In this document: piece after piece, positions 1 to 14,708 of the stretch
How the letters are laid out: each line of letters begins with the position of its first letter
Numbering within the stretch: position 1 is the first letter of the stretch
Source: a virus
Length of the DNA: 14,708 bases
Virus genome (UHGV): UHGV-1345802
Reading direction: 5' to 3' (one strand)
The notes under the pieces: model-generated
Seen by the model: the letters and a program-made list of their open reading frames with translations, nothing else
Told to the model about the DNA's origin: nothing
Database searches by the model: none
Position numbers and translations under genes: made by a program

Positions 1-61
1 CGACTGTCGCCGGGTAGGTGACGCTTAATTCATTAAACACCACTCTGGCGGTTTCTGTCAT
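1..61 (-). CDS. 5' end of an unidentified ORF running off the window edge (begins MTETARVVFNELSVTYPATV)
   Basis: ATG at 61..59 on the minus strand with a weak AGGAT Shine-Dalgarno, open to position 1. It lies downstream of the Q-proximal terminator, where lambdoid phages place the first late gene. Too short to classify. Confidence 0.2.
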   Translation of the reverse strand, partial: MTETARVVFNELSVTYPATV

Positions 62-198
62 ATCCTACTGTTTTAGCATGTCTTTTTCCCTTTTCCGGTT
101 AACGTGACATACCAATAACTCTTGTCTAAAAAGCCAGCAAGCTGAAAGACAGGTATTCACCACCAGCACGTTTACTGTACTGATGCGATTTCAGTCAT

Positions 199-223
199 AA
201 AAAACCCGCCAGGCGGCGGGTTT
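199..223 (-). terminator. Intrinsic terminator downstream of Q (tR'-like)
   Basis: Stem CCCGCC (205-210) / GGCGGG (215-220) with a 4-nt loop. On the minus strand it is followed by a run of six T (complement of A199-204); on the plus strand only TTT follows. Confidence 0.65.
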
Positions 224-280
224 AAGTTGTGTGGCGTAGTAACCACTCTTAACATACTGACATACTTTTTGCGGACCGCG

Positions 281-673
281 CTAATCATTTTTTACTTTTT
301 TGGGCAGCCAGTCGTCCATCTCCAGCCTTACACCCAGCATCGACAGACATCCGTCAATAAATCCTTCAGCAATCTGCATCTCAATTCGTATTGCCTTTTC
401 GCTCTTCTTTCTTGTTCTGGCAATCTGCCTTTTTGATATGCGCAGCAGATAATGAGCTACCAGCAGCGAATACTCGTCCGGTTTTTTCTTCTTCAGGCGC
501 GTAAGGCAGTTTTCGATGATAAGGCCGTCATCATCGCTGCAGGCCGGGCGAGGTTTAGCGGTGGATGGTAAAAGGCCTTTAAATCCAGCAGCTATCGGAG
601 AATAGTCCACCCCGGCGTTACCACTTGCCGCCCATGCCCCCCAGCGTTCGAGAACCATCTGAATATCACGCAT
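281..673 (-). CDS. Q: Late-gene antitermination protein Q (phage 82 / QuuD-like family)
   Basis: Translation MRDIQMVLERWGAWAA... recalled as similar to prophage Q antiterminators (QuuD type). ATG at 673 is preceded by GGAG about 7 nt upstream; the ORF-track start at 688 is a TTG. Stop TAG at 283..281. It is the last gene before the terminator, as in lambdoid late-control regions. Confidence 0.8.
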   Translation of the reverse strand: MRDIQMVLERWGAWAASGNAGVDYSPIAAGFKGLLPSTAKPRPACSDDDGLIIENCLTRLKKKKPDEYSLLVAHYLLRISKRQIARTRKKSEKAIRIEMQIAEGFIDGCLSMLGVRLEMDDWLPKKVKND

Positions 674-690
674 CAACTTTCTCCACAAAA

Positions 691-1680
691 TCAGGACAGC
701 ACACCAATCGCCAGCGCGCGATCGATAAAACGAAATATCAGCTCCAGCTGGGAGCCATACTTCTCTTCAAATGCCACGGTATCCGCATGCAGCTCGTCGT
801 GATGCTTTCTGCACAAAGGCAACACAAAGAGGTCATGCGCTTTTGTACCCATTCCGCCCTGACCGTGACCTATCAGGTGGTGGGGATCATCAGCAGGTTT
901 TCCACAACATGCGCACGGCTGCGTCTTAACCCAGCGCGTGTACTTTTCATTAACCCAGCGGCGACGTTTTGGGCGTAACATAAAAGACTCCGGCGACTCC
1001 GGATCCACTTTCAGCGCCAGCACCTTTTTCGCTTTATCCCGGATAATACTGGTGGCGGGAACCGAAGGCACAAGGTCACTTTCCCGGGTGACAGACGGCA
1101 CAACCGTCTTCGGTAATCTCAGTACCTTACGGGCTGCACTTTCCGGTAAGGCATCCGCCAGGTCATTACGAACCAGCCACCAGCACAGTTCCGGCATTGT
1201 CACAACGTGACTGTCATCAAAACCAAGATCACGGCGCACAACAGACAACACCCAGCGGGCACAGTTATCCGTTGCCATTGATTCCAGCCGTTCCGTGAAC
1301 TGGTCACGGAGGAGATTGTCACAGTGCCAGCACAGACGGATTGCGCCTGGCGCGTGCCGCATTGTGGTCATGTTCTCGCTGTGCCAGTCGGAATGAGGCC
1401 ACTGACAGCCCTTTTCACGAAGTAACCAGCTCTCAAGGCATTCCACGCCACCAGCACGACGGATCACCGCCTCATTGCGGAACACGGCCCGAACGGCAGG
1501 ATCATCCGCCAGCGGTTGTGATGCCGCCGGAACGGCACCACTGGCGAAAGATGAATAACGCTCCGGCTCAGGCTCCAGCAGGACACGCCCCTGCATAAAC
1601 AGGGGCATCAGCTCTGAACCAGGCCTGAACAATACGATCCCCATACGCGGGGCAATTTCAGGGGTCAGTAGTGCTCTCAA
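691..1680 (-). CDS. DUF968-like nin-region protein (YdfU-like) with a Cys/His-rich HNH-like C-terminal motif
   Basis: 329-aa ORF; the C-terminus CACCGKP...HHLIGHGQGGMGTKAHD...PLCRKHHDELH shows a CxxC...HH...H pattern. Position immediately upstream of Q matches lambdoid prophage architecture. Start is ambiguous: TTG at 1680 (GAGG 7 nt upstream) or ATG at 1644. Confidence 0.55.
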   Translation of the reverse strand: MRALLTPEIAPRMGIVLFRPGSELMPLFMQGRVLLEPEPERYSSFASGAVPAASQPLADDPAVRAVFRNEAVIRRAGGVECLESWLLREKGCQWPHSDWHSENMTTMRHAPGAIRLCWHCDNLLRDQFTERLESMATDNCARWVLSVVRRDLGFDDSHVVTMPELCWWLVRNDLADALPESAARKVLRLPKTVVPSVTRESDLVPSVPATSIIRDKAKKVLALKVDPESPESFMLRPKRRRWVNEKYTRWVKTQPCACCGKPADDPHHLIGHGQGGMGTKAHDLFVLPLCRKHHDELHADTVAFEEKYGSQLELIFRFIDRALAIGVLS

Positions 1681-1689
1681 CGTAGAACC

Positions 1690-2205
1690 TCACAGCACAA
1701 TCTGTTTCAGTTTCTGTACCGCTTTCCCCATATCCGCCATAGCATCAACAAACTCATCAAATTTACGACTTGCCATTCCATACGCCTGGAGGATTTCCAG
1801 TTTCAGAGGATCCAGTTGCTTTTTAATTTCCGCACGATCATTAAATTTCTTCTCTGCTTCTTCCGCAGCCCTGATCAGCTCCTCAGCATGCCTGCGTAAT
1901 TCATCCGGAGTAACGGTCTTTTTAATCACAACGGGTTCCTCTGTTTTTACTGGTATTTCACTATTTACTGCCTGATGTCCAAATTTAGGATGATGTAACG
2001 TTGTAGTTCTTCCATCATTCGCAACGACCAGAAGTCCACTGTCGCGGATAATGCCAATGAGTATCTCCTTATCCCTTTTATTCAGTAGACTGTACGCCTG
2101 CACTTTCTGTGATATCTGGGTCAGTGTTGCGCCTTCCGGCATTCGTTCAACAAAACGTTTAACCCTGGATAAAACTGGCTGCAGATGGGGTGGTGTAATT
2201 CTCAT
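1690..2205 (-). CDS. Hypothetical phage protein (171 aa), charged and helix-rich at the C-terminus
   Basis: ATG at 2205 preceded by GGGAGG; stop is 10 nt from the next start. No family recognised. Confidence 0.55.
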   Translation of the reverse strand: MRITPPHLQPVLSRVKRFVERMPEGATLTQISQKVQAYSLLNKRDKEILIGIIRDSGLLVVANDGRTTTLHHPKFGHQAVNSEIPVKTEEPVVIKKTVTPDELRRHAEELIRAAEEAEKKFNDRAEIKKQLDPLKLEILQAYGMASRKFDEFVDAMADMGKAVQKLKQIVL

Positions 2206-2220
2206 GCTCCACGCCTCCCA

Positions 2221-3036
2221 TCAGTGAACGGTATCGAGCAGCTTTAACAGCTCAGGGAATCGGGATTCGAAGAAATGCGGCTGCGTCTCGCGCGGATTTG
2301 CAGGACTGGTGATGTTCTTGCCGAACATGCAGCCTTTCGCTGTCAGCGACCAGAATTTTTTGATGTTGTTAATCGCGGTACGGCTGTATCGTTCGCGTTG
2401 TTCAACGATCCCCAGCTTCGCCATCTGGTGATATGCCTGATTAGCCGTCAGGCGGATACCATACTGCTTCAGCAGTGCACTCAGCGACAGCGTAGGGCGG
2501 CTTGAACCATCTGGCGCATCAGCAGGTGCATCAATGGCATAGATCGGCATAAGTTCAGGAAGACCAGCTACCTTTGATAATTTCTGGTATGCACCAAGTT
2601 TCGAGGAGTTTGACAGATTTAGAGTCTTTGCTGCTGATTCAAGCAGAATGACCCCGGATTTAATTTTGTCGGATGTGGTTTCTTCTGGTGATGAATTATG
2701 AAGCGCATCAAAAGTACGTATCACTTTTAAGCTGAATGCCGGGCTGATCCACATTGCATATGCATAGACCAGCTCTTTACAGACATACGTCCCACCATTG
2801 CGCCCCTGAATGGTGATGACAGGAATACTACGGGAATCTCCCGTAGTTTCTTCTTCCAATAATTCCACAAGAGCCTTCGTTTCAGGACGACGCATAAACT
2901 CGTGAACTTCCAGCGAACGGGAGGAGCGATTCTCACCAGCGGCAAGAAGAGCAGCTTTCTGAAGGTCGTTAAGACAGTAGTTAGATTCGAAGTACTGGCG
3001 CACAGAAACGCCATCAATTACAAGCAACTGATTCAT
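2221..3036 (-). CDS. KilA-N domain DNA-binding protein (antirepressor-like)
   Basis: The N-terminal region ...GGTYVCKELVYAYAMWISPAFSLKVIRTFD is typical of the KilA-N domain. ATG at 3036 is preceded by GGAG at 5-nt spacing; the ORF-track start at 3048 is GTG. Confidence 0.7.
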   Translation of the reverse strand: MNQLLVIDGVSVRQYFESNYCLNDLQKAALLAAGENRSSRSLEVHEFMRRPETKALVELLEEETTGDSRSIPVITIQGRNGGTYVCKELVYAYAMWISPAFSLKVIRTFDALHNSSPEETTSDKIKSGVILLESAAKTLNLSNSSKLGAYQKLSKVAGLPELMPIYAIDAPADAPDGSSRPTLSLSALLKQYGIRLTANQAYHQMAKLGIVEQRERYSRTAINNIKKFWSLTAKGCMFGKNITSPANPRETQPHFFESRFPELLKLLDTVH

Positions 3037-3198
3037 TGGTTTCTCCACAAATTTTTATCCACGAGCGGGACTGCACTCCCTTTTCGTTGATGCAGGATGA
3101 ACTTACTGCGATTTTTAATAGTTATCAAGGATACACTGTTCATAAATACAGTATCTTTAACGAGGTAATACCCAAATTTAGGGTGTTGCTCAATTCCG

Positions 3199-3594
3199 TT
3201 ACCGAGTTGCTAATTTGCAACTCGCTTTTTCGTACTTACTGATAGTGATCTCGACCTTCCCTTCCGGGATAACCGGTCCCCACTCCACCAGCATTCTTTT
3301 CACCTGGCTGTCGTCTTCCCACACACCCGCGTGGGTCAGGGCGTCAAACAGCGCCTTGTTATAGTTGTCCAGATCGCGGATCCGGTTATCCGGAGGAAAC
3401 AACACGATCTCCACTGAAGCAGGTGCCGACGTTGGTTTCGGCAGACGACGTAACTGCTCAACTATTGCTGCACACGCCGCGCTCTGGAATTTTCGCCCCG
3501 CCGCGCTTATCAGGCTCTTACCAGCAAACGCCCCTTTGTTAGGGTGTCGCCAGTACGTGTTCACGCTGGGCGGAAAAGGCAGTATTAGCTTCAT
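3199..3594 (-). CDS. rusA: RusA-family Holliday junction resolvase
   Basis: MKLILPFPPSVNTYWRH...DLDNYNKALFDALTHAGVWEDDSQV matches the conserved RusA pattern (PPS-N-Y-R, DxDN, D-AL). ATGA start/stop overlap with the upstream gene at 3591-3594. Confidence 0.85.
   Translation of the reverse strand: MKLILPFPPSVNTYWRHPNKGAFAGKSLISAAGRKFQSAACAAIVEQLRRLPKPTSAPASVEIVLFPPDNRIRDLDNYNKALFDALTHAGVWEDDSQVKRMLVEWGPVIPEGKVEITISKYEKASCKLATR
3204..3230 (+). terminator. Plus-strand hairpin plus T-run inside the 3' end of rusA (possible antisense or convergent terminator)
   Basis: Stem GAGTTGC (3204-3210) / GCAACTC (3217-3223), loop TAATTT, then GCTTTTT. The T-run is on the plus strand only. Confidence 0.3.
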
Positions 3595-3917
3595 ACTTTC
3601 AGGCCCCTCTCATGTAACCAGTGGGTTGCACGCAGCCTTGCGTTTTCCTCACCGGCAAGCAGTGCGCGGATAATCCCGACCGCCTCGCTGTCGTCGTCCT
3701 TCATCGCAGTATGAAGCGTTATCCCCCGGGCCACGCCACGCTTTATCGTGATGACGCCTTTTTTCTCCAGTGCGCGAAGATGCTCCACCGCTGCATTCAC
3801 CGAACGGTATCCCAGCATGGTTGCCACCTCCTGATTGGTTGGCGGGAAGCCACGTTCTTTCTGATAAGAAATCAGCATATCCAGCACCTGCTGCTGGCAT
3901 TGAGTTAATGTCGTCAT
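3591..3917 (-). CDS. LexA N-terminal (winged-helix) DNA-binding domain protein lacking the S24 peptidase domain
   Basis: QQVLDMLISYQKERGFPPTNQEVATMLGYRSVNAAVEHLRALEKKGVI closely parallels the LexA N-terminal DNA-binding domain. The ORF is only 108 aa with no Ser/Lys peptidase region. ATGA overlap with the methyltransferase stop at 3914-3917. Confidence 0.7.
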   Translation of the reverse strand: MTTLTQCQQQVLDMLISYQKERGFPPTNQEVATMLGYRSVNAAVEHLRALEKKGVITIKRGVARGITLHTAMKDDDSEAVGIIRALLAGEENARLRATHWLHERGLKV

Positions 3918-4567
3918 GCCGCCATCTCCCTGACCAGTTTTTCCGCCTGCTGGCGAGCCTGCGCCAGAAATGCCTCACCACATGCCTCAAGTTCATCGCG
4001 CCCGATGTAGCTGATTGCCGCTCCCTTCCAGGTCTTGTCGAAAACAGCAATAGCACCAGCGAAGAAAGCACCTGTTGGCACCTGCTTTTCGTCTTTCGGG
4101 ATAAACCAGGCTGGCAGTTCAAAACCAATACGCCCGCGAATAAAAGCAATATGATCTGCATCTTCCGGCCACCACACTTCGCTGGTGGCCGCTTTGATCA
4201 GGAAAACATAGCGCCCGCCTTTATCACGCATGGCACTGGCATGCTTCATGATGTAACGCATGCCGGTGATGTATTGTCCCTCATGCTGACTGGCGCGGCT
4301 GTACGGGGGATTACCAAAGGCAGCACCTTTAAGCTCCGCAAGACGTTCTGACCAGTCATGTGCCAGCGCGTTGTCTTCCGCCGTGTAATACGCGGCACAT
4401 TTGGCGTTATCACCGTCAGTAAACAGATCCAGAACAAACGGGCCAAACAGGGTGTTAATTCCCCAGAAAATGTTGTCCGGCGTGCGCCACTGATCGCCCA
4501 CTTCCTTCAGTTCATGGGCTGGTTTGTTCCGTAGTTCCACCAGCGCCTGGCAATATTTATTACTCAT
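3914..4567 (-). CDS. Phage orphan DNA N6-adenine methyltransferase (Dam-like)
   Basis: Contains the NPPY catalytic motif (FGNPPYS). ATG at 4567 overlaps the upstream stop (TAATG) and is preceded by GGGGG; an alternative GTG lies at 4600. No cognate restriction enzyme is nearby. Confidence 0.8.
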   Translation of the reverse strand: MSNKYCQALVELRNKPAHELKEVGDQWRTPDNIFWGINTLFGPFVLDLFTDGDNAKCAAYYTAEDNALAHDWSERLAELKGAAFGNPPYSRASQHEGQYITGMRYIMKHASAMRDKGGRYVFLIKAATSEVWWPEDADHIAFIRGRIGFELPAWFIPKDEKQVPTGAFFAGAIAVFDKTWKGAAISYIGRDELEACGEAFLAQARQQAEKLVREMAA

Positions 4568-5055
4568 TAAGCCCCCACGTAATTCCCTGACAGATACCAC
4601 TCATCACCCGCTACAGCGCGCTTTCTGCTTTTCCGTAAGCACCGCTCACGACGCGCCAGAAAATTGTTTCGTTCTGGCTGGGAGTGGCTTTCACGGAATG
4701 CCGCCATCCACACGGTTGCAGCACGACGGTATAAGCCCCTGGACTCCAGTTCTTCCGCCTGGCGGGTCAGGCACAAAATCACCCGGGGATCGTTAGTGCC
4801 GACATAGAAATTGCGCACAGGTATGGTTTCAAGAACAGGTTGCAGTTTCTCCTCCTGCGATATCTCAGCCTGGTGTGGGAAATGTCTGCGTGTTTTCCCT
4901 TCACAACAGTGAGCCACACGGCCACTCTGACGTAACTTGCTTGCTGACTGCAGAACGCACTGTCGTGAGTAACCAGCAAAAGCATCCGCAATGTCACCTG
5001 AAGTACACCCCGGATGGGCTTCAATGAATTTCTGTACATCGTTCATCAGACTCAT
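4567..5055 (-). CDS. PerC-family-like regulator with an N-terminal extension (Pch-like)
   Basis: The C-terminal segment AEELESRGLYRRAATVWMAAFRE... resembles the PerC signature (LE-KGLWRRAA-W) as recalled. ATG at 5055 lies 2 nt after the replication-gene stop with a GGGGG Shine-Dalgarno; the track start at 5061 is GTG. Confidence 0.45.
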   Translation of the reverse strand: MSLMNDVQKFIEAHPGCTSGDIADAFAGYSRQCVLQSASKLRQSGRVAHCCEGKTRRHFPHQAEISQEEKLQPVLETIPVRNFYVGTNDPRVILCLTRQAEELESRGLYRRAATVWMAAFRESHSQPERNNFLARRERCLRKSRKRAVAGDEWYLSGNYVGA

Positions 5056-5057
5056 GA

Positions 5058-6041
5058 TCACCCCCTGAATCCTGTCGGGATCTGGCTGTAGTCCACGTTG
5101 TCGTAACTGGCTTTGAAGTACGGGTCCTCGCGTCTGGCTGCAGATACCGCAGGAACTTCCCAGGATTCTTCGAAATGACGATCCGGACCAAAGAACGTGA
5201 CAGCCTGTTTCACAAATTGTGTGCCGCTATTGCCCATCGCAGATACCCAGCCCGCGTAGCGTTTCACACCTTCCAGCATGGTTTCGGGGTTTACCCCCTC
5301 GTTCAAACGGGCTTTCCAGGCTTTGAAGGCTGCTGATTTTGAATTGCCACCAGCACGTTTGGGATATTCCTGCCAGGCCTGTTCAAATTCCGGTGAATAT
5401 TCCTGTCGGGCAGAACGCGCTGGCGCAGACGCGTCAGCGGATGCATCAATAGTGTTTTTAGTCTCCGTTGTAATCTCTGTAGTAATCTCTGTATTTGTAT
5501 CAACATTCGGCGTATCCCCTGTTCCGTTATGACGTCGGGGGGTGTTCCGTTTTAACGTAATAGCTGTATCGCTGATTGCATTATTGCTGTTACTTTCTGG
5601 CGAAACAGAAGAAGGTGTGGTGATGGCCGCAATTGCCTGTGGGTTGATCCCGACAAACAAAATATTGCTGCATTTCACCCCATCGAGCATTTCCACCGTG
5701 CGTAAATCCAGAGTAATAAACCCTGCATCGCGCAGACGCTTCAGCGCATCTGCGGTTTCCCTTTTCCCGAAACCAAACTGCTCAGCAAACGCCTGGTAGC
5801 TTCTTTGCAGTTTGTCGCCCTGAAAACGCTTGCGATATCCCAGCAACGCTCCGGTGTGCTCATCCCTGACCTCTGTCGGGCGGTACCAGTAAACGATCTC
5901 TGAAAGCAGAGCGATAGCCGTCGCATCCGGACGCCCACTGGGTAGTCGAATATATTTCCACCAGGTCGCAGGTGTAACATTGCCGGAAATATTAATTTGA
6001 CCAATAGCCATAACTTCCGGTGTGGGGGCGTAACGGCTCAT
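5058..6041 (-). CDS. Phage replication initiator-like protein (O-position; replisome organiser-like)
   Basis: 327 aa; ATG at 6041 preceded by a strong AGGAGG. It sits between the cro/CII-position genes and the nin-like region, has a Thr/Glu-rich linker encoded by a tandem DNA repeat, and a C-terminal region reminiscent of primosomal or replication proteins. Family assignment is from memory only. Confidence 0.6.
   Translation of the reverse strand: MSRYAPTPEVMAIGQINISGNVTPATWWKYIRLPSGRPDATAIALLSEIVYWYRPTEVRDEHTGALLGYRKRFQGDKLQRSYQAFAEQFGFGKRETADALKRLRDAGFITLDLRTVEMLDGVKCSNILFVGINPQAIAAITTPSSVSPESNSNNAISDTAITLKRNTPRRHNGTGDTPNVDTNTEITTEITTETKNTIDASADASAPARSARQEYSPEFEQAWQEYPKRAGGNSKSAAFKAWKARLNEGVNPETMLEGVKRYAGWVSAMGNSGTQFVKQAVTFFGPDRHFEESWEVPAVSAARREDPYFKASYDNVDYSQIPTGFRG
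5470..5493. repeat. Perfect 12-bp tandem repeat (GTAATCTCTGTA x2) inside the replication gene; candidate iteron/ori
   Basis: Read directly from the sequence; encodes TEITTEIT on the minus strand. Degenerate copies flank it (GTTGTAATCTC, GTATTTGTATC). Confidence 0.5.
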
Positions 6042-6337
6042 ACAACCTCCTTCCGCAGCATGAGAATTGTGTAGCCACGCGCAGGTTGTAGTCTGGCTTT
6101 TGCATCAATAGTAAGCGTTGCAATTTTTCGGATATGAAGATAACCAGCTCTTTCCAGTGCCAGGGTTTCCCTGAATATCGCTTGCTTAGAACAACAGCAG
6201 AAATCAGCAAGCACCTGATGATCAATAACTCTCTCGCCTTCACCGTCTGAAGAACCCGACATCAAAACGCGCAACATAATCAGGCGCTGAATCGGGTTAT
6301 CGAAAGCACATCCGCACACAAACTGAAAACAGTTCAC
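6038..6337 (-). CDS. Small HTH / winged-helix DNA-binding protein (replication-associated position)
   Basis: GTG at 6337 overlaps the upstream stop (GTGA) and has GGGAGG 6 nt upstream. ...HQVLADFCCCSKQAIFRETLALERAGYL looks like a helix-turn-helix. Confidence 0.5.
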   Translation of the reverse strand: MNCFQFVCGCAFDNPIQRLIMLRVLMSGSSDGEGERVIDHQVLADFCCCSKQAIFRETLALERAGYLHIRKIATLTIDAKARLQPARGYTILMLRKEVV

Positions 6338-6558
6338 GCCACACCTCCCAGACGCTTAAACATTTTTCCGGAGCAAAAGGCTATAAGCGGCATACTGACG
6401 CGGTAATTACGGCCCAGCGGTTCACAAATCACCTTCTGACATTCACGGTCAACCAGGCTAACACGTAGAACATGCCCTGCAGGCGTGGTGTACCACTGAC
6501 CCGGACGAGGACAACGGAAAGTCTGATTGGTAAAACGTTTGAAAATATTCCGGATCAT
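6334..6558 (-). CDS. Hypothetical small protein (74 aa)
   Basis: ATG at 6558 with GGGGG 5 nt upstream; ATGA overlap with the Rha-gene stop, and its own stop overlaps the next start. Confidence 0.5.
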   Translation of the reverse strand: MIRNIFKRFTNQTFRCPRPGQWYTTPAGHVLRVSLVDRECQKVICEPLGRNYRVSMPLIAFCSGKMFKRLGGVA

Positions 6559-7706
6559 TTGCGCCCCCTTGCCTCTGAAGGGTTCAGCGACAAATTTATG
6601 AGGCAGGCCAGCGCCGAAGCATCATTAATATAGTCATATAAGCTAACAGCCAGCGGAGATTCGGCTTTTGCCAACATAGGATAAAGCTGCTGCAGCCAGA
6701 CCTGATGAATTGATGAAATGTAGGAACAGAGAACGCTGGCGTTATGTGCAACGTCGCTCGGTACAGCAGGCTTTGAAAGCTGTTTCTCCATCTGGTTAAA
6801 GGCATTGATGTATGCCTCTTTGAACTTGGCAGCACGTTTACCCGTGAAACCCATAGCAAGAAACGCAAAACCGTCGCGGGTGATTTGGTAACAAGGGAGT
6901 TTGCGGCCTGATGCGTCGGTGTATTCACTTAACACAAAAATGTGTTCAGTAAATTCAGCGGAACATTCGAGGTTTCTAATTCTATCTAAAACCCGCTCAT
7001 GCCGTTTAGTAAAGTAATTAGCTACTGCAAGAGATGTGGTGACAACGCGACCATTGATAATCGTGATTTCAGGGTGAGATTGGGTTGGGAGAGTAGTCAT
7101 GGTGACAGCCCCTATGTTGAATTCAATGAACTCACCACCAAGGCTTTCCACGACCATATAGGTGGTGAGACGTACAGGGGTGGAAATACCGGTCAACATA
7201 GAACCCGGCCCAACCGAAGTTGGCCCTGCACGCCCCACCATAATTTGGGCGTAACGATGCTCATGACACGAAAAAACCGCATGAGCGCGGTTGTGCTCTA
7301 TATTGAATTTCGGGTTTCCACGCCCGGCACCCGCTTTATAAGGTGCCGGAACAGTGTAACGTCCCGGAATTGCAGAATCAATATGCTGGTGTTCCTTCAC
7401 ACTCAACAAAATCACGCCTGAATTTCCACAAAGGACTAAAGCACTCATGCGGGTAGTCTTTGCGAAGATAGATAACGCGCTGTGTTTCTGGCTCCCAACG
7501 AATAACATGGACATAAAGCCCTCTTCCGTCACGAAACCAGCGGTTAAGTTCCTGCACAACTCGCCCCCCACAGTCAGGTAAAGTTCTCTGTGGTTACTTA
7601 CAGCCAGGTGATTTGGTAATCTGCATTCATGCCGTAACAACAGGTGTTCAGCGACGCTGACCACCAGCTGTTGCGACAAACGGTTATTTGCCGTTAAACT
7701 GTTCAT
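6555..7706 (-). CDS. Rha-family phage regulatory protein with an unexplained ~200-aa N-terminal extension (possible fusion or two genes)
   Basis: Residues from the internal Met at 7100 (MTTLPTQSHPEITIINGRVVTTSLAVANYFTKRHERVLDRIRNL...) look like the Rha (pRha) domain. The frame is open upstream to an ATG at 7706 that overlaps the preceding stop (ATGA). The N-terminal 202 aa match no family I recognise. Confidence 0.6.
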   Translation of the reverse strand: MNSLTANNRLSQQLVVSVAEHLLLRHECRLPNHLAVSNHRELYLTVGGELCRNLTAGFVTEEGFMSMLFVGSQKHSALSIFAKTTRMSALVLCGNSGVILLSVKEHQHIDSAIPGRYTVPAPYKAGAGRGNPKFNIEHNRAHAVFSCHEHRYAQIMVGRAGPTSVGPGSMLTGISTPVRLTTYMVVESLGGEFIEFNIGAVTMTTLPTQSHPEITIINGRVVTTSLAVANYFTKRHERVLDRIRNLECSAEFTEHIFVLSEYTDASGRKLPCYQITRDGFAFLAMGFTGKRAAKFKEAYINAFNQMEKQLSKPAVPSDVAHNASVLCSYISSIHQVWLQQLYPMLAKAESPLAVSLYDYINDASALACLINLSLNPSEARGRK

Positions 7707-8365
7707 GCGTTAGTTTCTCCACAACCAGAAGCAATCGACGCCACGACGCCCGGAGCTGCACACTCGCGGGCGTTACTCTTTTCCGGCGCACAAAAAACAC
7801 GAAATAACAGTGTTAAATGCTCCTGCCACTTCGCCATTACTTGGTAGCTGTTCTCTTCGATTTGCTCACGCTCAGCCTGGTCAATAACTCCATCAGCAGT
7901 TGCCTTGCGTAAGTACTGGGAATGCTTGCCAATCCATTCTATTGACTCCATCAGCCGCTGATTAATGTCACCATTGTCAATGTCATCAATGTCCACCAGC
8001 GGCACAAACACCCCATTACAACGACGCGCTATCGCATCCGTTACATGCCTGGTACCACTGGCATCCTGTAAAACCATGGCCCACTCAAGTGGAAAAATTT
8101 GATCCCCACCGCTACGCAGTCTGTTATGCAATTGATCTTTCGCTGGGGTGATATCATCAGATTTATACAAACCAAGAATTTCCGCTGCTTCCTCATAGCC
8201 ATGAGGTAAATCAGCAATCGTTCTTCGTATTGCTGCCACCAGCCATGCTGGTTGCTTATCAACTTTCCATTCAGGTTCTTTACCCACGGTTAATTCCTCG
8301 TTTCTGTGGTTACGTTTACGCAGTTGAACCGCTAACTTTTTAATAGCACTCAGGTAATCCATCAT
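7703..8365 (-). CDS. CII-position regulatory protein (CII/YdaT-like, tentative)
   Basis: About 220 aa directly downstream of cro, the slot used by lysogeny-establishment regulators. Start is ambiguous (ATG 8365 or 8362, or ATG 8398); either overlaps the cro 3' end. Family is a tentative recollection. Confidence 0.4.
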   Translation of the reverse strand: MMDYLSAIKKLAVQLRKRNHRNEELTVGKEPEWKVDKQPAWLVAAIRRTIADLPHGYEEAAEILGLYKSDDITPAKDQLHNRLRSGGDQIFPLEWAMVLQDASGTRHVTDAIARRCNGVFVPLVDIDDIDNGDINQRLMESIEWIGKHSQYLRKATADGVIDQAEREQIEENSYQVMAKWQEHLTLLFRVFCAPEKSNARECAAPGVVASIASGCGETNA

Positions 8366-8579
8366 TTGGATTGGGGTAAATATCAGGACGCAGTTCATGA
8401 GGGGTCACGGACCAGTTTCCCAACTCACAAAGTTGTAAAACCCGTTCTGACGGGACTTGATTGTTAATTACCCAATTGGCGACGGATTGAGTGGACTTAA
8501 AACCAAAGCGACGGGCTACTTCAGATAAAGATTTTCCCGCAGCCTTTACTGCTTTCTCTGTGTAGTTTTGAGATGACAT
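8340..8579 (-). CDS. cro: Cro-type HTH repressor
   Basis: 79 aa with an HTH (SLSEVARRFGFKSTQSVANWV), divergent from the cI-like gene. ATG at 8579 has AGGAG about 7 nt upstream. Confidence 0.75.
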   Translation of the reverse strand: MSSQNYTEKAVKAAGKSLSEVARRFGFKSTQSVANWVINNQVPSERVLQLCELGNWSVTPHELRPDIYPNPNDGLPECY

Positions 8580-8587
8580 ACCTTTCT

Positions 8588-8649
8588 CCTCTGAAATTCA
8601 GAGGGATAATGCTACTTAAAATAGCAAATTGCAACTACTTAAAATAGAA
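8588..8649. promoter_or_regulatory. oR/pR-pRM divergent control region
   Basis: Candidate pR on the minus strand: -35 TTGCAA (8629-8634), 17-nt spacer, -10 CATTAT (complement of 8606-8611). Repeated CTACTTAAAATAG at 8612-8624 and 8635-8647. A 17-bp perfect palindrome CCTCTGAAATTCAGAGG (8588-8604) lies between the -10 and the cro Shine-Dalgarno. Confidence 0.55.
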
Positions 8650-9390
8650 ATGACTAGCGCGTGCGATGTGAGTAATCTTCTACCTATGGTAGAAGAACAG
8701 AAGTATCCAGATTTCGCCAAGAGACTAAACGAATTGATGACAATCAAAGGAATCTCTGTCACTCAACTCAAAAGTCTTGTGGGCGTTACATATGAAATGG
8801 CTCGTCGATACACAATCGGCGCAGCGAAGCCACGTGTCTCTGTCATGAGTAAACTTGCGTTGGCTCTTGGAGTATCAGCTTCATATCTAGAATATGGTGT
8901 TGGAGATAGAGAGGAATGTAAGGAAATGGCAAGCATCCCCAATCCAACAAAGCCCGATGTATACAGGATAGAAGTTTTGGATCTTAGCGTTAGCGCAGGA
9001 CCTGGGACCTATATGCTTTCAGACTATGTTGATGTGCTCTACGCCATTGAGTTCACAACTGAACATGCCCGTTCTCTTTTCGGAAACCGTTCTCAGAATG
9101 ATATAAAAGTTATGACGGTAAATGGAGATAGTATGTCCCCAACTCTTGTTTCCGGGGATCGATTGTTTGTCGACATTTCCGTTCGCCACTTCCAGACTGA
9201 TGGAGTTTACTCTTTCGTTTACGGTAAGACTTTCCATGTTAAACGTCTACAAATGCAAGGCAACAAACTAGCTGTTCTTTCGGATAACCCCGCCTATGAG
9301 AAATGGTACATTGATGAGAAGTCGCAAGATCAGCTTTATGTTATGGGTAAGGCACTGATTCATGAGTCGATTAAATATAATCGACTTTAA
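8650..9390 (+). CDS. cI: cI-type prophage repressor (HTH_XRE + S24 LexA-like peptidase)
   Basis: N-terminal HTH (LNELMTIKGISVTQLKSLVGVTYEMARRY) and a C-terminal S24 domain with GDSMSPTL and a downstream Lys (HVKRLQ). The start has no Shine-Dalgarno (ATG 8650 or ATG 8686; track start TTG 8629), consistent with a leaderless cI message. Confidence 0.85.
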   Translation: MTSACDVSNLLPMVEEQKYPDFAKRLNELMTIKGISVTQLKSLVGVTYEMARRYTIGAAKPRVSVMSKLALALGVSASYLEYGVGDREECKEMASIPNPTKPDVYRIEVLDLSVSAGPGTYMLSDYVDVLYAIEFTTEHARSLFGNRSQNDIKVMTVNGDSMSPTLVSGDRLFVDISVRHFQTDGVYSFVYGKTFHVKRLQMQGNKLAVLSDNPAYEKWYIDEKSQDQLYVMGKALIHESIKYNRL

Positions 9391-9624
9391 TTAGGCATCT
9401 AGCAATCGTTAAAGCAAACGAGCACAGATGATAAAAGATAAGGATAGAAAATCTTTATACAAATTTTATTTGGCACATTGGTCCATAAAAATGGATTAAC
9501 ACTGAGCTGTTACCCTAAGTAAGAAAAGATAAAGACCATATGTTATCTTTGGGTGCGTTACTAACACAAAAAAAACCAAAATAAAACATAAATAATAGAC
9601 AATTCTATACAACAGGATACGATA

Positions 9625-10710
9625 ATGATTAATGAACGTACTGAAGCGACAGATGGGGTAGCAGATATGATTTCCACCAATACAAAATATTTAGTATGGA
9701 ACAACAAAGGTGGTGTAGGAAAAACTTTTCTTACATATAATCTTGCCGTTGAGTTTGCTATATCTCATCCGGATCAAGATGTTGTGGTTATTGACTCATG
9801 CCCTCAATCAAACGTTTCAGAAATTATTCTTGGTGGCAATGGTACCGGGGAAGAAAATCTAAATAAATTGCGAGACAGAAATGTTACAATCGCAGGTTAT
9901 ATCAAGGAGCGTTTTAGCAAATCTCCTTTGTCTCGTTTAGGAAATGAATCTTCTTACTTTGTACGAGCCCATGATGTTAATGCAAAAATGCCAGAGAACT
10001 TATATATTCTTCCTGGTGATGTCGATCTTGATATCTGTTCACGCTTAATATCTCACATTGGCTCATCCCCAGTAAAAGAAGCATGGAAGAAAAGCCGATC
10101 TTTGCTGGTAGATCTAATAGCATCTTTTGAAGCCGATAAAAACATTTCTGACAGAGCAAAAACATTTTTTATTGATTGTAATCCAAGTTTTGCCAGCTAC
10201 ACAGAATTGGGAGTAGTCGCGGCAAATAGAATAATTATCCCTTGCACTGCCGATGCTGCATCAATTCGCGGAATAAAAAACCTTGTTAAACTTATTTATG
10301 GAGTGTCTATTGACAAGTCAGAACAAGATGAAATGTTCTTAGATTTCAACAAAGAAGCAAAGCAAAACCTTATCGAACTACCTGAACTACACCTTTTCGT
10401 ACAAAACCGCTCAAGAACTAATGAAAGTGATGCAGCAAAAGCATTCAAATCACATGCAGAAGAGATCAAAAGAATCACGGATGACCTGTTAAATACACAT
10501 CCTCATCTGTTCACAAATGTGGCTACTTTCGAGAGAGTTCAAAATGTCAAAGATGGTAATACTCTTGCAGCAATAATAAACCATGAGGGATGCCCTTTAA
10601 GTAGGCTGCAGCATAAGAGTTACACTATCTATGGTATGGCGACCCAAGCTAATAGAGCACAAATTGAAGCACTAGAATCTGATGTTTCAACAGTAGTCAA
10701 GTGTCTGTAA
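9625..10710 (+). CDS. Orphan ParA/MinD-family P-loop ATPase in the rex-equivalent position (candidate superinfection-exclusion or defence moron)
   Basis: Deviant Walker A NNKGGVGKT, then IDSCPQSN and FFIDCNPSF...IIIPCTADAASIRG matching ParA/Soj motifs; 361 aa with a long C-terminal extension. The gene and flanks are visibly AT-rich, and no ParB-like partner was seen. ATG at 9625 (AGGAT upstream); alternative ATG at 9670. Confidence 0.75.
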   Translation: MINERTEATDGVADMISTNTKYLVWNNKGGVGKTFLTYNLAVEFAISHPDQDVVVIDSCPQSNVSEIILGGNGTGEENLNKLRDRNVTIAGYIKERFSKSPLSRLGNESSYFVRAHDVNAKMPENLYILPGDVDLDICSRLISHIGSSPVKEAWKKSRSLLVDLIASFEADKNISDRAKTFFIDCNPSFASYTELGVVAANRIIIPCTADAASIRGIKNLVKLIYGVSIDKSEQDEMFLDFNKEAKQNLIELPELHLFVQNRSRTNESDAAKAFKSHAEEIKRITDDLLNTHPHLFTNVATFERVQNVKDGNTLAAIINHEGCPLSRLQHKSYTIYGMATQANRAQIEALESDVSTVVKCL

Positions 10711-10746
10711 TACAATAACCATGATTTAGAACGAACATAATTCTCG

Positions 10747-10770
10747 CCCGACCAACAGGTCGGGTTTTAT
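10747..10770 (+). terminator. Intrinsic terminator after the ParA-like gene (tImm-like)
   Basis: Stem CCCGACC (10747-10753) / GGTCGGG (10758-10764), loop AACA, followed by TTTTAT. Confidence 0.7.
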
Positions 10771-10985
10771 ACTCGTAGCCTGCTTAATAACACTGTTCCT
10801 GACCCGTTGTATCCATAGTTCCCACTATTTTCCCCAAAATTATTACTATCTAATTAACCTAATAATTAAACCAAAACAAAAGACACTCGATATTTTCTAT
10901 ACGTAACTACACCACATCCCCCCATCTGTGAAAAACCTTTTAATTCATAACGTTATATAGAAAACTAAAAATTAAATACACACTT

Positions 10986-11027
10986 CTACTTTTTGTTGTT
11001 GATTTTTGCTACTTTTAGTAGCATCAT
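10986..11027 (+). promoter_or_regulatory. Candidate pL/oL: near-duplicate of the pR/oR cassette
   Basis: -35 TTGATT (10999-11004), 17-nt spacer TTTGCTACTTTTAGTAG (differs from the pR spacer at 2 positions), -10 CATCAT (11022-11027). Operator-like CTACTT motifs at 10986-10995 and 11009-11021. Confidence 0.5.
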
Positions 11028-11037
11028 TATCTGAACA

Positions 11038-11054
11038 AACAACAGACTGTTGTT
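11038..11054. repeat. 17-bp perfect palindrome AACAACAGACTGTTGTT at the predicted start of the leftward early transcript
   Basis: Read directly from the sequence. Same position relative to the promoter as the unrelated palindrome at 8588-8604 downstream of pR. Confidence 0.5.
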
Positions 11055-11439
11055 AACGAAAGGTTGGTTGTAACACGGCGTATGGCACATGCGTCGTTAG
11101 CGGTCTGGGGACGTTAAAGGGGACAATCCACTCCTTGCTCGGGCAAACAAACCAGGTAGCCGGAATGTGCAAGTCAATGATGATGCTGATAAGACGCCTA
11201 ACCAGCGTGGCGATTCGGTTTGACGCTTGGGAAGAGACCAGGGTGCAACGATGAGGGCATTTATGGAGCCGCGACAAAGTGTGGTGCCGTAACTGGCTAA
11301 GTGCTCTCAGCGTTGTGGTAATCCGCGAAATGGCGCGGCGGTAAGTATGGCGGGGTTACTCTTTCCCCGTTGAGGACACCGGATTGTCAGGTTGACCATA
11401 CGCCTGAGTGACAACCCCACCACAACAGCCACTGCTTTG

Positions 11440-11485
11440 GCGGTACCAGTTTGTACACTTGCTTCCGGCTGGTACCGCTCTTTTT
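11440..11485 (+). terminator. Strong hairpin plus U-tract in the early-left leader (tL-like terminator or attenuator)
   Basis: 10-bp stem GCGGTACCAG (11440-11449) / CTGGTACCGC (11469-11478), 19-nt loop, followed by TCTTTTT. Confidence 0.5.
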
Positions 11486-11622
11486 ACAAAACAGAGAAGA
11501 GCATCACCGGACGACGGGCTCATAACCCAATCCATCCGGGCGGCTGCCACCGCAGGTGTTCTTCTCTGTTTTGTGGAGAAACCAACCGACCTTTCAGGGT
11601 CGATATGATGAGGAGCAGCAAA

Positions 11623-11985
11623 ATGGCTAGCGAACGCAGTACTGATGTGCAGGCATTTATCGGGGAGCTGGACGGCGGCGTATTTGAAACCAAAATCGGC
11701 GCAGTTCTCAGTGAAGTCGCTTCCGGTGTGATGAACACGAAAACCAAAGGTAAGGTCTCACTCAACCTGGAAATCGAACCATTTGATGAGAACCGTGTGA
11801 AAATCAAACACAAACTCTCATATGTTCGCCCGACTAACCGCGGCAAAATTTCCGAAGAAGACACCACCGAAACGCCGATGTATGTCAATCGCGGTGGTCG
11901 CCTGACTATTCTGCAGGAAGACCAGGGACAATTACTGACTCTTGCCGGTGAACCTGACGGAAAACTACGCGCAGCAGGTCATTAA
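11623..11985 (+). CDS. YfdP-like early-left protein (120 aa)
   Basis: ATG at 11623 with AGGAG 7 nt upstream; same length and gene order as the first gene of the CPS-53 yfdPQR cluster (recalled). The longer in-frame upstream extension in the ORF track starts at TTG and lacks a ribosome-binding site. Confidence 0.6.
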   Translation: MASERSTDVQAFIGELDGGVFETKIGAVLSEVASGVMNTKTKGKVSLNLEIEPFDENRVKIKHKLSYVRPTNRGKISEEDTTETPMYVNRGGRLTILQEDQGQLLTLAGEPDGKLRAAGH

Positions 11986-12050
11986 TATCGTTCTTAATTA
12001 ACTGATTATTTATCTCATCACTGAATATCTTTATATAGTGAGGACTTATT

Positions 12051-12875
12051 ATGTCTCAGAACTTAGACGCAACCGCAATTAATCAAATCCATGCCCTTAT
12101 TTCTGCTCAGGGTGTTAATGAAATTATCAGTAAGATTGGTGCCGATGCTGTGGCATTGCCTGAGAATTTCCGCATTCATGATCTGGAAAAATTTAATTTA
12201 AATCGCTTCCGTTTCCGTGGTGCGCTTTCCACTGCCAGCATCGATGACTTTACCCGTTATTCTAAAGATCTTGCAGATGAAGGCACCCGCTGCTTTATCG
12301 ATGCTGATAATATGCGTGCCGTCAGTGTACTTAACCTGGGTACTATTGATGAACCAGGTCACGCAGATAACACCGCCACTCTCAAACTGAAAAAGACAGC
12401 ACCGTTCTCTGCCCTGCTGTCTGTTAACGACGAGCGTAACTCCCAGAAGTCACTGGCAGAATGGATTGAAGACTGGGCCGACTACCTTGTGGGCTTTGAT
12501 GCTAATGGTGACGCTATTCAGGCAACAAAAGCGGCTGCGGCAGTCCGTAAAATCACGATTGAAGCAAACCAGACCGCTGATTTTGAAGATAATGACTTCA
12601 GCGGCAAACGCTCCCTGATGGAATCTGTCGAAGCGAAGACCAAAGACATTATGCCAGTGGCATTTGAATTTAAATGCGTTCCGTTTGAAGGTCTGAAAGA
12701 ACGTCCGTTTAAATTACGCCTCAGCATTATCACTGGCGATCGTCCTGTACTGGTTCTGCGCATTATTCAGCTGGAAGCGGTGCAGGAAGATATGGCTAAC
12801 GAATTTCGTGATCTGCTTGTTGAGAAATTCAAAGACAGCAAAGTAGAAACCTTTATTGGTACTTTCACCGCCTGA
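12051..12875 (+). CDS. YfdQ-like protein (DUF2303-type, 274 aa)
   Basis: ATG at 12051 preceded by GAGGA; length and position match YfdQ of prophage CPS-53 as recalled. Confidence 0.6.
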
Positions 12876-12887
12876 TTTCATTACTGC

Positions 12888-12909
12888 AAATGCCCCTGCG
12901 GGGGCATTT
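12888..12909 (+). terminator. Palindromic hairpin AAATGCCCC-TGCG-GGGGCATTT after the yfdQ-like gene (weak terminator or RNA-processing site)
   Basis: 9-bp arms with a 4-nt loop; only a short, interrupted U-tract follows. Confidence 0.35.
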
Positions 12910-13003
12910 ATGGAAACGTAATTAACTCAATAATCGCCGGATGGTGCGGGATTCCTTTTACCCGAATTCAGCGCGGTGCAGCGCATATAAAGTGGAGAAC
13001 GAA

Positions 13004-13540
13004 ATGTCATTTATTAAAACTTTTTCCGGGAAGCATTTTTATTATGACAAGATAAATAAAGACGACATCGTGATTAACGATATCGCGGTTTCCCTTTCAA
13101 ATATCTGTCGCTTTGCAGGACATCTTTCACACTTCTACAGTGTCGCCCAGCATGCGGTGCTTTGCAGCCAGCTGGTGCCGCAGGAATTTGCTTTTGAAGC
13201 GTTAATGCATGATGCAACAGAAGCGTATTGCCAGGACATCCCCGCACCACTGAAACGACTTCTTCCTGACTATAAACGGATGGAAGAAAAAATAGACGCC
13301 GTAATCCGTGAGAAATACGGGTTACCCCCGGTTATGAGTACACCCGTGAAATATGCCGATCTCATCATGCTGGCAACCGAACGCCGCGATCTCGGGCTTG
13401 ATGATGGCTCTTTCTGGCCAGTACTGGAAGGTATCCCGGCAACAGAAATGTTCAAAGTTATTCCACTGGCTCCGAGCCATGCCTACGGGATGTTTATGGA
13501 GCGCTTTAACGAGTTATCGGAGTTACGCACATGCGCATGA
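13004..13540 (+). CDS. HD-domain phosphohydrolase (YfdR-like 5'-deoxynucleotidase)
   Basis: H...HD motif (SVAQHA ... MHDATE) typical of the HD superfamily; 178 aa. ATG at 13004 with GGAG 6 nt upstream. Confidence 0.7.
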   Translation: MSFIKTFSGKHFYYDKINKDDIVINDIAVSLSNICRFAGHLSHFYSVAQHAVLCSQLVPQEFAFEALMHDATEAYCQDIPAPLKRLLPDYKRMEEKIDAVIREKYGLPPVMSTPVKYADLIMLATERRDLGLDDGSFWPVLEGIPATEMFKVIPLAPSHAYGMFMERFNELSELRTCA

Positions 13541-14142
13541 ATGTTTTCGAAATGGAAGGGTTTCTTCGCGGGAAATGTGTACCACGAGATCTGAAAGTGA
13601 ATGAAACAAATGCTGAATATCTGGTGCGTAAATTTGCTGAAGCGGAGGCCAAGATTTTGGCTCTGTCCGAAGACCAACAGAAAGCGATTGAGTCAATTAA
13701 GCAGGCTGATGCAGCTGTTAAGTTGGCACACGAGAAGTTTTCGGCGCTGGCGGCGGAGAATGCGGGGCTGAAACACGCAATGGCCGTAACTCTTGAGCAT
13801 GTGTCGGTCACGGATGCAGGGCAGGCTGGTGTTGCTGCAATGATTATCAACGATGCCCTGCACCACAGCGAAACTCCAGCCACCGATGCTTTCCTGGCTG
13901 AAATTCGTGCGGAAGCACGCAACGAGGGGATTAACTATACCGCAAGCCGTCTTGCTGCTGCTTTCAATCACGGATTTATCAATAAGTCTTTACGTGAAGT
14001 TTTCGACGTTACACGCATGATTCTGTCAGCGAAAGAAGAGTTGGCTAATGAACCACACCCGATTGATGGCCTGTCCGGTGAATATGCGGAGAAATCCCTA
14101 GAAGAATGGGCGGAACAGATTCGCAAAGGAGGCAACCAGTGA
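13531..14142 (+). CDS. Hypothetical phage protein (about 200 aa), Ala/Glu-rich and helical
   Basis: ATG at 13531 (GGAG upstream), or ATG at 13537 overlapping the preceding stop (ATGA). Confidence 0.5.
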   Translation: MRMNVFEMEGFLRGKCVPRDLKVNETNAEYLVRKFAEAEAKILALSEDQQKAIESIKQADAAVKLAHEKFSALAAENAGLKHAMAVTLEHVSVTDAGQAGVAAMIINDALHHSETPATDAFLAEIRAEARNEGINYTASRLAAAFNHGFINKSLREVFDVTRMILSAKEELANEPHPIDGLSGEYAEKSLEEWAEQIRKGGNQ

Positions 14143-14363
14143 GCGGAAAAAGAATGACTAACAGAGAGCTTGTTGATGCCGCGATTAAGCTTGCTGGTGA
14201 TTTTTATTCAATGATGGGGTACGCGCATCGCCCTGGATTCAAATATTGGGAATCACCGCATCCGCAAGAGCAACTGGTATTTCAAATGGCCTGCCGTGCT
14301 TTTGAGGTTATTCGCGGTTCTGATGTGATGGACGCCGTTGCCGACTTGGAGGATGAAGAGTGA
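14139..14363 (+). CDS. Small hypothetical protein (74 aa)
   Basis: GTG at 14139 overlaps the upstream stop and is preceded by AGGAGG at 14124-14129; the track's ATG at 14106 lacks a ribosome-binding site. Confidence 0.45.
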   Translation: MSGKRMTNRELVDAAIKLAGDFYSMMGYAHRPGFKYWESPHPQEQLVFQMACRAFEVIRGSDVMDAVADLEDEE

Positions 14364-14708
14364 CCCAAATTAACTATCAGGCACTGCGTGAGGCAGCAGT
14401 AGCAATTGAAACAGTGGCAACGCCTCAAAAATTGCAGGCGTTTCGGATGAAGGTCACACCGTCGGTAGTACTGGCGCTGCTGGATGAAATTAAGCGCCTG
14501 GAGGACACAAATATTGATGCTATGTGCCGAATTGCAGAACTGGAAGCGAGGGAAGTTCAATTACCGACTCGCTACGACCTTCGATATGGACACCCGATAA
14601 ATGCAGATGAGCGACAAGTCATGATACCTAAAGAAAATGGCAGTTGGCTTTACCTGATTGACCTAGAACACGCATTACGCGTCGCTGACATTCGCATCAA
14701 AGGAGAGT
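14360..14708 (+). CDS. Partial ORF (3' end outside the window), Ead/Ea22-like early protein
   Basis: GTG at 14360 overlaps the preceding TGA and has GGAGGA 6 nt upstream. Open to the window end (VTQINYQALREAAVAIETVATPQKLQAFRMKV...); family recalled loosely. Confidence 0.4.
   Translation, partial: MTQINYQALREAAVAIETVATPQKLQAFRMKVTPSVVLALLDEIKRLEDTNIDAMCRIAELEAREVQLPTRYDLRYGHPINADERQVMIPKENGSWLYLIDLEHALRVADIRIKGE

Follow-up and report, generated by a model that had tools for sequence, protein, structure and literature searches.

A conserved intrinsic terminator just past the Q gene of a lambdoid prophage and the late promoter predicted in front of it

Gene Q and the hairpin beyond it

The window analysed here, the whole stretch of 14,708 nucleotides from the viral genome UHGV-1345802, belongs to an E. 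coli lambdoid prophage and represents its early-right region, which is read on the minus strand. A CI-like repressor is encoded on the plus strand. The other encoded proteins are a Cro-like and a CII-like protein, a replication initiator, a Dam-like methylase, RusA, a KilA-N protein, a DUF968/YdfU protein and the antiterminator Q. The end of the window with which this analysis is concerned holds the Q gene and a hairpin beyond it:

281..673, minus strand: gene Q, antiterminator of the Q21 family, 130 aa, ATG at 673, stop codon TAG at 283..281
199..223, minus strand: intrinsic terminator, stem at +25..+33 / +38..+46 of the predicted late RNA, loop GCCU, U-run at +44..+49

The Q protein matched the Pfam family PF06530 ('phage antitermination protein Q'; family definition in PMC9388147) over the full-length model with an E-value of 2.8e-52, and the solved Q21 structures 6P18/6JNX with an E-value of 1.4e-7. 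It is 48% identical to the Q protein of phage 933W, which likewise belongs to PF06530. Positions 1..700 of the window are found in prophages of complete E. coli genomes at 98-99.9% identity, those of strains CP55_Sichuan and STEC2018-607 being 99.9% identical. In the 99.9% identical prophage, the hairpin is followed on its 3' side by a 65-codon ORF, several terminator-like hairpins and a SASA-family esterase gene, and next by DUF1378 and DUF826 genes and the holin gene. Holin and late genes also lie 3' of the hairpin in cdtI, SfIV and SfV. Since late genes follow in these relatives, the hairpin lies at the entrance to the late region. The window itself stops short of the holin and other late genes. 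Of the deposited phages, those closest to the window (~90% identity) are Stx2a phages from non-O157 strains; past the corresponding position they have a small ORF, a DNA methylase gene, three tRNA genes and stx2AB. No toxin genes were visible in the window or in its nearest prophage relative.

The first-pass annotation of this DNA had placed a terminator 58-82 nt past the Q stop codon. This was borne out, as the stop codon TAG lies at 283..281 and the hairpin with its T-run at 223..199. On the minus strand the element reads, from 223 to 199, AAACCCGCC-GCCT-GGCGGGTTT plus the T-run; letter by letter, it consists of A223, AACCCGCC, GCCT, GGCGGGTTT and TTT ending at 199, preceded by CTT and followed by ATG on the 3' side. 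The stem contains six G-C and three A-U pairs and is closed by the tetraloop GCCU. The U-tract, TTTTTT at 204..199 of the minus strand, lies on the Q strand directly 3' of the stem; the downstream ORF shares this strand with Q and the T-run. On the plus strand, just TTT comes after the stem. The folding energy of the terminator element was -16.3 kcal/mol (z = -4.1), and none of 200 shuffled sequences folded equally well or better.

A generic promoter and terminator scan did not list the hairpin, either in the window or in the 99.9% identical prophage. This was likely a tool artefact, the A-U extension having been counted as part of the stem and the T-run consumed in this way. The generic scan was replaced by a custom scan for a hairpin followed by a T-run, run with shuffled controls. 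When both strands of the 14.7-kb window were scanned for a T-run with an upstream hairpin, the terminator was the top-ranked site. At -14 kcal/mol or below there was one such site, while 60 dinucleotide shuffles of the whole window led to an expectation of 0.08. The hairpin is a real, conserved intrinsic terminator.

The predicted late promoter and its leader RNA

Between the last codons of Q and the terminator, the following features were assigned, with positions relative to the predicted start where signs are given:

285..293, minus strand: A-tract AAAAAATGA at -46..-38, within the last Q codons
279..284, minus strand: -35-like TTAGCG, 3/6 matches, 19-nt spacer, containing the Q stop codon
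270..279, minus strand: GCGGTCCGCA at -32..-23, candidate Q-binding element, palindrome GCGG-T-CCGC
254..262, minus strand: predicted extended -10 of PR', with TG at 262..261, T, and CAGTAT at 259..254
251..256, minus strand: alternative -10 TATGTT, with which the start would shift to 244
242..251, minus strand: TAAGAGTGGT at -4..+6, invariant across Q clades A, B and C
247 (alternative 244), minus strand: predicted PR' start, the A of TAAG[A]GTGG, by homology to 933W/Sp5
231..246, minus strand: predicted 5' leader hairpin, GUGGU, UACUAC and GCCAC at +2..+17, from fold prediction
199..247, minus strand: predicted short late leader RNA of ~49 nt with two hairpins, which would be made without Q

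No convincing -35/-10 pair had been recognised by eye in the first-pass annotation, and this was upheld, as a consensus scan found no sigma70-like promoter in positions 1..2000. With an ad hoc promoter score, the homology-supported PR' ranked about 12th within 420..1, and nothing in this interval stood out. The assignment of PR' was made by homology rather than from the hexamers of the window, which are weak. The reference for this assignment is 933W/Sp5, which has in common with the window the Q family, the TAAGAGTGGTTAC block, the 5' hairpin, the position of the terminator (+27..+49 in 933W/Sp5, +25..+49 in the window) and a PR' that overlaps the 3' end of Q. The window DNA aligns with 933W from TAAGAGTGGTTAC through the hairpin. 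On the homologous DNA, the 933W record annotates pR' as TTTACG-16-TATCAT, a 'qut' and a 'possible rho-independent terminator', the last at 20726-20748 of NC_000924. The -10 in the window is in register with TATCAT, annotated in 933W as the pR' -10. The two regions differ in detail: between -35 and -10, 933W has ACGATCGT and the window GCGGTCCGC, and the hairpin of the window, with six G-C pairs and a tetraloop, is stronger than that of 933W.

The module in the window is thus homologous to one with a mapped start. The primary 5' end of the PR' RNA of Sp5, a prophage identical to 933W, has been mapped 258 nt from the 3' end of the RNA (Sy et al. 2020, PMC7547250), and the same RNA is cleaved by RNase E within GUAUU, between GU and AUU, at +173 (PMC7547250). 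In the 933W locus L004, a start at 4701 alone fits both the 258-nt RNA and the cut at +173. Since position 247 of the window is homologous to the A mapped in 933W/Sp5, the PR' start is predicted there.

Comparison of relatives within the Q clade of the window gave 23 distinct promoter variants, which are colinear from -45 to +24. The A residues at -45 and -43..-41 are present in 21-22 of the 23. T at -36 never varies, and -35 is A in 21 of the 23 relatives; all 23 have A at -11 and T at -7, and G at -6 is again invariant. The -10 has the form TAnnnT except in the sub-clade to which the window belongs. The TAAGAGTGGT block around the start occurs in every one of the 23 clade-A variants and also in 933W, PhiR29_2, Stx2a_1447, SfII and Stx1_132418. 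SfV, whose Q is of the lambda family, lacks it. The A-tract AAAAAATGA resembles a proximal UP-element subsite (consensus AAAAAARNR). In L074, L079, L082 and APSE-1, a longer Q ORF spans the whole promoter, and the Q ORF of L074 ends with TGA TAA just 5' of the start site. As longer Q ORFs span the promoter in these relatives, the overlap of PR' with the 3' end of Q is the rule in the Q family. A literature search for the conserved sequence strings returned unrelated papers alone.

In the predicted leader, the 5' hairpin is followed by CUUAAA, the terminator hairpin and the U-tail, and the whole folds into two hairpins with an energy of -21.9 kcal/mol (z = -5.1). The corresponding leaders of relatives are 47-62 nt long. 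In nearly all of them a 5' hairpin begins between +2 and +4 and is followed by CUUA(A/U), a G+C-rich hairpin and a U-run ending at +47 to +60. Three sequences were found for the stem of the 5' hairpin in relatives: GUGGU/GCCAC, GUG-UC/GACAC and GGUUACGU/ACGUAGCU.

A search of Rfam at permissive thresholds gave sub-threshold matches alone (isrK, STnc370, P9 and the Leu leader), all of them driven by the hairpin. The match to isrK (RF01394), which scored 16.5 bits where the cut-off is 50 and aligned over the terminator alone, was rejected, as was that to STnc370 (RF02064), with 29.8 against 54, lying on the opposite strand and covering the hairpin alone. Identity with StxS was also considered and rejected, the match between positions 199..1 of the window and the part of the 933W leader past the first hairpin being just the 11 nt of GCTGGCTTTTT. 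No second terminator was found within 199..1, and the GCTGGCTTTTT remnant gives no terminator fold.

Conservation of the module and comparison with known late regions

The module of promoter, leader and hairpin was gathered from 80 viral contigs with Q relatives 65-100% identical to the Q of the window, together with deposited phages. More than 40 distinct relatives, belonging to about 16 species of enterobacteria, have kept it. The stem of the terminator is preserved in 20 of 22 distinct variants in a hand-anchored alignment, in which the pairs were counted on folds lined up at the stem base; MAFFT had shifted the two groups of stems by one column against each other. Between these groups, CCCGC(C)/(G)GCGGG and CCUCGC/GCGGGG, the pairs at stem positions 4 and 5 are exchanged in a compensatory manner, G-C for C-G. 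The variants carry unrelated loops (GCCU, CGCGA, CGAUGC, UUCG, CAUA and AUUA). With -15.6 kcal/mol, the hairpin of the window is the strongest of the variant set. A few relatives have no U-tract terminator at the corresponding position.

The promoter pattern GCGGTCCGCA-N18-TAAGAGTGG was also searched for over one genome per species, which gave 18 records. Sixteen of these were from Enterobacterales genera, including Buttiauxella, Citrobacter, Klebsiella, Kosakonia, Erwinia, Rahnella, Yokenella, Edwardsiella and Pantoea. At least 12 of these 18 genomes have the module with a hairpin and a U-run ending at +47..+62, and their stems include further variants. In 933W and SfV, the homologous hairpin already bears a terminator annotation.

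The position of the module relative to Q varies among relatives. In cdtI, SfIV, SfII, Stx2a_1447, Stx1_132418 and PhiR29_2, a different terminator lies directly 3' of Q. In these six, two or three opposite-strand genes are located between Q and the module (a porin gene in PhiR29_2), and the A-tract, promoter, leader and hairpin are found as a unit 1.7-2.5 kb past Q, directly upstream of the late genes. Since the module stays with the late genes despite the insertions, the hairpin belongs to the promoter and not to Q.

The spacing of the late-control region was compared with that of known systems, the leader being measured in each case to the end of its U-run:

lambda: Q stop to start 78 nt, leader 193 nt
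phage-21-type (phage 2851): Q stop to start 42 nt, leader 46 nt
933W: Q stop to start 22 nt, leader 49 nt, second terminator at 258
window: Q stop to start 34 nt, leader 49 nt

The region had been singled out in the first-pass annotation as a compact late-control region. Compact it is, but it is not unusual, since the phage-21-type leader has 46 nt and the hairpin of 933W lies at +27..+49. Comparison with late regions of the 21 type and of lambda showed that the Q21-type layout is equally compact and that of lambda longer. The compact layout is ordinary for the Q21 family and is already annotated in relatives.

Lambda resembles the predicted arrangement in having a constitutive PR' just past Q, a short leader that is terminated in lysogens, and Q-dependent read-through. 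It differs in its unrelated Q protein (PF03589), its leader of 193-194 nt and its PR', which lies wholly downstream of Q. Phage 21 is nearer, having a Q protein of PF06530 and an equally compact layout, and the nozzle mechanism of antitermination is presumably common to both. The identity between the Q of the window and Q21 is nevertheless about 33% over 79 residues. The PR' of phage 21 is TTGACA-17-AACACT, whereas the promoter of the window is much weaker and without the TGAGCA repeat. The leader and terminator sequences of phage 21 are unrelated to those of the window, and the TAAGCT pause element of phage 21 (+2..+7) has no clear counterpart in the window. Phage 2851 carries TTGACA and two TGAGCA subsites that agree with the Q21 binding site as published (PMC6606751), and its leader folds into a terminator with -20.2 kcal/mol. 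SfV presents a further combination. Its putative rho-independent terminator (U82619, 33675-33710) is part of a stretch of hairpin, downstream small ORF and methylase module that is about 81% identical to the window, but its Q is of the lambda family, its PR' is lambda-like with AACGATGGG and its leader has about 65 nt. The homology between SfV and the window begins exactly at the hairpin.

Proposed read-through by Q, competing readings and the candidate Q-binding element

The hairpin is probably the first (tR'-type) terminator of the late transcription unit, with PR' located between Q and the hairpin and with read-through depending on Q; this reading is drawn from sequence comparison. Of the two possibilities offered in the first-pass annotation, the comparison supports the one in which the terminator ends a very short Q-dependent leader and PR' overlaps the end of Q, the start falling at about 247 by homology and the -35-like hexamer containing the Q stop codon.

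For the window we infer promoter activity, a leader RNA, a Q-binding site, a pause site and Q-dependent read-through, which may act together as follows. PR' would fire constitutively, and RNA polymerase would, without Q, make the leader of about 49 nt and stop at 201..198. Once accumulated, Q would bind its site at the promoter and load onto the polymerase just past the promoter. There it would form a nozzle on the RNA exit channel, so that the terminator hairpin could not form, and the Q-modified polymerase would read past this hairpin and the terminators after it, reaching the late and lysis genes. Such a mechanism has been described for Q21 in two structural studies, in which Q, located beside a sigma-paused complex, builds a ring on the RNA exit channel; the nascent RNA is threaded through it and hairpins are kept from forming (10.1101/651190; PMC6606751); the nozzle mechanism is also described in PMC9388147. 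A terminator beginning at +25 would fit the loading of a nozzle, since loading occurs while the RNA is still short. If the assignment is right, it is a routine annotation that shows where late transcription of the prophage begins (~247) and first ends (~199), and where the early region gives way to the late one. In phages of the 933W type, this module also governs the expression of Shiga toxin.

The alternative that survives best, and which we still consider improbable, is that the hairpin is a leaky first attenuator. The main product of PR' would then be a stable small RNA of the Hfq type with two hairpins and a U-tail, like StxS or IsrK, and downstream terminators would impose the block. Such a role overlaps the preferred explanation and differs from it in which function matters most. 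In its favour, the 258-nt PR' RNA of Sp5 extends beyond the homologous hairpin and has an Hfq-binding regulator as its 3' part (PMC7547250). In addition, the 99.9% identical prophage has at least five more terminator-like hairpins before the esterase and holin genes; the predicted leader, with a 5' stem-loop, an A/U-rich linker and a terminator, has a layout typical of such RNAs; and positions +1..+24 of the leader are conserved beyond what a spacer needs. IsrK of Salmonella Gifsy-1 (RF01394) is likewise a short RNA made from an antitermination-controlled prophage promoter and ending at an intrinsic terminator (PMC7547250), but it has no significant match to the window in sequence or structure. 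More generally, no Rfam family reaches its threshold (isrK with 16.5 bits against 50). The StxS RNA of 933W is defined by the second terminator at +258, and this segment of 200 nt is absent from the window, in which the 74-nt StxS segment has no homologue. The strength of the window's hairpin, greater than that of any other variant, also points to efficient termination. For Sp5 lysogens, an abundant 258-nt RNA ending at the second terminator has been reported, with a 49-nt RNA unmentioned (PMC7547250). Either the hairpin of Sp5 is leaky in vivo or the short RNA was lost from the libraries. The read-through of a seemingly good terminator at +27..+49 in Sp5 is a puzzle worth following.

Much less probable is the other possibility of the first-pass annotation, that the hairpin ends the early rightward operon after Q and that the Q-dependent PR' lies further downstream. 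The hairpin is indeed the first terminator past Q on the same strand, and the top site by the ad hoc promoter score lies downstream of it, at 128..101 (TAGACA, 16 nt, TG-t-CACGTT), and is conserved in SfV, cdtI and Stx2a_1447. This arrangement is nevertheless contradicted by the six relatives in which Q has a separate terminator of its own and the hairpin travels, 1.7-2.5 kb away, with the promoter module near the late genes. The start mapped in Sp5 is upstream of the homologous hairpin, and the promoter features located upstream of the hairpin do not vary between genera. Any early transcript running into the hairpin would be stopped as well, which could be an additional role and would leave PR' where it is. 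Finally, short G+C-rich hairpins do arise by chance, and the generic scan gave 1.8 weak sites per 2 kb in shuffled sequences, but the idea of a functionless chance inverted repeat followed by T's is effectively refuted by the 0.08 sites expected per window at the strength of this hairpin and by the compensatory changes that preserve its structure across many phages and genera.

Under the preferred reading, in which the hairpin is the first terminator of a Q-controlled late unit, Q should recognise an element at the promoter. The element GCGGTCCGCA, with its palindrome, was invariant in all 23 distinct promoter variants, and different palindromes take its place in the other Q clades. The palindrome, of 8-10 bp, reads GCGGTCCGC in the window, cdtI, SfIV, L074 and APSE-1, whose Q proteins are 55-80% identical. 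It is GCGTACGC in Stx2a_1447, Stx1_132418 and SfII, and in the 933W/QuuD-like clade it is ACGATCGT in 933W and ACGTACGT in PhiR29_2. Tentatively, the palindrome just downstream of the -35 might be what most Q proteins of the Q21 family actually bind, the Q that activates Stx2 among them; separately, and with the same reserve, the leader of about 49 nt might be a discrete small RNA. If the former were true, these Q proteins would read an inverted repeat located 7-8 bp further upstream than the direct repeat in the Q21 structures. If the latter were true, the two-hairpin leader of about 49 nt would be a prophage small RNA overlooked by standard RNA-seq. The variation of the palindrome by clade offers a cheap lead, rather than a result, as to which DNA element each Q clade recognises.

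Subsites of the phage-21 type, two TGAGCA 8 bp apart between -35 and -10, were not found in the window. The window does contain AGTATGT twice, with a period of 8 bp, at -19..-5, but the repeat is confined to the window's own sub-clade. As a Q-binding site it was rejected, being absent from other members of the clade.

For the sigma-dependent pause element, a search for conserved nAnnnT windows in the 23 relatives gave no convincing candidate. The conserved windows were just those at -3..+3 and at +18/19..+23/24. The latter, nAnCTT, is unlikely to be the pause, since by our reasoning the pause should precede the emergence of the 5' hairpin (+2..+17). The best geometric candidate is TACTAC at +7..+12, which corresponds to TACATT in 933W, overlapping the annotated 'qut', and is without the final T in most relatives. 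If TACTAC were the pause element, the geometry of the AGTATGT repeat would fit that of Q21.

Mosaic joints around the hairpin

The hairpin downstream of Q (199-223, minus strand) was compared with the corresponding late regions of related phages, among which SfV differs in its Q gene.

L002, 2400-2540: SfV late region; Q of the lambda family, late promoter lambda-like

The SfV promoter was read as TTGCAT-17-TAAGAT, followed by AACGATGGG. SfV has the terminator and the downstream module in common with the window, and the junction falls exactly at the hairpin. Since the homology begins exactly at this point, the hairpin is a boundary in the mosaic between phages whose Q families are unrelated to each other.

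Between the Q stop codon and the A-tract of the promoter, insertion has recurred in six loci (L003, L005, L006, L094, L095 and L096). The insert, two or three reverse-strand genes that include a porin gene in PhiR29_2, sits precisely where Q would otherwise adjoin the late promoter module. In the loci carrying it, Q gains a bidirectional terminator of its own.

Leader variants were drawn from L031, L009, L011, L047, L087 and L077, together with L099, L101 and L104, and in several relatives from this set a terminator with a U-tract was absent at the hairpin position. The natural variant L031 has a leader of 32 nt, in which a deletion joins the 5' hairpin to the terminator. The natural leader variants L009 and L011 carry a C-to-A mismatch in the stem.

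Repeats within the predicted late promoter, one of them a candidate Q site

Two repeats and one distant counterpart were considered in the late promoter PR', with offsets counted from the start predicted at about 247.

270-279, minus strand: palindrome near the -35, with counterparts in L003, L004, L094, L095 and L096
252-266, minus strand, -19 to -5: AGTATGT twice, an exact direct repeat with an 8-bp period
L007, 1501-1559: counterpart of window 300 to 243 in the Hamiltonella phage APSE-1, 83% identity over 59 nt

In the window and the loci of the five relatives the palindrome lies just 3' of the -35, and its sequence differs by Q clade. It is GCGGTCCGC in the clade of the window, unchanged across 23 variants and 18 species genomes, GCGTACGC in the clade of Stx2a_1447, Stx1_132418 and SfII, ACGATCGT in 933W and ACGTACGT in PhiR29_2. 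Judged from sequence, the clade-dependent palindrome is a candidate Q-binding element of the inverted-repeat type, whereas the site of Q21 in phage 21 is a direct repeat. The AGTATGT repeat has the same period as the Q21 binding site but is located about 6 bp further downstream, overlapping the -10. Among the Q relatives compared, this repeat was confined to the sub-clade of the window and was not found outside it. The APSE-1 stretch falls within the 3' part of a Q ORF that is longer there, and thus the promoter and the candidate binding site have been kept across genera within coding sequence.

Matches to the promoter pattern also came from a metagenome bin assigned to Dehalococcoidales and from an isolate assembly of Chryseobacterium (L100 and L103). 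The former looks like a chance match; the latter contains the full module with a Q-like ORF next to it, suggesting contamination by enterobacterial DNA.

The hairpin in Sp5/933W and in the terminator scan

L004, 4727-4749: 933W homologue of window 199-223, at +27 to +49 of the mapped Sp5/933W PR' transcript

In Sp5 an abundant 258-nt RNA with its 3' end at the second terminator was described, and a 49-nt RNA was not mentioned (PMC7547250). This points either to a leaky hairpin or to loss of the short RNA through the size cut-off of the library. The promoter/terminator scan overlooked this clear terminator both at 199-223 in the window and at about 4978-5002 in L092, likely because the A-U extension was counted as stem, leaving too few T's in the tail. 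The runner-up hairpin with a T-run in the window (about 3196-3230, plus strand, -12.9 kcal/mol) lies at the RusA 3' end, antisense to the genes.

Sequences downstream of the hairpin

65-67, minus strand: nonsense change in the first late ORF, codon 5, from CAG to TAG (MLKQ*DMTETARV...)
101-128, minus strand: TAGACA, 16 nt, TG-t-CACGTT, the top-scoring sigma70-like site in positions 420 to 1

The nonsense change is the sole difference in 700 nt between the window and the CP053731 prophage, and an internal stop is also flagged in the homologous ORF of the Stx2_14040 record. Translation could restart from the ATG at 61. The sigma70-like site lies between the terminator and the small ORF that follows it, and SfV, cdtI and Stx2a_1447 have kept it. 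It may be a Q-independent promoter, comparable to the annotated 933W tRNA promoter.

Follow-up and report, generated by a model that had tools for sequence, protein, structure and literature searches.

A LexA-type DNA-binding protein without a cleavage domain in the nin region of a lambdoid prophage, and a tentative case for a RecA-insensitive surrogate at SOS-type operators

What is the role of a phage protein that has the DNA-binding domain of LexA but lacks the domain through which LexA responds to RecA? The question is raised by a gene in the window (the whole stretch of DNA that was analysed, 14,708 nucleotides of virus genome UHGV-1345802), which encodes a 12-kDa protein composed of a LexA winged helix-turn-helix (wHTH) and a two-helix tail, with no S24 domain. 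The gene, which has GGAG 8 nt upstream of its start codon, and the parts of its product are located as follows:

3591..3917, minus strand: LexA-like gene, 108 aa (open reading frame with ATG start; matches to Pfam PF01726, PHROG 362 and the PDB)
3708..3917, minus strand: LexA-type winged helix-turn-helix, residues 1-70 (AF2 secondary structure; Foldseek against 3jso)
3762..3800, minus strand: recognition helix, residues 40-52, VNAAVEHLRALEK (alignment with E. coli LexA)
3609..3701, minus strand: family-specific helical hairpin, residues 73-103, with helices 73-88 and 93-103 (AF2; family alignment)

Residues 1-65 matched the Pfam family LexA_DNA_bind (PF01726) with an E-value of 2.9e-19 and a score of 69 bits, for a cutoff of 23.7, and the sequence match in the PDB was the N-terminal domain of E. 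coli LexA (E=6e-16). The protein also matched the PHROG 362 profile over its full length, residues 1-108 aligning with positions 1-106 of 106 (E=1.2e-59). In the AlphaFold (AF2) model, which has a pLDDT of 84, the wHTH is made up of helices at residues 6-22, 28-35 and 40-52 and strands at 56-58 and 66-68, and its first 67-69 residues were superimposed by Foldseek on the LexA-DNA complex 3JSO with an rmsd of 0.9-1.0 Å and 50% identity. Compared with E. coli LexA (PDB 1LEA and 3JSO), the wHTH fold is the same, at about 50% identity over residues 2-70 and an rmsd of about 1 Å, whereas the S24 protease/dimerisation domain and the conserved cleavage site are missing and a 35-residue helical hairpin replaces the C-terminal domain. 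No Peptidase_S24 domain was found in the Pfam search, the protein ending at residue 108, and the score against the NCBIfam lexA equivalog TIGR00498 was 70.4 bits, under the cutoff of 110.95, with an alignment covering only model positions 1-91 of 203. The original prediction, made from the DNA alone, of a LexA DNA-binding domain without the autocleavage domain is thus borne out by the PF01726 match, the fit to 3JSO and the lack of S24, although its wording of a "close copy" of the LexA N-terminal domain is too strong for an identity of about 50%.

That the protein stops at 108 residues was likewise correct as to length, but it is not a plain truncation, as residues 73-103 form two confidently predicted, conserved helices (per-block pLDDT of about 90 in AF2). 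The tail consensus EAVxxIRALLAxExxARxRAxxxLxxxG, with A97 and L101 invariant, is kept in relatives from other lineages that are only 39-50% identical, as are the length, the fold and the architecture. Neither a PDB sequence match to the tail nor a Foldseek fold match beyond the wHTH was obtained, and a weak Pfam NIL match to the protein (E=0.038) was disregarded. The two-helix tail takes the place of the C-terminal domain of LexA and is a probable dimerisation module. In the HMMER alignment, A88-G89 falls on the LexA cleavage site Ala84-Gly85; only about 3 of 12 family members retain this dipeptide, which AF2 places at the end of a predicted helix, as opposed to the strand-loop that LexA presents to its active site. 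RecA-stimulated self-cleavage is therefore not expected, and the prediction that RecA would not inactivate the protein agrees with the sequence and the model. The idea of trans-cleavage or of a pseudo-substrate, which arose from the same alignment, was rejected on the same two grounds, a dipeptide that most of the family lacks and a segment predicted as helix.

The residues of LexA implicated in operator contact are S39, N41, A42, E44 and E45 (PMC13416735); four of these five (S39, N41, A42 and E45) are present in the LexA-like protein, as are the wing residues R64 and G65, while Glu44 is replaced by Val. Glu44 occurs in all but one of 12 full-length LexA representatives and in no member of the LexA-like family, where the residue at position 44 is either small or hydrophobic (V, A, F, T, L or Y). 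Judged from these sequences, the loss of Glu44 speaks against a specificity identical to that of LexA. Distant members of the family vary at positions 41 and 45 as well (SSNAVLLHLR, SQNTVFIHLR and SPYAAYEHLR), and their phages nevertheless have canonical SOS boxes, which fits control of the gene by host LexA better than binding of the LexA-like protein to the same boxes.

The gene belongs to the nin region of a lambdoid prophage, in the early-right operon, where its neighbours are:

3914..4600, minus strand: Dam-family DNA adenine methyltransferase, upstream of the LexA-like gene (Pfam PF05869, E=6e-45)
3199..3594, minus strand: RusA Holliday-junction resolvase, downstream of the LexA-like gene (Pfam PF05866)
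281-688: Q (Pfam PF06530)

The label "nin-like region" in the original prediction was right, given Dam, RusA, Q and an upstream O-like replication gene. Both junctions of the LexA-like gene are 4-nt ATGA overlaps, which appear as "tcat" on the plus strand at 3914-3917, where Dam stops and the LexA-like gene starts, and at 3591-3594, where the latter stops and RusA starts, and this arrangement of codons matches the predicted translational coupling between the methyltransferase and RusA. Across distant lineages the most conserved synteny is the LexA-like gene followed by RusA, usually with overlapping stop and start codons. A methylase precedes the LexA-like gene in the distant relatives L003, L004, L328 and L329 and is absent in SfIV and other loci. 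The LexA-like gene itself is an optional cassette: in loci L092, L094, L178 and L258, which have the same SOS boxes, Dam is joined precisely to RusA and the gene is missing.

The gene is widespread, occurring in 2,233 of 5,426 complete E. coli genomes (about 41%) and being intact, mostly at 95-99% identity, in 2,223 of the 5,426. Annotated copies of 95-100% identity occur in SfV (orf42), mEp460, SfII, SfIV, the cdtI phage and Stx2a/2c phages, and the strains and phages that carry it include O104:H4 and Stx2-converting phages. It is already catalogued, in phage annotations and as PHROG 362, and is not new; no functional study of the enterobacterial LexA-like family was found in literature searches.

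When the window was scanned for LexA-box-like sites (CTGT-N8-ACAG), as had been proposed with the original prediction, a strong SOS box was found ahead of a gene encoding a KilA-N domain:

3134..3153, minus-strand sequence TACTGTATTTATGAACAGTG: strong SOS box, exact CTGT-N8-ACAG match
2221..3036, minus strand: KilA-N domain gene (Pfam KilA-N, E=1.3e-15; PHROG 129 "transcriptional regulator", E=4e-109)

The box is situated 45 nt past the RusA stop, 97 nt ahead of the KilA-N start and 440 bp downstream of the LexA-like gene. Its heterology index (HI) is 4.7/5.8, for a training range of 1.0-9.9, and was obtained with a self-built matrix of 30 E. coli boxes, on which all HI values given here rest; 3% of shuffled windows reached an HI of 8 or less. 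A second exact CTGT-N8-ACAG match at 7588-7603 was taken as chance, with an HI above 15 and poor flanks, and neither the motif nor the HI scan gave an SOS box ahead of the LexA-like gene in the window. Since no site between 2900 and 4700 passed a consensus promoter scan, we infer rather than observe regulation at box 3134-3153, where 8/12 hexamer matches were counted by eye on each strand. A terminator-like hairpin on the plus strand at 3203-3224 may define a possible 75-nt antisense unit from the box; no Rfam family was detected at the box or the hairpin. By its sequence, the box is a candidate target of both host LexA and the LexA-like protein, and the KilA-N gene a putative SOS-controlled phage function. 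In 43 loci with a 100%-identical KilA-N allele, an SOS box was always ahead of that allele.

Strong SOS boxes accompany the LexA-like gene well beyond the window. At least one box of HI<=8 was present in 47 of the 80 loci that were anchored on the gene (0.051 boxes per kb), compared to 4 of 67 control lambdoid loci without it (0.0034 boxes per kb), a density about 15 times higher. Restricting the comparison to loci of at least 12 kb gave 39/66 with the gene versus 4/67 without (Fisher's test, p=1e-11), and in loci anchored on the same Q gene a box was present in 16/21 with the LexA-like gene versus 2/37 without. The boxes occur in three unrelated modules, namely the cI linker, the region upstream of KilA-N and the 5' end of a late methylase gene. 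The cI allele whose linker contains an SOS box is found together with the LexA-like gene in 58 of 61 loci, at 10 or more different cI-to-gene spacings, and in a cI homologue of about 70% identity, from a phage with a 48%-identical LexA-like protein, the arms of the box are kept at the same place although its spacer and the encoded amino acids differ. In four distant lineages a near-consensus box stands ahead of the operon of the LexA-like gene itself (L325, HI 6.0; L329, HI 1.8; L409, HI 1.4; L410, HI 1.7), with a DinI homologue between box and gene in L409 and a RecA-C-terminal-like ORF in the same position in L410. The PHROG 1813 partner ORF, the DinI gene and the RecA_C-like ORF of these distant operons have no counterpart in the window. 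Overall, strong boxes were present in 5 of 9 distant lineages (P of about 8e-5 at a 6% base rate), with none in the L004, L322, L328 and L411 loci. Common descent and physical linkage confound this association, which at the level of sequence clusters stands at 5/12 versus 2/17 (p=0.09).

The reading that we favour, tentatively and at somewhat less than an even chance, is that the LexA-like protein acts at SOS-type operators as a LexA surrogate insensitive to RecA. As such it would be a small DNA-binding regulator of the lambdoid prophage, in which the helical hairpin, in place of the RecA-responsive self-cleaving and dimerising domain, would most likely give a stable dimer. In the window its gene, coupled in translation to Dam and RusA, is transcribed as one of the delayed-early genes that lie between replication and Q, and the protein would therefore appear upon prophage derepression or infection. 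It would then occupy SOS-type operators (CTGT-N8-ACAG or a similar sequence) left empty by host LexA following DNA damage, and re-impose there a repression that RecA cannot relieve. The first targets would be SOS-controlled units of the phage itself, which may be box 3134-3153, ahead of the KilA-N gene, in the window and, in relatives, the boxes inside cI, at the late methylase gene or ahead of the LexA-like operon. Host SOS genes are a possible further target; damping of the host SOS response or of prophage induction, as put forward in the original prediction, is a hypothetical effect.

Parts of such a scheme have counterparts in known systems. Non-inducible (Ind-) LexA mutants such as G85D and S119A (PDB 1JHF, 1JHH) are uncleavable, retain the specificity of LexA and block the SOS response dominantly. 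They can be regarded as a laboratory analogue of the proposed mechanism, with the difference that they are full-length and have native specificity and dimerisation, both of which are putative in the LexA-like protein. In LexA-controlled modules for antirepression or induction in temperate phages, as in coliphage 186 (Tum), N15 (AntC) and the Gifsy antirepressors, and in lambda (oop/pO), an SOS box precedes an early or nin-region accessory gene of the prophage, much as box 3134-3153 does the KilA-N gene; we know of no LexA paralogue described in these systems. DinI and PsiB, encoded by genes of mobile elements that damp the SOS response, act on RecA filaments, whereas the LexA-like protein would act on DNA, and in L409 a DinI homologue shares an SOS-boxed operon with the LexA-like gene.

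A different reading, possible but slightly more doubtful than the surrogate, is that the protein is a descendant of LexA with an operator of its own, distinct from the SOS box, through which phage genes would be activated or repressed and the host SOS regulon left untouched, the protein being made either in the wake of the SOS signal or in an early phase of lytic growth. The precedent is gp6 of the Bacillus thuringiensis tectivirus GIL01. This truncated homologue of LexA, itself expressed from a promoter that LexA represses, binds the palindrome GaCACAnnTGTGaC and switches on the late promoter P3 (PMC6182141). GIL01 gp6 is the only characterised phage LexA-domain protein. Compared by description, without direct alignment, both are phage-encoded LexA DNA-binding domains without a cleavage domain, and the SOS-wired circuit of GIL01 finds a possible parallel in distant members of the LexA-like family, which may likewise be expressed from LexA-repressed promoters. 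However, gp6 ends after the wing, while the LexA-like family adds its conserved two-helix tail, and gp6 has its own palindrome and an activating role, while the phages considered here are lambdoid, have Gram-negative hosts and keep their late genes under Q antitermination, so that a late activator is not obviously needed. A diversified specificity would be expected to leave the family-wide loss of Glu44 and the variation at 41 and 45 in distant members; the boxes ahead of the operon in four distant lineages by themselves indicate only control by host LexA, and the optional nature of the cassette in phages with the same boxes also suits a separate operator. On the other hand, an unbiased search for enriched palindromes (5-mer arms, spacers of 0-14) in gene-carrying loci against controls yielded only sequences shared by descent and no alternative conserved palindrome, the protein of the window has most of the LexA contact residues at 50% identity, and the co-occurrence with boxes in three unrelated modules would need another explanation.

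The conserved order of the LexA-like gene and RusA, and the methylase often found ahead of them, could also be taken to indicate a role tied to the neighbours and outside transcription, for instance as a DNA-binding accessory factor acting with RusA, the methylase or replication/recombination intermediates. This is unlikely: nin regions are full of unrelated translationally coupled genes, RusA is widespread without the LexA-like gene (67 control loci) and acts as a homodimer without partners, Dam is joined directly to RusA in some phages, and L409 has the LexA-like gene and no RusA. Still far less probable is a captured lexA that is now decaying and no longer has a function, a view to which the dispensability of the gene in some phages lends itself, but which is at odds with its intactness and high identity across E. 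coli genomes, with the length, fold and family-specific tail kept in relatives as remote as 39-50% identity, and with a good ribosome-binding site and translational coupling.

Returning to the RecA-insensitive surrogate, its extension to the whole family, as prophage-encoded, RecA-proof proteins in about 40% of complete E. coli genomes that together form a phage off-switch for SOS-box promoters, is more speculative and on balance rather unlikely. Such proteins would be produced at an early stage of lytic growth or, in distant lineages, under direct SOS control and sometimes beside DinI, and would re-close SOS operators after the destruction of host LexA. They would thereby set the timing of SOS-controlled phage genes (the KilA-N gene, the box inside cI and the late methylase) and possibly switch off SOS functions of the host, among them mutagenesis, SOS toxins and rival LexA-controlled prophages or colicins.

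If the LexA-like protein instead has its own operator, it would add to GIL01 gp6 a second, independent example of a LexA DNA-binding domain used as a private phage regulator downstream of SOS. If binding to SOS boxes is true, a large share of E. coli strains would carry a repressor that RecA cannot remove, which would bear on strain differences in SOS induction by antibiotics, mutagenesis, prophage cross-talk and the induction of Shiga-toxin phages. Under the off-switch, SOS dynamics would differ among strains according to their prophage content.

The LexA-like ORF at 3591..3917 (minus strand) encodes a product of 108 aa, residues 1-65 of which matched Pfam LexA_DNA_bind (E=2.9e-19). The PDB match was the N-terminal domain of E. 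coli LexA (E=6e-16), with numbering in register through residue 70. An AlphaFold model based on a 13-sequence family alignment (pLDDT 84) had the topology of LexA (helices 6-22, 28-35 and 40-52; strands 56-58 and 66-68), and 67-68 of its residues superposed on the 3JSO LexA-DNA complex with an rmsd of 0.9-1.0 Å and 50% identity. No Peptidase_S24 match was found in the 108 aa, and against the NCBIfam lexA equivalog the protein scored 70 bits, below the 111-bit cutoff, aligning only to model positions 1-91 of 203. The original prediction of a LexA DNA-binding domain without the autocleavage domain is thus real and correctly described. The HMMER-aligned counterpart of the LexA Ala-Gly cleavage site is A88-G89, and since this dipeptide is not conserved across the family and lies at a helix end in the model, there is no basis for proposing cleavage there.

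The protein had also been described as stopping at 108 aa; the length holds, but this is no bare truncation, as a conserved helical tail follows the wHTH. Two tail helices (73-88 and 93-103) were predicted with a per-block pLDDT of about 90, connected to the wHTH by a low-confidence linker (residues 71-74) in the model. The family alignment yielded the tail consensus EAVxxIRALLAxExxARxRAxxxLxxxG, in which A97 and L101 are invariant, and the tail is kept in relatives of 106-135 aa with just 39-52% identity to the window protein. It had neither a PDB sequence match nor a fold match. Because dimerisation and tight operator binding by LexA depend on the C-terminal domain, and many winged-helix repressors dimerise by C-terminal helices, we infer by analogy that the tail would be a dimerisation module.

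In E. coli LexA, the residues implicated in operator contact by Knegtel et al., as cited in PMC13416735, are S39, N41, A42, E44 and E45. The window protein retains four of the five, with Val at position 44. All aligned family members have a small or hydrophobic residue there (V, A, T, F, L or Y), compared to Glu44 in 11 of 12 full-length S24-containing LexA representatives found by the same search. Distant members also differ at positions 41 and 45 (SSNAVLLHLR, SQNTVFIHLR, SPYAAYEHLR), and these changes together weigh most heavily against one identical specificity throughout the family. Several proteins of 140-350 aa from the representative search (e.g. P0132, P0133, P0147 and P0155) contained two tandem LexA DNA-binding-domain stretches, which may be another route to a two-headed LexA-type binder without an S24 domain.

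The gene was correctly placed in a nin-like region, the minus-strand genes around and including it being those of a lambdoid early-right/nin region, namely cro-like and cII-like genes, Rha/Ash module, O-like replication gene, PerC/YfdN-like gene, Dam, LexA-like gene, RusA, KilA-N gene, DUF968 and Q.

Genes of the early-right/nin region and the divergent repressor gene
3914-4600, minus strand, Dam methyltransferase
3199-3594, minus strand, RusA
2221-3036, minus strand, KilA-N gene
281-688, minus strand, Q
8629-9390, divergent from the minus-strand genes, S24-type cI

The proposed translational coupling between methyltransferase and RusA agrees with a 4-nt ATGA overlap at either junction ('tcat' on the plus strand at 3914-3917 and 3591-3594), and a GGAG lies upstream of the LexA-like start codon. 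Elsewhere in the window, a ParA/MinD-like ATPase ORF of 361 aa (9625-10710, plus strand), which may be a moron, defence or partition gene, sits on the lysogenic strand beside the cI-like repressor. Rfam matches to C4 antisense RNA (82 bits, 7158-7245, minus) and isrK (62 bits, 7270-7346, minus) fall within a 383-aa ORF with Ash and Rha domains (6555-7706), which is probably over-extended; judged from sequence, the 7158-7346 region looks like an antirepressor control module of the P1/P7-immI or Gifsy-1 IsrK type.

The sequence is already known and annotated. The protein is a full-length match to PHROG 362 ('transcriptional repressor'), PGAP labels it 'LexA family transcriptional regulator', and annotated copies with 95-99% identity occur in SfV (orf42, 'unknown'), SfII, SfIV, mEp460, the cdtI phage and Stx2a/Stx2c/Stx2k phages, almost every time in the Dam-RusA interval. 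A survey of Stx phages lists the gene as a pham, without a functional test (PMC8136144), and our literature search found no functional study of the enterobacterial gene. Predicted viral structures include many stand-alone LexA-domain proteins.

The suggested scan for CTGT-N8-ACAG sites returned two exact matches in the window. Sites were scored by heterology index (HI; lower is nearer consensus, HI<=8 strong) with a matrix of our own built from 30 E. coli SOS boxes, which themselves scored 1.0-9.9. The site at 3134-3153 (TACTGTATTTATGAACAGTG on the gene strand) is a strong candidate box (HI 4.7/5.8), and only 3% of shuffled windows held any site with HI<=8; the site at 7588-7603 (HI above 15) is probably due to chance. 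The candidate box lies 45 nt past the RusA stop and 97 nt ahead of the KilA-N start. The promoter scan detected no consensus promoter there, and by eye 8/12 hexamer positions matched on either strand. The plus strand beyond it (3150-3240) contains two hairpins, the last a terminator-like stem (3203-3224) with a run of T behind it (fold z=-4.6), so an antisense RNA under SOS control is conceivable in place of an SOS-controlled KilA-N promoter. The box may thus control either the KilA-N gene or an RNA of ~75 nt antisense to the rusA 3' end.

Across related loci from IMG/VR, scored with the same matrix (HI<=8), at least one box was present within ±10 kb in 47/80 loci anchored on the LexA-like gene (66 boxes in 1,302 kb), compared to 4/67 controls whose anchor was a different RusA type, all without the gene (1,177 kb). 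Among loci anchored on the window's Q gene, a box was found in 16/21 with the gene and 2/37 without it. Locus-level Fisher tests gave p=1e-11 (loci of at least 12 kb, 39/66 vs 4/67) and p=3e-8, the loci not being independent; clustering by shared k-mers left 5/12 clusters vs 2/17 (p=0.09). The boxes fall in several unrelated modules, namely upstream of KilA-N, in the cI linker and in a DPPY methyltransferase gene. One KilA-N allele had the box upstream in every case, and much of the KilA-N association is plain linkage via RusA. In four loci (L092, L094, L178 and L258) the same boxes are present and the Dam match ends exactly where the RusA match starts, with no LexA-like gene between them, so the gene is an optional cassette.

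SOS boxes within coding sequence of related loci
L008, 5546-5565, cI linker in minus-strand cI ORF 5082-5774, HI 2.4
L003, 836-855, cI linker, HI 1.7
L005 (phage SfV), 34170-34189, DPPY methyltransferase gene
L329, 12739-12758, DPPY methyltransferase gene

In the mEp460-type cI gene, a near-consensus box lies within the linker-coding part. Loci anchored on this allele contained the box in 61/61 cases and the LexA-like gene in 58/61, with at least 10 different spacings between cI and the gene; Dam (47/61) and RusA (56/61) were kept less often than the LexA-like gene. In L003, where the cI homologue is about 70% and the LexA-like protein 48% identical, the box occupies the same linker position, and because its arms are unchanged while spacer and encoded residues differ, the comparison suggests selection on the DNA site. 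In the DPPY methyltransferase gene (SfV orf48, between Q and the lysis genes) the box forms codons 3-9 and is LexA-compatible in three alleles, one with diverged N-terminal residues.

A distant subfamily (39-42% identity, with an N-terminal extension) is encoded in operons that begin with an SOS box, an optional DinI (L409) or RecA-C-terminal-like ORF (L410), an ORF of 75-82 aa (PHROG 1813) and the LexA-like gene. An ORF of 66-67 aa (unannotated in L329), RusA (absent in L409), DUF968 and Q follow, the L410 contig ending ahead of any identified Q.

SOS-boxed distant operons containing the LexA-like gene
L325, 9560-10408, box ACCTGTACATTCATACAGTA, HI 6.0
L329, 9561-10357, box CACTGTATATATAAACAGTA, HI 1.8
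L409, 513-1518, box TACTGTATAAATAAACAGTA, HI 1.4
L410, 4907-6070, box TACTGTATAAAAATACAGTT with an overlapping weaker site, HI 1.7

These four boxes are near-consensus and all differ from one another; in L325 and L329 an intrinsic-terminator-like hairpin and promoter-like hexamers precede the box. With the PHROG 1813 partner, and DinI or the RecA-C-terminal-like ORF in two, the operons look like an SOS-modulation cassette. Including L003, strong boxes occurred in 5/9 distant lineages (P about 8e-5 at a 6% base rate) and in none of L004, L322, L328 and L411. Cargo adjoins two of the operons: AcrVA2-like and Cas1-like ORFs in L329 (13794-15390), and a bacterial RNase-A-like toxin with a CdiI-like immunity gene in L325 (7863-9232).

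Among characterised proteins, the nearest is GIL01 gp6 of a Bacillus thuringiensis tectivirus, a truncated LexA homologue expressed from a LexA-repressed promoter; gp6 recognises a palindrome of its own and switches on the late promoter P3 (PMC6182141). The main rival to a LexA-type repressor, and a real possibility, is a regulator like gp6 acting at a private operator. The LexA-like protein departs from gp6 in having the conserved helical tail and in its setting, which is lambdoid and Gram-negative. An accessory role alongside RusA or the methylase is unlikely. The gene is present in 2,233/5,426 complete E. coli genomes, at a maximum of four copies each, and a decaying remnant is very improbable.

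The best-supported mechanism, which we hold tentatively, is that the protein would act as a stable, RecA-insensitive and probably dimeric LexA-type repressor, occupying SOS-type operators after host LexA has disappeared. Judging from their boxes, the gene in the boxed distant lineages is a predicted member of the host LexA regulon, which fits the negative feedback of an uncleavable surrogate and equally a gp6-like effector made after SOS. For the surrogate repressor, the first targets would be the SOS-controlled units of the phage itself, with host genes as a possible further target.

Follow-up and report, generated by a model that had tools for sequence, protein, structure and literature searches.

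A conserved 12-bp tandem repeat inside a lambdoid prophage initiator gene as a probable component of an intragenic replication origin

The stretch of DNA analysed here, which we call the window, comprises 14,708 nucleotides of the UHGV virus genome UHGV-1345802. It comes from a lambdoid prophage of E. coli, of which it covers the immunity region and the early region, and is 100% identical to strain 2015C-3121. A cI-like repressor gene is located on the plus strand (8629-9390), and the minus strand carries in succession a cro-like gene, a cII-like gene, a Rha/Ash-type regulator, two small ORFs and a gene for a replication protein of 327 aa. The latter is followed on the same strand by PerC, Dam, a repressor-like gene, RusA and a Q-like antiterminator, which gives the gene order cI / cro / cII / Rha / Rep / PerC / Dam / RusA / Q. 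The 327-aa protein is encoded by the sole replication gene of the early-right operon, and no P-like loader or helicase gene was found after it in the window. The features of this gene are as follows:

5058-6041, minus strand: replication initiator gene, 327 aa (ORF, translation and match to phrog_270)
5610-6041, minus strand: N-terminal winged-helix domain, aa 1-144, putative origin-recognition module of 'type 1' (AlphaFold2, Foldseek)
5406-5609, minus strand: linker-coding region, aa 145-212, putative origin; predicted to be disordered (pLDDT ~31), with all repeats inside it
5061-5405, minus strand: C-terminal helical module, aa 213-327 (phrog_1701 'DnaD-like helicase loader', phrog_9327 'primosomal protein')
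5546-5559, minus strand: B1, candidate initiator iteron TACGTTAAAACGGA, with 1 mismatch to the type-1 consensus TACR-N6-YGTA
5523-5536, minus strand: B2, second copy GACGTCATAACGGA, which forms direct repeat D1 with B1 at a spacing of 23
5501-5514, minus strand: B3, degenerate third copy TACGCCGAATGTTG, 22 bp after B2 and the weakest of the three
5482-5493, minus strand: A1, 12-mer TACAGAGATTAC, exact consensus (Tandem Repeats Finder)
5470-5481, minus strand: A2, 12-mer TACAGAGATTAC, exact consensus (Tandem Repeats Finder)
5458-5469, minus strand: A3, degenerate 12-mer AACGGAGACTAA in the same register (covered by the 2.7 copies of Tandem Repeats Finder; read from the sequence)
5440-5499, no strand assigned: GC minimum of the initiator gene (33% GC in a GC scan), candidate unwinding region made up of the A array and its tail

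A first-pass annotation of the window had taken this gene for a replication initiator, and its match to phrog_270 ('replication initiation protein', E 8.5e-76) agrees with this assignment. Weak matches to 'O-like' PHROG families were found as well (phrog_391, E 9e-8; phrog_678, E 6e-5). Pfam and NCBIfam scans of the protein returned no family and only sub-threshold HTH matches, with weak hits to HTH_36, GntR and Cdc6_C at aa 78-112. Its N-domain did not match Pfam Phage_rep_O even at E up to 1, the C-domain had no Pfam match, and a profile search of PDB sequences gave nothing meaningful. In an AlphaFold2 model built with 26 homologues, two folded domains are predicted (aa 1-144 and 213-300). 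The N-domain (pLDDT 73-95) has a helix, a beta-hairpin and an HTH and wing topology, and a Foldseek search against the PDB gave generic winged-helix matches at weak E values of ~1e-2 (TFIIE-alpha, MarR, CodY and DnaD-N 2v79). The C-terminal module presumably recruits the helicase or its loader. The repeats (5458-5559) correspond to aa 161-195 and fall between the two folded domains, so that the 12-bp repeat is predicted to encode part of a disordered linker. This is the position that had been assigned to it by analogy with lambda ori.

The perfect duplication of 12 bp that had been reported within the initiator gene is indeed present. The plus-strand unit GTAATCTCTGTA occurs in tandem at 5470-5481 and 5482-5493, and Tandem Repeats Finder reports a repeat of period 12 at 5462-5493 with 2.7 copies and 90% matches. 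On the coding (minus) strand the unit reads TACAGAGATTAC, and the encoded peptide is TNTEITTEITTETKNT (aa 182-197). Degenerate copies had been claimed on both sides. On the low-coordinate side this holds, as the A3 unit (ACGGAGACTAA on the plus strand) agrees with ACAGAGAnTAC at 9/11 positions, but no convincing 12-mer copy is found in the high-coordinate flank at 5494-5505 (5/12). The GTAATCTCTGTA pair is the only perfect tandem duplication with a period of 9-15 in the window. At least one such duplication of any period from 9 to 15 was obtained in ~6% of 1000 first-order Markov simulations, and simple arithmetic (~14,700 x 4^-12) gives a chance expectation of ~1e-3 for a perfect duplication of period 12. 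Judged within the window the duplication is therefore only moderately unlikely, and the decisive case has to come from the comparison with other genomes.

The repeats had also been described as lying next to an AT-rich segment. Instead, the array itself lies within the lowest-GC 60-bp stretch of the initiator gene (5440-5499), which in transcriptional order comes immediately after B3. The AT content of the A array is moderate (67% A+T) and does not exceed that of the flanking sequence in low-GC hosts. Rfam covariance models gave no match at the repeat locus and matched the window only at 7158-7346 (C4 and isrK). Neither a stable single-strand fold (z 0.10) nor a promoter-like site was found at the repeat region, and comparison of the A motif by eye with the DnaA box, the IHF site and the primase CTG site gave no convincing match.

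Homologues of the N-domain are found in many phyla. In homologues of the N-domain plus linker, the peptide T[NY]TE[INT]TTE[INT]TTE is kept even at 40-50% identity, and the T-E-x-T peptide always stands at the end of the N-terminal module, ahead of differing C-termini. At the DNA level, the unit ACAGAGAnTACT (peptide T-E-x-T) is present in 1-6 copies with a period of 12 at the same place in homologous initiator genes of many phyla. We collected 80 loci from one-genome-per-species contigs that were picked by peptide patterns inside the N-domain only, which makes them an unbiased set with respect to the array. They include Enterobacterales, Marinomonas, Acinetobacter and Bacillota (Bacillus, Lachnospiraceae, Syntrophomonas) as well as Herpetosiphon, Rickettsiales, Desulfosarcina, Thiomargarita and others. 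The DNA beneath the peptide is nearly identical across the loci and reads ACR-WAT-ACA-GAG-AnT-ACT-ACA-GAG-AnT-ACT, and the genes that carry the array span 28 to 55% GC. With up to one mismatch allowed, TACAGAGANTAC was counted 136 times on the coding strand between +300 and +900 and 8 times in the remainder of the 80 loci, a 322-fold enrichment, and was present in 66/80 of them. The other 14 loci are without array, as is the 'DnaA-like' protein of a Megaira plasmid, whose C-terminus carries a DnaA_N domain. We also considered 12-mer copies beyond the initiator gene as a candidate second origin and rejected them, the number of matches in ~0.9 Mb (8) being close to the rough chance expectation (~7).

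Codon usage was compared in 54 genes chosen by the peptide motif only. Glu in the motif is encoded by GAG 91 times versus 3 times by GAA, whereas elsewhere in the same genes the counts are 578 and 969 (Fisher p 2e-33). Likewise, Thr in the motif is encoded by ACA or ACT in 283/318 cases and by ACC in 5/318, compared to 344 ACC among the 1301 Thr codons elsewhere in these genes. Third codon positions of the array hold 1.0-1.5 bits in 49 dereplicated sequences (e.g. T in 45/49). At conserved N-domain residues of the same genes, fourfold-degenerate third positions hold 0.02-0.3 bits and are thus saturated. A single base of the 12-mer is free to vary, at a second codon position, where it decides between the residues I, T and N. 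The synonymous sites are fixed and the amino-acid-changing site is free, which is the reverse of selection at the peptide level. These counts argue that the 12-mer array is under selection as DNA and not as peptide. The peptide may also contribute to its conservation, since the array always keeps the same reading frame.

The array was also found in viral contigs, isolated phages and plasmids. An exact scan of IMG/VR for the tandem 24-mer gave at least 120 contigs, a collection that was selected by the motif itself and is not an unbiased sample. In all contigs among the matches listed the array is in the T-E-x-T frame, nearly all of these arrays lie ~125-320 aa into an initiator-like ORF of 270-490 aa, and a few of the ORFs are truncated or frameshifted. 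An HMM of the window's N-domain matches 69 ORFs among the matches listed, and the rest are of other types. The origin idea had been said to fail if functional relatives lacked the repeats. The array was seen, with 2-3 units at the same place, in all four isolated plaque-forming phages that were examined (Geobacillus PT9.1, Acinetobacter IME-AB2, Bacillus 0105phi7-2 and Bacillus PM1), and the idea is not contradicted by them. Behind the initiator gene, these phages have genes that are annotated as, or presumed to be, those of a loader or a helicase. Among plasmids, the array is present in the 16-kb replicon pBN31-16k of Vagococcus, and the Protochlamydia plasmid pPNK has a single unit. Copy number is 1-3 full units among close E. 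coli/Shigella relatives and 1-6 family-wide, most often 3, and the linker variants of the E. coli relatives include TEITTETK, TEITTEITTETK and TEITTEITTEITTEAK.

A second class of repeats is located just upstream of the array. In the window, B1 and B2 are 14/16 identical and are read in different frames (TLKRNT and RRHNGT), so that they are repeats of DNA and not of peptide. The B repeats of the window are few (two good, one poor) and deviate from the family consensus; the B3 form ACGCCGAATGT also precedes the array in three Lachnospiraceae loci (L059, L061 and L068). A 14-mer that recurs with at least 12/14 identical positions at a spacing of 22-23 or 44-46 bp was found just upstream of the array in 175/206 loci. 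Over the whole family, TACR-N6-YGTA shows a 92-fold enrichment within 160 nt on the upstream side of the 12-mers, where it is phased at about -22, -44, -66, -88, -111 and -133 relative to the array.

The same array follows at least three types of N-domain, which are remote homologues of each other (hhalign probabilities 86, 66 and 96%), have an L-SQ-IYW helix and an HTH in common and are all absent from Pfam. The upstream repeats differ between these types. Type 1 has TACR-N6-YGTA palindromes (e.g. TACG-N6-CGTA), type 2 has GGCGGAAAGCGCC or the lambda-like CCCGAAACGGGG, and type 3 has GGTCAAAATGACC; several of them are dyad-symmetric (TACG-N6-CGTA, GGTCAAAATGACC, CCCGAAACGGGG). Because the 12-mer is common to types with different repeats of their own, the upstream repeats with a 22-23 bp period appear to be the better candidates for initiator-specific iterons. 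We had also considered the 12-mer as the specific binding site of the N-domain family of the window, and this was rejected because the same array stands behind other N-domain types in the viral contigs. The 12-mers had been proposed in the first-pass annotation as the origin iterons. Their DNA-level selection within the initiator linker speaks for the origin part of this proposal, but the occurrence of the same 12-mer after at least three N-domain types speaks against the iteron part.

Downstream of the array, the gene continues with many different C-terminal modules, namely DnaB_2 (DnaD-like), Phg_2220_C, lambda-O-C-like, DnaA_N, DUF6017 and the window's own. At the nucleotide level, the C-module of the window is 93% identical to SfV orf39, mEp460 and Stx phages, and this identity ends at window position 5452. 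The 'O' gene of Stx1_699 has a type-2 N-domain and lambda-like iterons, and its identity to the window starts exactly at the A array, which makes the array a mosaic joint. SfV orf39 combines the C-domain of the window with a different N-domain, and its linker contains a 24-bp x4.6 array of its own, behind which stands a 12-bp x2.6 repeat that differs from the one in the window. As judged from these alignments, the C-terminal module is a separately exchanged mosaic unit.

Taken together, we consider it very likely that the 12-bp repeat works at the DNA level as part of an intragenic origin. Its position and architecture are constant, it is constrained as DNA, and it is associated with the initiator genes of phages and of plasmids. 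From the sequence comparisons we infer that the initiator would bind at this locus, that the DNA would be unwound there and that the locus would act as an origin. We give about even credence to a more specific reading, in which the 12-mers would be a shared origin core, probably an unwinding or helicase-entry element. In this mechanism, the winged-helix N-domain would bind the upstream repeats that are specific to its type and have a 22-23 bp period (5501-5559 in the window). The resulting nucleoprotein complex would open the adjoining A array (5458-5493) and its A/T-rich tail, which together would be the least stable stretch of the gene and lie at the position of the AT-rich unwinding region of lambda. 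Finally, the exchangeable C-terminal domain would bring in the helicase or a loader.

The few and imperfect B repeats of the window, the family members without array and the moderate AT content of the array speak against this mechanism. Easy melting alone cannot explain the conservation of the array, since its 67% A+T is no higher than that of low-GC surroundings. An element that only has to melt should drift, and the array does not, so that something has to read it. As it is conserved base by base and is not merely AT-rich, it must be read in a sequence-specific manner. The reader is most likely a conserved surface of the initiator superfamily, which would act on single- or double-stranded DNA. 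The array is itself the AT-rich stretch and thereby takes the place of the AT-rich region of lambda.

Of the other explanations, the one nearest to the first-pass proposal is that the 12-mers are classical iterons, where the N-domain would bind the 12-bp units one by one in double-stranded form, head to tail, and the array would nucleate the initiation complex. The array does consist of direct repeats that are constrained as DNA and are always in cis with a winged-helix N-domain, and a half-site might be common to both repeat classes, since TACR-N6-YGTA and the 12-mer both begin with TACA/TACG. However, the same 12-mer is found behind N-domains that have different HTH recognition helices and unrelated upstream repeats. 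A period of 12 bp also puts successive sites on different faces of the helix, whereas 22-23 bp fits the usual iteron period, and we regard classical iterons as rather unlikely. The array could also have been kept as a recombination joint at which phages exchange their modules for origin recognition and helicase recruitment by homologous recombination. This would agree with the start of the Stx1_699 'O' identity, behind the other N-domain type, exactly at the array, with the stop of the identity to SfV-type genes just beside it at 5452, and with the many different C-terminal modules behind the same array. Yet a second-order selection of this kind would have to hold ~24-36 bp constant across phyla that do not exchange these genes, in spite of a divergence of both flanks that has reached saturation. 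It is simpler to see the joint as a consequence of a conserved functional element than as its reason, and we consider this explanation improbable.

The array is always transcribed and always in the same frame, and lambda ori needs transcriptional activation (PMC7466680), which would suit an element that is read in the transcript or as an operator, for instance in autoregulation, R-loop priming or translational pausing. Nothing RNA-specific was found at the locus, where searches for an Rfam family, a stable fold and a promoter-like site were all negative, and such an RNA-level or regulatory role appears highly improbable. That the repeat arose simply by slippage in a peptide linker rich in Thr and Glu, and does nothing as DNA, is hardly credible. 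Slippage had been named early on as the alternative to an origin, and the part of this idea that stands is that copy number is polymorphic in close E. coli relatives and that the peptide lies in a disordered linker. It does not account for synonymous sites that are conserved position by position across phyla next to a free amino-acid-changing site, and recent horizontal copies do not save it, as the flanks of the locus have diverged to saturation. Slippage alters the copy number of the array but does not explain its existence.

Returning to the array as an origin core that is read by sequence, we can extend the proposal only tentatively, and with some doubt, to the whole family. The ACAGAGAnTACT arrays would then be the universal origin core of a large unnamed superfamily of winged-helix initiators, which would be spread over phages, prophages and plasmids of Proteobacteria, Bacillota, Chloroflexota, Rickettsiales, Desulfobacterota and others. 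They would be read sequence-specifically, the reader being either a conserved initiator surface or a universal replisome factor, and would serve as a joint for module shuffling as well. Even at synonymous sites, the 12-bp unit stays the same from phylum to phylum and between initiator types with differing iterons. If it is an origin core, (ACAGAGAnTACT)n in the frame T-E-x-T would be a signature with which origins could be located in thousands of unannotated phages, prophages and plasmids, and it would define a large initiator superfamily for which neither Pfam nor NCBIfam has a model. It would also explain where the mosaic joint lies in these initiator genes, and it poses the sharp question of what reads the sequence of the 12-mer. 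In addition, the array offers a clear example of a peptide of the 'low-complexity linker' kind that appears to be conserved because the DNA imposes it.

Origins inside initiator genes are textbook knowledge for lambda and SPP1, and their repeats are thought to be private to each initiator. A full-text search of the open-access literature for ACAGAGATTAC, TACAGAGAATAC, GTAATCTCTGTA, TEITTEITTE, TEITTE and TENTTE returned only unrelated primer matches. The papers on Stx-phage replication regions (PMC8044961) and on phage B83 (PMC6669507) do not describe the family or the motif.

Lambda has four dyad-symmetric iterons and, after them, an AT-rich region in the middle of gene O, its origin requires transcriptional activation, and O has been reported to bind A/T-rich single-stranded DNA (PMC7466680). 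The locus described here resembles lambda ori in the place of the putative origin, which falls midway along the initiator gene, within the linker that separates a DNA-binding N-domain from a C-domain that would recruit the helicase or its loader. The order of elements along the transcript also agrees with lambda, with repeats first and an A/T-rich element after them. A spacing of about two helical turns and dyad symmetry of the repeats are seen clearly across the family, while the window has two good repeats and a poor third one. Some array-bearing relatives have a lambda O-like C-domain (L176, L116). The segment GGAGACTAAAAACACTATT at 5448-5466 matches the start of the AT-rich region of lambda ori at 16/19 positions (shuffle p ~0.0075), which is a single weak comparison. 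On the other hand, the N-domain of the window does not match Pfam Phage_rep_O, only 2-3 upstream repeats of another sequence are present, and no P-like gene follows the initiator. Moreover, the AT-rich region of lambda is not an array of exact 12-mers.

The replisome organizer G38P of SPP1 binds direct repeats of oriL inside gene 38, beside an AT-rich unwinding element (PMC6316719). The succession of upstream repeats and 12-mer array in the window and its relatives corresponds to this layout as well. By our inspection of the sequence, the repeats of gene 38 fall in the linker-coding region. In relatives of the window's initiator, N-domains of its type are fused to Phg_2220_C, as in G38P, and these initiators are followed by genes for a G39P-like loader and a DnaB-like helicase. 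In contrast, the repeat sequences differ from those of SPP1, the initiator of the window does not itself have the Phg_2220_C C-terminal domain, and it is followed by PerC and Dam instead of loader and helicase genes. When the N-domain family of the window was compared with G38P by hhalign, no relation between the N-domains was found, and only a C-terminal stretch was aligned, with a probability of 0.3%.

The iterons of plasmids, of ~22 bp, are bound by winged-helix initiators of the RepA or pi type and are usually intergenic. The direct repeats of 22-23 bp upstream of the array are similar to them, and the initiator family described here is present on plasmids too (pBN31-16k, pPNK). For the universal extra array of 12-mers we know of no counterpart in plasmid iteron origins.

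In E. coli oriC, the AT-rich 13-mers and the DnaA-trios are unwinding elements that are read by DnaA as single-stranded DNA. The initiator there is an AAA+ protein and not a winged helix with a linker, the sequence is another one, and the 12-mers here are coding. By analogy, both consist of short tandem units of similar length beside the double-strand sites of the initiator, with a sequence that would be kept because the initiator reads the units and not for melting alone. If the tentative extension to the whole superfamily holds, the 12-mer array would be the counterpart of the oriC 13-mers and DnaA-trios in mobile elements.

When the initiator gene was compared with the 'O' gene of the Stx1a phage Stx1_699 (L219), nucleotide identity was found to begin exactly at the tandem 12-mer array of the linker-coding part and to continue through the C-domain (L219 1300-1820 against window 5150-5620). 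The 12-mer array is the mosaic recombination joint between the two genes. The Stx1_699 gene itself combines an N-domain of type 2, one of the winged-helix classes remotely related to the type 1 of our initiator, with lambda-like iterons (CCCGAAATGGGGAAA).

The tail of the array was also compared with the origin of lambda, and the two stretches share 16 of 19 bases (shuffle p about 0.0075):

Window 5448-5466: GGAGACTAAAAACACTATT, tail of the 12-mer array, encoding ETKNTI
Lambda 39117-39135 (L215 518-536): GGACACAAAAGACACTATT, start of the AT-rich region of the lambda origin, encoding DTKDTI

This likeness may be inherited from an ancestor common to both origin cores, or else it may have arisen by chance.

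At the downstream end of the initiator gene lies a second mosaic joint (near window 5157), where the final approximately 30 codons differ from those of L087 and L088, relatives from E. coli. In both, the next gene after the initiator codes for an 'ATP-binding protein' that may be a DnaC-like loader, unlike in the window, where PerC and Dam follow. On the upstream side, a small ORF is present in the window and is kept in L087 and L088. It aligns with phrog_4617 'replication initiation protein' (E 4e-29) over the N-terminal part of that family. This ORF and the features of the neighbouring modules are:

6038-6337, minus strand: 99-aa ORF, overlapping the initiator start codon
7158-7245, minus strand: C4 antisense RNA (Rfam, 82 bits)
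7270-7346, minus strand: isrK (Rfam, 62 bits)
9563-9595: 11-bp repeat in three copies, AACAAAAATAA, preceding the ParA-like gene
9625-10710, plus strand: ParA-like partition ATPase gene, directly adjoining the cI repressor gene

Both RNAs lie within a mechanically called ORF of 383 aa (6555-7706) that carries the Pfam domains Phage_ASH and Phage_pRha. The locus looks like a P1/P7-type immI (c4-ant) anti-repressor module, and the true coding start of the protein gene is probably downstream of the two RNAs. A ParA-like gene with a preceding repeat next to cI is unusual in an integrated lambdoid prophage; the repeat may function in partition or as an operator.

In the 'DnaD-like helicase loader' of S. 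aureus phage 96 (L216), which has a type 3 N-domain, three GGACAAAATGGCCC-like repeats spaced by approximately 22 bp precede a degenerate 12-mer array, ACCATAGACTACACAGAGACTAAC (about 1620-1740). SfV orf39 (L086) shares the C-domain of our initiator, whereas its N-domain is different and of the HTH_36/DnaD_N type. Its linker harbours its own 24-bp array of 4.6 copies and then a different 12-bp repeat of 2.6 copies encoding EPVKEPVNEP (1950-2054 and 1900-1930, respectively). The order of iterons followed by 12-mers recurs in SfV orf39, with sequences unrelated to those of the window.

Follow-up and report, generated by a model that had tools for sequence, protein, structure and literature searches.

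A likely P4-type nested-gene immunity gate beneath the N-terminal extension of a Rha-family protein in a lambdoid prophage

The region at positions 6555–7706 of the window (the whole 14,708-nt stretch of viral genome UHGV-1345802 that we analyzed) is likely to be a nested-gene immunity gate of the P4 type in the early-right operon of a lambdoid prophage, in which a long reading frame is kept free of stop codons for the sake of being translated. This frame passes through a DUF4222 gene, a predicted promoter, an isrK-type small RNA (sRNA), a C4-type antisense RNA, and a leader before continuing into Rha (Table 1). By analogy, the locus matches an already known kind of system, the nested eta/kil arrangement of P4. 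A first-pass annotation had described 202 open codons ahead of the Rha domain, reaching up to an ATG that overlaps the previous stop codon (ATGA), and on this the list of open reading frames (ORFs) and the sequence agree. Its statement that the upstream segment matches nothing recognizable no longer stands, as two Rfam models (C4 and isrK) and two Pfam models (DUF4222 and Phage_ASH) match it.

Organization of the locus

The gene order at the locus is cI, then cro, ymfL, the long-frame locus, and the replication genes. An S24-type repressor is encoded at 8629–9390. The ATG of the long frame (7706–7704) overlaps the TGA of ymfL (7705–7703), and the resulting ATGA reads as a translational-coupling site. 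All ORF junctions from ymfL to position 5058 are 4-nt overlaps, only when the long frame is counted; at one of them, the Rha stop overlaps the ATG of the next ORF (ATGA at 6555–6558). In-frame Met codons of the long ORF are found at 7706, 7241 (M156), 7157 (M184), and 7100 (M203). The first 49 codons (segment A) yielded no Pfam match and no Rfam match at E ≤ 1, and the variable columns in the alignment of relatives number 16/22/17 over codon positions 1/2/3 in this segment. A tRNA scan found nothing.

Table 1. Features of the long-frame locus (positions in the window)
Feature	Position	Strand	Description
ymfL, cII-like upstream gene	7703..8398	−	Pfam Phage_CP76/cII-like; ymfL per PGAP
Long eta-like frame	6555..7706	−	383 codons, ATG start, in frame into Rha
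Segment A	7558..7706	−	49 codons, without other recognizable feature or coding signal
DUF4222 gene	7378..7557	−	59 aa, GTG start, in another frame, wholly within the long ORF; Pfam PF13973, 51.2 bits; also phrog_1343
Candidate internal promoter PisrK (P4 PLE equivalent)	7353..7381	−	sigma-70, read from sequence and comparison
isrK / P4-seqA-type sRNA	7270..7346	−	Rfam RF01394, 61.6 bits (gathering score 50)
C4 / CI-type antisense RNA	7158..7245	−	Rfam RF01695, 82.4 bits (gathering score 45)
Leader with C4 targets	7101..7157	−	a2 GTGGAAA 7151–7145; b2 TCAACATAGGG 7120–7110
Rha-family regulator / putative antirepressor	6555..7100	−	181 aa from ATG 7100

The short form of Rha matches Pfam PF09669 (105 bits, aa 21–106) and TIGR02681 (99.6 bits), so that the 181-aa protein carries, near its N terminus, a family domain scoring above the curated threshold; in the 383-aa ORF, the Pfam Phage_pRha match occupies aa 223–308. 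The earlier proposal of an internal Met (7100) as the first residue of Rha proper was right, with b2 and a Shine-Dalgarno (SD) sequence just upstream, as in every C4 module type examined. That Rha is an antirepressor is assumed, on the basis of how relatives are annotated and where ant, anrP, and epsilon sit in known modules.

A small gene, a promoter, and two regulatory RNAs within the frame

Substitutions in the DUF4222 gene (6/27/10) are concentrated on the gene's own third codon position and, over 7557–7378, amino acid identity peaks in the DUF4222 frame, which indicates a genuine protein-coding gene with its own stop; in the relative L004, PGAP annotates it as a separate gene. If DUF4222 and the long frame are both translated from one mRNA, ribosomes run in two frames across 180 nt, which speaks against through-translation. 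The first-pass suggestion of a separate gene that had lost its stop was partly true, in that a separate gene does lie inside the segment, but it occupies another frame and retains its stop.

The stop codon of this gene overlaps the −35 hexamer of the candidate promoter PisrK (−35 TTGATT 7381–7376, a 17-nt spacer, −10 TACACT 7358–7353, start at approximately G7346). A consensus promoter scan returned no site reaching threshold, with PisrK scoring beneath it, and the promoter was instead identified by comparison across loci: hexamers and spacing are kept in very different loci (TTGACA/TTGAAA … TATAGT/TATATT), while the spacer sequences differ. In Gifsy-1, PisrK is found at the equivalent place (PMC4825925).

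The isrK-type sRNA is predicted to form two 5′ hairpins, with box a1 (GTGGAAA, 7321–7315) in the loop of hairpin 2, box b1 (TCAATATAGAGC) at 7306–7295, and, in a terminator scan, an intrinsic terminator made of a stem at 7292–7275 followed by a U run. Hairpin 1 shows compensatory changes; the c4-a1b1 model RF03163 also matches this sRNA, at 25.8 bits, short of its gathering score. In the C4-type RNA, box b′ (GUUCUAUGUUGA, 7204–7193) lies in a loop and box a′ (AUUUCCAC, 7187–7180) is single-stranded, and compensatory changes occur at seven pairs among 38 variants. The predicted minimum free energy fold of this RNA is as expected, both alone and inside a 267-nt transcript, with a long closing helix, two internal hairpins, and single-stranded a′ and b′. 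Blastn matches from the C4 region extend to the c4 regions of P1/P7 and the cA region of N15.

Boxes a′ and b′ are complementary both to a1/b1 in the isrK-type sRNA and to a2/b2 ahead of ATG 7100. As in C4/CI modules, a copy of the targets (a1/b1) precedes C4 behind a predicted constitutive promoter, and a2/b2 follow it, with b2 lying over the ribosome-binding site of the gene that comes first. Box b2 ends, on its 3′ side, in the SD sequence GGGG (7112–7109), 8 nt ahead of ATG 7100 (8–10 nt for box and SD taken together). Among loci picked by a DNA pattern, changes in a′/b′ are matched by changes in a1/b1 and a2/b2, at fixed positions, across more than 20 specificity types, and the ATG of the regulated gene lies ~8–12 nt past b2/SD in P1, Gifsy-1, Bro-type, and Rha-type modules. 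Folding predictions place the SD and AUG of the leader within a sequestering hairpin, and no other segment varies as much as the leader (75% variable columns, without periodicity). The C4 AUG and the Rha AUG lie 138 or 141 nt apart in every Rha-type module, in frame and with no stop between; in several non-Rha C4 modules, stops do occur in the corresponding frame inside C4. The C4 AUG (7241 here) is in frame with Rha, corresponds to the start of Gifsy-1 orf45, and has no recognizable SD ahead of it.

The upstream segment lacks the substitution pattern of a protein domain

Upstream of 7100 and outside DUF4222, variable columns are spread evenly over codon positions (59/69/60; P[coding-like] = 1.8e-11), as opposed to 58/49/137 in Rha, and over 7377–7101 amino acid identity is equal in all three frames. 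One earlier reading of the segment, a novel N-terminal domain fused to Rha, was rejected on three grounds: the lack of codon periodicity, the frame-equal identity, and the unrelated DNA that breaks or extends the segment in relatives.

The Pfam family Phage_ASH (PF10554) matches the long frame at 35.1 bits, above its gathering threshold, at aa 117–213 (~7358–7068). This match falls precisely on isrK, C4, and the target boxes, as it also does in P4, L004, and L089, and the matched stretch shows no periodicity over codon positions (31/31/28) of the kind that protein-level selection would leave. The matched residues are a conceptual translation of the isrK and C4 RNA genes. Calling the match simply spurious would go too far, given that translation of the eta frame has been reported in P4, though it is conserved at the RNA level. 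The P4 epsilon ("Ash") derepression protein belongs to a different family, PF25738.

The codon and GC3 profiling suggested earlier was carried out, but it did not discriminate: over isrK-C4 and the leader, the long frame rated as high as real genes do, chiefly owing to the penalty that stops impose on the other frames. We therefore relied on substitution patterns instead.

Openness of the long frame

No stop interrupts the 202 upstream codons in the long frame, whereas the other two frames contain 14 and 9; of 20,000 shuffles that preserved dinucleotides, just one left the 202 codons open (P ~5e-5). The frame is intact in 55 of 56 unique orthologues, and the sole stop falls in the Rha part; this first set, having been picked by tblastn, is biased toward intact frames and was replaced by sets drawn from the C4 DNA pattern and from the DUF4222 protein. 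Among 64 unique loci selected by DUF4222, the frame is broken upstream of DUF4222 in three, one of them a near-identical relative with a 1-nt deletion. Many of the relatives share common ancestry, so locus counts overstate the number of independent events.

Indels upstream of 7100 in relatives all keep the frame, including one −1/−2 pair. Four unrelated inserts in relatives contain no stops in the long frame and 4–14 stops in other frames: the first, of 745 nt, runs antisense to a TumE toxin/antitoxin pair, the second measures 678 nt, the third, of 469 nt, covers a ProQ/FinO gene that uses a different frame, and the fourth measures 427 nt (shuffle P of 2e-4, 1e-4, <5e-5, and 2e-3). In at least 10 different upstream contexts, the start codon of the long frame overlaps the stop of the preceding ORF or lies directly next to it. 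Coupling to the upstream gene is nevertheless not universal, because in the Roi context (L086 and its relatives) the frame begins ~110 nt past the previous gene, behind a terminator-like hairpin. Stop avoidance at the risk codons of DUF4222 (Leu4, Val18, and Val28) is uninformative, since these codons are identical in all close relatives recovered. A scan of genome contigs with the N-terminal peptide matched only one locus, in Citrobacter braakii.

From the shuffles, the inserts, and the start-stop coupling, the openness of the frame looks selected and not accidental. The first-pass option of non-coding sequence that happens to be open accordingly held for the first half, as the segment consists of RNA and promoter DNA, but not for the second. 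That annotation had also named a stop or frameshift between the two parts in orthologues, or a non-coding composition of the 5′ segment, as findings that would refute its observation. Composition and substitutions are indeed non-coding, but a stop at the junction near 7100 is absent from all orthologues, and the few close relatives that are frameshifted are so further upstream: the near-identical L147 has a 1-nt deletion at ~7562 that breaks the frame in segment A.

Comparison with known systems

The closest counterpart is the pair of nested genes eta (ORF199) and kil of P4, together with PLE, seqA, CI RNA, and seqC (Forti et al. 1999; summarized in PMC10111431). We verified the P4 layout, in which eta ORF199 (8767–8168) is ATGA-coupled to ORF88/alpA and isrK/seqA and C4/CI lie in the frame of kil; in BLASTP, P4 eta matches the 383-aa ORF with E = 2e-6. 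Both loci have a long ORF that starts upstream of an internal promoter (constitutive in P4), is ATGA-coupled to the gene before it (ymfL here, with the Roi context of relatives as an uncoupled exception), contains isrK/seqA and C4/CI, and is in the same frame as a nested downstream start with similar first residues, MATTLTPSHPEF in P4 kil and MTTLPTQSHPEI in Rha. PF10554 matches both long ORFs. The two differ in that P4 is a satellite and not a lambdoid prophage, its nested gene encodes the 65-aa Kil instead of a 181-aa Rha-family protein, and its upstream partner is alpA instead of the ymfL/cII-like gene. In addition, the long frame here extends upstream by ~100 more codons and takes in the whole of a DUF4222 gene, and the spacing from the seqA terminator to C4 is shorter.

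Gifsy-1 isrK-orf45(STnc1160)-anrP (Hershko-Shalev et al. 2016, PMC4825925) shares the order of promoter, IsrK with its terminator, C4-like RNA, a2/b2, and regulated gene, as well as a leader AUG at the 5′ edge of C4, and the Rfam isrK and C4 models both match there. However, the Gifsy-1 leader ORF is separate and ends at the anrP start (AUGA), whereas no stop intervenes between AUG 7241 and 7100 here and the leader is fused in frame to Rha. AnrP is moreover an ORF6N protein, its locus follows the Q antiterminator gene instead of lying in the early-right operon, and the long frame of our locus reaches far upstream of the promoter.

The immI region of P1/P7 (c4-icd-ant1/ant2) has the same C4 fold, a1/b1 upstream and a2/b2 downstream, b2 over the SD of the first gene at equal spacing (P1 b2/icd), and an antirepressor-type gene downstream. 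In P1, however, a separate small icd ORF parts C4 from ant, the frame does not stay open through c4, there is no long nested ORF, and no IsrK-type terminator hairpin was matched. As for the Phage_ASH "domain" and the "Rha/Ash" proteins of the Stx-phage literature (PMC8951638), our long ORF shares the PF10554 match, but the stretch matched is a conceptual translation of RNA genes.

Proposed mechanism and alternative explanations

By homology with P1 immI, P4, and Gifsy-1 isrK-orf45-anrP, transcripts from the internal promoter in a lysogen would mostly end at the IsrK terminator, and read-through RNA would be processed to C4. Pairing of C4 with a2/b2 would then block Rha translation and promote premature termination, keeping Rha (the likely antirepressor) and the downstream replication genes off, and IsrK could compete for C4 or for the mRNA and thereby tune the gate. 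Internal-promoter transcripts could yield only short Rha, under the control of C4. Transcripts from the upstream early promoter, in contrast, would include ATG 7706 and, to go by P4 eta/kil and the comparative data, be translated by coupling to ymfL, with ribosomes running across DUF4222, the promoter, the IsrK terminator, C4, and the leader into Rha. Such through-translation would melt the RNA structures and shield the RNA from termination, so that lytic transcription would be unresponsive to the C4 gate. By analogy with P4, early-promoter transcripts are probably translated through the whole long frame, which would prevent termination; the stop-free inserts and the gapless run of overlapping ORFs lend this indirect support. 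The frame, being needed for the passage of ribosomes, would be selected to stay stop-free and in frame with Rha and not for its amino acid sequence; segment A may be a spacer that is translated for that role only.

A bolder claim, to which we give a little less than an even chance, is that the 202 codons are a "ribosome conduit," selected only for translatability from ymfL past the promoter, the terminator, and the two RNAs. Early transcripts would by this means escape both the C4 gate and Rho, and cassettes would be accepted only in stop-free versions.

The upstream frame might instead be a pure annotation artifact, untranslated and stop-free through shared ancestry and the constraints of the RNAs and DUF4222, with Rha made solely from ATG 7100. 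We consider this unlikely, even though amino-acid-level constraint is absent upstream, composition-based codon scoring does not discriminate, frame-broken variants with DUF4222, the RNAs, and Rha all intact occur naturally, and the upstream extension is only 162–270 nt in half of the Rha-type modules. It does not account for four unrelated inserts that are stop-free in precisely the long frame (each P ≤ 2e-3), for start-stop coupling with many different upstream genes, or for the frame-keeping indels with their −1/−2 pair, and homologous P4 eta is reported to be translated with a regulatory consequence (PMC10111431). Slightly less probable still is translation of only a short leader, as modeled for Gifsy-1 orf45, in which AUG 7241 would be used once IsrK opens the structure and codons 1–155 would be irrelevant; because the leader is fused in frame, the product would be a 228-aa, N-terminally extended Rha. 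Translation of Gifsy-1 orf45 does begin at the homologous AUG, and expression of anrP depends on orf45 (PMC4825925); the stop-free 138 or 141 nt between the two AUGs in all Rha-type modules suit this model. It leaves unexplained, however, why inserts lack stops and why starts are coupled to stops so far upstream of the promoter, and the missing recognizable SD before 7241 and the stops inside C4 of several non-Rha modules also speak against it.

A genuine two-domain protein, in which an "Ash"-type or novel N-terminal domain joined to Rha contributes to function, appears highly improbable. In its favor are the above-threshold PF10554 score, PHROGs 821/995/3960/6928, which model such extended proteins, the single CDS called by many annotation pipelines, and the "Rha/Ash" proteins named in PMC8951638. 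Set against these, the PF10554 match coincides with isrK, C4, and the target boxes in P4, L004, and L089 as well; codon periodicity and frame-specific amino acid conservation are lacking; a promoter, a terminator, and another gene lie inside the same segment; and the N-terminal part is replaced in relatives by sequence antisense to toxin-antitoxin genes.

Implications

Hundreds of E. coli and Salmonella prophages, as well as phages such as mEp460 and ST64B, encode a "Rha" or "Rha/Ash" protein with an unexplained N terminus; in E. coli, roughly 450 genomes carry the locus. In the relatives examined, this N terminus overlies a promoter, two regulatory RNAs, and a hidden small gene, an arrangement that is widely misannotated as a "Rha/Ash" two-domain protein. 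The immunity gate proposed here would insert P4/P1-style RNA control into lambdoid prophages, after the cro-cII genes and before those for replication, and these prophages would gain a second, RNA-based control of induction and replication beside the CI repressor, with the hypervariable specificity boxes defining many immunity types.

Should the conduit hold true, it would be a design rule that holds generally for gapless early operons across a large group of enterobacterial prophages, and it would filter the insertion sites of morons (phage accessory genes), such as the antisense TumE toxin-antitoxin pair and the out-of-frame ProQ/FinO gene. An open frame can be long and conserved without encoding a functional polypeptide, and selection purely for being translated is possible. 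PF10554, which is used as a marker of P4 epsilon, and several PHROGs model translated RNA genes.

Coding potential of the extension upstream of Rha

The ORF at 6555..7706 on the minus strand (383 aa) is real, and its ATG (7706–7704) does overlap the TGA (7705–7703) of ymfL, the cII-like gene upstream, as the first-pass annotation proposed. The Rha domain spans aa 223–308 (Pfam PF09669, TIGR02681), beginning 20 residues past the in-frame Met at 7100. The 202 codons preceding this Met contain 0 stops in the long frame versus 14 and 9 in the other two frames, and 1 of 20,000 dinucleotide-preserving shuffles of the extension stays open. Chance and composition thus do not explain the open frame, which contradicts the earlier suggestion that the 5′ segment is open by happenstance.

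Variable columns were tallied by long-frame codon position in an alignment of 56 unique orthologues (78–98% nucleotide identity), as listed in the table. If coding were Rha-like, so few third-position changes would have a probability of 1.8e-11. Amino acid identity singled out one frame in just two segments, namely the long frame in Rha and the DUF4222 frame in DUF4222, and it took the same value in all three frames across 7377–7101. The lack of codon periodicity and the frame-equal amino acid identity rule out a protein domain upstream of Rha; the novel fused domain once considered comes out as non-coding in both the variable-column and the amino acid tests. The idea of a separate gene holds in part: an ORF for a DUF4222 protein lies inside the segment, but not in the long frame. 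Segment A (7558–7706) is the sole part of the 202 codons for which Pfam and Rfam searches returned no feature of its own.

Features and substitution pattern of the long ORF and its upstream extension
Feature	Position	Strand or frame	Evidence	Variable columns at codon positions 1/2/3	Assignment
Segment A	7706-7558			16/22/17	no periodicity
DUF4222 region	7557-7378			6/27/10	coding in DUF4222 frame
isrK-C4 stretch	7377-7158			31/31/28	no periodicity
Leader	7157-7101			12/16/15	no periodicity
Rha	7100-6558			58/49/137	coding in long frame
DUF4222 protein ORF	7378-7557	frame differs from long frame	PF13973, 51.2 bits; phrog_1343		
Promoter directly upstream of isrK	TTGATT 7381-7376, 17-nt spacer, TACACT 7358-7353		comparison of loci		
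isrK sRNA	7346-7270	same strand as ORF	Rfam, 61.6 bits, above gathering score		
Intrinsic terminator of isrK	stem 7292-7275, then U run				closes isrK
C4 antisense RNA	7245-7158	same strand as ORF	Rfam, 82.4 bits, above gathering score		

A C4/isrK RNA module inside the long frame

Judged by its sequence, the RNA module in the window looks functional and belongs to the P1/P4/Gifsy-1 type, and it reproduces the order annotated in P1 (a1, b1, c4, a2, b2, icd, ant). Specifically, the single-stranded box a′ (AUUUCCAC) and the loop box b′ (GUUCUAUGUUGA) of C4 are complementary to a1 (7321–7315) and b1 (7306–7295), respectively, both within isrK, and also to the downstream a2 (7151–7145) and b2 (7120–7110). 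Loci were gathered with an exact C4 DNA pattern, a choice that introduces no ORF bias. In this set, the positions of the boxes are fixed and the three copies of each one co-vary across more than 20 specificity types; the helices of both C4 and isrK carry compensatory changes. In every case, b2 has the Shine-Dalgarno (SD) sequence at its 3′ end, with the ATG of the regulated gene ~8–12 nt further on, a spacing common to P1 icd, Gifsy-1 anrP, Bro-type genes, and the Rha type; therefore, Rha proper begins at ATG 7100, which bears out the start assigned previously. The promoter hexamers and their position are kept across very different loci with diverging spacers, and the isrK promoter of Gifsy-1 lies in the same place. 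Structure prediction for the 267-nt read-through RNA gives strong folding (z = −4.9) and puts the rha SD and AUG within a hairpin.

Otherwise similar modules combine at least 16 b-box and 7 a-box variants in many ways (relative loci L086–L210; window 7204–7180, 7321–7295, and 7151–7110), and identity to relatives drops sharply at ~7325. This diversity suggests that there are many hetero-immune specificity classes and that recombination has taken place within isrK hairpin 2. Just past C4, a conserved GGUGGUGAG (7137–7129), also found in Gifsy-1 and most non-P1 module types, is complementary to CUCACCACC (7169–7161), the 3′ strand of the C4 closing helix, and may provide an alternative pairing or a processing signal. 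C4/isrK modules drive several first genes that are unrelated (Rha, ORF6N, Bro-N-like, icd, kil, and derepression protein); the Gifsy-1 antirepressor AnrP (L211, 33513–34076) carries an ORF6N domain and does not belong to Rha. In L072/L126, L098, L121, L125, and L200, isrK-C4-gene modules are arrayed in tandem, the long-frame stop overlapping the next ATG (ATGA); L200 has two C4 genes that share a b′ box but differ in their a′ boxes. Two adjacent Rha genes are listed in several E. coli genomes.

Maintenance of the open frame in relatives

All indels upstream of 7100 (6, 6, and 3 nt, a −1/−2 pair, and 3 nt) keep the frame. In some relatives, additional DNA separates DUF4222 from the internal promoter; four unrelated inserts of this kind each have 0 stops in the long frame: 745 nt in L163 (14 and 10 stops in the other frames; 4 of 20,000 shuffles open), 678 nt in L141 (11 and 12; 2 of 20,000), 469 nt in L142 (12 and 4; 0 of 20,000), and 427 nt in L135 (9 and 13; 39 of 20,000). 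The L163 insert is antisense to a toxin-antitoxin pair (10643–11291, opposite strand; TumE toxin, PF20126, with an HVO_A0114-type partner), and that of L142 lies over a same-strand ProQ/FinO-family gene (4639–5031) in a different frame; the long frame is unbroken in both.

In at least 10 different contexts, the start codon of the frame lies on or directly beside the stop of the ORF upstream, including ATGA with ymfL or with an earlier tandem copy of such an ORF, overlaps with ORFs of 69, 75, and 84 aa, and TAAttATG after a 257-aa gene. Where no close upstream gene exists, the frame starts ~20 nt upstream of the promoter −35 as M-I-R-x-Q-H-I-D-S-A (VKEHQHIDSA in the window), and in the Roi context, its start is not coupled to the upstream gene. 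The frame is broken before DUF4222 in 3 of 64 unique DUF4222-selected loci. In the near-identical relative L147, a 1-nt deletion at ~7562, 5 nt before the DUF4222 GTG, leaves the other elements intact; DUF4222, the RNAs, and Rha are likewise intact in L147/L220, L213, and L240, whose broken frames may reflect defective prophages or sequencing errors. L055 has a premature stop (CAG to TAG, equivalent to window 6794) within the Rha coding part, and its Rha is likely a pseudogene.

Precedents and a proposed ribosome read-through model

In P4, eta ORF199 (8767–8168) is ATGA-coupled to ORF88/alpA, lies in frame with kil, and holds isrK/seqA (8692–8615) and C4/CI (8507–8420); the kil start (EAAIMATTLTPSHPEF) is similar to its window counterpart (GAVTMTTLPTQSHPEI). 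As summarised in PMC10111431, a transcript from a constitutive promoter inside eta terminates through interactions of CI and seqA and is processed into CI, Kil translation requires read-through, and full-length Eta, made only from an upstream promoter and coupled to the alpA homologue, stops termination when translated, a mechanism on record since 1999 (Forti et al. 1999, in that summary). In Gifsy-1, a leader translated from a C4-proximal AUG is required for antirepressor expression, and the long RNA is a trans target of short IsrK (PMC4825925). The Gifsy-1 leader ends at the anrP AUG, whereas that of the window is fused in frame. The locus has the hallmarks of a C4/CI module and the sequence-level features of eta/kil nesting. 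CI/seqA homologues within "Bro" genes of phage-inducible chromosomal islands (PICIs), which are phage satellites, were reported in 2023; our literature search found no description of the eta/kil mechanism for lambdoid prophages with Rha nested, DUF4222 embedded, or stop-free accessory cassettes.

From ymfL to 5058, all junctions are 4-nt overlaps only when the long frame is counted; otherwise, two gaps, of 145 nt and 277 nt, are left untranslated. This layout fits a model of ribosome read-through. In the lysogen, the internal promoter would yield IsrK and, on read-through, C4, which would pair with a2/b2, block ATG 7100, and favor termination, keeping Rha and the downstream replication genes off. 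During lytic growth or induction, early-promoter transcripts would carry ATG 7706, and ymfL-coupled ribosomes would traverse the whole frame, disrupting the terminator, C4, and the leader hairpin and leaving Rho no untranslated RNA. The predicted products are a 383-aa Rha with a meaningless N-terminus and a 181-aa form. Compared across relatives, the locus offers a clear case of a frame that seems to be selected only for being translatable.

Window 5058–8579 comprises cro, ymfL, the long frame, orf74, orf99, and a 327-aa putative replication protein, every junction overlapping (by 4 nt from ymfL onward). The ymfL product (7703–8398) is ~52% identical to that of most relatives whose downstream DUF4222 and segment A match the window at 98–99% nucleotide identity, and 98% identical to that of L142 and L147, a pattern suggesting that the ATGA is a mosaic joint.

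Phage_ASH annotation

The value of the locus lies mainly in explaining and correcting a very common annotation. The Pfam Phage_ASH match (PF10554, "Ash protein family"; aa 117–213, ~7358–7068) falls exactly on isrK, C4, and the boxes, and the same overlap occurs in an e14-like prophage "ash family protein," a P2-like phage, and the old cI CDS of P4 (window 7068–7358; P4, L212, 8168–8584; L004, 1792–2337; L089, 1451–1711). A protein-level "Ash domain" test failed at the window locus. PF10554 has been used as an epsilon marker (PMC8628076); the P4 epsilon/Ash derepression protein belongs to a different family, PF25738. PHROGs 3960/6928 ("transcriptional regulator/repressor") also overlie isrK/C4 in the window, and the P4 RefSeq record still places a CDS, "cI gene product (AA 1-137), transcriptional repressor," over isrK/C4.

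Follow-up and report, generated by a model that had tools for sequence, protein, structure and literature searches.

A phage gene at the CII position, assigned by sequence comparison to the YmfL family and to remote homology with phage 186 CII, and a conserved inverted repeat at its start and past its stop

Phage lambda provides the usual reference for regulators that establish lysogeny. Lambda CII, a protein of 97 aa, is unstable and made from the lytic transcript; the leftward promoter that it activates lies across the 5′ end of the CII gene itself and is read antisense through cro to cI. CII uses direct repeats, TTGC-N6-TTGC, around the −35 region, and extra CII sites are found at int and Q.

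A closer system is that of phage 186, whose CII (Pfam PF06892; structures 6VLI, 6VPE, and 6VMH) is encoded in the early rightward operon, immediately behind the cro-analogue. Locally, apl comes first; next is the promoter pE, whose CII operator lies on the cII start codon, and then cII and fil, the latter encoding a division inhibitor. The operator ATGTTTG-N13-CAAACAT has half-sites 20 bp apart from centre to centre, includes the ATG start codon of cII, and is centred, by our estimate from the annotated sequence, about −36 to −38 from the transcription start. The C-terminal region of 186 CII recruits FtsH and RseP (PMC7708051). A further regulator, YdaT of CP-933P, is described as standing in functionally for CII in certain lambdoid prophages (PMC9986795); its fold is described as POU-like, unlike the fold family of the protein considered below.

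The stretch of DNA analysed here, called the window, is the 14,708-nt virus genome UHGV-1345802. Its early region is laid out in parallel with that of 186, in a lambdoid or SfV-like phage background rather than the P2-like one of 186. A cI-type repressor gene with helix-turn-helix and S24 peptidase domains (8686..9390, plus strand; Pfam PF00717 and PF01381; a 705-nt RefSeq CDS in an identical prophage) stands opposite a rightward operon on the minus strand. That operon includes a cro-like gene for a 79-aa YdaS-type helix-turn-helix protein (8340..8579; Pfam PF15943, E 3.5e-11; phrog_35; ‘transcriptional regulator’ in RefSeq), and the gene at the CII position follows directly. Like 186 cII, the latter comes right after the cro-analogue, and a division inhibitor gene is next in e14-type relatives (ymfM), as fil is in 186.

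The CII-position gene lies in a minus-strand open reading frame of 231 codons, running from ATG 8398 to a stop at 7703, with further in-frame ATGs at 8365 and 8362. The initial annotation described this frame correctly and noted that all three ATGs fall within the cro-like gene; it concluded that every candidate start is inside cro, and that the gene overlaps the cro 3′ end and encodes 220–231 aa, roughly twice lambda CII, from starts with no clear Shine-Dalgarno sequence. The puzzle arose because only ATG starts had been considered. Downstream of cro, the frame contains GTG 8287, which is preceded by GAGGA (8294..8298, minus strand, read from the sequence) with a 6-nt spacer and an anti-Shine-Dalgarno duplex of −5.9 kcal/mol. 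The remark on Shine-Dalgarno sequences holds for the three ATGs, where no usable one was found (−4.7 kcal/mol but badly placed, +0.6, and +0.6 kcal/mol), and fails for the GTG. As GTG 8287 sits 52 nt past the cro stop, ymfL and cro do not overlap, and the protein from this start has 194 aa rather than 220–231, the ratio of about two to lambda CII being retained. The coding sequence is thus 7703..8287, and the 37 codons of 8288..8398 are a non-coding 5′ extension, whose frame happens to be open through the 3′ end of cro.

Comparative evidence places the gene start at this downstream, non-overlapping codon and not at the ATGs inside cro. In an identical E. coli prophage, the CDS given by RefSeq (NCBI's annotation pipeline) begins at GTG 8287 (585 nt, WP_000514170.1). 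Phages with another cro but the same ymfL have sequence in common with the window only from 8310 onward, and phage SKA5 carries an in-frame TAA 27 nt upstream of the same GTG. The residue encoded by GTG 8287 is the start in 96 of 120 homologue clusters, and a GTG is found at the matching position in 76 of 80 genomic loci; an upstream alternative in-frame start is missing in 52 of these 80, and 30 have an in-frame stop within 30 nt upstream of the GTG. The purine-rich Shine-Dalgarno block is kept across 79 unique loci. Translation from ATG 8398 or 8365/8362, giving 220–231 aa and an out-of-frame overlap with cro, is hardly credible, for although the frame is open from 8398 in the window and its near-identical relatives, and gene-finder calls carry N-terminal extensions in about 20 of the 120 clusters, the extension is non-homologous between phages that share ymfL and differ in cro, is shut by stop codons in most loci, and owes its apparently conserved ‘NHRxxGLTV’ to translation of the non-coding ACCACAG/Shine-Dalgarno motif. 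The unusual overlap disappears, leaving an ordinary gene start and a family to which RefSeq has already given a name.

By sequence comparison, the CII-position gene is ymfL, encoding an ordinary 194-residue YmfL protein remotely homologous to CII of phage 186. The protein scores 180.5 bits against NCBIfam NF041471, an equivalog model with a cutoff of 90, shares 98 % identity with a cluster that bears the name ‘YmfL family putative regulatory protein’, and matches phrog_101, ‘CII-like transcriptional activator’, with E 6e-63. Against Pfam PF06892 (Phage_CP76), it reaches 31.5 bits (gathering score 26), over profile positions 47–135 of 146 only. Alignment of the YmfL alignment with one of 186 CII and PF06892 members by hhalign gave a probability of 99.95 % and E 5.5e-38 over 154 columns, in a test that is partly circular because the A3 template alignment was drawn from matches to YmfL. 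In a Foldseek search with the AlphaFold model (pLDDT 78.8), the best eight PDB matches were all 186 CII (6VLI, 6VPE, and 6VMH; probability 0.94–1.0, TM-score 0.42–0.68, normalised by target).

The two proteins share about 16 % pairwise identity, YmfL being 25 aa longer. Pairwise BLASTP of YmfL against 186 CII returned nothing, and a PDB sequence search with YmfL returned only noise (e.g., Bcl-w and TAF1, E above 0.03); the link to 186 CII is seen by fold and profile only. A match in the representative search to a 2,155-aa Ig-repeat protein (P0163) was set aside as spurious.

According to the model, a helix-turn-helix domain at the N-terminus of YmfL is followed by a long helical hairpin and a C-terminal tail that is disordered, though conserved. 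Alignment columns N55, D62, and Q63 are invariant and R56-L57-R58 nearly so; they lie in and just past a predicted helix (50–57) aligned to ‘LRNKL’ of 186 CII. Residues 174–194 are modelled with pLDDT below 50, yet the segment PEKSDARECAAPG within them is conserved, which likens the tail to the C-terminal region of 186 CII.

The initial annotation had offered CII-like, YdaT-like, or another family; the protein is neither lambda CII nor YdaT, but belongs to the YmfL family. It was right that the module is not lambda-type. Lambda CII and P22 C1 (with pRE, pI, and paQ) share with YmfL the genetic-map position and the inferred logic, but lambda CII is an unrelated protein of half the size: the Pfam lambda-CII family gave no match for YmfL at E up to 0.01, and the single TTGC-N6-TTGC in the window, at 6559, is at chance level, with none near ymfL. 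The lambda CII family was rejected for want of both homology and direct repeats at the gene start. YdaT likewise occupies the CII position beside a YdaS-type cro, the type found in the window. No Pfam or NCBIfam match to YdaT was obtained for the ymfL product, and matches to the YdaT operator TTGATT-N6-AATCAA in the window need two mismatches, are at chance level, and lie away from the gene, at 9367 and 10168. This family too was rejected, on homology and on the operator.

What is new at this locus is a conserved inverted repeat present twice, at the ymfL start and past the ymfL stop. Its consensus, AACCACAG-N14-CYGTGGG, spans 28 bp, with 7-bp half-sites 21 bp apart from centre to centre. Site 1 (8283..8311), a putative YmfL operator, matches the pattern exactly as AACCACAG-N14-CCGTGGG and spans the Shine-Dalgarno sequence and GTG of ymfL; site 2 (7567..7595), with exact matches as AACCACAG-N14-CTGTGGG, lies about 108–110 nt past the ymfL stop. 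Site 1 is near-invariant in 79 unique loci, the gap from ACCACAG to GTG being fixed at 16 nt; the spacing is unchanged in two loci where the start has moved to ATG (L081 and L086), and the site is lost as a whole in two others (L043 and L083). Of 81 sequences scanned (80 loci and the window), 68 have site 2; with one exception, it lies at +657..+693 from the ymfL start, and its CCAC/GTGG cores are invariant and its spacer variable. Both copies are kept across many enterobacterial genera, where YmfL identity is 38–80 %, while their spacers vary freely. In the whole phages SfV and ST64B, there are these two sites and no others, unlike lambda with its extra CII sites. When IMG/VR contigs were retrieved by the bare motif, ymfL was present in 99 of 120, and the motif occurred at +650..700 in 87 of those 99. 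The region of site 2 may be protein-coding (a ymfM-like N-terminus), and part of its conservation could be at the protein level.

Taken with the 186 parallel, this conservation suggests that the inverted repeat around the GTG is probably YmfL's own binding site. As in 186, the start codon of the regulator is covered by 7-bp inverted half-sites two helical turns apart and flanked by a leftward promoter; for YmfL, operator and promoter are putative, the former matching as a sequence pattern. The half-sites are CCCACAG-like and 21 bp apart, in contrast to the 20 bp of 186; there are two sites against one in 186, and the start codon is GTG instead of ATG. The GTG start would be family-wide because the start codon forms part of the right half-site (CC-GTG-GG). 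Embedding of the true start in a regulatory repeat would also be why the gene has been mis-started in both directions by gene finders and annotators, some calls being over-extended into cro and sb40 of ST64B being truncated.

The initial annotation had suggested looking for a pRE-like promoter with repeat half-sites, directed back through cro, and a −10-like hexamer indeed accompanies the conserved repeat on the cI strand. Among 72 unique loci, 79 % carry TAnnnT at site 1, on the strand opposite to ymfL and at −28 from ACCACAG, any other offset accounting for 10 % or less; at site 2, it stands at the same offset and on the same strand in 100 % of 65 unique loci. In the window, the predicted −10 hexamers are TAACTT (P1, 8333..8338, plus strand), from which transcription would start at about 8345 and run leftward, antisense through cro towards cI, and TAATCT (P2, 7617..7622, plus strand), with a predicted start at about 7629, on the A of a conserved CAT, and antisense to ymfL. 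In aligned rows, the P1 hexamer is kept where cro 3′ ends differ in stop position and, as we read those rows, in reading frame. At P2, the conserved TA falls on codon positions 2–3 of Val/Ile/Leu codons, and TAT(G) is conserved at the predicted start. At the position expected for the first bases of a −35 hexamer, the promoter-proximal arm retains AA, which is TT on the promoter strand. The −10-like hexamer is displaced by 1 nt in some loci. The predicted operator centre, at about −48 from the predicted start, differs from the −36 to −38 of 186, so that the geometry would differ by about one helical turn, with the YmfL site further upstream.

P1 and P2 have poor −35 regions. A scan with the sigma-70 consensus called neither, as is expected if the promoters are activator-dependent. 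The published Salmonella prophage transcriptome holds no ST64B data for the ymfL region. A weak terminator-like hairpin on the plus strand (8441..8454) could end P1 transcripts ahead of cI.

A circuit can be proposed as follows. Once a cell is infected or a prophage induced, early rightward transcription from the cro promoter would yield Cro and then YmfL, which would bind the two 28-bp repeats, at 8283..8310 over its own ribosome-binding site and start codon and at 7567..7594 about 110 nt past its own stop. From each repeat, YmfL would activate a weak promoter on the opposite strand (P1 from site 1, P2 from site 2), and the resulting transcripts would run antisense through ymfL and cro and into cI, their presumed target. 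Such leftward transcripts would set up repressor synthesis and damp the expression of cro and ymfL, like those from 186 pE and lambda pRE. The comparisons establish the start codon, the family, the fold, and how the repeats and hexamers are conserved and linked; the roles of YmfL as the protein that binds and activates, and of the hexamers as promoters, we infer from the sequence. The explanation as a whole (ymfL starting at the GTG, homology to 186 CII, two operators, and two activated leftward promoters towards cI) is, in our judgement, rather probable. More tentatively, and with somewhat less than even confidence, this could be an undescribed version of the CII circuit, in which a 186-type activator with CCCACAG-like inverted half-sites uses two operators bracketing its own gene and two tandem leftward promoters, the operator overlap fixing the GTG family-wide. 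If so, one promoter would be the analogue of pE/pRE, and the other would start downstream of ymfL; being antisense to the whole gene, it would create a built-in self-limiting pulse.

The repeats might instead be bound by a factor other than YmfL, such as a host protein or the product of a small open reading frame between ymfL and site 2, with YmfL doing another job. Linkage of the repeats to ymfL is inseparable from linkage to the adjacent ymfM-like N-terminal frame of the same module, but this reading is unlikely given the 186 CII fold of YmfL and the arrangement of the half-sites over the regulator's start codon, which is like that of the documented 186 CII operator. Among phage-encoded candidates, CI and Cro are excluded, because the sites are identical in heteroimmune phages. 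The DUF4222 gene (7378..7557, minus strand; 59 aa; phrog_1343, E 3e-36; Pfam PF13973, E 9e-14), which starts 9 nt past site 2 in the window and shows codon-position entropies of 0.47/0.27/1.13 over 34 unique loci, is found after site 2 in just 35 of 68 loci. Of host proteins, DnaA comes to mind, since the left half-site with its flank, GTAACCACA, agrees at 7 of 9 positions with the DnaA-box consensus, TTATNCACA. DnaA boxes were rejected as half-sites on that consensus: the motif carries A or C in place of its invariant T, and the right arm of site 2 lacks the T-rich part.

Both copies also coincide with, or closely precede, the translation starts of rightward genes, and the e14/SKA5 type of site 2 forms a strong hairpin (−22.5 kcal/mol, z −4.2). 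It might be supposed that the repeats act as RNA hairpins on the rightward mRNA, which would hide the GUG start or be placed immediately 5′ of the following ribosome site, and in this way regulate how ymfL and the next gene are translated or processed. We regard this as quite improbable. Compensatory changes are absent, four of the seven pairs being invariant and the rest varying one-sidedly or breaking; in 54 of 60 sequences, the outermost pair is mismatched, and conserved as such, and the copies in the window are no stabler than shuffles (z +1.3 and +0.5). Nor would an RNA model explain TAnnnT on the opposite strand at an equal offset at both sites.

The remaining view is that YmfL binds the repeats mainly as a repressor or roadblock, for autoregulation and control of the downstream replication-region genes, with no leftward activation. 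Site 1 covers the ymfL Shine-Dalgarno sequence and start, site 2 lies 9–30 nt ahead of the next gene's start, and the rightward transcript passes through both; even so, there is little to recommend such a view, as it leaves the opposite-strand TAnnnT, the conserved CAT around the predicted start, and the TT of the −35 position unexplained, and the characterised homologue, 186 CII, is an activator (PMC7708051).

Profile and fold tie the widespread and uncharacterised YmfL proteins to the well-studied 186 CII, and a concrete operator and promoter prediction is offered for the lysis–lysogeny decision in a large group of enterobacterial prophages, including Shiga-toxin phages and e14. In the literature on YmfL, e14/b1147, and CP76/PF06892, no study was found that gives YmfL a function, the ymfM filamentation work being the one functional study met with; the only experiment found on YmfL is overexpression of e14 ymfL, which caused no cell-length phenotype and no filamentation. 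YmfL of the K-12 cryptic prophage e14 (b1147) belongs to the same family, has the same RefSeq GTG start, both repeats, and both hexamers, and is about 56 % identical to the window protein, as judged from e14-like loci (L048 and L049). Besides e14, YmfL-family regulators occur in SfV, ST64B, mEp460, and Stx2 phages, and about 2,000 of 5,426 complete E. coli genomes match part of a 1.1-kb cI/cro-ymfL query.

The minus-strand reading frame at the CII position runs from ATG 8398 to a stop at 7703 (231 aa), and its in-frame ATG codons at 8398, 8365, and 8362 all lie within the cro-like gene (8340..8579, minus strand; 79 aa, YdaS-type HTH, Pfam PF15943). No Shine–Dalgarno sequence was found at any of the three, in agreement with the initial annotation, which, however, had considered only ATG starts: GTG 8287, in the same frame, is preceded by GAGGA (8298..8294) with a spacer of 6 nt. 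In an E. coli prophage with 99.7% identity across the query, RefSeq starts a 585-nt (194-aa) “YmfL family putative regulatory protein” at the same GTG, and it keeps this GTG in alleles whose cro runs 8 codons longer. For ymfL of e14, the cryptic prophage of E. coli K-12, the annotated start is the homologous GTG. Where phages combine this gene with another cro, the sequence they share with the window is confined to the stretch from 8310 rightwards (gene orientation; megablast, phage genomes), and in phage SKA5, a TAA 27 nt before this GTG closes the frame, no other start codon intervening.

The residue corresponding to GTG 8287 is the start in 96 of 120 homologue clusters. Of 80 genomic loci spread over many enterobacterial genera (protein identity 38–80%), 76 have GTG at the aligned start; 52 offer no in-frame alternative upstream, and in 30 the frame is closed by a stop no more than 30 nt upstream. 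Judged from these comparisons, GTG 8287 is almost certainly the real start of ymfL (7703..8287, minus strand). Because the evidence points to this codon, the reported overlap with cro and the size of 220–231 aa are artefacts of allowing only ATG starts; the gene begins 52 nt past the cro stop and encodes 194 aa. The earlier finding as worded is an artefact of annotation, and the gene itself is ordinary and widespread: a match to part of a 1.1-kb query occurs in about 2,008 complete E. coli genomes out of 5,426. The useful outcome lies in placing YmfL within the fold of 186 CII, the lysogeny activator of coliphage 186, and in a specific, testable model of two operators and two promoters.

The protein scores 180.5 bits against NCBIfam NF041471 (YmfL; cutoff 90), matches phrog_101 “CII-like transcriptional activator” (E 6e-63), and slightly exceeds the gathering score of Pfam PF06892 “Phage regulatory protein CII (CP76)” with 31.5 bits. 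This Pfam family is centred on 186 CII, which itself scores 163.6 bits on the model. Pairwise BLASTP of YmfL against 186 CII gave no match; profile–profile comparison of the YmfL alignment with 186 CII and PF06892 members gave 99.95% probability over 154 columns, a value that is partly circular, as the template set came from the YmfL search hits. The fold provides an independent test, and the prediction agrees with the profile link: the AlphaFold model (pLDDT 78.8) combines a helical domain at the N-terminus with a long helical hairpin and a disordered tail, and the top eight hits in the PDB are without exception chains of the 186 CII structures 6VLI, 6VPE, and 6VMH. The homology search suggested earlier to decide between CII-like, YdaT-like, or another family therefore identifies ymfL as 186-CII-like; neither a lambda-CII nor a YdaT signal was found in Pfam or NCBIfam, and the view that the module is not lambda-type was right. 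Gene identity and start, taken jointly, are almost certain.

Alignment of the 80 loci on the start codon revealed an element at the ymfL start (site 1, 8283..8311): a near-invariant (A)ACCACAG, exactly 16 nt including the Shine–Dalgarno sequence, and then GTG-GGT-AA. In two loci with the start shifted to an ATG 6 nt downstream, the ACCAC...GTGGGA spacing is unchanged, and in two loci without ACCACAG, GTGGGT is missing too. The two arms are imperfect inverted repeats of each other, AACCACAG / ACCCACGG, with their centres 21–22 bp apart. Likewise, the annotated 186 CII operator, ATGTTTG-N13-CAAACAT, has half-sites 20 bp apart, starts at the cII ATG, and adjoins the leftward promoter pE. By this analogy, the ymfL start codon lies within an operator-like half-site, which would explain why GTG is fixed across the family. 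Invariant N55, D62, and Q63 and nearly invariant R56-L57-R58 lie in or just past the predicted helix aligned to “LRNKL” of 186 CII, which fits an invariant DNA target. Site 1 is missing from the ymfL of locus L043; about 783 nt upstream of the ymfL start there, a sequence resembling site 1 and accompanied by a Shine–Dalgarno sequence, ACTACAGAAATAAGGGGATAACCGTGGG, suggests a tandem second ymfL-like gene or its remnant.

An exact second copy, AACCACAG-N14-CTGTGGG (site 2, 7567..7594), lies 108 nt past the ymfL stop. When the 80 loci and the window (81 sequences) were scanned, 68 had such a copy, with a single exception at +657..+693 relative to the ymfL start; its spacers bear no relation to one another, and its CCAC/GTGG cores never vary. 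In the complete genomes of SfV and ST64B, sites 1 and 2 are the sole occurrences. Scanning IMG/VR blindly with the bare motif retrieved 120 contigs, 99 of which encode YmfL, and 87 of these have the motif at +650..700. On balance, the repeats are probably YmfL operators.

On the opposite strand, both sites are accompanied by TAnnnT at an equal offset from ACCACAG; among unique loci, it is kept in 79% for site 1 (72 loci) and in 100% for site 2 (65 loci), against at most 10% for any other offset. The site 1 hexamer is retained in cro 3′ ends that differ in stop position and, by our own reading of the alignment rows, also in frame. The conserved bases of the site 2 hexamer fall on second and third positions of Val/Ile/Leu codons, which argues for constraint at the nucleotide level, and a conserved CAT follows 7 nt downstream. 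The promoter-proximal arm retains AA (TT on the promoter strand) at the would-be start of a −35 hexamer, which would account for the conserved asymmetry of the palindrome. We tentatively propose, at slightly less than an even chance, that both hexamers belong to YmfL-activated leftward promoters: P1 (−10 TAACTT, 8333..8338, plus strand; predicted start about 8345) and P2 (−10 TAATCT, 7617..7622, plus strand; predicted start about 7629). Both would transcribe the plus strand towards cI (8686..9390), the P2 transcript being antisense to ymfL and both transcripts antisense to cro. A weak terminator-like hairpin, CCCGTTCTGACGGG, with a poor T-run is located inside cro (8441..8454, plus strand), some 100 nt beyond the predicted P1 start; if functional, the P1 product would be a short anti-cro RNA rather than the cI message.

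In addition to activation, YmfL might possibly act at these sites as a repressor or roadblock. Binding by some other protein may also be considered, since a small ymfM-like ORF always accompanies ymfL. That the repeats act as RNA hairpins is not supported: site 2 of e14-type phages can fold strongly, but compensatory changes are not seen in the arms, the window copies show no excess stability, and the opposite-strand hexamers are left unexplained. CI and Cro are ruled out as readers because the sites stay the same beside different cI/cro modules.

The window cro ends in TAA (8340..8342, minus strand) where E. coli C311 and MSB1_9I have TCA; their cro has 8 extra codons (87 aa) and ends in ...SAA, as in many ymfL-adjacent cro genes, so that the window allele looks nonsense-truncated. 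The lost tail would have spanned the predicted P1 −10. In ST64B, YmfL homology (29099..29653) begins at GTG 29099, within the site 1 motif, while sb40 is annotated as a 93-aa fragment from 29372, an error opposite to the over-extension into cro.

The 383-aa ORF after ymfL (6555..7706, minus strand) probably combines three parts. Its first ~50 codons represent a ymfM-like N-terminus that includes site 2; codons ~50 to 110 overlap out of frame with a DUF4222 gene (7378..7557, minus strand; 59 aa, phrog_1343, PF13973), which has a clear third-position coding signature (entropy 0.47/0.27/1.13); and the Ash/Rha regulator proper probably begins near 7397, since phrog_995, phrog_3960, and phrog_6928 begin at residues 103–106. 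The annotated 112-aa ymfM has been reported as the SfiC cell-division inhibitor, and PHROGs holds a 63-aa version of the family (phrog_20047). The 3′ half of ymfM shares DNA, in a different frame, with a conserved DUF4222 ORF of 59 aa that starts at TTG (3823..4161 versus 4001..4180 in E. coli K-12 MG1655 e14; 3105..3443 versus 3284..3463 in SKA5), which is absent from the K-12 features listed for the e14 stretch. As a ymfM clone would also include most of this ORF, the question of which product causes the published filamentation may merit a re-check. A 74-aa ORF after the Ash/Rha gene (6334..6558, minus strand) belongs to phrog_1153, which the DUF4222 ORF also matches weakly (E 0.008); the 74-aa ORF may represent a second, diverged copy of this small-gene family just before the replication genes. 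Directly downstream of cI and on its strand lies a gene for a ParA-family ATPase (9625..10710, plus strand), which is unusual for the early-left part of a lambdoid prophage in the integrated state; in an identical prophage, rdgC and the yfdR 5′-deoxynucleotidase gene come after it.

Follow-up and report, generated by a model that had tools for sequence, protein, structure and literature searches.

Two perfect 17-bp palindromes lie beside the two divergent early promoters of a lambdoid prophage from E. coli; both belong to the ordinary kind of inverted repeat that occurs close to promoters. The reading that we favor, although tentatively, is that they are independent, lineage-restricted and weakly selected repeats, which would exert at most minor effects through nucleic-acid structure and would not serve a dedicated DNA-binding protein. 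The palindromes matter little and reveal no additional regulator of the lysis-lysogeny switch; the useful outcome of following them up is a corrected map of the e14/YmfL-type immunity region, with five CTAC-N5-GTAG operators, a probably leaderless cI and an identical geometry of pR and pL. A structured RNA, which is very probably real, begins about ten bases past the second palindrome.

Genomic setting of the palindromes

The window (the whole 14,708-bp stretch of DNA that was analyzed) is early-region DNA from a lambdoid prophage of E. coli, in which cro and cI were identified by protein-family matches. The genes that flank the control region are as follows.

8340-8579, minus strand: cro, encoding a 79-aa YdaS-type HTH protein (PF15943, 3.5e-11), annotated as 'transcriptional regulator' by RefSeq in a relative (L001)
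8686-9390, plus strand: cI repressor gene (HTH_3 and Peptidase_S24), with the start codon used by RefSeq in L001
9625-10765, plus strand: ParA-family gene, 3' of cI, with a terminator-like hairpin at 10746-10765

The layout in the original prediction, with cro leftward from pR, cI and ParA rightward and pL further to the right, was correct. Protein-family matches also identified an Ash/Rha gene and one of the CII/YmfL type left of cro, and yfdP, DUF2303 (yfdQ) and HD-hydrolase (yfdR) genes at the right side of the window. The annotation is the same in a near-identical prophage of strain STEC17-183, where no feature is listed between the ParA gene and the gene that follows it. The ParA-family ATPase is 361 aa long, has a C-terminal region of about 130 aa that lacks a family assignment, and is encoded by a gene that has its own terminator and lies between cI and pL; the protein had no PADLOC match. 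In sister prophages the same slot holds small ORFs or an unrelated ParA-like gene (23% identity). Within the pR operon, upstream of the ash/rha gene, a tandem of C4 antisense RNA (82 bits) and isrK (62 bits) occupies 7158-7346 on the minus strand and constitutes a P1/Gifsy-type antirepressor control module.

Each of the two palindromes consists of 8-bp arms around one central base, exactly as predicted.

8588-8604, unstranded: palindrome 1, CCTCTGAAATTCAGAGG (CCTCTGAATTTCAGAGG on the cro strand), about -5 to +12 of pR
11038-11054, plus strand: palindrome 2, AACAACAGACTGTTGTT, about +5 to +21 of the pL transcript

Their promoter-proximal location and the lack of relation between their sequences were likewise borne out. 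They are the only perfect 8+1+8 palindromes in the window, for which first-order Markov simulations of the whole window gave an expectation of 0.49 and a probability of about 0.10 for two or more. The chance of finding one palindrome within 25 bp of each early promoter is of the order of 1e-6 (a post hoc figure, from about 3e-5 per position). Two such palindromes beside both early promoters are improbable by chance and may reflect some further selection. The window as a whole is rich in hairpins with 8-bp arms and loops of up to 10 nt (17, against 2.8 expected). We found no further copy of either palindrome in the window with up to three mismatches. Elsewhere in IMG/VR, the exact 17-mers are confined to unrelated settings, namely coding DNA, a tandem repeat and the terminators of other phages, and a common trans-acting factor was rejected on these grounds. 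Neither palindrome resembles an intrinsic terminator, which would have a GC-rich hairpin and a U tract after it; the palindromes are flanked by AGAAAGG and AACGAAAGG, and the terminator scan reported only 10746-10765 and 8441-8454.

Operators and putative early promoters

A pattern search for the 13-bp motif CTAC-N5-GTAG recovered five copies in the window, which we designate OR1, OR2, OR3, OL1 and OL2. The operators and the elements that we place around them are listed below.

8586-8592, minus strand: cro Shine-Dalgarno AGAGGAG, 6 nt before the ATG, overlapping the right arm of palindrome 1
8598 or 8599, minus strand: predicted pR start (A8598 or G8599)
8606-8634, minus strand: putative pR, -35 TTGCAA (8629-8634), 17-nt spacer containing OR1, -10 CATTAT (8606-8611)
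8612-8624, unstranded: OR1, CTACTTAAAATAG
8635-8647, unstranded: OR2, CTACTTAAAATAG, at 23-bp spacing to OR1
8676-8696, unstranded: OR3-type perfect palindrome (9+3+9), TCTTCTACCTATGGTAGAAGA, with the core CTACCTATGGTAG; its centre is the cI ATG and the operator core is at 8680
10986-10998, plus strand: OL2, CTAC-N5-GTAG
10999-11027, plus strand: putative pL, -35 TTGATT (10999-11004), 17-nt spacer, -10 CATCAT (11022-11027)
11009-11021, plus strand: OL1, CTAC-N5-GTAG, 23 bp from OL2
11033 or 11034, plus strand: predicted pL start (G11033 or A11034)

The two putative promoters are built alike: in each, one operator occupies the 17-nt spacer, another lies 23 bp upstream, and the string GTAGCAT(C/T)AT is present. 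We infer both from this operator geometry and from the parallel between them; neither was called by a consensus promoter scan with a threshold of 9/12, and the pR hexamers match at 8/12 by our own count. The pR -10 is CATCAT in most relatives, instead of the CATTAT of the window. A discriminator of the usual length, 6-7 nt, would put both starts at the G or A of a common CTGAA, which is present in both early leaders (8595-8599 and 11031-11035). A 7-mer, GAAAGGT, also recurs 1-3 nt past the palindrome in both leaders (8581-8587 and 11058-11064), and the shared strings suggest that the pR and pL leaders are paralogous and differ by 12 nt in length.

This map alters the original description of the palindromes in two respects. 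Palindrome 1 had been placed between the pR -10 and the cro Shine-Dalgarno; it begins 1 nt past the putative -10 and in fact overlaps the Shine-Dalgarno (AGAGGAG, 8592-8586), a site that is kept or improved in relatives (CGGAGGAG, TAGAGGAG). The two palindromes had also been assigned the same position in the two leaders. Palindrome 2 begins 10 nt past the putative pL -10, and the predicted +1 would fall inside palindrome 1 but 4-5 nt before palindrome 2, so that the former should straddle the pR start (about -5 to +12) and the latter should lie wholly within the pL transcript (about +5 to +21).

No Shine-Dalgarno precedes cI, and transcription from a candidate pRM (ATGACT-17-TAATCT) would begin with the A of the cI ATG; these features suggest that the cI mRNA is leaderless, like that of lambda.

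Conservation and folding of palindrome 1

At a coverage of at least 80%, the cro-cI control region is found in 238 genomes of E. coli and in 28 IMG/VR contigs. Palindrome 1 is perfect in 26 of the 29 copies formed by the 28 IMG/VR loci and the window; among the remaining three, the right arm reads CGGAGG in two, and the third carries two changes. Variants are also present in the E. coli relative L007 (CTGGATTTCAG) and in the most diverged E. coli relative, L008 (CTGAATTCTAG), and the palindrome is wholly absent from the nearest other immunity type, which has similar operators (L009). Backgrounds with differing -35, spacer and -10 sequences nevertheless have the perfect form as their consensus. 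Variable columns among 14 distinct sequences were distributed as follows.

Palindrome 1: 6 of 18
Spacer 8648-8675: 13 of 28
OR1: 3 of 13
OR2: 1 of 13
OR3 palindrome: 2 of 21

The OR3 core is invariant in all relatives, and variation there is confined to the outermost bases. The 6/18 variable columns of palindrome 1, set against the low variability of the operators, argue that it evolves as spacer DNA and not as a protein-binding site. Conservation in relatives had been proposed as a check on the palindromes, and for palindrome 1 the outcome speaks in part against a conserved function, with asymmetric changes in 5 of the 14 distinct relatives and nothing of the palindrome in the L009 type.

Palindrome 1 alone folds at -8.5 kcal/mol (z -3.5 against shuffles). 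Its left arm constitutes the discriminator, upstream of the predicted start, and the pR mRNA should therefore carry the right arm alone; the mRNA modelled from G8599 had no significant structure (-4.1 kcal/mol, z +0.65). In a modelled transcript containing both arms, a hairpin of -10 kcal/mol forms over the cro Shine-Dalgarno. Three of the five substitutions seen in palindrome 1 are compatible with G-U pairing, which is the chance level for transitions.

Conservation and folding of palindrome 2

Palindrome 2 lies in a short segment that links the OL/pL island to the module downstream.

11031-11063, plus strand: 33-nt junction segment, seen in this leader type only, containing palindrome 2 followed by AACGAAAGG

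On the upstream side, a 75-bp OL/pL island (10956-11030) is about 81% identical in sister prophages. Homology with the sister prophages and the IMG/VR relatives ends at the pL -10, beyond which their leader is a different module. The pL leader of the window is present in 71 genomes only, and 119 more keep just the 75-bp island. On the downstream side, the sequence from 11064 is GC-rich and is conserved well beyond this immunity group. Palindrome 2 is missing from the type B and type C leaders that share the same OL/pL; absence from close relatives with intact promoters had been named in advance as the observation that would count against a function, and it is what we found for palindrome 2, in relatives with the same operators and an intact pL. 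The ParA-like genes that precede the type A and type B leaders share just 23% identity, and this divergence, together with the lack of a PADLOC match, provides no evidence either way on the ParA-like protein as a binder of palindrome 2. The palindrome is invariant in all type-A copies seen; these copies are all at least 97.7% identical and hence uninformative on compensatory evolution.

The RNA of palindrome 2 forms a 7-bp stem with a 3-nt loop (-4.0 kcal/mol, z -2.2 against shuffles). Within the context of the pL leader, RNAfold pairs its arms with neighboring sequence instead. Phages of other immunity that carry the same downstream RNA (cdtI, PhiR40_1 and the Stx2c phages) do not have palindrome 2. 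Upstream of this RNA, 46 distinct leader sequences were collected in IMG/VR; the other leader types among them likewise lack palindrome 2 and have no conserved hairpin, and the idea that a conserved 5' hairpin belongs to the architecture of the downstream RNA was rejected for that reason. Small hairpins in the cdtI-type and PhiR40-type leaders coincide with the most variable bases, and folds upstream of the RNA were heterogeneous among 43 representatives. Judged from these comparisons, palindrome 2 is apparently dispensable both for pL and for the downstream RNA.

A structured RNA in the pL leader

The conserved module that follows the junction segment is listed with its helices.

11064-11333, plus strand: conserved ORF-less RNA module, with a covariation-supported core of about 200 nt at 11076-11261
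11076-84/11088-96, plus strand: RNA helix
11101-08/11152-62, plus strand: RNA helix
11164-68/11257-61, plus strand: RNA closing helix
11194-97/11205-08, plus strand: RNA helix
11226-30/11238-42, plus strand: RNA helix

The module contains no plus-strand ORF of 40 aa or more. An alignment of 12 sequences yielded 36 consensus pairs, 10 of them with compensatory changes. When the structure was placed on the 43 representatives (at most 90% identity), 93.5% of cells were paired, compared to 28-43% with the partners slid; double changes occurred at 11 pairs and in 71 cells, against 21.4 cells in shuffles, a value that none of 500 shuffles reached. On this larger set, RNAalifold also proposed an alternative pairing of the invariant strings GCACAU and AUGUGC. 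The covariation makes it very probable that the structured RNA is real.

The RNA occurs once in the window. Distant BLAST matches place it in P1, P7, D6 and RCS47. The P1 copy lies between a tRNA-Ile gene and ban, in the C1-controlled ban operon; phiV10/SPN1S-type podophages provide the RNA with its own promoter and sometimes with a tRNA-Arg after it; in mEp390 it lies just past the repressor gene, and it is also present in many lambdoid phages. A tRNA on the same strand adjoins the RNA in 6 of 42 loci (ARAGORN), and in SPN1S (Infernal). In species-representative genomes, the invariant motif was found at only two loci. Most sequenced E. coli genomes match the surrounding 3.2-kb region (8300-11500) in some part, which is not a count of the RNA core. 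RefSeq leaves the RNA region unannotated in a near-identical prophage. The RNA had no match in Rfam 15, either from the window or from six diverse loci, even at permissive E-values, and a literature search on its invariant strings, the P1 ban operon and structured RNAs of prophages returned nothing relevant. On these two results, we consider the RNA probably undescribed.

The segment 11323-11418 matches the beginning of the P1 ban operon at 75% identity, beside the annotated 'dicF-like region' of P1, and the noncoding pieces of the two leaders, P1 ban and this pL, are shuffled relatives. In phiV10/SPN1S-like contigs (L288, L235, L303, L217, L289 and L039), the promoter of the RNA has a conserved palindrome of its own that overlaps the start, ATTACCTTT(T/A)AGGTAAT, after a TTGACA -35.

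A broader proposal would be that the pL transcript opens with an undescribed, widespread phage RNA, that palindrome 2 is its lineage-specific 5' hairpin, with an end-defining, protecting or fold-timing role, and that the slot after pL, which in sister prophages holds a different conserved structured element of 65 nt, is a cassette site for interchangeable early regulatory RNAs. We regard this combination as unlikely, and the functional tie of the RNA to palindrome 2 is its weak link. The RNAs in such a slot would be, for example, cis-acting antiterminators or trans-acting RNAs targeting the host. If the RNA proved to be a cis-acting antiterminator, or to target a host or defence factor, this would be relevant to the early program of the many lambdoid phages without N and nut.

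Possible explanations of the palindromes

On the reading that we tentatively favor, the two palindromes would act differently, if they act at all. A transcript started at pR would carry only the right arm of palindrome 1, the left arm being the discriminator (-5 to +2), and would leave the cro Shine-Dalgarno open; one entering from upstream would carry both arms and could sequester AGAGG in a hairpin of -8.5 to -10 kcal/mol. Hiding the cro ribosome site in transcripts begun upstream of pR is the only structural effect that could be open to palindrome 1. Since cI, ParA and the pL operon are all encoded on the opposite strand, no source of leftward read-through into pR was evident, and a fold-back role has a weak rationale here. 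Palindrome 2 would form the earliest fold in the pL transcript, a weak hairpin that leaves 4-5 nt free at the 5' end; it lies in the junction between the immunity-specific OL/pL island and the mobile structured-RNA module. It might provide, at most, modest protection of the 5' end or insulation of the folding of the downstream RNA, and the 4-5 unpaired nucleotides before it are borderline for end protection.

The palindromes may have no function at all, having arisen by chance or as quasi-palindromes perfected by intramolecular template switching during replication and tolerated in weakly constrained leader DNA. Much of the comparative evidence is consistent with this: palindrome 1 changes at about the rate of the neighboring spacer, with the asymmetric changes noted above, palindrome 2 lies within a recombination junction and appears dispensable, and the excess of palindromes anywhere in the window is only at P of about 0.10. 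We nonetheless hold a complete lack of function to be somewhat unlikely, given that both palindromes lie within 25 bp of the -10 element of an early promoter, that the perfect form of palindrome 1 is the consensus despite its differing promoter backgrounds, and that the window is enriched in real hairpins. Dimeric regulators had been suggested originally, and in that case the palindromes would be operators at which one or two further DNA-binding proteins block early transcription at or just past the start. The perfect 8+1+8 dyads are centred at about +4 of pR and about +13 of pL, which are classic repressor positions, and perfect symmetry up to a 1-nt centre is commoner in protein sites than in RNA hairpins; in addition, cdtI-type phages have an operator-like dyad, ATGTA-N9-TACAT, over the cro Shine-Dalgarno at the equivalent place. 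The lack of a common half-site would require two proteins, however, and neither palindrome resembles the CTAC-N5-GTAG operators or recurs in the 14.7 kb or in other phage groups. Variation in palindrome 1 is at the level of spacer and far exceeds that of the operators, and palindrome 2 is absent from relatives of the same immunity. Taken together, these observations disfavor the suggestion, and we consider such operators improbable.

The second original suggestion, that both palindromes are 5' stem-loops which stabilize or gate the pR and pL transcripts, is more improbable still. The isolated hairpins do fold better than their shuffles, and G-U pairing would survive three of the five substitutions in palindrome 1, a proportion that transitions produce by chance. 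The difficulty lies mainly with palindrome 1, which would need a start within 2 nt of the -10 hexamer; RNA polymerase is not known to start so close, and no alternative -10 is present. The suggestion can therefore stand only for palindrome 2, which would be fully transcribed from the putative pL, and not for palindrome 1, whose left arm is upstream of the predicted start. Even for palindrome 2 it is only marginally plausible; the other leaders that precede the same RNA are without a conserved hairpin.

Comparison with known regulatory elements

The palindromes resemble the lambda OR and OL operators in being dyad sites of about 17 bp beside the divergent early promoters of a lambdoid immunity region. 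The phage's own operators, with five copies of CTAC-N5-GTAG and 23-bp spacing, are unlike the palindromes, each of which is single-copy. Neither palindrome matches the CI/Cro operator family of the prophage, and comparison by eye with the half-site TT[G/C]CTAC gave at most 3-4 matches of 7. The LexA box CTGT-N8-ACAG was not matched either; palindrome 1 reads CTG-N5-CAG and palindrome 2 reads ACAG-A-CTGT, in inverted order. The lacO1 operator blocks transcription from +11, and the dyad of palindrome 2 would be similarly centred at about +11 to +13 downstream of the start; it differs from lacO1 in lacking a cognate protein, auxiliary sites and conservation.

In the fold-back inhibition of IS10/IS50 (Tn10/Tn5), an inverted repeat flanks the transcription start, its 3' arm spans the ribosome-binding site, and only externally initiated transcripts can hide that site. 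Judging by the predicted start, palindrome 1 would have the same geometry. It differs in that the prophage has no evident source of read-through and in that the palindrome is weakly conserved. A 5'-terminal stem-loop of the ompA type, lying about 2-4 nt from the 5' end, stabilizes an mRNA against 5'-end-dependent RNase E/RppH decay. The hairpin of palindrome 2 would likewise lie a few nucleotides from the predicted 5' end of a long early transcript, and differs in its 4-5 unpaired 5' nucleotides, its energy of -4 kcal/mol and its absence from sister leaders.

Lambda nut (boxA/boxB) and HK022 put are antitermination signals (PMC9378689), and the palindromes are, like them, directly downstream of early promoters. 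No boxA (CGCTCTTA / TGCTCTTTAACAA) was found near either promoter with up to three mismatches, and the palindrome stems are A/U-rich or have a 3-nt loop, with no GC stem or GNRA-like loop of the boxB kind. A search for an N-like gene found no plus-strand ORF of 40 aa or more between pL and yfdP. The put RNA of HK022 has two stems in about 70 nt just after pL, whereas the palindromes are single 17-nt hairpins.

An alternative leader in sister prophages

Sister prophages with the same operators and pL have a different leader containing a conserved element of about 65 nt, ACGAACAGGCAGGACGCCCACGAAGTAGCCGCCGGTGGCGTATGAATGACCGGATGATTCGTT (L005:3860-3925; also in L006, L008, L009 and the IMG/VR contigs L011-L029). 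The element had no Rfam match and is absent from the window. We dropped the label 'put-like' for it; it occupies the position of putL and has no similarity to HK022 23.0-33.0 kb by BLAST. No boxA was found in the window itself. The type-B leader has a perfect boxA of the rrn type, GCTCTTTAACAA, some 35 nt downstream from the 65-nt element (L005:3958-3969). The element shows compensatory changes (CCGGT...ACCGG compared to CCTGG...CCAGG), and it is also present in ST64B, SfII, SfIV, mEp460 and in Yersinia and Pantoea phages.

Follow-up and report, generated by a model that had tools for sequence, protein, structure and literature searches.

Between a cI-like repressor gene and a putative left operator, a lambdoid prophage encodes a single ParA/MinD-type ATPase, and the question raised by this locus is whether the gene serves partition, the prophage itself, or the exclusion of other phages. 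The DNA that was analyzed (the window; the whole stretch of 14,708 nucleotides of virus genome UHGV-1345802) had been described in a first-pass annotation, which regarded the gene as an orphan ATPase in the position of lambda rexAB and as a candidate for an undescribed defence or exclusion function.

Organization of the immunity region

The features of the region are listed in Table 1. The gene order in the window is cro-like gene, operator, cI-like gene, ParA-like gene and operator, and the prophage that carries the ParA-like gene is of the CPS-53/KpLE1-like lambdoid type, integrated, and with integrase and excisionase present (locus L001, in which the cro-like gene is labelled 'transcriptional regulator'). 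The annotation of L001 agrees with this order, and so do the Klebsiella and Pseudomonas phages. The pattern search that located the two operator palindromes had a chance expectation of 0.04 matches; these palindromes place the ParA-like gene between cI and the second operator, as in the case of lambda rexAB, and the rexAB-like slot proposed in the first-pass annotation is thereby confirmed.

Table 1. Features predicted in the repressor-to-left-operator region of the window
Feature	Position	Strand	Basis or property
cro-like regulator (YdaS/HTH), divergent from repressor	8340..8579	-	Pfam YdaS_toxin (3.5e-11) and HTH_3
Right-operator palindrome TGCTACTTAAAATAGCA, between cro and cI	8610..8626	.	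Pattern search; 2-3 mismatches relative to the site at 11007
cI-like repressor (HTH_3 and Peptidase_S24)	8686..9390	+	ORF, Pfam and RefSeq equivalent of 705 bp
AT-rich spacer, 234 nt, 30.3% G+C	9391..9624	+	No intrinsic terminator
Probable gipd474 orthologue, 361-aa ParA-fold ATPase, single ORF	9625..10710	+	KGGVGKT and Pfam AAA_31
Deviant Walker A, K28-GGVGK33-T34 (signature Lys and P-loop Lys)	9706..9726	+	Read from sequence
Intrinsic terminator: 8-bp GC-rich stem (10746-10765; 6 GC pairs), 4-nt loop, T-run	10746..10775	+	Terminator scan
AT-rich, C-skewed non-coding stretch, terminator to left operator	10776..11006	.	33% G+C, GC skew about -0.3
Left-operator palindrome TGCTACTTTTAGTAGCA, perfect, pL side	11007..11023	.	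Pattern search

The cI-like gene begins at TTG 8629 in the mechanical ORF prediction and at 8686 in its RefSeq equivalent, and the ORF end agrees with the stop at 9390 that had been assigned previously. Likewise, the upstream spacer is as long and as AT-rich as had been noted; its conservation with other alleles is limited to the last approximately 34 nt (9591-9624), including an AGGAT Shine-Dalgarno sequence. The RNA fold z-score of this spacer is -2.55, yet no hairpin followed by a U-run was found in it by terminator search, so that co-transcription of the ParA-like gene with cI is possible. No convincing sigma-70 promoter was detected by consensus scan in the spacer or at pL, whereas a promoter-like site at 8616-8645 (+) overlaps the right-operator palindrome. 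The pL-like promoter that had been placed at about position 11,000 is represented by its operator palindrome; its hexamers were below the pass mark of the scan.

The intrinsic terminator that had been reported downstream of the gene was also recovered; it is not conserved at the nucleotide level in the Gifsy and Klebsiella alleles, and no ORF of at least 20 aa was found between 10716 and 10985. Nucleotide identity to the Gifsy allele is 81% and is confined to positions 9591-10711, and the AT-rich spacer and the terminator thus lie outside any shared mobile unit. The earlier picture of a cassette of its own holds for a lone gene with a terminator, but not for its flanks, which are outside this homology, and no terminator follows cI. 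The contrast in G+C content (estimated by hand as one-third against more than half) is real, with 37.7% for the ParA-like ORF (GC3 27%) and 33.4% for the 3' spacer, but had been overstated: the cI gene has 42.3%, the window elsewhere has 48-50%, and 55% is reached only at 11100-11550.

The ParA-like protein and its relationship to GiPD474

The 361-aa protein is encoded by one ORF, as the first-pass annotation had it, with intact deviant Walker A, Walker A' and Walker B motifs; each of the Walker A positions is invariant or nearly so across a set of 30 homologues with identities as low as 55%, and the catalytic motifs are invariant. Its Pfam matches comprise only AAA_31 (residues 24-227, 3e-16), CbiA, ArsA and ParA, and its PHROG match is PHROG 164, 'ParA-like partition protein' (2e-46). 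The protein is acidic (pI 5.8), and neither an effector domain (nuclease, protease, pore, NADase) nor a separate sensor domain was recognisable in it. For selection on the gene, values of pN 0.043 versus pS 0.73 and a dN/dS of 0.017 were obtained. Translation was assigned to start at M1 (ATG 9625), because the Shine-Dalgarno sequence and the ATG are kept in 11 enteric alleles and the length variation is in-frame (M1 and M15 are always separated by a whole number of codons); the alternative start M15 (9667; 347 aa in some database entries) was rejected.

A closely similar gene has been described by Bosma, Noireaux & Bowden (AEM, November 2025; PMC12724215), that is, gipd474 (STM474_RS13505; protein GiPD474, WP_000368620.1) of Gifsy-1 in Salmonella Typhimurium 4/74, also found in Gifsy-3 of strain 14028s. 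The gene comprises 1086 bp, with GGVGKT at residues 29-34, an AAA_31/ParA-type domain and an extra C-terminal region, and adjoins the repressor/cro/cII module of the prophage immunity region; clade I of GiPD474 consists of Salmonella and E. coli homologues, and homologues were defined by amino-acid identity and coverage of 70% or more each (PMC12724215). The window gene equals gipd474 in length, in the position of GGVGKT, in its AAA_31 domain and in its repressor-adjacent place. The window protein shares one 90% cluster with 'ParA family' proteins of S. enterica and S. Typhimurium, and it has 93% identity, over its 361 aa, to Salmonella cluster members and to five loci with a Gifsy-1/-2-like backbone and a short Phage_CI_repr-type repressor (L085-L089), which stand in for WP_000368620.1 in this comparison and to which it is related within the published limits of identity and coverage. 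Approximately 25 residues differ between the E. coli and the Salmonella allele, with most of the differences among the first 18 residues and at 298-303. In both prophages a single gene adjoins the repressor within the immunity region, though the Gifsy prophage has a short CI-type repressor and the CPS-53/KpLE1-like prophage an S24 cI-type repressor. Hence, the window gene is very probably the E. coli orthologue of gipd474, with a defence function.

GiPD474 alone lowers the plating of phages T4, Alf5 and Felix O1 by approximately 5 logs, gives no protection against T7, SP6, S16, Jbel and VpaE1, and protects also in E. coli K-12; the gene is highly expressed in lysogens, and its authors suggested, without confirmation, that it acts after adsorption (PMC12724215). 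The defence or exclusion function that had been proposed for the window gene is thus supported by an allele of 93% identity, but a description already exists: the gene family was published in 2025 along with its place in the immunity region and its phenotype (PMC12724215). Judged from the phenotype of the Salmonella allele, the window gene is likely to be a stand-alone, lysogen-expressed anti-phage defence gene in the slot between repressor and left operator. The gene was found in 71 of 5,426 complete E. coli genomes (approximately 1.3%), where the label 'ParA family protein' should be read as a phage-defence gene rather than as a partition gene, and this bears on the prediction of failures in phage therapy and biocontrol with T4-like and Felix-O1-like phages. 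The cI allele of the window was found at an identity of at least 99% also in 71 E. coli genomes.

Other searches gave little. The literature on ParA-like anti-phage or superinfection exclusion genes under other names contained only PMC12724215 as a relevant paper; accession WP_000606712 is mentioned neither in the literature nor in the supplements of that paper, and the occurrences of 'ParA' in PMC12366544 are not whole-word matches. PADLOC-DB v2.0.0 (2023) contained no model for the protein, the sole match being Drt5 at noise level (E = 0.007, 13.6 bits), and a nucleotide search of the phage collection gave no match.

Possible modes of action and alternative roles

The biological question is then in which way a ParA-fold ATPase without an effector domain stops a phage. 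The closest fold matches are in the DNA-binding ParA/McdA group, nearer than MinD. However, identity to the nucleoid-binding ParAs (ParA/Soj, McdA, pSM19035 delta, V. cholerae ParA2, pNOB8 ParA) is only 12-21%, and in contrast to these the window protein has approximately 100 extra residues in family-specific insertions and its locus has neither a ParB, McdB or omega partner nor a centromere. When compared to B. subtilis Soj, full-length hhalign covered residues 16-219 only, and the C-terminal 120 residues gave no significant alignment. Similarly, significant alignment with the uncharacterised ParA-like protein DIP2308 of Corynebacterium diphtheriae (PDB 3pg5), which also has 361 aa, is confined to the Walker A and Walker B regions. 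An amphipathic membrane-targeting helix of the MinD type is not evident at the C-terminus, and the terminal residues (...ESDVSTVVKCL) do not form a conserved motif of basic or hydrophobic character among 30 homologues.

As to a mode of action, the gene may be transcribed in the lysogen by polymerases that read on from the repressor promoter, by those that start within the spacer, or by both. The protein would form an ATP-sandwich dimer, like ParA, Soj and McdA, and, given that its nearest fold matches are nucleoid-binding ParAs, may associate with DNA; on encountering a phage-specific component, it would block replication, expression or packaging of the phage DNA, directly or via an abortive route. 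This DNA-associated interference or switch by an ATP dimer, acting after adsorption, is a guess, and a doubtful one. Tests of mechanism can proceed directly from the catalytic residues, the insertions specific to the family and the natural panel of lineages.

Alternatively, though this too we consider rather unlikely, the protein may confer abortive infection through a host target, as a MinD/Soj/FleN-like regulator that, on a phage trigger, poisons cell division, replication initiation or another process with a ParA/MinD-type partner. Its narrow specificity within phage families, with T4 blocked but not S16 and Jbel, and Alf5 and FO1 blocked but not VpaE1 (PMC12724215), is typical of trigger-sensing abortive systems, and that it protects E. 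coli K-12 as well as Salmonella would agree with a host partner conserved between the two. The lack of an evident membrane-targeting helix and the fold nearer to nucleoid-binding ParAs than to MinD argue against such a regulator, as does a family that spans bacteria and archaea without shared Min or flagellar partners.

A primary role of the protein for the prophage itself, i.e. in lysogeny, induction or host replication (on which Soj acts with DnaA), with resistance as a side-effect of overexpression from plasmids, is very unlikely. Close linkage to the repressor is seen in several unrelated immunity types, and the gene might be co-transcribed with cI, as no terminator lies between them; however, closely related cI alleles carry unrelated cargo in place of the ParA-like gene, which is thus dispensable for immunity, and the same slot holds other defence cargo elsewhere, such as rexAB in lambda. 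Another example is remAIN, in Gifsy-1 of strain 14028s (PMC12724215). The heterologous tests of GiPD474 were indeed performed with a pLac plasmid, but chromosomal deletion of gipd474 in S. Typhimurium 4/74 restored the plating of Felix O1, and complementation made the strain resistant again (PMC12724215), which demonstrates that native expression suffices.

Scarcely credible is a genuine ParA that segregates a plasmid-like extrachromosomal prophage with an overlooked ParB and centromere: the ParA fold with its deviant Walker A motif, the labels of PHROG ('ParA-like partition protein') and RefSeq ('ParA family protein'), and the occurrence of one E. coli copy (of 71) in a plasmid record of 205 kb would fit, but apart from the deviant Walker A ATPase nothing of a ParABS system was found, i.e. 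no second ORF between cI and the left operator, no neighbour of the ParB, omega or ParG type, no centromere array or iterated repeats in the window (only short two-copy chance matches and a three-copy A-rich 11-nt low-complexity run) and no autonomous replicon; moreover, no ParB-like or other recurrent neighbour occurs across 142 related loci, the other 70 copies are chromosomal in integrated, integrase-bearing prophages, the NCBIfam equivalogs for partition score far under cut-off (48.9 bits versus 180), as do those for MinD and BcsQ, and the orthologue GiPD474 confers resistance from a plasmid without a partition context (PMC12724215). With neither a ParB gene, centromere repeats nor a conserved partner in the window and the 142 loci, partition is rejected, and the gene is an orphan as had been proposed.

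Comparison with other defence cargo, and lineages of the ParA-like gene

The slot between cI and pL contains rexAB as cargo in lambda and stk in 933W; the abortive system RexAB consists of two proteins and depolarises the membrane, and Stk is a kinase. The window gene resembles rexAB in being placed behind the repressor, in the same orientation and ahead of the left operator, and, with GiPD474 as the tested relative, in lysogen expression and exclusion of other phages. In contrast, there is no relation in sequence or fold to rexAB or stk: homologues of RexA and RexB are absent from the window, one gene is present and not two, the protein is a single ParA-fold ATPase, predicted to be soluble, and what the locus has in common with the Rex system itself is only the position. 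An analogy to STAND-class NTPase defences (Avs) was drawn by the authors of GiPD474 (PMC12724215). These are likewise single-gene, ATPase-based systems of narrow phage specificity, but the likeness is one of analogy only, with a STAND ATPase in Avs and a SIMIBI ParA/MinD fold, without a detectable separate sensor or effector domain, in the window protein.

Homologues of the A type, to which GiPD474 belongs, were found also in Planctomycetes, Verrucomicrobia, Spirochaetes, Firmicutes, Cyanobacteria and archaeal MAGs. The reach of the family far beyond the Enterobacteriaceae, and the presence of four ParA-like lineages (A-D) in prophages, are new in the present analysis. The neighbours of distant homologues in non-phage genomes are heterogeneous and not clearly defence islands, with a few restriction-modification, AAA_21 or IS1595 genes and no quantifiable enrichment. 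We consider it possible, if somewhat improbable, that GiPD474 is the first tested member of a larger class of partnerless ParA-fold ATPases (approximately 340-360 aa) that provide a mechanistically new single-protein prophage immunity, mostly encoded right behind the repressor. Given the absence of a nuclease, protease, pore or NADase domain, the ParA switch itself would protect in such a class, by binding or positioning DNA in an ATP-dependent manner, such that phage DNA, or the machinery for its replication or packaging, is sequestered or mislocalised; to our knowledge, no described defence system uses this principle.

Besides lineage A, the lineages comprise B (phi297 type, with phi297 gp27; Pseudomonas and enteric prophages), C (S.Inf 5-2 type; unannotated record) and D (PMV-1 type, with WP_000167381.1). 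Loci L146 and L147 have cassettes of two genes. B and C have no match in PADLOC, and D matches PDC-M28B over the Walker A region only. A repressor immediately upstream was seen for lineages A, B and D; the A alleles and most B alleles are on the same strand as, and directly downstream of, a cI-type (S24 and HTH) or short CI-type repressor in phages of E. coli, Klebsiella, Salmonella and Pseudomonas, whereas a sub-group of B (L121-L129, L142, L144) follows instead a KilA-N/ANT antirepressor and an ORF of 281 aa of unknown function. Lineage D, with 23% identity to the window protein, is found at this site in another 109 E. coli genomes (approximately 2%), in the slot that the window gene has, and is a candidate for the same role.

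The ParA-like gene and its relation to gipd474

The ParA-like gene of the window encodes a deviant Walker A motif (KGGVGKT) and matches Pfam AAA_31 (3e-16), CbiA, and PHROG 164 'ParA-like partition protein' (2e-46). Judged by sequence, it is the E. coli orthologue of an already described defence gene, gipd474 (protein GiPD474, WP_000368620.1), a single gene in the Gifsy-1 immunity region of S. Typhimurium 4/74 that strain 14028s also carries, in its Gifsy-3 (Bosma, Noireaux & Bowden, AEM, November 2025, PMC12724215). With 1086 bp (coordinates 2,768,985-2,770,070) gipd474 has the length of the window gene; both proteins carry GGVGKT (residues 29-34 in GiPD474) and an AAA_31 domain, the neighbours of gipd474 (repressor, Cro-type and CII-type regulators) match the setting in the window, and 'clade I' of GiPD474, comprising Salmonella and E. 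coli, is consistent with the window gene. The window protein shares a 90%-identity cluster with S. enterica and S. Typhimurium proteins, and is 93% identical to these cluster members and to the proteins of Gifsy-type loci L085-L089, a value that refers to these proteins and not to the sequence of WP_000368620.1 itself. The backbone of L085-L089 is Gifsy-1/-2-like, with a short, Phage_CI_repr-type repressor.

Deletion of gipd474 restored plating of Felix O1, and complementation brought resistance back; when a low-copy plasmid supplied the gene by itself to LT2 or E. coli K-12, T4 and Alf5 plated about 5 logs less efficiently and FO1 plaquing fell strongly, and T7, SP6, LPST153, Jbel, VpaE1 and S16 were not affected (PMC12724215). 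The defence function guessed in the first-pass annotation is therefore right for the Salmonella orthologue, but it is no longer undescribed, as the family was published in November 2025; strong expression in the lysogen is likewise documented for the orthologue (>500 TPM in exponential phase; PMC12724215).

The 1610-bp region was found at ≥95% identity in 71 of 5,426 complete E. coli genomes, and its gene is annotated as 'ParA family protein' in every record listed. All copies except one (70 of 71) are chromosomal, and that of the example E. coli locus L001 lies inside an integrated prophage. The one plasmid-typed record (NZ_CP126947.1:161838-162923; E. coli APEC E18005, 204,838 bp) possibly represents a phage-plasmid, or a prophage integrated on a large plasmid.

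Immunity region and expression

The immunity region is of the lambdoid type, and its operator palindrome has a chance expectation of 0.04 occurrences. A lone ParA-like gene between cI and the pL side, with spacer and terminator, had been reported from first reading and was confirmed. The AT-rich island reported with it is real (G+C content 37.7% in the ORF, 30.3% in the upstream and 33.4% in the downstream spacer), but the contrast to cI (42.3%) and to the remaining window (48-50%) is smaller than had been estimated.

Features of the immunity region in the window
Feature	Position	Strand	Remark
cro-like gene	8340-8579	-	
Operator palindrome, first copy	8610-8626		
cI-like repressor	start 8686 (RefSeq-equivalent), stop 9390		HTH_3 + Peptidase_S24
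Spacer, cI to ParA-like gene			234 nt
ParA-like ORF	9625-10710	+	361 aa; sole ORF
Intrinsic terminator	10746-10765		with T-run
AT-rich non-coding DNA			about 230 nt, 3' of terminator
Operator palindrome, perfect copy	11007-11023		TGCTACTTTTAGTAGCA

The start giving 361 residues is favoured, because ATG 9625 and AGGAT are kept in 11 enteric alleles and the distance from this ATG to a second conserved ATG (M15) is 33, 39, 42 or 45 nt, in frame every time. As no terminator was found between cI and the ParA-like gene, transcription may plausibly run through from the repressor promoter, in the manner of lambda cI-rexAB; the spacer showed no convincing sigma-70 promoter.

The spacer RNA (9385-9630) has a fold of -40.2 kcal/mol, more stable than those of shuffled controls (z = -2.55), in which a 9-bp hairpin without a U-run lies at about 9478-9499; other alleles do not share this stable fold. 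On the 3' side of the left operator (OL), the stretch 11050-11620 is GC-rich (51-55%), has no convincing plus-strand ORF ahead of the YfdP-like coding region and matches no Rfam family; a frameshifted hypothetical gene is annotated at the equivalent position in relatives (L145:7553-7863, E. coli PMV-1). A C4 antisense RNA (7158-7245, minus strand) and an isrK Hfq-binding sRNA (7270-7346, minus strand) form a tandem pair (Rfam, 82 and 62 bits, respectively) within the 5' part of a long mechanical ORF (6555-7706), upstream of a Rha/Ash-type gene; the pair resembles the antirepressor control modules P1/P7 c4-ant and Gifsy isrK.

The repressor-adjacent slot and the ParA-like lineages

The slot directly 3' of the repressor, on the same strand, is seen with two unrelated repressor types (S24+HTH cI-like and short CI-type), and also in divergent alleles of Klebsiella phage ST11-VIM1phi8.2 (83%) and Pseudomonas phage phi297 (38%). 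Nucleotide homology of the E. coli and Gifsy alleles (81%) extends only over 9591-10711, and the shared unit is thus the ORF with its ribosome-binding region, without spacer or terminator. Between these alleles (protein 93% identical) pN is 0.043, pS 0.73 and dN/dS 0.017, indicating strong purifying selection.

The cI allele occurs at ≥99% in 71 genomes, the same number as carry the ParA-like gene, and at 90-95% in 133 further genomes. Slot contents were compared at three related loci. PMV-1, with a 91% cI allele, has in the equivalent of 9391-11000 (L145:5432-6508) a different 'ParA family protein', WP_000167381.1 (358 aa; Walker A FNHKGGVSKT). This protein shares only 23% identity with that of the window, and 109 of the 5,426 E. 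coli genomes carry it; its gene is a candidate defence gene, and its PADLOC match to PDC-M28B covers the Walker A region only. In 09-00049 (cI allele 92%; L146:5278-5977) and TUM9812 (80%; L147:5275-5949) the slot is occupied by unrelated cassettes encoding small hypothetical proteins that neither Pfam nor PADLOC identifies, and the cI-to-OL gap thus stands out as a hotspot for cargo.

Beyond GiPD474 there is a wider set of prophage ParA-like proteins, mostly adjoining a repressor. Four lineages were drawn from pairwise comparison: A (GiPD474 type), B (phi297 type, also in enteric prophages; 35-39% identical to A), C (S.Inf 5-2 type, record unannotated; 31-33%) and D (PMV-1 type; 22-25%). Members of lineage B (L003:6010-7062 in phi297; enteric prophage contigs L121-L144) are 70-92% identical to each other and lie mostly directly 3' of cI-like repressors, in Pseudomonas and enteric lambdoid prophages alike; the exception is a sub-group (L121-L129, L142, L144) in which a KilA-N/ANT antirepressor and an unknown 281-aa ORF precede the gene. 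Lineage B falls outside the ≥70% identity filter of the GiPD474 paper (PMC12724215).

The A-type family is distinct yet broad: when 1.84 billion representatives were searched exhaustively with a profile, 123 clusters passed E ≤ 1e-30 and 505 passed E ≤ 1e-10. Many bacterial phyla, and archaeal MAGs as well, contain homologues of 35-60% identity, with heterogeneous neighbours. The archaeal contigs L040 (Methanoperedenaceae) and L066 (Bathyarchaeia) carry members of 39-47% identity, a sign of very wide horizontal transfer unless, as is possible, the bins are contaminated.

Fold, mode of action and conserved residues

The AlphaFold2 model of the window protein is confident (mean pLDDT 86, pTM 0.88). 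Structure-similarity searches returned a ParA-type fold, with nucleoid-binding ParA-type ATPases ahead of MinD (about 20), NifH and Mrp types and Foldseek concordant; family-specific insertions comprise about 100 residues. The order of predicted secondary structure suggests that the 'unknown domain' of the GiPD474 paper corresponds to the strands and helices with which the ParA fold normally ends at its C-terminus.

Pfam and PADLOC scans detected no effector domain. We tentatively propose, as a rather doubtful mode of action, an ATP-sandwich dimer switch that would associate with DNA and act after adsorption by interfering with phage development. The protein has an acidic pI of 5.8, and alignment attempts did not confirm conservation of the Soj DNA-binding arginine. 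An abortive mechanism acting via a host target is a serious rival to such a switch. A role as partition ATPase is rejected, because the stretch from cI to the left operator contains no further ORF, there is no iterated repeat able to serve as centromere, no ParB-like or other partner recurs among 142 related loci (crude gene calls and neighbour clustering), and every score against the NCBIfam partition, MinD and BcsQ equivalogs is far under cut-off.

Across 30 homologues, with identities down to 55%, the signature Lys28, P-loop Lys33, Asp57 (Walker A') and Asp184 (Walker B) are invariant, Thr34 is nearly so (≥90%), and the family motifs SE(I/M)ILGGNG, PGDxDLDxCS, PCTADAAS and NVKDGNT contain invariant residues. 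Four cysteines (C59, C138, C185, C207) are also invariant in this sample; in the SIMIBI/ParA-class proteins NifH, Mrp/ApbC, CooC, Get3 and ArsA, metals or clusters are bound by dimer-interface cysteines.

Follow-up and report, generated by a model that had tools for sequence, protein, structure and literature searches.

A GiPD474-type ParA-like ATPase in the immunity region of an Escherichia coli lambdoid prophage: very probable orthology and a predicted complete ParA fold

Phage lambda RexAB and the Gifsy remAIN genes represent cargo located between a repressor gene and OL/PL, expressed in the lysogen and acting to exclude other phages. The closest described system for the gene considered here is gipd474 (STM474_RS13505), a 1086-bp gene in the Gifsy-1 immunity region of Salmonella Typhimurium 4/74, which accounts for the Felix O1 resistance of this strain (Bosma, Noireaux and Bowden, Appl Environ Microbiol 2025, PMC12724215). 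Placed alone on the low-copy plasmid pWKS30, gipd474 lowers the plating of T4 and Alf5 on E. coli K-12 by approximately 5 logs, and protection of approximately 5 logs against T4, Alf5, and FO1 is reported in E. coli or Salmonella, with no activity against T7, SP6, S16, Jbel, VpaE1, or LPST153 (PMC12724215). Transcription of the gene is high in growing lysogens, protection is probably exerted after adsorption, and the homologues adjoin cII, cro, and repressor genes across the Enterobacteriaceae, including Escherichia (PMC12724215). The protein was described as an AAA+ ATPase containing an "unknown domain", and it was surveyed in the Enterobacteriaceae only, with orthology defined as at least 70% identity plus at least 70% coverage (PMC12724215). 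Another source, PMC12366544, has no ParA or MinD defences. The single-gene anti-phage defence of GiPD474, and with it a role other than partition, is thus already published, and the finding as such adds little novelty. What goes beyond the original description is a corrected domain picture, a cassette bounded by operators, a wider family of stand-alone genes, and a second ParA-like family in the same genomic slot.

The window, which is the whole analysed stretch of 14,708 nucleotides from the virus genome UHGV-1345802, carries on its plus strand, at positions 9625-10710, a GiPD474-type stand-alone gene for a ParA-like ATPase of 361 aa, with an ATG start and an AGGA positioned 7 nt upstream of it. 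The gene is 1086 bp, the length of gipd474. Its product shares a 90%-identity cluster with members from Salmonella Typhimurium, to which it is 93% identical over the full length, and translation of the arms of the published gipd474 knockout primers yields DNGRVEATDRPTE and ALESDVSTVVKC, identical to the N- and C-terminal ends of these Salmonella proteins. Such identity and coverage fall within the published definition of orthology, and the context is likewise that of GiPD474, a single gene in the immunity region near cII, cro, and the repressor. Between the E. coli allele and GiPD474, 7% of positions are changed, most of them within the first 19 residues, which are disordered. We consider this E. 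coli gene very likely to be orthologous to gipd474 and to represent a lysogenic-conversion cargo of a lambdoid prophage, with predicted protection against certain unrelated lytic phages. A literature search for the RefSeq accession WP_000606712 returned no match. The 71 E. coli genomes with the ATPase gene include Shiga-toxin strains of serotypes O157:H7 and O145:H28. By orthology, lysogens of this kind should resist T4-like and Felix-O1-like phages, which bears on phage therapy and biocontrol.

The window represents the early region of an integrated E. coli lambdoid prophage. RefSeq genomes sharing the block have chromosomal DNA on the flanks along with an integrase and an excisionase, and of the 73 places at which the ATPase DNA is found in E. 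coli, 72 are chromosomal and one is on a 205-kb plasmid record. According to Pfam, the ORFs to the left of the cassette encode DUF968, KilA-N, RusA, LexA-like, Dam, PerC, and Ash/Rha antirepressor functions, and the ORFs following the ATPase gene encode YfdP, YfdQ (DUF2303), and YfdR. The minus strand carries a CII-like gene (7703-8398, recognized as an ORF and by Pfam) and a cro-like lytic repressor gene (8340-8579; Pfam YdaS_toxin/HTH_3, E 3e-11), the latter labelled "transcriptional regulator" in RefSeq. Divergent from it, on the plus strand, is the gene for a cI-like repressor of 234 aa (8686-9390; Pfam Peptidase_S24, E 2e-16, and HTH_3), annotated by RefSeq as a 705-bp CDS with the ATG at 8686; a longer ORF with a TTG start at 8629 would overlap the operators. 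These are two 17-bp OR-type operators in the gap between cro and cI, TGCTACTTAAAATAGCA and AACTACTTAAAATAGAA (8610-8626 and 8633-8649), belonging to the direct-repeat family D1/D4.

Between cI and the ATPase gene, on the same strand, lies an AT-rich spacer (9391-9624) with a weak promoter-like site at 9596-9623. Terminator prediction gave none in this spacer, and the repressor transcript may thus continue into the ATPase gene. The ATPase gene is the sole sizeable ORF within an island of low GC content. The values are 0.38 in the gene itself, 0.30 in the 5' spacer, and 0.33 on the 3' side, compared to approximately 0.50 in the left flank and 0.48 in the right. The end of the cI-ATPase unit is marked by a strong intrinsic terminator on the plus strand (10746-10765, or 10746-10771 at its widest), with an 8-bp stem containing 6 G-C pairs, followed by a T tract. 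At the far edge of the cassette are the OL-type operators (10984-11023), represented by TGCTACTTTTAGTAGCA at 11007-11023 and a degenerate copy at approximately 10984-11000. The 17-bp operator-like palindrome pattern TGCTACTTWWARTAGCA is confined in the window to 8610-8649 and 11007-11023, with 5 strand-matches versus 0.2 expected, a number reached in none of the 200 shuffles, and the two sites are also connected through an inverted repeat (I1) with arms of 47 nt at 8606-8652 and 10981-11027, 77% complementary. With operators at both ends, the repressor gene, and the terminator, the order of the cassette is OR - cI - ATPase - terminator - OL, and the ATPase gene, co-oriented with cI, occupies the slot of lambda rexAB. 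Rfam and tRNA scans of 9391-11050 produced no matches.

The position between cI and PL is thus shared with lambda rexAB and Gifsy remAIN, and by orthology with GiPD474 a role in exclusion would be shared as well. However, the ATPase is not homologous to these proteins, and it is encoded by one gene rather than two or three. In contrast to the RexA/RexB pair, it is predicted to be a soluble protein of the ParA fold, and it has no match in PADLOC.

The content of the slot varies with the immunity type. Among the 206 E. coli genomes with the cro-cI pair, 71 carry it at an identity of at least 99%, a number equal to that of the genomes carrying the ATPase DNA of the window, and in 133 genomes, with cro-cI of approximately 93% identity, this DNA is absent. 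Two of the latter, IHE3034 and EC93, were inspected, and in both the same slot is occupied by a ParA-like protein of 358 aa, WP_000167381.1, which is 23% identical to the window ATPase and related to PDB 3pg5 (E 1e-21). At approximately 20-23% identity, this protein and 3pg5 itself (DIP2308 of Corynebacterium diphtheriae, 361 aa) form a family separate from that of the ATPase. The third type of cro-cI, at 84% identity, is followed by two small hypothetical ORFs. The slot thus accommodates the ATPase, an unrelated ParA-like protein, or two small ORFs, depending on the immunity type. A PADLOC scan of the ATPase neighbours and of the alternative slot occupants recognized no known defence model; a weak match to PDC-M28B in the slot protein of IHE3034 spans only the P-loop and was rejected.

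Such a distribution can also be read in terms of the prophage's own biology, with the ATPase primarily tuning the switch between lysis and lysogeny of its own prophage, in the manner of RexA, and phage exclusion being a side effect. In E. coli, the type of ATPase varies along with the type of cI, and in Escherichia, Salmonella, Klebsiella, and Pseudomonas phages the gene is positioned directly 3' of, and co-oriented with, the genes for cI-type repressors. One example is the homologue in Klebsiella phage ST11-VIM1phi8.2, at 83.5% identity, with the same cII-cro / cI-ATPase synteny, and another is the homologue in Pseudomonas phage phi297, at only 38% identity, which follows a CI-like repressor in the same arrangement. 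There is also a precedent, as two accounts of RexA present this occupant of the same slot as a non-specific DNA binder (bioRxiv 10.1101/2021.04.19.439022; PMC11077077). However, the ATPase shares neither sequence nor fold with RexA, the gipd474 gene protects on its own in a non-lysogen (PMC12724215), and most of the non-enterobacterial members of the family are found among housekeeping genes, IS elements, or restriction-modification (R-M) operons, with no repressor nearby. A primary role in the switch appears unlikely, and cargo directed at other phages is the reading that we retain.

As to the nature of the protein, it is a deviant Walker A ATPase of the ParA/MinD type (SIMIBI class). Pfam recognizes AAA_31 over residues 24-227 (E 3e-16), with CbiA as a second match. 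The deviant Walker A motif of the KGGxGK[ST] form is present as K28-GGVGK-T34, with K28 as the signature lysine, the Walker A' aspartate is D57 (VVVID), and the Walker B aspartate is D184 (FFIDCNPS). In an hhalign comparison with Soj, D57 and D184 pair with LLVDID and IIIDCPPS, respectively. Invariant in 37 homologues, at identities down to 54%, are K28, G30-K33, D57, D184, R262, and R264. While GiPD474 was described as AAA+, the protein is placed here in the deviant Walker A class of ParA/MinD, its C-terminal part falling within that fold by the structure model. PADLOC-DB v2 (2023), which includes Rex, Avs, and other STAND/AAA ATPases, contains no model with a significant match to the ATPase; the sole match, to Drt5 (E 0.007, 13.6 bits, residues 227-319), was dismissed as noise. 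A membrane-targeting helix like that of MinD was also considered and rejected, as the C-terminal helix (EALESDVSTVVKCL) is acidic and not amphipathic-basic.

Compared to Soj/ParA of type Ib (PDB 8ray, 6iub, 1wcv) and to McdA (6noo), identity is low, 18-19% to 8ray and 6noo, and the ATPase possesses the unique motifs WNNKGGVGKTF and CPQSNVSE. It also differs from these positioning proteins in having neither a ParB or McdB partner, nor a centromere, nor a cargo, and its role, by orthology with GiPD474, would be in anti-phage defence rather than in positioning.

One alternative, of a true partition ATPase that segregates the prophage in an extrachromosomal, plasmid-like state, its ParB and parS being located elsewhere, has some foundation in the annotation of related sequences. 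The fold and the deviant Walker A motif are those of ParA, PHROG 164, named "ParA-like partition protein", matches residues 9-350 with an E of 2e-46, the same name is given to homologues in GenBank records, and one of the 73 places in E. coli is the plasmid record mentioned above. However, the score against NCBIfam ParA_partition is 48.9 bits, the cut-off being 180, and the scores for PrgP and RepA are far under their cut-offs. The initial annotation had pointed to the absence of a ParB and of centromere repeats and had left open that a ParB-like ORF might emerge on re-inspection. None did: by Pfam, no ParB-like domain is present in the 20 larger ORFs of the window, the stretch at 10716-10986 contains no ORF of at least 25 aa, and repeat searches next to the gene revealed neither iterons nor a centromere array. 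Significant repeats in its vicinity are limited to the repressor operators (8610-8649 and 11007-11023), and TRF reported only an A-rich 11-mer in three copies at 9563-9595 (score 38), which is of low complexity and no centromere array. Nor do ParB families occur among the most frequent Pfam families of 150 immediate neighbours of related loci, and the lack of a ParB partner and of centromere repeats holds for the window and for 89 related loci. Of the features of a ParABS system, the locus displays neither an adjacent parB nor a centromere, neither a replicon in need of active segregation nor scores above the NCBIfam thresholds. The prophage occupies an integrated position, with an integrase and chromosomal genes beside it, and a lone gene on a plasmid is sufficient for phage resistance in the case of the Salmonella orthologue (PMC12724215). 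Partition is thus extremely improbable, and the doubt previously cast on it is borne out by GiPD474, a single-gene anti-phage defence.

The C-terminal part of the protein was originally interpreted as a long extension of about 130 aa beyond an ATPase core of about 230 aa, and it was suggested to represent an effector or a sensor domain at residues 230-361. In terms of sequence, the extension is real, as profile similarity to ordinary ParA proteins ends at approximately residues 221-227, in Pfam, in HMM comparisons with PDB, and in hhalign against Soj; in the latter, the ATPase residues to approximately 221 pair with residues 3-163 of Soj. As the alignments based on sequence only stop at approximately residue 221, the C-terminal third was settled by structure comparison. 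The boundary also reflects the model used, since Pfam AAA_31 comprises only 177 positions, so that the final third stays unassigned in every ParA.

The AlphaFold model of the ATPase, built from an alignment of 37 sequences, is that of a confident single domain (pLDDT 87.0, pTM 0.88). The predicted strands are beta1 at 20-25, beta2 at 51-57, beta3 at 126-129, beta4, carrying Walker B, at 178-185, and beta5 at 202-208, and they are followed in the C-terminal third by beta6 at 254-262, a helix at 268-291, beta7 at 305-309, a helix at 312-321, and the C-terminal helix at 344-360. The elements follow one another as in the canonical ParA fold, and the model predicts a complete seven-stranded ParA/MinD fold in which the C-terminal third is included. 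Small ParA proteins superimpose as a whole on the model, over 92-97% of their own length, with 244 of the 255 residues for 8ray, 217 of 226 for 3k9g, 214 of 220 for 7dut, and 194 of 211 for 5u1g. Since they fit nearly whole, and since the ATPase residues up to 221 use residues 3-163 of Soj, the residues past 221 match approximately the last 90 residues of the small ParA proteins, and beta6, beta7, and the C-terminal helices must come from the ATPase residues after 228. When the C-terminal 134 aa are modelled alone, the best structural match is also a ParA, with 87 residues aligned. In structure, though not in sequence, the C-terminal region thus corresponds for the most part to that of ordinary ParA proteins.

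The size of the protein is accounted for by distributed insertions. It is 108 residues longer than the 253-aa Soj, and simple arithmetic places approximately 60 of these before position 221 and approximately 50 after. The former correspond to the disordered N-terminal 19 residues and to insertions between beta2 and beta4, and the latter to predicted additions specific to the family, which are a helix at 236-247, the lengthening of the helix at 268-291, and a hairpin at 332-341. Conservation is uneven across the C-terminal part. The segments 228-253, 268-304, and 344-361 are the least conserved in the protein (mean top-residue frequency 0.45-0.50), and the segment 305-343 belongs to the best conserved ones (0.77-0.80).

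The same conclusion follows from the distribution of the region. When 1.84 billion representative proteins were searched for the C-terminal 134 aa, only 35 clusters emerged. In the full-length matches, the similarity lies at the C terminus of a protein of approximately 318-358 aa, and the nine shorter matches inspected are all fragments of the family, retaining Walker B (FIDCNPSF) and/or PCTAD. No case of the C-terminal region detached from the ATPase core is present among these clusters, and, always accompanied by the core, it is not a mobile module. A fusion of a ParA core of approximately 230 aa to a separate effector or sensor domain of approximately 130 aa would be at odds with the single-domain model, with the near-complete superposition of the small ParA proteins, and with the single architecture encountered in the search, and the sequence left unassigned by Pfam, from which the suggestion arose, is explained by the length of AAA_31. 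We regard such a fusion as very improbable. By the model, the C-terminal part of approximately 130 aa is the ordinary C-terminal third of a ParA plus approximately 50 residues of insertions, with no separate domain, and what had been seen as an extension is reduced to these inserted residues, which may serve as a recognition surface. With no added domain, the question moves from a fused effector to the way in which a bare ParA switch halts a phage, and the protein represents an unusual case of an ATPase of the ParA fold in immunity, with no partner and no recognizable effector domain.

As to the mechanism, analogy with other ParA proteins suggests that the ATPase would form an ATP-dependent sandwich dimer through the signature lysine K28, and the motif R264-T-N suggests that it probably binds DNA in a non-specific fashion. 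In Soj, DNA binding was reportedly assigned to the arginine of the DARTN motif (R189), in work of 2007 attributed to Hester and Lutkenhaus. The invariant R264-T-N that follows beta6 in the ATPase resembles this DARTN, a likeness of motif rather than of residue-level superposition. The trigger or the target, after adsorption, would be a phage-specific factor and not a ParB, and the contrasts in the published host range, of T4 versus S16 and Jbel, and of Alf5 and FO1 versus VpaE1, speak in favour of a specific phage factor being recognized. The candidate surfaces for such recognition are those that are specific to the family and partly variable, at residues 228-253, 268-304, and 332-343, and the outcome would be blocked replication or packaging of phage DNA, or abortive infection. 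A more speculative reading, possible but rather doubtful, joins these elements: the invader itself would supply the "ParB", a phage protein or a DNA structure that would bind the helix at 236-247, the extended helix at 268-291, and the hairpin at 332-341, and its docking on these C-terminal insertions would stimulate the ATP-dimer or lock it on DNA. A positioning ATPase would in this way have become a self-contained immune sensor-effector, stand-alone in 418 bacterial and archaeal species, and the unrelated 3pg5-like family would have been recruited to the same slot for a like purpose.

This count of species comes from a scan of one genome per species, and the family extends far beyond the Enterobacteriaceae to which the survey of GiPD474 was devoted, including Archaea, and also occurs outside prophages. 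The species with a relative of the ATPase belong to Proteobacteria, Planctomycetes, Verrucomicrobia, Spirochaetes, Firmicutes, Acidobacteria, Chloroflexi, and Cyanobacteria, along with two archaeal MAGs. With few exceptions, the best 80 species matches span from approximately residue 21 to 357-361, at identities down to 35%. A word-indexed search returned 1042 homologues, of which the 120 best are almost without exception full-length proteins of 339-368 aa.

Across its members the family is that of a stand-alone gene, as clustering of the ORFs in 89 related loci revealed no conserved neighbour gene. Tight, co-oriented neighbours are found downstream in 15 of 84 loci and upstream in 11 of 85, and the tight same-strand neighbours scanned by Pfam are mostly housekeeping genes, such as those for FabF, a tRNA synthetase, SHMT, or an alcohol dehydrogenase. 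With such neighbours prevailing outside of the enterobacteria, a defence role for the distant members would be an extrapolation. The immediate neighbours represent 170 different Pfam families, the commonest being the IS1595 transposases (7), followed by IS1 (3), and neighbour clustering places a transposase of one of these two types next to the ATPase homologue in 11 loci. In Aggregatibacter, Moraxella, and Electrothrix, the homologue is a lone insertion among core genes. Defence-related neighbours are encountered as well. GmrSD is the immediate neighbour in two loci, a type I R-M subunit is among the immediate neighbours, and a HEPN RiboL-PSP gene abuts the stop codon of the homologue in three loci, two of them in the Pfam neighbour sample. 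In two Azospirillum loci, the ATPase homologue is found within type I R-M operons, along with RhuM.

The position after cI and before the OL operators, which holds rexAB in lambda and the ParA-like gene in the window, has other occupants in E. coli. One example is a sister immunity type, with cro-cI DNA approximately 93% identical to that of the window, that 133 E. coli genomes carry. Two genomes of this type were inspected, IHE3034 and EC93; in both, the slot is filled by a different 358-aa ParA-like protein, WP_000167381.1 (positions 5220-6296 in each of the respective loci, L091 and L092). This protein shares only 23% identity with that of the window, has a relative in the uncharacterised structure PDB 3pg5 (E 1e-21) and is a candidate for a second stand-alone ParA-like defence protein. 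Another example is a third immunity type, found in E. coli TUM9812, whose cI is 84% identical to that of the window. As two small hypothetical ORFs, of 133 and 90 aa, occupy the slot in this case (L093, 5065-5739; no PADLOC matches for either ORF), the cI-to-OL position is shown to be a cargo hotspot. The ATPase region occurs 73 times in E. coli, and one copy (H88; NZ_CP126947.1, 161568-163117, from APEC E18005) is on a 205-kb record that was counted as a plasmid; it may belong either to a prophage inserted in a plasmid or to a phage-plasmid.

The cII - cro / cI - ParA-like gene order is conserved in phages of other genera, namely Pseudomonas phage phi297 (ParA-like gene at 3510-4562 of locus L094) and Klebsiella phage ST11-VIM1phi8.2 (3498-4574 of L095), even where protein identity is as low as 38%, in phi297. 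Both ParA-like genes are named partition proteins in GenBank, probably a mis-annotation.

In five alphaproteobacterial loci (L007, 4593-9612; L019; L046; L057; L065), the ParA-like gene is part of a recurrent mini-module, along with genes for a 76-aa DUF6471 protein and a protein of approximately 142 aa that weakly matches HARE-HTH, usually adjoined by an IS1595 transposase; type I R-M genes, accompanied by RhuM, surround or adjoin the mini-module in the two Azospirillum loci, L007 and L019. In three betaproteobacterial loci (L069, 7026-7628; L073, 3518-4123; L090, 1685-2287), a gene for a 200-aa HEPN (RiboL-PSP) protein touches or overlaps the ParA-like stop codon. This pairing is confined to the subclade these loci represent, and the HEPN gene is a plausible effector-like partner, the sole such candidate observed.

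Elsewhere in the window, the stretch 5462-5493 contains 2.7 copies of the 12-bp repeat TCTCTGTAGTAA, within a 327-aa ORF (5058-6041, minus strand) that had no Pfam match in the window ORF scan. By analogy with lambda, whose iterons are inside gene O, these repeats may be origin iterons. In IHE3034 and EC93, the gene flanked by PerC and DUF4222 carries a helix-turn-helix annotation. The 5' part of an Ash/Rha-type ORF (6555-7706, minus strand) contains Rfam matches to the C4 antisense RNA (7158-7245, minus strand; 82 bits) and to the Hfq-binding sRNA isrK (7270-7346, minus strand; 62 bits). This is a predicted antisense-controlled antirepressor module, in the style of P1/P7, here found in a lambdoid prophage.

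Follow-up and report, generated by a model that had tools for sequence, protein, structure and literature searches.

In phage lambda, cI is divergent from cro, each lytic promoter is covered by a pair of 17-bp operators, and the sites that cooperate lie 23-24 bp apart. OL and OR are separated by ~2.4 kb, the repressor contains a self-cleaving S24 domain, the cI mRNA is leaderless, and OR3 lies between the hexamers of the maintenance promoter pRM. Phage HK022 uses different operators, the dyads TGAAC-N5-GTTCA, in which a 5-bp centre is flanked by arms that end in AC and arms that begin with GT. At HK022 pR these operators lie over the transcription start and in the spacer; OR2 and OR3 are 33 bp apart, and the same operator family is used again at pL, where there are three OL sites. 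The annotated oR3 of HK022 and of HK75, TTGAACTTATGGTTCAA, lies over the start of cI (in HK022, the feature covers locus positions 487-501 and the CDS begins at 494). HK022 CI binds cooperatively to adjacent operators and loops OL to OR, and looping has also been described for lambda CI (PMC8053113). [quoted passage not shown] In HK639, the operators are the dyads ATAAC-N5-GTTAT, cargo lies between cI and a putative pL, and a putL-like RNA is annotated after pL.

The DNA considered here, a stretch of 14,708 nucleotides from virus genome UHGV-1345802 (the window), corresponds to the early region of a lambdoid prophage in E. coli. Positions 8300-11500 are 99-100% identical to chromosomal prophages such as that of STEC17-183 (NZ_CP075652), in which cro is followed by replication genes and Q, and in which rdgC, an ead-like gene, xis, and int lie beyond pL. 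The minus strand of the window carries cro and a cII-like gene with replication genes behind cro, and the plus strand carries, in order, cI, a cargo gene, a terminator, and pL. As in lambda, cro (8340-8579, minus) and cI (8686-9390, plus) are divergent; 106 bp separate them. The 79-aa Cro-like HTH protein, encoded by the first gene of the pR operon, matches Pfam YdaS_toxin and HTH_3, PHROG 35 (transcriptional repressor), and the Cro structure PDB 3bd1, and the CII-like ORF occupies 7703-8398 (minus). Within ORF 6555-7706 of the same strand (383 aa), tandem Rfam matches to C4 antisense RNA (82 bits) and isrK RNA (62 bits) are found at 7158-7346; the C4/isrK DNA also encodes a Pfam Ash match (residues 117-213), with a Rha domain behind it. 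The region resembles a c4/antirepressor module of the P1 immI type, situated in the pR operon, and the ORF may in part be an RNA locus.

A gene for a ParA-like ATPase (9625-10710, plus, 361 aa) lies between cI and pL, the position that rexAB occupies in lambda. HK639 likewise has cargo there, whereas HK022 does not have such a gene between cI and pL. The ParA-like gene is cargo, outside the switch, and may be an accessory or exclusion gene expressed in the lysogen; a PADLOC search with it gave no meaningful match. Behind it, a terminator-like hairpin at 10746-10765 (plus; an 8-bp stem with 6 GC pairs, then a T run) would end the cI-ParA transcript upstream of pL.

Two stretches of the window, 8606-8652 read on the minus strand and 10981-11027 read on the plus strand, are alike at 36 of 47 positions, in keeping with the sequence-only reading that pR and pL are near-identical. 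They make up the longest inverted repeat recovered in a repeat search (47 nt, 77% complementary), and in an exhaustive scan 36/47 is the top score for any 47-nt inverted repeat in the 14.7-kb window, compared with maxima of 29-33 in 15 dinucleotide-preserving shuffles. The promoter strings quoted in that reading are present as quoted: on the minus strand, TTGCAA (8634-8629), a 17-nt spacer (TTTGCTATTTTAAGTAG), and CATTAT (8611-8606); on the plus strand, TTGATT (10999-11004), a 17-nt spacer (TTTGCTACTTTTAGTAG), and CATCAT (11022-11027). The spacers are identical except at positions 8 and 12, and an additional CTACTT copy lies 5' of each -35 (at 8635-8647, CTACTTAAAATAG, and at 10986-10991, CTACTT), again as had been claimed. 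A scan of the window for CTACTTNNNNTAG yields three copies against 0.06 expected, and none of 200 shuffles contained at least three. The shortness of the motif and the AT-richness of both regions would favor a chance likeness of two intergenic regions; such an origin is already refuted by the shuffle controls and by conservation in diverged relatives (see below), and its probability is negligible.

The two blocks are very probably the control regions OR and OL of an immunity module that belongs to a lambdoid E. coli prophage, and appear to be homologous promoter-operator cassettes of one repressor that point outward from cI. The orientation originally given to the two early operons also agrees with gene content: pR would be directed into cro, cII, and the replication genes (minus) and pL toward recombination and the int side (plus). 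It is because of the surrounding gene layout that these names and directions are correct.

The repeated unit within the blocks is a 17-bp 6-5-6 dyad, nnCTAC-N5-GTAGnn. A half-site family of the form CTACTT...TAG had been proposed, and it is indeed present at both promoters, but its symmetry had been overlooked: the 13-mer is the core CTAC-N5-GTAG of the dyad. The pattern CTAYN5RTAG has four exact matches in the window, every one of them inside the two control regions. OR1 (8610-8626, TGCTACTTAAAATAGCA) occupies the pR spacer and extends over the first two nucleotides of the -10 hexamer, with its centre at about -19 from the predicted pR start; five of its six arm pairs are symmetric, and its CTAC/TAG core does not vary in relatives. 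OR2 (8633-8649, AACTACTTAAAATAGAA) is 23 bp from OR1 and overlaps the pR -35 by 2 nt. On the other side, OL1 (11007-11023, TGCTACTTTTAGTAGCA) is a perfect 6-5-6 palindrome that fills the pL spacer, and OL2 (10984-11000, TTCTACTTTTTGTTGTT) lies 23 bp from it, overlapping the pL -35 by 2 nt; the right arm of OL2 is degenerate, GTTG for GTAG, and several relatives have a perfect GTAG arm at this site. Thus, the geometry at pR and pL is identical. One operator comprises spacer positions 3-17 and two -10 bases, and the second, 23 bp away centre to centre, shares two bases with the -35. If the transcripts start 7 nt after each -10, the operator centres fall near -19 and -42. A further operator, OR3 (8678-8694, TTCTACCTATGGTAGAA), which was absent from the earlier account, is a perfect 6-5-6 palindrome centred on the cI ATG at 8686, 45 bp from OR2.

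Scored with a position weight matrix (PWM), the five sites range from 13.5 to 21.6, compared with 11.0 for the next-best site in the window and a mean shuffle maximum of 10.7. OR1 scores 20.9 (maximum in 200 shuffles, 15.3), OL1 has the highest score of the window (21.6), and OL2 the 13.5, with sites scoring at least that averaging 0.08 per shuffle. Since the matrix was trained on the same five sites that it scores, the comparative evidence carries the weight. The same scan of the window found two sites at OL and no distant operator like the far-right site (OFR) of HK022 above chance. A candidate OL3 at 11038-11054 (AACAACAGACTGTTGTT) was rejected, as its PWM score is low and it is missing from relatives with other leaders. 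(This element is itself a perfect palindrome covering roughly +5 to +21 of the pL transcript, with arms that equal the degenerate arm of OL2, and it ends at a mosaic junction with the shared leader discussed below.) Another perfect 17-bp palindrome, CCTCTGAAATTCAGAGG (8588-8604), is found between the pR -10 and the cro ATG. It bears no relation to the CTAC operators. Relatives retain its arms and vary in its centre, the cro Shine-Dalgarno sequence forms one of the arms, and HK022 has OR1 at that position. The element, a conserved dyad outside the operator family, lies at the pR start and might be a distinct site of Cro action or of translational control.

The lytic promoters themselves, pR (8606-8634, minus; predicted start ~8599) and pL (10999-11027, plus; predicted start ~11034), are sigma-70-like. 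In 12 diverged relatives the TTG of the pR -35 and positions 2, 3, 5, and 6 of its -10 are invariant. At pL, TTGAT in the -35 is retained by the relatives, as are -10 positions 2, 5, and 6; their -10 hexamers read CATCAT, CAGAAT, CAACAT, CAATAT, or GAATAT. A generic consensus promoter scan with a threshold of 9 of 12 hexamer matches misses both pR (8/12) and pL (7/12), and for this reason their status as promoters rests on position and conservation. It should be noted that some of the invariant promoter bases double as operator bases, so that conservation there is not independent evidence.

The cI gene encodes a protein of 234 aa with an N-terminal HTH and a C-terminal, self-cleaving S24 domain like that of the lambda repressor (Pfam HTH_3 and Peptidase_S24, the latter at 1.9e-16). 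Ala104-Gly105, Ser149, and Lys186, the expected S24 cleavage site and catalytic dyad, are invariant in the alignment. Over the full length, the protein is 58% identical to HK639 cI and 43% identical to its homolog in HK022; a PDB sequence search with it returned no match. The sequence-only reading had taken the gene from 8650 (8650-9390). A start at ATG 8650 is disfavored: the ORF from this codon is open in all relatives, and by our own count its variable columns are distributed 4:5:7 over the codon positions, but homology to the HK022 N-terminus (MVQQK/MVEEQK) and the start called by PGAP point to 8686, as does the placement of oR3. The true start is most likely ATG 8686, and the ATGAC at 8650 is better read as a -35.

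A promoter for cI would then comprise ATGACT (8650-8655), adjoining OR2, a 17-nt variable spacer, and the -10 TAATCT (8673-8678), all on the plus strand. AAATGAC (8648-8654) and GTAA.CT (8672-8678) are invariant in relatives at fixed spacing, with only 2 of the 16 columns between them conserved. A -10-like hexamer is likewise found 6-7 nt 5' of the cI ATG in HK022 (TATAGT, 7 nt upstream as in the window), in HK022-type relatives (TATTAT), and in HK639 (TATATT). From this pattern we lean slightly toward ATGACT-17-TAATCT as the maintenance promoter pRM (candidate coordinates 8650-8678), whose transcript would start at the A of ATG 8686 and produce a leaderless cI mRNA, as in lambda. With a start at 8686 the centre of OR2 falls near -45, which makes activation of pRM uncertain; the lambda counterpart of this distance is -42. 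A second-ranked candidate for pRM, TTAAAA-18-TAAAAT (8616-8645), is called by the generic consensus promoter scan but lies inside OR1/OR2, where bound repressor would repress rather than activate it.

The sites were then viewed across relatives. A scan of IMG/VR with cI gave 71 loci, ~50 of which have a full-length cI at 73-100% identity. Within this group, the distances of the three OR sites from the cI start are fixed in all loci that reach far enough (-74 or -73, -51, and -6), and where sequence reaches, the OL pair lies 1.5-2.9 kb downstream of the cI start. Footprint alignments of 11-12 diverged representatives show that the operator cores, the TTG of both -35s, and A2 and T6 of both -10s are invariant, whereas the OR2-OR3 segment (the spacer of the proposed pRM), the flanking DNA, the cargo, and the leader of pL vary. 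OR3 is invariant, OR2 is nearly so at cI identities of 73-100%, and OL1 and OL2 are kept. The cII-like gene ranges from 46% to 99% identity across relatives, and the ParA-like gene is confined to those with a 100% identical cI, the others having different cargo.

The operators also co-vary with the DNA-binding domain of cI. Loci with CTAC-type sites all keep GVTYEMxRRY in the HTH. Relatives with cI at 60-67% identity have a similar C-terminal domain and the HK022-type HTH KLTPKAVSKWF, and in these TGAAC-N5-GTTCA or GTAC arms replace CTAC-N5-GTAG. HK639 cI has GISQPAIQKM in its HTH and ATAAC-N5-GTTAT sites. The cro gene follows the same division: it is 80-100% identical throughout the loci with cI at 73-100% and missing from the HK022-type relatives. 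Operators, cI DNA-binding domain, and cro are thus inherited together as an immunity-specific module. Loci L057, L060, L064-L070, L072, and L074 contain mosaic repressors, in which an S24 domain near that of the window cI is joined to an HK022-type N-terminal domain, with matching operators; these show domain-level recombination of immunity specificity.

This co-variation of site and HTH is as expected of a repressor/operator immunity module, and it bears on two other explanations of the repeats. According to one, cI and the ParA-like gene belong to a mobile element, with the 47-nt arms as its terminal inverted repeats. The arms are inverted copies bracketing a 2.3-kb segment, as this would require, but no transposase lies between them, they are built of dyad-symmetric 17-mers with a third such site inside the segment at 8678-8694, they coincide with outward-facing promoter hexamers, and relatives keep both arms around quite different cargo. 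According to the other, the adjacent ATPase uses the repeats as centromere-like (parS/parC) sites, a thought that arises from the presence of a ParA-family gene between the cassettes. However, loci with cI at 73-97% keep every site without this ParA gene (some have a gene only 23% identical to it, and many have none), no gene for a ParB-like partner is present, and the sites track the HTH type of cI. Both were considered very unlikely, to a similar degree, and the co-variation rules them out.

The repressor/operator reading leaves the question of which protein the sites mainly serve. They could be sites chiefly for Cro or another regulator, or cI and Cro could use different sites, with CCTCT-N7-AGAGG (8588-8604) as a separate operator. 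In favor of a role centred on Cro, cro travels with the operators as tightly as does the cI DNA-binding domain, so that co-variation does not separate cI from Cro; the retained arms of the CCTCT dyad and its location at the position of HK022 OR1 would suit a separate operator. However, no such dyad is found at pL or near the cI start, and one arm is accounted for as the cro Shine-Dalgarno sequence. To our knowledge, in the characterized lambdoid switches (lambda, 434, and P22) cI and Cro share one operator set, which also counts against this arrangement. We consider it improbable, and favor cI as the regulator that uses the five operators.

Of 5,426 complete E. coli genomes, 206 carry the segment from cro through OR to cI. 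The segment is absent from all 50,697 phage records searched, whose best match to cI is 58% identical. That match is the repressor of HK639, the closest deposited one; a phage tblastn with cI gave matches that are all below 60% identity, with no lambda record among the top 30 listed. A scan of genome contigs with cI found 3 loci, with an N-terminal domain that is different or matched in part, and a literature search for the literal site sequences gave irrelevant matches only.

Compared with HK022, the window has operator dyads of the same architecture (arms ending in AC, a 5-bp centre, and arms beginning with GT), a site over the cI start, reuse of the operator family at pL, and a possible put-like motif downstream of pL. 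The C-terminal domain of the HK022-type relatives is very close to that of the window cI. However, the half-site is CTAC rather than GAAC and the recognition helix differs, and the operator specificity of the window is predicted to be an immunity type distinct from the TGAAC-N5-GTTCA type of HK022. The wiring differs as well. At pR, the operators lie in the spacer and upstream of the -35 instead of over the start and in the spacer; OR2 and OR3 are 45 bp apart instead of 33; OL has two sites, unlike that of HK022 or lambda; and neither an OFR-like site nor a nun gene was found in the window. HK639 is like the window in having cargo between cI and its putative pL, and the putL-like RNA behind that pL has a possible counterpart in the window, but the HK639 half-site differs, the third site on its OR side does not have its centre at the cI ATG, and its cro gene is unrelated. 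The 17-bp operators, the 23-bp spacing of paired sites over each lytic promoter, and the OL-OR distance of 2,397 bp (11015 - 8618) recall lambda, whose OR3 is placed differently, between the pRM hexamers instead of at the pRM start.

Downstream of pL, a GC-rich, apparently non-coding leader of ~590 nt (11034-11623) precedes the first likely gene (ATG 11624). From ~11055-11064 onward it is shared, at 98-99% identity, with many lambdoid phages that have other immunities, among them cdtI, Stx2c phages, mEp460, and Ayreon, and phage cdtI, which has a different immunity, has its own pL/operator set ~40 nt upstream of the same conserved leader. The identity starts just past the pL cassette, which places a mosaic junction there, as expected at the edge of an immunity region. 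At the start of the leader, 11068-11142 (plus) is a possible putL-like antiterminator RNA segment. The elements ACGGCG...CATGCGTCG...GGG...CAAT are common to the leader, HK022 putL, and the HK639 putL-like RNA; in a short motif alignment the stem-I motif ACGGCG...CATGCGTCG falls at 11074-11096 and the second stem is not clearly conserved. CATGCGTCG has no second exact copy in the window, and its four one-mismatch matches there are within chance expectation. Rfam has no match in the leader, C4 and isrK being its sole matches in the window, and a 367-nt leader folds marginally better than shuffles (z = -1.9). The leader also contains a long inverted repeat, ~11486-11500 with 11559-11573. The shared motif suggests that a put-like RNA may act in antitermination downstream of pL independently of N. 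No N-like gene was seen, and antitermination may be RNA-based (put-like), not N-based as in lambda.

Sequence analysis thus shows where the sites are, how they are arranged, how well they are conserved, and that they co-vary with the DNA-binding domain, and from this we infer how the switch might work. Dimers of the 234-aa cI protein would bind the 17-bp CTAC-N5-GTAG operators through the HTH, and cooperative filling of OR1/OR2 and of OL1/OL2 would keep RNA polymerase off pR and pL in a lysogen. Looping between OL and OR is plausible given the 2,397 bp between them. OR2, adjoining the -35 of the putative and weak pRM, may stimulate that promoter, and OR3 would shut it off when repressor is abundant or when Cro is bound, providing negative autoregulation and a likely Cro target. 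RecA-stimulated self-cleavage at Ala104-Gly105 during the SOS response would then free both lytic promoters.

Taken together, the arrangement is textbook lambda-type; it is useful for annotation, is unsurprising, and raises no new question. The repressor has a DNA specificity without a studied phage representative, and what is new is the immunity specificity within a thoroughly known kind of system. We put about even confidence in the fuller description of the locus as an uncharacterized lambdoid immunity specificity (CTAC-N5-GTAG with GVTYEMxRRY) of E. coli prophages, wired unlike lambda or HK022 and with a possible put-like RNA. That description takes in a two-site OL, an OR pair one position upstream relative to HK022, OR3 on the first codon of a leaderless cI, and the conserved dyad at the start of pR. 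As a naturally orthogonal repressor/operator pair, the system joins the HK022/HK639 series, with half-sites GAAC, TAAC, and CTAC, a series usable for studies of HTH specificity evolution or for synthetic circuits. The resulting proposed map of the switch, with five operators, three promoters, and a corrected cI start, applies to a family of prophages carried by ~4% of complete E. coli genomes, pathogenic strains among them, and helps to predict superinfection immunity groups and SOS inducibility.

Follow-up and report, generated by a model that had tools for sequence, protein, structure and literature searches.

A mosaic of structured RNA modules precedes yfdP in the early-left region of a lambdoid phage

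Introduction

Several structured phage RNAs are cut from longer early transcripts: C4 of P1 and P7, CI of P4, species 1 and 2 of T4, and the GOLLD and ROOL RNAs. They often lie beside tRNA genes and are released by tRNA-processing enzymes, the stable RNAs species 1 and 2 of T4 belonging to a tRNA cluster. The C4 and CI antisense RNAs combine a conserved scaffold with variable loops.

In the dicB operon of the cryptic E. coli K-12 prophage Qin, the cell-division sRNA DicF is reported to arise by early Rho-independent termination combined with cleavage by RNase E and RNase III, while read-through transcripts reach dicB, and its dependence on Hfq is known (PMC9438474). STnc100 (Rfam RF02076) and PasD are structured sRNAs of prophages that share arrays with the elements described here, and most of the Pas/STnc100 genes on record are close to Q and the lysis genes (bioRxiv 10.64898/2026.05.13.724894). 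Other early RNAs, putL and putR of phage HK022, are processive antiterminators: in cis they make RNA polymerase resistant to terminators, an effect blocked by mutations in the beta' zinc-binding domain. A put RNA is about 70 nt long and forms two stem-loops (PMC9378689). Here we compare with these systems the region upstream of yfdP in the virus genome UHGV-1345802; the window is the whole stretch of 14,708 nucleotides that was analysed, and all positions refer to it.

Results

Composition and limits of the leader

The original prediction, made from the sequence, described 11055-11622 as a G+C-rich leader, and the composition agrees with it: G+C is 0.54-0.56 over 11100-11699, compared with 0.30-0.36 upstream (10700-11099) and 0.36-0.40 past yfdP. 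There is also an excess of G over 11000-11399 (GC skew +0.13 to +0.23), and relative to shuffles the entire 601-nt stretch folds with z = -5.5 on the plus strand and z = -3.1 on the minus strand. The left edge, 11055, is the start of a block kept in other phages, where homology begins at 11053/11054 or at 11064. The leader had been treated as a single element; instead, the homology blocks are kept separately and divide it into at least four separately mobile modules, of which A, B and the terminator were found independently of one another in other phages. On the plus strand, the interval consists of four structured RNA modules joined as a mosaic (Table 1). No Rfam family was found in it, either at the gathering score over the window or at E <= 10 over 10700-12100, and ARAGORN and Rfam found no tRNA or tmRNA within the window.

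A putative pL-type promoter precedes the modules, and transcription is predicted to start near 11040. A consensus promoter scan did not include this promoter in its list. Near-identical leaders joined to other immunity regions follow a TTGACA-16-CATAAT promoter that ends 53-54 nt 5' of helix P1 of module A. That spacing is comparable to the distance in the window. At the other end, yfdP is the first real gene of the early-left operon, and homologues carry a different hairpin (GGCGG-UUGCAG-CCGCC) in place of the small one before its ribosome-binding site.

Table 1. Features of the leader and its flanks, in window coordinates.
Feature	Position	Strand	Description	Basis
pL-type promoter (putative)	11006-11011 (-35); 11028-11033 (-10)	+	TTGCTA, 16-nt spacer, TATCTG	read from sequence
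17-bp palindrome	11007-11023		TGCTACTTTTAGTAGCA; overlaps putative promoter; likely repressor operator	
Module A	11073-11317	+	RNA of ~245 nt, two pseudoknots	covariation
Module A core	11073-11245	+		33-sequence alignment A2
Helix P1	11076-11080/11092-11096			
Pseudoknot PK1	11085-11090/11165-11170		P1 loop with downstream strand	
Helix P2	11100-11108/11152-11160			
Helix P3	11173-11175/11209-11211			
Helix P4	11194-11197/11205-11208			
Pseudoknot PK2	11200-11203/11217-11220		P4 loop with downstream strand	
Helix P6	11226-11230/11238-11242		loop GAAGAGA	
Module A 3' domain	11246-11315	+	P7 closing hypervariable apical insert 11260-11301	
Helix P7	11246-11259/11302-11315		CAACGAUGAGGGCA with UGCUCUCAGCGUUG	
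Module B	11312-11426	+		alignments A3, A4 with K-12 Qin, Evi, PPompW, pPE4, P1
Module B closing helix	11312-11319/11419-11426		GUUGUGGU/ACCACAAC	
Module B inner parts			hairpins CCGCG/CGCGG and CGGGG/CCCCG; H-type pseudoknot GUAUGG..UUGUCA..CCAUAC..UGACAA	
DicF-position hairpin	11439-11451/11467-11479	+	13-bp stem (three G-U), 15-nt loop UGUACACUUGCUUCC	fold
Tail of this hairpin	11480-11485		C + UUUUU (U-run 11481-11485)	
Module C	11484-11576	+	~22-bp closing stem 11484-11505/11555-11576 on a three-way junction; inverted repeat I2	
Module C hairpins			CCGGA..UCCGG (loop GACGGGCUCAUAACCCAAUCC) and GCGG..CCGC	
Small hairpin	11587-11602	+	CGACCU-UUCA-GGGUCG; between module C and yfdP ribosome-binding site	fold
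yfdP start	11610-11615; 11623	+	Shine-Dalgarno GAGGAG; ATG	PGAP annotation of 99%-identical prophage

The interval does not behave as coding sequence

The interval had also been called free of open reading frames. This holds for ATG starts, with none of at least 20 aa on the plus strand, but TTG/GTG and minus-strand ORFs do exist: on the plus strand two of 39 and 66 aa and one that extends yfdP upstream in frame by 77 codons, and on the minus strand two of 74 and 64 aa, one frame of the minus strand having a single stop codon in the 601 nt examined. When these candidates were compared with homologues of 81-89% identity, substitutions were spread evenly over codon positions (for example 14/14/12 and 10/10/12), whereas the positive control yfdP/yfdQ showed a strong third-position excess (43/32/104). 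The candidates are interrupted by indels of 1, 2, 8, 10 and 22 nt, the invariant blocks of module A are separated by spacers of all length classes modulo 3, and among 47 members of the module A family there is no frame that stays open throughout. PGAP called no gene in the interval in the 99%-identical prophage, Pfam gave no match for the six largest ORFs, and the only PHROG matches were to families with no assigned function that had themselves been derived from gene calls on this DNA. A conserved small ORF with coding-type substitutions, the finding that would have contradicted the original view, was looked for and none was found. The lack of codon periodicity together with covarying helices supports the prediction of a non-coding interval that works as RNA, and the suggestion of a decayed gene is largely refuted by the same lack of periodicity and by frames that are not conserved among homologues.

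Module A, a mobile RNA with two pseudoknots

In the 33 sequences of alignment A2, 96.8% of the cells assigned to helices are paired, compared with 90.3% in shuffles (0 of 500 shuffles) and only 28-44% when the partners are slid. Compensatory change was seen at 11 pairs of the core. At the PK2 pair, 28 sequences have C-G and five have A-U, with none broken, and one P2 pair is U-G in all 33; because such G-U pairs are frequent, the plus strand is the functional strand of module A. The element is defined by the P1 loop GGCACAU, which pairs with AUGUGC 3' of P2, by the P4 loop (C/A)ACC paired with GGU(G/U), by the P6 loop GAAGAGA and by the invariant GGUAGCCGGAAUGUGCAAG. The alignment was largely fetched by an exact 16-mer from the most conserved block, and the invariance of this block and of PK1 is therefore partly by construction. 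The module A profile matches the window at 11074-11246 (E = 7e-34, 116.5 bits), and the window copy has all of the helices and blocks, with PK2 in its rarer AACC/GGUU version.

The P7 pairing is kept by two sequence types, GAUGAGAGCA/UGCUCUCAGC and GGUAAGAGCA/UGCUCUUUCC. The inserts that it closes, 37-72 nt long, vary among phages, yet are common to unrelated phage types. We considered the insert as a guide to a site in the same phage; over 21 loci the longest shared words did not exceed those of shuffled inserts, and this idea was rejected.

Of 5426 complete E. coli genomes, 1831 (34%) carry module A, and it is annotated in none of them. A scan of a genome collection with the 16-mer found the element in 19 of 120 loci, the hits outside Enterobacterales being mostly chance matches. 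Its sites are of three kinds: lambdoid pL leaders, the ban operon of phages P1 and P7 beside tRNA-Ile, and Uetakeviruses beside tRNA-Arg. In phage P1 it lies downstream of a dicF-like terminator, 3 nt 3' of tRNA-Ile and directly before ban. In Uetakeviruses it is located between the terminase and portal genes, and in a phiV10-like member (O157 typing phage 10) it ends at the 5' end of tRNA-Arg. In lambdoid loci it lies 0-55 nt past promoter-like sites, with spacings clustered at 7-8 and 48-55 nt; in mEp390, for example, it lies 55 nt past a TTGACA-18-TACATT promoter that follows the repressor gene. By a crude pattern, a DicF-type terminator is found downstream in 87 of 131 lambdoid loci, and likewise in mEp390. 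The orientation always follows local transcription, be it that of the ban operon, of the pL operons or of the tRNA neighbours. Qin, Evi and PPompW lack module A.

The novelty of the leader lies in module A, a mobile and independent RNA gene. It is unannotated, Rfam 15 gave no match to it in the window or in five other module A loci (the C4, CI, GOLLD and ROOL models included), literature word searches with its conserved sequences and for RNAs of the P1 ban operon returned nothing relevant, and the phage sRNA table of a 2025 review holds nothing that resembles it.

Module B and the DicF-position hairpin

Module B is homologous to the element directly 5' of dicF in the Qin dicB operon (91% identity). 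Its pairing is kept in 94.2% of cells, compared with 29-58% when partners are slid, with compensatory change at only three pairs; this covariation is weak because the homologues are close relatives. On its own the module folds no better than shuffles (z = -1.0), since the folding program cannot represent the pseudoknot into which its main helices are arranged. Module B and STnc100 share their start, GUGG-(U/C)RAAU and a hairpin within the closing helix. STnc100 (RF02076) has no match in the window even at E <= 10, and sub-threshold matches of 34-46 bits occur only in relatives.

The hairpin that follows was described originally as a terminator-type hairpin with a U-run, and this is well supported. 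The 13-bp stem has an MFE of -21.2 kcal/mol (z = -4.3, 200 shuffles) and covaries in nine homologues, one pair being U-A in four and C-G in four, which indicates selection. A simple terminator scan limited to loops of 8 nt missed it because its loop is longer. It aligns with the DicF terminator stem, sharing UUUGGCGGUA(U/C)CAGUUU, a GGCGG/CCGCC-type stem and the U-run, and its distance from module B is that of Qin, Evi and PPompW save for a deletion of about 19 nt (alignment A3).

The hairpin differs from DicF in having lost the 12-nt single-stranded 5' arm (UUUCUGGUGACG) and in its loop. The Rfam DicF model (RF00039, gathering score 48 bits) has no match in 10700-12100 even at E <= 10, whereas the same search gave 76.7 bits in Qin and 76 bits in Evi and PPompW, directly 3' of module B. 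The suggestion of a processed sRNA is the option we favour, given the homology of module B and the hairpin to the Qin dicF locus, but the RNA does not pass as DicF itself. We also considered ftsZ as its target and rejected it: RNAduplex gave -24.8 kcal/mol with the ftsZ translation-initiation region, a value equalled by 88% of shuffles, while the DicF control gave -38.5 kcal/mol, matched by 4%. Positions 11439-11486 are likely the 3' end of a released sRNA, but the hairpin may instead be only a terminator or attenuator and no functional sRNA.

The two loci correspond further. Both lie in a lambdoid immunity-left operon (ydfABC-dicF-dicB in Qin), both contain an untranslated stretch of about 570 nt (568 nt from the ydfC stop to the dicB start), and in both a long stem comes directly after the U-run. 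They differ in what surrounds the shared core. Module A stands before module B in the window and is absent from Qin; the hairpin is followed by module C in the window but by an STnc100-like element in Qin, and the downstream genes are yfdP/yfdQ in the one and dicB in the other. STnc100-like elements also stand 3' of DicF in Evi, PPompW and pPE4, and come after module A in one other locus (L235).

Module C

Module C folds with an MFE of -47.8 kcal/mol (z = -7.3) and is kept in Kosakonia, Phytobacter and other loci. In a joint RNAalifold model of the terminator hairpin and module C, built from nine sequences, 12 of 45 pairs show compensatory changes. By analogy with Qin, module C is a plausible candidate for an RNase III processing stem between the RNA array and the yfdP mRNA.

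Discussion

The interval is best explained as the untranslated 5' leader of a repressor-controlled early-left (pL) operon, and we consider it probable that this leader is a cassette of the dicF-locus type, in which a leaky terminator and RNase processing free stable RNAs while read-through feeds yfdP. After induction, transcription would start at about 11040, and the compact module A, of about 245 nt and with two pseudoknots, would be made before module B, the pseudoknotted element that stands directly 5' of DicF in Qin, Evi and PPompW, and then the diverged DicF-position hairpin with its U-run. Part of the polymerases would stop at the U-run and so produce the 3' end of a released RNA, perhaps trimmed by RNase E, and the remainder would read through as in the dicB operon, with no need for an N-like factor. 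In the read-through RNA, the module C stem, which begins in the U-run, might be cut by RNase III and part the RNA array from the yfdP-yfdQ-yfdR mRNA, if the analogy with Qin holds. The G-rich and tightly folded leader would probably also be a poor substrate for Rho.

The original prediction had reasoned that the hairpin should stop early-left transcription and that an antiterminator was required. This does not follow, as the dicB operon of Qin holds a homologous internal terminator that is read through, and on the cassette model no N is needed here. The apparent paradox of a strong terminator in an early operon without N is resolved by the dicF-locus type, where read-through is normal and internal termination with RNase processing is the means of making sRNAs.

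An alternative is that module A works like put, its nascent RNA binding RNA polymerase and causing read-through of the DicF-type terminator and of later ones in place of an N protein, which appears to be missing. Like HK022 put, it would be a cis-encoded RNA close to an early promoter, here a putative one, in a lambdoid phage with no visible N. There is no ORF between pL and yfdP, module A follows closely on promoter-like sites with a DicF-type terminator commonly next, and a cis-acting role would also fit its usual place upstream of that terminator. In addition, its P1 stem CGGCG/CGUCG with CAUG matches the base of putL stem I, with the common string ACGGCG...CAUGCGUCG. We judged this string a chance likeness. 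Once primers from PMC9378689 had been used to locate putL and putR in HK022, the shared 9-mer proved not to be conserved in put, as putR has CGGCC/GGUCG there; the blocks common to putL and putR (GGUYCARGGAUGA, CAAUG) are missing from module A; a 10-kb search with the module A profile gave no match at putL, even at E <= 100; and none of the phages with BLAST matches to putL (HK022, HK75, O276, phiEt88, HK639 and others) carries module A. The folds differ too, two pseudoknots over about 170 nt compared with two stem-loops over about 70 nt. Unlike put, module A also sits where operon-wide antitermination is unneeded, as in phage P1, where it is 3' of the dicF-like terminator and directly before ban, and in Uetakeviruses, where nothing but a tRNA and one small ORF comes after it. 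Read-through of the DicF terminator takes place in Qin, Evi and PPompW, which have no module A (PMC9438474). The HK022 put-like element proposed originally is thus not supported as a member of the put family, and a put-like function of module A is unlikely. The leader could also be a conditional attenuator, riboswitch-like or sensing a protein or a tRNA, in which a ligand of module A or B controls the terminator by alternative pairing. The complex and highly conserved fold with invariant loops, the place of the modules upstream of an intrinsic terminator, and the four nucleotides (GUUG, 11312-11315) in which P7, by its 3' strand, overlaps the 5' strand of the helix that closes module B would suit such a device. 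The overlap is too small to enforce a switch, however, the modules and the terminator are found apart in other phages, no terminator follows module A in phage P1 or in Uetakeviruses, and Rfam gave no riboswitch match to the leader, so that we regard this reading as very unlikely.

A real or recently decayed protein gene, which would most likely be on the minus strand, draws on open stretches of 100 and 94 codons there in the window and on 195 stop-free codons in one other locus (L147), on annotated ORFs over the interval such as gp36 and gp37 of mEp460, and on matches of the 64-aa minus-strand ORF to phrog_3651 (E = 5e-38) and of the 66-aa plus-strand ORF to phrog_33599. Such matches are not evidence of translation, since these families derive from gene calls on near-identical phage DNA. 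No frame has the third-position excess of the adjoining yfdP/yfdQ, indels that are not multiples of 3 fall inside the ORFs, the module A spacers are spread modulo 3, Pfam is empty, and the conservation is explained instead by G-U pairs and compensatory changes; a gene here is highly improbable. We give equally little credence to a DNA-level element, whether operators, an origin or single-strand initiation site, or a packaging or recombination site. The interval adjoins the immunity region, module A stands between terminase and portal genes in Uetakeviruses, and the mosaic boundaries suggest recombination joints. Yet the helices keep G-U (G-T) pairs that are A-C mismatches on the other strand, among them the invariant P2 pair, the orientation is always with local transcription, and the genomic positions differ in the three phage types.

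If the leader is indeed a dicF-locus-type cassette, DicF is a single allele within a broader modular system, and the early leaders of prophages are built from exchangeable modules set in arrays: A, B, the DicF-position hairpin, STnc100-like elements and C. The loops of the DicF-position hairpin differ by phage, which suggests different targets, and DicF-like regulation may extend beyond ftsZ. Next to tRNA-Ile in phage P1 and tRNA-Arg in Uetakeviruses, tRNA-processing enzymes would be expected to release module A.

More tentatively, module A might represent an undescribed class of complex-fold phage RNA with a biochemical function of its own, beyond that of a base-pairing sRNA or a scaffold; we hold this to be possible but doubtful. 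It could, for example, act directly on RNA polymerase or on an RNase, bind a ligand or a host or defence protein, or be a catalyst. If true, its carriers would be P1/P7, Uetakeviruses, many lambdoid prophages and about one-third of sequenced E. coli. A new complex-fold RNA in genomes as well studied as these, including the model phage P1, would be a worthwhile target for structural and functional work. Module A should also be masked in ORF calling, because several phage records annotate spurious proteins there.

Two minor observations concern the rest of the window. A 14-nt repeat links 11285-11298 with 5099-5112, which is no more than expected by chance. A C4 RNA, unrelated to module A, is encoded at 7158-7245 on the minus strand.

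Genetic context and block structure of the leader

The prophage of the window is lambdoid, of the cdtI/mEp460/SfV type, and the gene context was taken from the annotation of a 99%-identical E. coli prophage, in which no gene is annotated from the ParA-family gene to yfdP (start 11623), which is followed by yfdQ and yfdR. The leader between them (11055-11622) follows a pL-type promoter that we infer from its sequence; a consensus promoter scan did not confirm this site. Where near-identical leaders adjoin a different immunity region, the distance from the end of a TTGACA-16-CATAAT promoter to module A, the first RNA module of the leader (11073-11317), is 53-54 nt. The G+C content is 0.54-0.56 over 11100-11699, compared with 0.30-0.36 in the AT-rich promoter region upstream, and the whole 601-nt stretch folds better than shuffled sequences (z = -5.5 for the plus strand and -3.1 for the minus strand). 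BLAST against phage genomes breaks the interval into blocks with differing distributions, and it is therefore a mosaic. 

Features of the prophage, blocks of the leader and elements of the module A model (alignment A2)
Feature	Position	Strand	Basis or occurrence
CI-like repressor	8629-9390	+	annotation of 99%-identical prophage
ParA-family gene	9625-10710	+	annotation of 99%-identical prophage
Intrinsic terminator of ParA-family gene	10746-10765		terminator scan
Inferred pL-type promoter, TTGCTA-16-TATCTG	11006-11033		read from sequence; overlaps palindrome TGCTACTTTTAGTAGCA
Block with module A	11064-11318		BLAST; P1, P7, phiV10, TL-2011b, SPN1S, a Klebsiella phage, mEp390
Block with module B	11312-11434		BLAST; Evi, PPompW, pPE4, second site in P1
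Block with hairpin and module C	11438-11625		BLAST; SfV, SfII, ST64B
Helix P1 hairpin and 6-bp pseudoknot (P1 loop GGCACAU with AUGUGC 3' of P2)			A2
Helices P2, P3, P4			A2
4-bp pseudoknot (P4 loop (C/A)ACC with GGU(G/U))			A2
Helix P6, loop GAAGAGA			A2
Helix P7, 14 bp, closing an apical insert of 37-72 nt	11246-11259/11302-11315

Two other regions of the prophage deserve mention. The ParA-family gene has a low G+C content and lies between the CI-like repressor gene and pL, the position of lambda rexAB, and it may be a moron expressed in the lysogen. Rfam matches to C4 antisense RNA (82 bits) and IsrK (62 bits) were found at 7158-7346 on the minus strand, within a 383-aa ORF (6555-7706, minus strand) annotated as an antirepressor or regulator in relatives. 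The pair is also present in mEp460, and the region looks like a c4-ant control module of the phage P1 immI type in which the ORF call is over-extended.

Coding potential of the interval

The original prediction described the interval as free of ORFs. This holds for ATG ORFs on the plus strand, none of which reaches 20 codons; ORFs with TTG or GTG starts are present, as are minus-strand ORFs of 74 and 64 aa. We found no conserved small ORF with coding-type substitutions, the result that was to refute the original prediction, because in comparisons with homologues 81-89% identical the substitutions are spread evenly over the three codon positions in every candidate ORF (for example 14/14/12, 10/10/12 and 10/13/12), as opposed to 2/1/18 and 43/32/104 for yfdP/yfdQ by the same method, and because the candidates are interrupted by indels of 1, 2, 8, 10 and 22 nt. 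Furthermore, the spacers between invariant blocks of module A fall in all length classes modulo 3 (23/14/10 and 17/16/14 in 47 distinct sequences), no frame on either strand is consistently open across these 47 sequences, and Pfam gave no match in the ORFs of the interval. A single stop interrupts one minus-strand frame over the 601 nt of 11040-11640, and none does so in locus L147. This is unusual for chance and is probably a by-product of the folded strand being G-rich and poor in stops; the frame is not kept in the wider family. PHROG matches (phrog_3651 and phrog_33599) derive from ORF calls on the same DNA, such as mEp460 gp36 and gp37, and were rejected as evidence of translation. We therefore consider a protein gene very improbable.

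Structure and distribution of module A

Homologues of module A were gathered by BLAST and by scans for an invariant 16-mer, so that sampling is biased by the exact-word fetch, and yielded 148 loci that the profile matches over its full length, including 47 distinct sequences of less than 94% identity. The structure was modelled from a 33-sequence alignment (A2), in which 96.8% of cells are paired, compared with 90.3% in shuffles (none of 500 as high) and 28-44% when the partners are slid. Compensatory changes were found in 11 pairs (63 cells). The second pseudoknot switches cleanly, being C-G in 28 sequences and A-U, the form in the window, in five, while the invariance of the first is uninformative because its 3' strand lies within the 16-mer used for fetching. 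The frequent G-U pairs point to the plus strand as the folded one. The apical insert of helix P7 is wholly different between phages, yet common to unrelated phage types. It occurs as discrete alleles (loci L004, L052, L032/L144, L058/L153 and L186/L210); that of the window (11260-11301) is also found in a phiV10-like Uetakevirus (L004) and a Klebsiella pneumoniae genomic locus (L052), which suggests cassette exchange. The SPN1S insert has two T-loop-like hairpins.

Module A is present in 1831 of 5426 complete E. coli genomes, at 2464 places, 554 of them on plasmids, and one viral contig (L145) has two full copies about 800 nt apart (4959-4803 and 4154-3998). It lies 0-55 nt downstream of promoter-like sites in lambdoid leaders such as that of mEp390, 3 nt downstream of tRNA-Ile and upstream of ban in phage P1, and with its 3' boundary exactly at tRNA-Arg(UCU) in Uetakeviruses. 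The neighbouring tRNA is the sole annotation under any of the matches listed. No Rfam 15 family matched module A, either in the window copy or in those of five further members, the phage P1 record, annotated in great detail, has no feature at the site, and a word search with conserved module A sequences gave no match in the accessible part of the literature. Within the accessible literature and this biased sampling of sequences, module A appears to be undescribed so far.

Module B, the DicF-position hairpin and module C

The predicted hairpin and U-run are present, with 13 bp (11439-11451/11467-11479), then C and five U (11480-11485), and a fold of -21.2 kcal/mol (z = -4.3). A simple terminator scan missed the hairpin because its 15-nt loop is above the limit of the scan. 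In Qin, a K-12 cryptic prophage, the 568-nt ydfC-dicB stretch has module B (11312-11426 in the window) at 91% identity directly 5' of dicF, and Rfam DicF matches (76.7 bits in Qin, 76 bits in Evi and PPompW) lie right 3' of module B. The hairpin of the window has the same position, keeps UUUGGCGGUA(C)CAGUUU and the stem, and has a CU-rich loop as in DicF, but it lacks the 5' arm, the loop is different, and Rfam gave no DicF match for it. The best duplex that it forms with the ftsZ initiation region reaches -24.8 kcal/mol, against -38.5 kcal/mol for DicF, and does not surpass those of shuffles. Other loop variants occupy this position in pPE4, Kosakonia loci and mEp390. The model of module B has a closing helix, two hairpins and an H-type pseudoknot, with 94.2% of cells paired against 29-58% when slid, and only three covarying pairs because the homologues are close.

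In module C (11484-11576), a stem of about 22 bp from the U-run onward closes a three-way junction (-47.8 kcal/mol, z = -7.3). This structure and the terminator stem are both kept in nine homologues (E. coli, Kosakonia, Phytobacter and viral contigs), with two-sided changes in 12 of the 45 pairs. The architecture of the DicF locus is already known, and the present leader adds a variant in which the hairpin at the DicF position has diverged and the stem downstream is a different one.

In Qin, early Rho-independent termination together with RNase E cleavage at the 5' end yields the 53-nt DicF, and a 72-nt form arises when RNase III acts on dicBF read-through RNA (PMC9438474). The operon thus contains the homologous terminator and still expresses its distal genes, in the absence of N. 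By analogy, the most probable course here is that termination at 11485 is partial, that RNase III cleaves read-through transcripts in the long module C stem, and that module A and a module B-hairpin RNA are set free as stable RNAs. The G excess and tight folding should keep Rho off the untranslated leader.

Several short elements were noted in these regions. The sequence at 11477-11490, CGCUCUUUUUACAA, spans the hairpin end and the U-run and resembles the rrn boxA sequence UGCUCUUUAACAA; homologues retain CUCUUUUUACRCAACA at this site. STnc100-like elements that stay under the Rfam gathering score of 47, at 33-46 bits (L249 2433-2642, L253/L254/L255, L235 4242-4452 and L003 2069-2188), follow DicF in Qin, Evi and PPompW, where dicB or kil comes next; they are also found 3' of module A in L235, in the phage P1 ban operon and, in pPE4, some 150 nt 3' of module B. 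The early leaders of prophages thus look like modular arrays, built of RNA elements that can be exchanged. The 3' end of module C (11570-11585, UUUGUGGAGAAACCAA) recurs reverse-complemented at 3036-3051 and 7709-7724, exactly at the translation starts of the minus-strand genes 2221-3048 and 6555-7706, and looks like a shared initiation-region motif of the GUGGAGAAAC type. No start codon follows the leader copy, and at the corresponding position mEp390 has AUUGUGGAGAAGCUAA.

Comparison with put and other alternatives

An HK022 put-like element had been suggested for this leader. With putL and putR located in HK022 via published primers (PMC9378689), module A could not be placed in the put family, because putR differs from the ACGGCG...CAUGCGUCG that module A has in common with putL, blocks common to putL and putR are absent from module A, and profile and BLAST comparisons were negative. 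A put-like function would fit with module A being usually 5' of a DicF-type terminator in lambdoid leaders; however, its positions in phage P1 and Uetakeviruses do not fit, and DicF terminators are read through in phages without module A, so that we consider this function unlikely. A riboswitch-type attenuator is less likely again, and an element acting at the DNA level is about as improbable as a protein gene. In HK022, about 300 nt downstream of putL, 13 nt (CGGUGUGACACCU; L252 413-428, minus strand) are also identical to part of the PK2-P6 region of module A (second pseudoknot to helix P6); at E = 0.15 in a 10-kb search, this is probably due to chance.

Follow-up and report, generated by a model that had tools for sequence, protein, structure and literature searches.

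The genes yfdP, yfdQ and yfdR occupy positions 11,623–13,540 of UHGV virus genome UHGV-1345802 (the window, that is, the whole stretch of 14,708 nucleotides that was analysed). In the best explanation overall, which is given a probability of roughly 60%, they are early-left lambdoid orthologues of the K-12 yfdPQR genes that serve to shut down host replication initiation, with a phosphatase activity as a second function. They would be the promoter-proximal genes of the early-left (pL-type) operon in a mosaic lambdoid Escherichia coli prophage of the SfV/mEp460/cdtI/Stx-phage kind, a kind that has neither an N gene nor a Red, Erf or RecT module. The cassette itself is already known, since it is common in E. 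coli and has been partly studied, and its identification is correct but ordinary.

All three genes lie on the + strand, as the cI-like gene does. They are (i) yfdP (11623–11985; 120 aa), with the ribosome-binding motif GAGGAG 8 nt upstream, (ii) yfdQ (12051–12875; 274 aa), with a GAGGA site, and (iii) yfdR (13004–13540; 178 aa), with a GGAG site; a longer yfdR frame of 199 aa starting at 12941 has no ribosome-binding site. When compared by BLASTP with the K-12 MG1655 proteins taken from NC_000913.3, 119/120 residues are identical for YfdP (99%, E 3e-90), 272/274 for YfdQ (99%) and 174/178 for YfdR (98%, E 2e-136), the four window/K-12 differences of YfdR being K151/N, S158/G, E170/D and T176/K. 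Judged on these alignments, the likeness to the K-12 genes is homology and not chance. The sequence-only reading had likened the three lengths and the gene order to those of the CPS-53 cluster and asked for this alignment, and both lengths and order are borne out: in the K-12 prophage CPS-53 (KplE1), yfdP (b2359), yfdQ (b2360) and yfdR (b2361) follow one another in the same order and with the same spacing as in the window. Neither a lack of similarity to the yfd cluster nor a loss of HD residues was found; the similarity is 98–99% and the HD residues are intact.

YfdP matches PHROG 204 (E 1e-49) and belongs to the YfdP family PF27127, a domain that precomputed annotation places on every YfdP cluster representative found. 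The Pfam scan with a local copy left YfdP without a match, probably because that copy is older than the PF27127 model. In a structural model, YfdP has a single long helix and a sheet of three strands, and its tail is disordered. YfdQ is a member of the DUF2303 family: residues 7–272 cover positions 2–269 of the 269-position profile PF10065, an end-to-end match (E 8.4e-92; 307.6 bits against a gathering cut-off of 26.6). It also matches the PDB entry 9o7m, ‘YfdQ Protein’ (E 2.8e-43). This unpublished entry contains 36 YfdQ chains. RFRG, PGHADN and QKxxAEWxED are conserved motifs of the protein. A fold comparison with the AF2 model of YfdQ (pLDDT 75) gave no informative match. No cassette protein matches a PADLOC defence model.

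The orientation of the early-left side is set by the cI-like repressor gene (8629–9390, + strand), which encodes an HTH domain and an S24 peptidase (Peptidase_S24, E 2e-16; HTH_3; PHROG 4). A ParA-like ATPase gene (Pfam AAA_31, E 3e-16) comes next on the + strand and is followed by a strong intrinsic terminator at 10746–10765; gene and terminator together span 9625–10765. Most relatives have no such insert between cI and OL. The G+C content of the region 9391–11000 is 36%, and the full 9391–11400 stretch is found in 71 E. coli genomes. Beyond it stands the OL-type operator palindrome TGCTACTTTTAGTAGCA (11007–11023), whose half-sites are common to OR at 8610–8626. The window has two perfect copies of TGCTACTN5TAGCA, which are these two sites; with up to two mismatches and on both strands there are six matches, against 0.85 expected from shuffles. 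A putative weak promoter overlaps OL (TTGATT-17-CATCAT, 8/12 matches). Because the cassette is located downstream of the cI-like gene, the terminator and the OL-type operator, its description as ‘early-left’ in the sequence-only reading is right.

The genes that follow the cassette differ from those in K-12. There, yfdS (DUF551), yfdT and torI come next, whereas the window has a mosaic YfdS-like gene, a 74-aa ORF and an Ead/Ea22-like gene. The YfdS-like gene (13531–14142, + strand; 203 aa), whose start overlaps the end of yfdR, matches K-12 YfdS only over its first ∼35–47 residues (45/68 identical by BLASTP, N-terminus only), and the remainder differs; the protein matches PHROG 614 and 14548 and has no match in the Pfam scan. 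The 74-aa ORF (14139–14363, + strand; PHROG 4132) has a GTG start that overlaps the preceding stop, and AAGGAGG upstream. This ORF does not encode YfdT. The Ead/Ea22-like gene (14360–14708, + strand; PF13935, E 9.5e-8) runs past the end of the window.

Between operator and yfdP, at 11312–11602 on the + strand, lies a structured leader RNA with a minimum free energy of -139.6 kcal/mol (z -4.2). It consists of a multi-branch domain (11312–11426) closed by GUUGUGGU/ACCACAAC, a terminator-like GC hairpin with a U-run (11439–11487), and a long hairpin (11486–11574) that holds two small stem-loops. This is followed by GGAGAAAC (11575–11582) and a small hairpin at 11587–11602. The layout is common to eight genera, and the long hairpin still forms from wholly different sequences. 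RNAalifold on an automatic MAFFT alignment gave a poor consensus; folding the sequences one by one was more informative. The leader is conserved and covarying, and a search of Rfam returned no match for it.

Several known RNAs were considered for the leader and rejected. It is not a tRNA or a tRNA remnant, since the window yields no tRNA with ARAGORN; the leader does have a CUCAUAA loop on a stem of GGG/CCC and matches sequence beside phage tRNA genes. It is not DicF, with no Rfam DicF match even at E≤5. An antiterminator RNA of the HK022 put type was rejected on two counts: against the fetched part of the HK022 genome, which includes the early region, no match is better than 14 nt, so that similarity to putL/putR is missing, and no second copy was found across the window. 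In an unlikely reading, taken up again below, it would be a new cis-acting RNA in place of N/nut in these phages, perhaps an antiterminator that needs no protein or a switch gated by RNase III.

The anatomy of the region suggests how the operon would be controlled. With the cI-like repressor on the OL palindrome, the cassette would stay silent in the lysogen. Upon derepression, transcription would pass through ∼590 nt of structured leader and yield YfdP, YfdQ, YfdR and the YfdS-like protein. This arrangement bears on the notion that the main beneficiary of the cassette is the lysogen, which would withstand oxidative, acid or replication stress better when the genes are expressed from the prophage. 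Deletion of CPS-53, or of yfdQ or yfdS singly, makes K-12 more sensitive to H2O2, as Wang et al. 2010 is summarised in PMC4776307; the stationary-phase regulator SrsR has its strongest K-12 binding site in the spacer between yfdO and yfdP (PMC9181523); and most E. coli genomes have kept the cassette, as has the decayed prophage of K-12. In the window, however, a repressor-controlled operator and a leader with a terminator precede the cassette. K-12 CPS-53 has lost operator, leader and repressor; the promoter context of its yfdP lies at a deletion junction, and only ∼25 nt in front of the gene match the intact leader of the window. As for the SrsR boxes of K-12, the window lacks them: six matches with two mismatches compare with 6.6 expected by chance. 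A role mainly in the lysogen is judged very improbable.

The cassette is widespread. Of 5426 complete E. coli genomes, 3183 have it, and so do phages SfV, mEp460 (gp35–gp33), cdtI, Lys8385Vzw and Stx-converting phages; in these phages, with Stx2-converting phages among them, it is placed directly downstream of the immunity region, as in the window. The ‘no Rec module’ group of LLS and ST64B (PMC12315714) has the cassette in the same place, and all of these phages are without N, Red, Erf and RecT. Phage records show 93–95% nucleotide identity to the window over the matched parts, which amount to 50–61% of it, and YfdR of Lys8385Vzw is 100% identical to that of the window. The window is nevertheless a new mosaic, covered to at most 61% by any phage record and to 78% by any E. 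coli genome. The order cI, yfdP, yfdQ, yfdR homologue, xis, int is kept in prophages of Klebsiella, Serratia, Kosakonia, Leclercia and Yersinia. In the two genera where the YfdR homologue was aligned, Serratia and Klebsiella, identity is 58–63% and the HD residues are kept; in the other three the homologue is a putative one, a gene of 178–180 aa. Synteny at this distance was drawn from contigs that encode homologues; with the YfdQ alignment as query, IMG/VR yielded nothing but near-identical loci (99%), useless for the purpose.

The sequence-only reading also had the module replace the lambda genes gam/bet/exo, at least within the window. In the window, profile searches (Pfam, PHROG and NCBIfam; + strand ORFs from 9625 to the window end) found no homologue of Red, Erf or RecT, and in the early-left operon no annealing protein, exonuclease or Gam/Abc homologue. 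The cI-to-int stretch of complete relatives likewise has no Red, Erf or RecT annotated or recorded. The sole recombination-related gene of the window is RusA (3199–3594, - strand), in the early-right operon. As a statement of position the replacement holds. As a statement of function it is unsupported, because the same cassette coexists elsewhere with full Rec modules, as in phage ArgO145 (PMC12315714) and the Xanthomonas phage MET23-P3.

This coexistence also weighs against the idea that YfdP and YfdQ, with or without YfdR, form an unrecognised recombination or DNA-repair module in place of Red, Erf or RecT. The idea draws on the occupation of the gam/bet/exo position in phages without a recognisable Rec module (the relatives; PMC12315714), on a weak sensitivity of the yfdQ deletion to MMS and H2O2 as cited in PMC4776307, on the large assembly suggested by the 36 chains of 9o7m, and on MET23-P3 again, where ERF, a YqaJ exonuclease and SSB are encoded immediately downstream of the yfdP–yfdQ pair. 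Against it, the models of YfdP and YfdQ show no fold likeness to annealing proteins, exonucleases or Gam/Ku, both proteins are acidic (pI 4.9 and 5.7), and a 2025 comparative study judged a hidden-recombinase role of these genes unlikely (PMC12315714). A replacement module of this sort is regarded as a long shot.

The conserved core of the cassette is the yfdP–yfdQ pair, which extends to a Xanthomonas phage. Some relatives, namely Xenorhabdus, Cronobacter and the Xanthomonas phage, have yfdP–yfdQ without yfdR, and YfdP and YfdQ would constitute an older, tightly linked pair. A joint reading in which yfdP–yfdQ is an ancient early module with an undescribed task, and the leader a new cis-acting RNA, is unlikely. 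The pair may have been kept as such a module from Enterobacterales prophages to the Xanthomonas phage, the DUF2303 product may form a large homo-oligomer of the kind indicated by the 36 chains of 9o7m, and the task may be related to DNA replication or recombination. If true, this task would matter most in lambdoid phages without a Rec module; the related phage LLS, which has none, is also without a helicase loader (PMC12315714). A literature search found no paper on 9o7m or on phage MET23-P3.

The third gene had been credited with a clear HD phosphohydrolase motif, and YfdR indeed retains every residue of it. H69, D70, E73 and D78 align with H68, D69, E72 and D77 of YfbR, the E. coli dCMP phosphohydrolase (5'-deoxynucleotidase), and H50 and D119 complete the H...HD...D metal-binding motif; these last two are paired with YfbR H33 and D137 by local motifs, an inferred match and not one from pairwise alignment. 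All six positions are kept in 139–146 of the best 150 family representatives. The closest solved relative is Atu1052 of Agrobacterium (PDB 2gz4), whose HD core aligns with that of YfdR in register over YfdR residues 18–176 (E 5.6e-14). Atu1052 has no assigned function and therefore informs on the fold of YfdR, not on its mechanism. By its sequence, YfdR is an HD-domain metal-dependent phosphohydrolase (Atu1052/YfbR-like) with all catalytic residues intact.

The relation to YfbR is more distant than the database names imply. PHROG 318 (E 2e-109) and RefSeq label YfdR a deoxyribonucleoside 5'-monophosphate phosphatase, and the central motif HDAxExxxxDxPxPxK is common to YfdR and the characterised dNMP phosphatase YfbR. 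The two proteins are only 21% identical, however, and YfbR is a chromosomal housekeeping gene, unlike the phage-borne yfdR. Against the NCBIfam YfbR equivalog NF003009, YfdR scores 19.9 bits where the cut-off is 122, so that it is not assigned as a YfbR orthologue; the scores against the Pfam YfbR-like family PF12917 (24.3 bits, cut-off 25.9) and HD_3 (17.0 bits, cut-off 22.5) both fall just short of the threshold, each over the core only. The RefSeq name ‘5'-deoxynucleotidase’ thus goes back to the K-12 gene name and not to YfbR orthology.

These data also bear on the proposal, close to that of the sequence-only reading, that YfdR is mainly an enzyme: an early nucleotide phosphohydrolase that reshapes dNMP/NMP pools or destroys a signalling or modified nucleotide, its binding to DnaA being incidental. 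Besides the retained catalytic and metal residues, the family is a very large one, with 22,780 representatives at E≤1e-3, and it reaches phages of unrelated hosts. YfdR-type HD proteins are present in 333 phage records, including Caulobacter, Bacillus and Stenotrophomonas phages, a spread more in keeping with a conserved enzymatic role than with an interaction specific to E. coli DnaA. [quoted passage not shown] 2008 is cited for it, and deletion of K-12 yfdR did not raise CMP yield (PMC10870394). The dNMP-pool idea is plausible with weak backing, and a mainly enzymatic YfdR is considered possible, at about half the weight of the preferred reading. In that preferred reading, a low-affinity nucleotide phosphatase would be the second, and probably the ancestral, function of YfdR.

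Early interference with host replication initiation, by shut-down or hijack, would be the most likely role of the cassette in the live phage, on account of published experiments with K-12 YfdR. Binding to DnaA, on which the sequence-only reading is silent, is better documented for YfdR than an effect on dNMP pools. The protein binds domain I of DnaA in a Phe46-dependent manner and competes moderately with DiaA and DnaB, and yfdQ together with yfdR and either yfdS or yfdT inhibits initiation at oriC in vivo and in vitro, while yfdP is not needed (PMC4776307). The authors liken the effect to that of lambda P acting on DnaA (PMC4776307). Lambda P is a functional analogue only: it too is made early by the phage, binds DnaA and inhibits initiation in the host, but it is unrelated in sequence to YfdR, binds domain III of DnaA as opposed to domain I, and also loads DnaB. 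The block at oriC was seen only with multicopy supply, deletion of yfdQRST changed nothing, and the authors concede that the effect could be an overexpression artefact (PMC4776307); a literature search found no experiment on an intact inducible phage. The gene set tested for the oriC block is incomplete here, because YfdS is only a mosaic and YfdT is absent within the window bounds. The relatives that carry yfdP–yfdQ but no yfdR also count against the oriC model.

The cassette is the correct annotation of a very common, partly characterised prophage module, and for that reason annotating it changes nothing. Few early-gene sets are more frequent in E. coli prophages, Stx-converting phages included. 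If the binding of YfdR to DnaA operates during induction, it would give lambdoid phages a second route, besides lambda P, to silence host initiation. The scope for new knowledge lies in the conserved leader RNA and the yfdP–yfdQ pair.

The three genes at 11623-13540 form a known cassette, which the sequence-only reading had identified correctly. All lie on the + strand with the positions and lengths first proposed: yfdP (11623-11985, 120 aa, Shine-Dalgarno GAGGAG), yfdQ (12051-12875, 274 aa, Shine-Dalgarno GAGGA) and yfdR (13004-13540, 178 aa, Shine-Dalgarno GGAG). The yfdR frame is nested in a longer 199-aa ORF, the upstream ATG of which has no ribosome-binding site. In direct protein comparison with the CPS-53 region of E. 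coli K-12 MG1655, 119/120 residues are identical in YfdP, 272/274 in YfdQ and 174/178 in YfdR, and gene order and spacing match; the identity of the cassette as yfdP-yfdQ-yfdR is certain. YfdQ is a DUF2303 protein over its full length (Pfam E 8.4e-92). YfdP has no match in the local Pfam copy and falls in the recently defined PF27127 family, by precomputed annotation of cluster relatives. The cassette is found in 3183 of 5426 complete E. coli genomes (megablast) and in phages SfV, mEp460, cdtI, Lys8385Vzw and many Stx-converting phages, and the genes are already named yfdP, yfdQ and yfdR in RefSeq. The window as a whole has no match in any record; coverage reaches 78% at best.

The window spans the immunity, replication and Nin-type region of an E. 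coli prophage that is lambdoid and mosaic. Encoded on the - strand are the Q antiterminator, a DUF968/HNH protein, a KilA-N protein, RusA, a protein that contains a LexA DNA-binding domain, Dam, PerC, a 327-aa protein without a Pfam match, Rha/Ash (a 383-aa ORF call at 6555-7706), and CII-like and Cro-like proteins. The 327-aa gene, we assume, corresponds to the one that relatives carry at the equivalent position under the annotation ‘replication protein’. On the + strand, the cI-like repressor gene (8629-9390) is followed by a gene for a ParA-like ATPase (9625-10710), ended by a strong terminator (10746-10765). Upstream of the yfd genes, the perfect palindrome TGCTACTTTTAGTAGCA at 11007-11023 has half-sites in common with the OR operator at 8610-8626, and the operator pattern, searched on both strands with up to 2 mismatches, gives 6 matches where 0.85 are expected. 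The yfd genes thus open a repressor-controlled early-left operon, in keeping with the placement initially assigned to them. Directly after yfdR comes a mosaic yfdS-like gene (13531-14142, +), whose product matches K-12 YfdS over roughly its first 35-47 residues and otherwise falls in different PHROG families, then a 74-aa ORF and an Ead/Ea22-like gene that extends past the window end.

The ParA-like gene region (9625-10765, +) lies between cI and OL, the position occupied by rexAB in lambda; 9391-11000 has 36% G+C, and only 71 complete E. coli genomes contain the whole of 9391-11400. The gene has no meaningful PADLOC match, only a weak one to Drt5 at E 0.007; its role could be exclusion or partition, with expression in the lysogen. 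On the - strand, 7158-7245 and 7270-7346 match the Rfam C4 antisense RNA (82 bits) and the isrK Hfq-binding RNA (62 bits) above gathering score, within the 5' part of the Rha/Ash call. These matches imply a putative P1/Gifsy-type antisense-controlled antirepressor module, and the 383-aa call is perhaps over-long. The replication region (5058-6558, -) encodes only the 327-aa protein and two small ORFs, with no recognisable helicase or helicase loader; PMC12315714 describes this situation for LLS-type lambdoids, and how they replicate is not yet understood.

By synteny, the conserved core is the pair yfdP-yfdQ, which is kept where unrelated genes replace yfdR in Xenorhabdus, Cronobacter and a Xanthomonas phage. 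AF2 models of YfdP and YfdQ, of medium confidence, give no informative fold match. A sequence search of the PDB finds entry 9o7m, ‘YfdQ Protein’, whose chain C corresponds to a protein of Xanthomonas phage MET23-P3; no paper was found for this apparently unpublished entry, and the fold libraries do not contain it. Its 36 chains suggest a large assembly. In MET23-P3 (locus L102, 9571-14706), yfdP-yfdQ lies directly upstream of genes for a 401-aa protein, ERF, a YqaJ exonuclease and SSB.

The cassette had also been proposed to replace the lambda genes gam/bet/exo. As a statement of position this stands: the window contains no Red, Erf or RecT homologue, and in complete relatives (E. coli, mEp460, Serratia, Klebsiella, Cronobacter, Kosakonia, Yersinia and Leclercia) the stretch between cI and xis-int, which includes yfdP, yfdQ and usually yfdR, likewise lacks them. 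These relatives fit the ‘no Rec module’ group that PMC12315714 describes for phage LLS. The cassette nevertheless coexists with a full Rec module in phage ArgO145 (PMC12315714), as yfdP-yfdQ does with Rec genes in MET23-P3, and functional replacement is therefore not supported; the authors of that study judge the cassette genes unlikely to be hidden recombinases.

The interval of ∼590 nt between operator and yfdP holds neither a credible ORF nor an N homologue. Folding of its 3' 330 nt is much more stable than that of shuffled sequence (z -4.2), and a structured leader at 11312-11602 (+) has the same layout upstream of yfdP in eight genera (loci L003 and L085-L098): a multi-branch domain comes first, then a terminator-like GC hairpin and its U-run, a long hairpin, GGAGAAAC and finally a small hairpin. 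With 17-26 bp and ACAC/GUGU as its closing pairs, the long hairpin stays paired despite entirely different sequences in E. coli, Serratia, Yersinia and Xenorhabdus (z -3.7 to -9.5 each). The leader belongs to no Rfam family and has no similarity to HK022 put. Nucleotides 11323-11418 (+) are 75% identical to phage P1 (L101, 1501-1594), just downstream of the C1-controlled promoter Pban of the ban operon, which suggests that P1 and lambdoid phages may share an early-operon leader RNA. The P1 stretch overlaps an annotated ‘dicF-like region’; the leader gives no match to the Rfam model for DicF. In lambda, the N leader is an RNase III-gated switch. The leader here is a candidate for such a switch, or for a put-like RNA, and may act as an antiterminator, an RNase III site or an sRNA source. 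Put-like RNA has been speculated for the N-less phages of the LLS group (PMC12315714). The leader motif (T)TTGTGGAGAAAC at 11570-11585 (+) has exact repeats at 3036-3051, 678-690 and 7713-7724 (-), at positions that immediately precede or overlap the KilA-N, Q and Rha starts. The motif resembles a preferred ribosome-binding context, and translation of these genes may therefore begin a few codons downstream of the listed starts.

YfdR is an HD-domain protein, as originally read, with no catalytic residue lost on alignment. Its core ALMHDATEAYCQDIPAPLK aligns with AMYHDASEVLTGDLPTPVK of the E. coli 5'-deoxynucleotidase YfbR, pairing H69, D70, E73 and D78 with H68, D69, E72 and D77. An exhaustive search returns 22,780 representatives of the family, and H50, H69, D70, E73, D78 and D119 are kept in 139-146 of the best 150. 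The nearest solved relative is Atu1052 (PDB 2gz4, E 5.6e-14). With 21% identity and 19.9 bits against the 122-bit equivalog cut-off, YfdR is not a YfbR orthologue. [quoted passage not shown] 2008 as cited in PMC4776307.

The only direct experiments concern the K-12 proteins (PMC4776307). Multicopy yfdQ and yfdR together with yfdS or yfdT inhibit oriC initiation in vivo and in vitro, without need for yfdP; gene deletion has no effect, and the authors allow for an overexpression artefact. They suggest an ancestral function comparable to that of lambda P. In the window, the yfdS-like gene is mosaic and yfdT is absent, and the inhibitory set is therefore only partly present. Because of these experiments, the strongly conserved catalytic residues and the occurrence of YfdR-type proteins in phages of unrelated hosts, we favour, with a probability of about 0.6, a physiological role for YfdR as a dual-function early protein, which would interfere with host initiation in enterobacterial lambdoids and, beneath this, would retain an ancestral, still selected phosphohydrolase activity.
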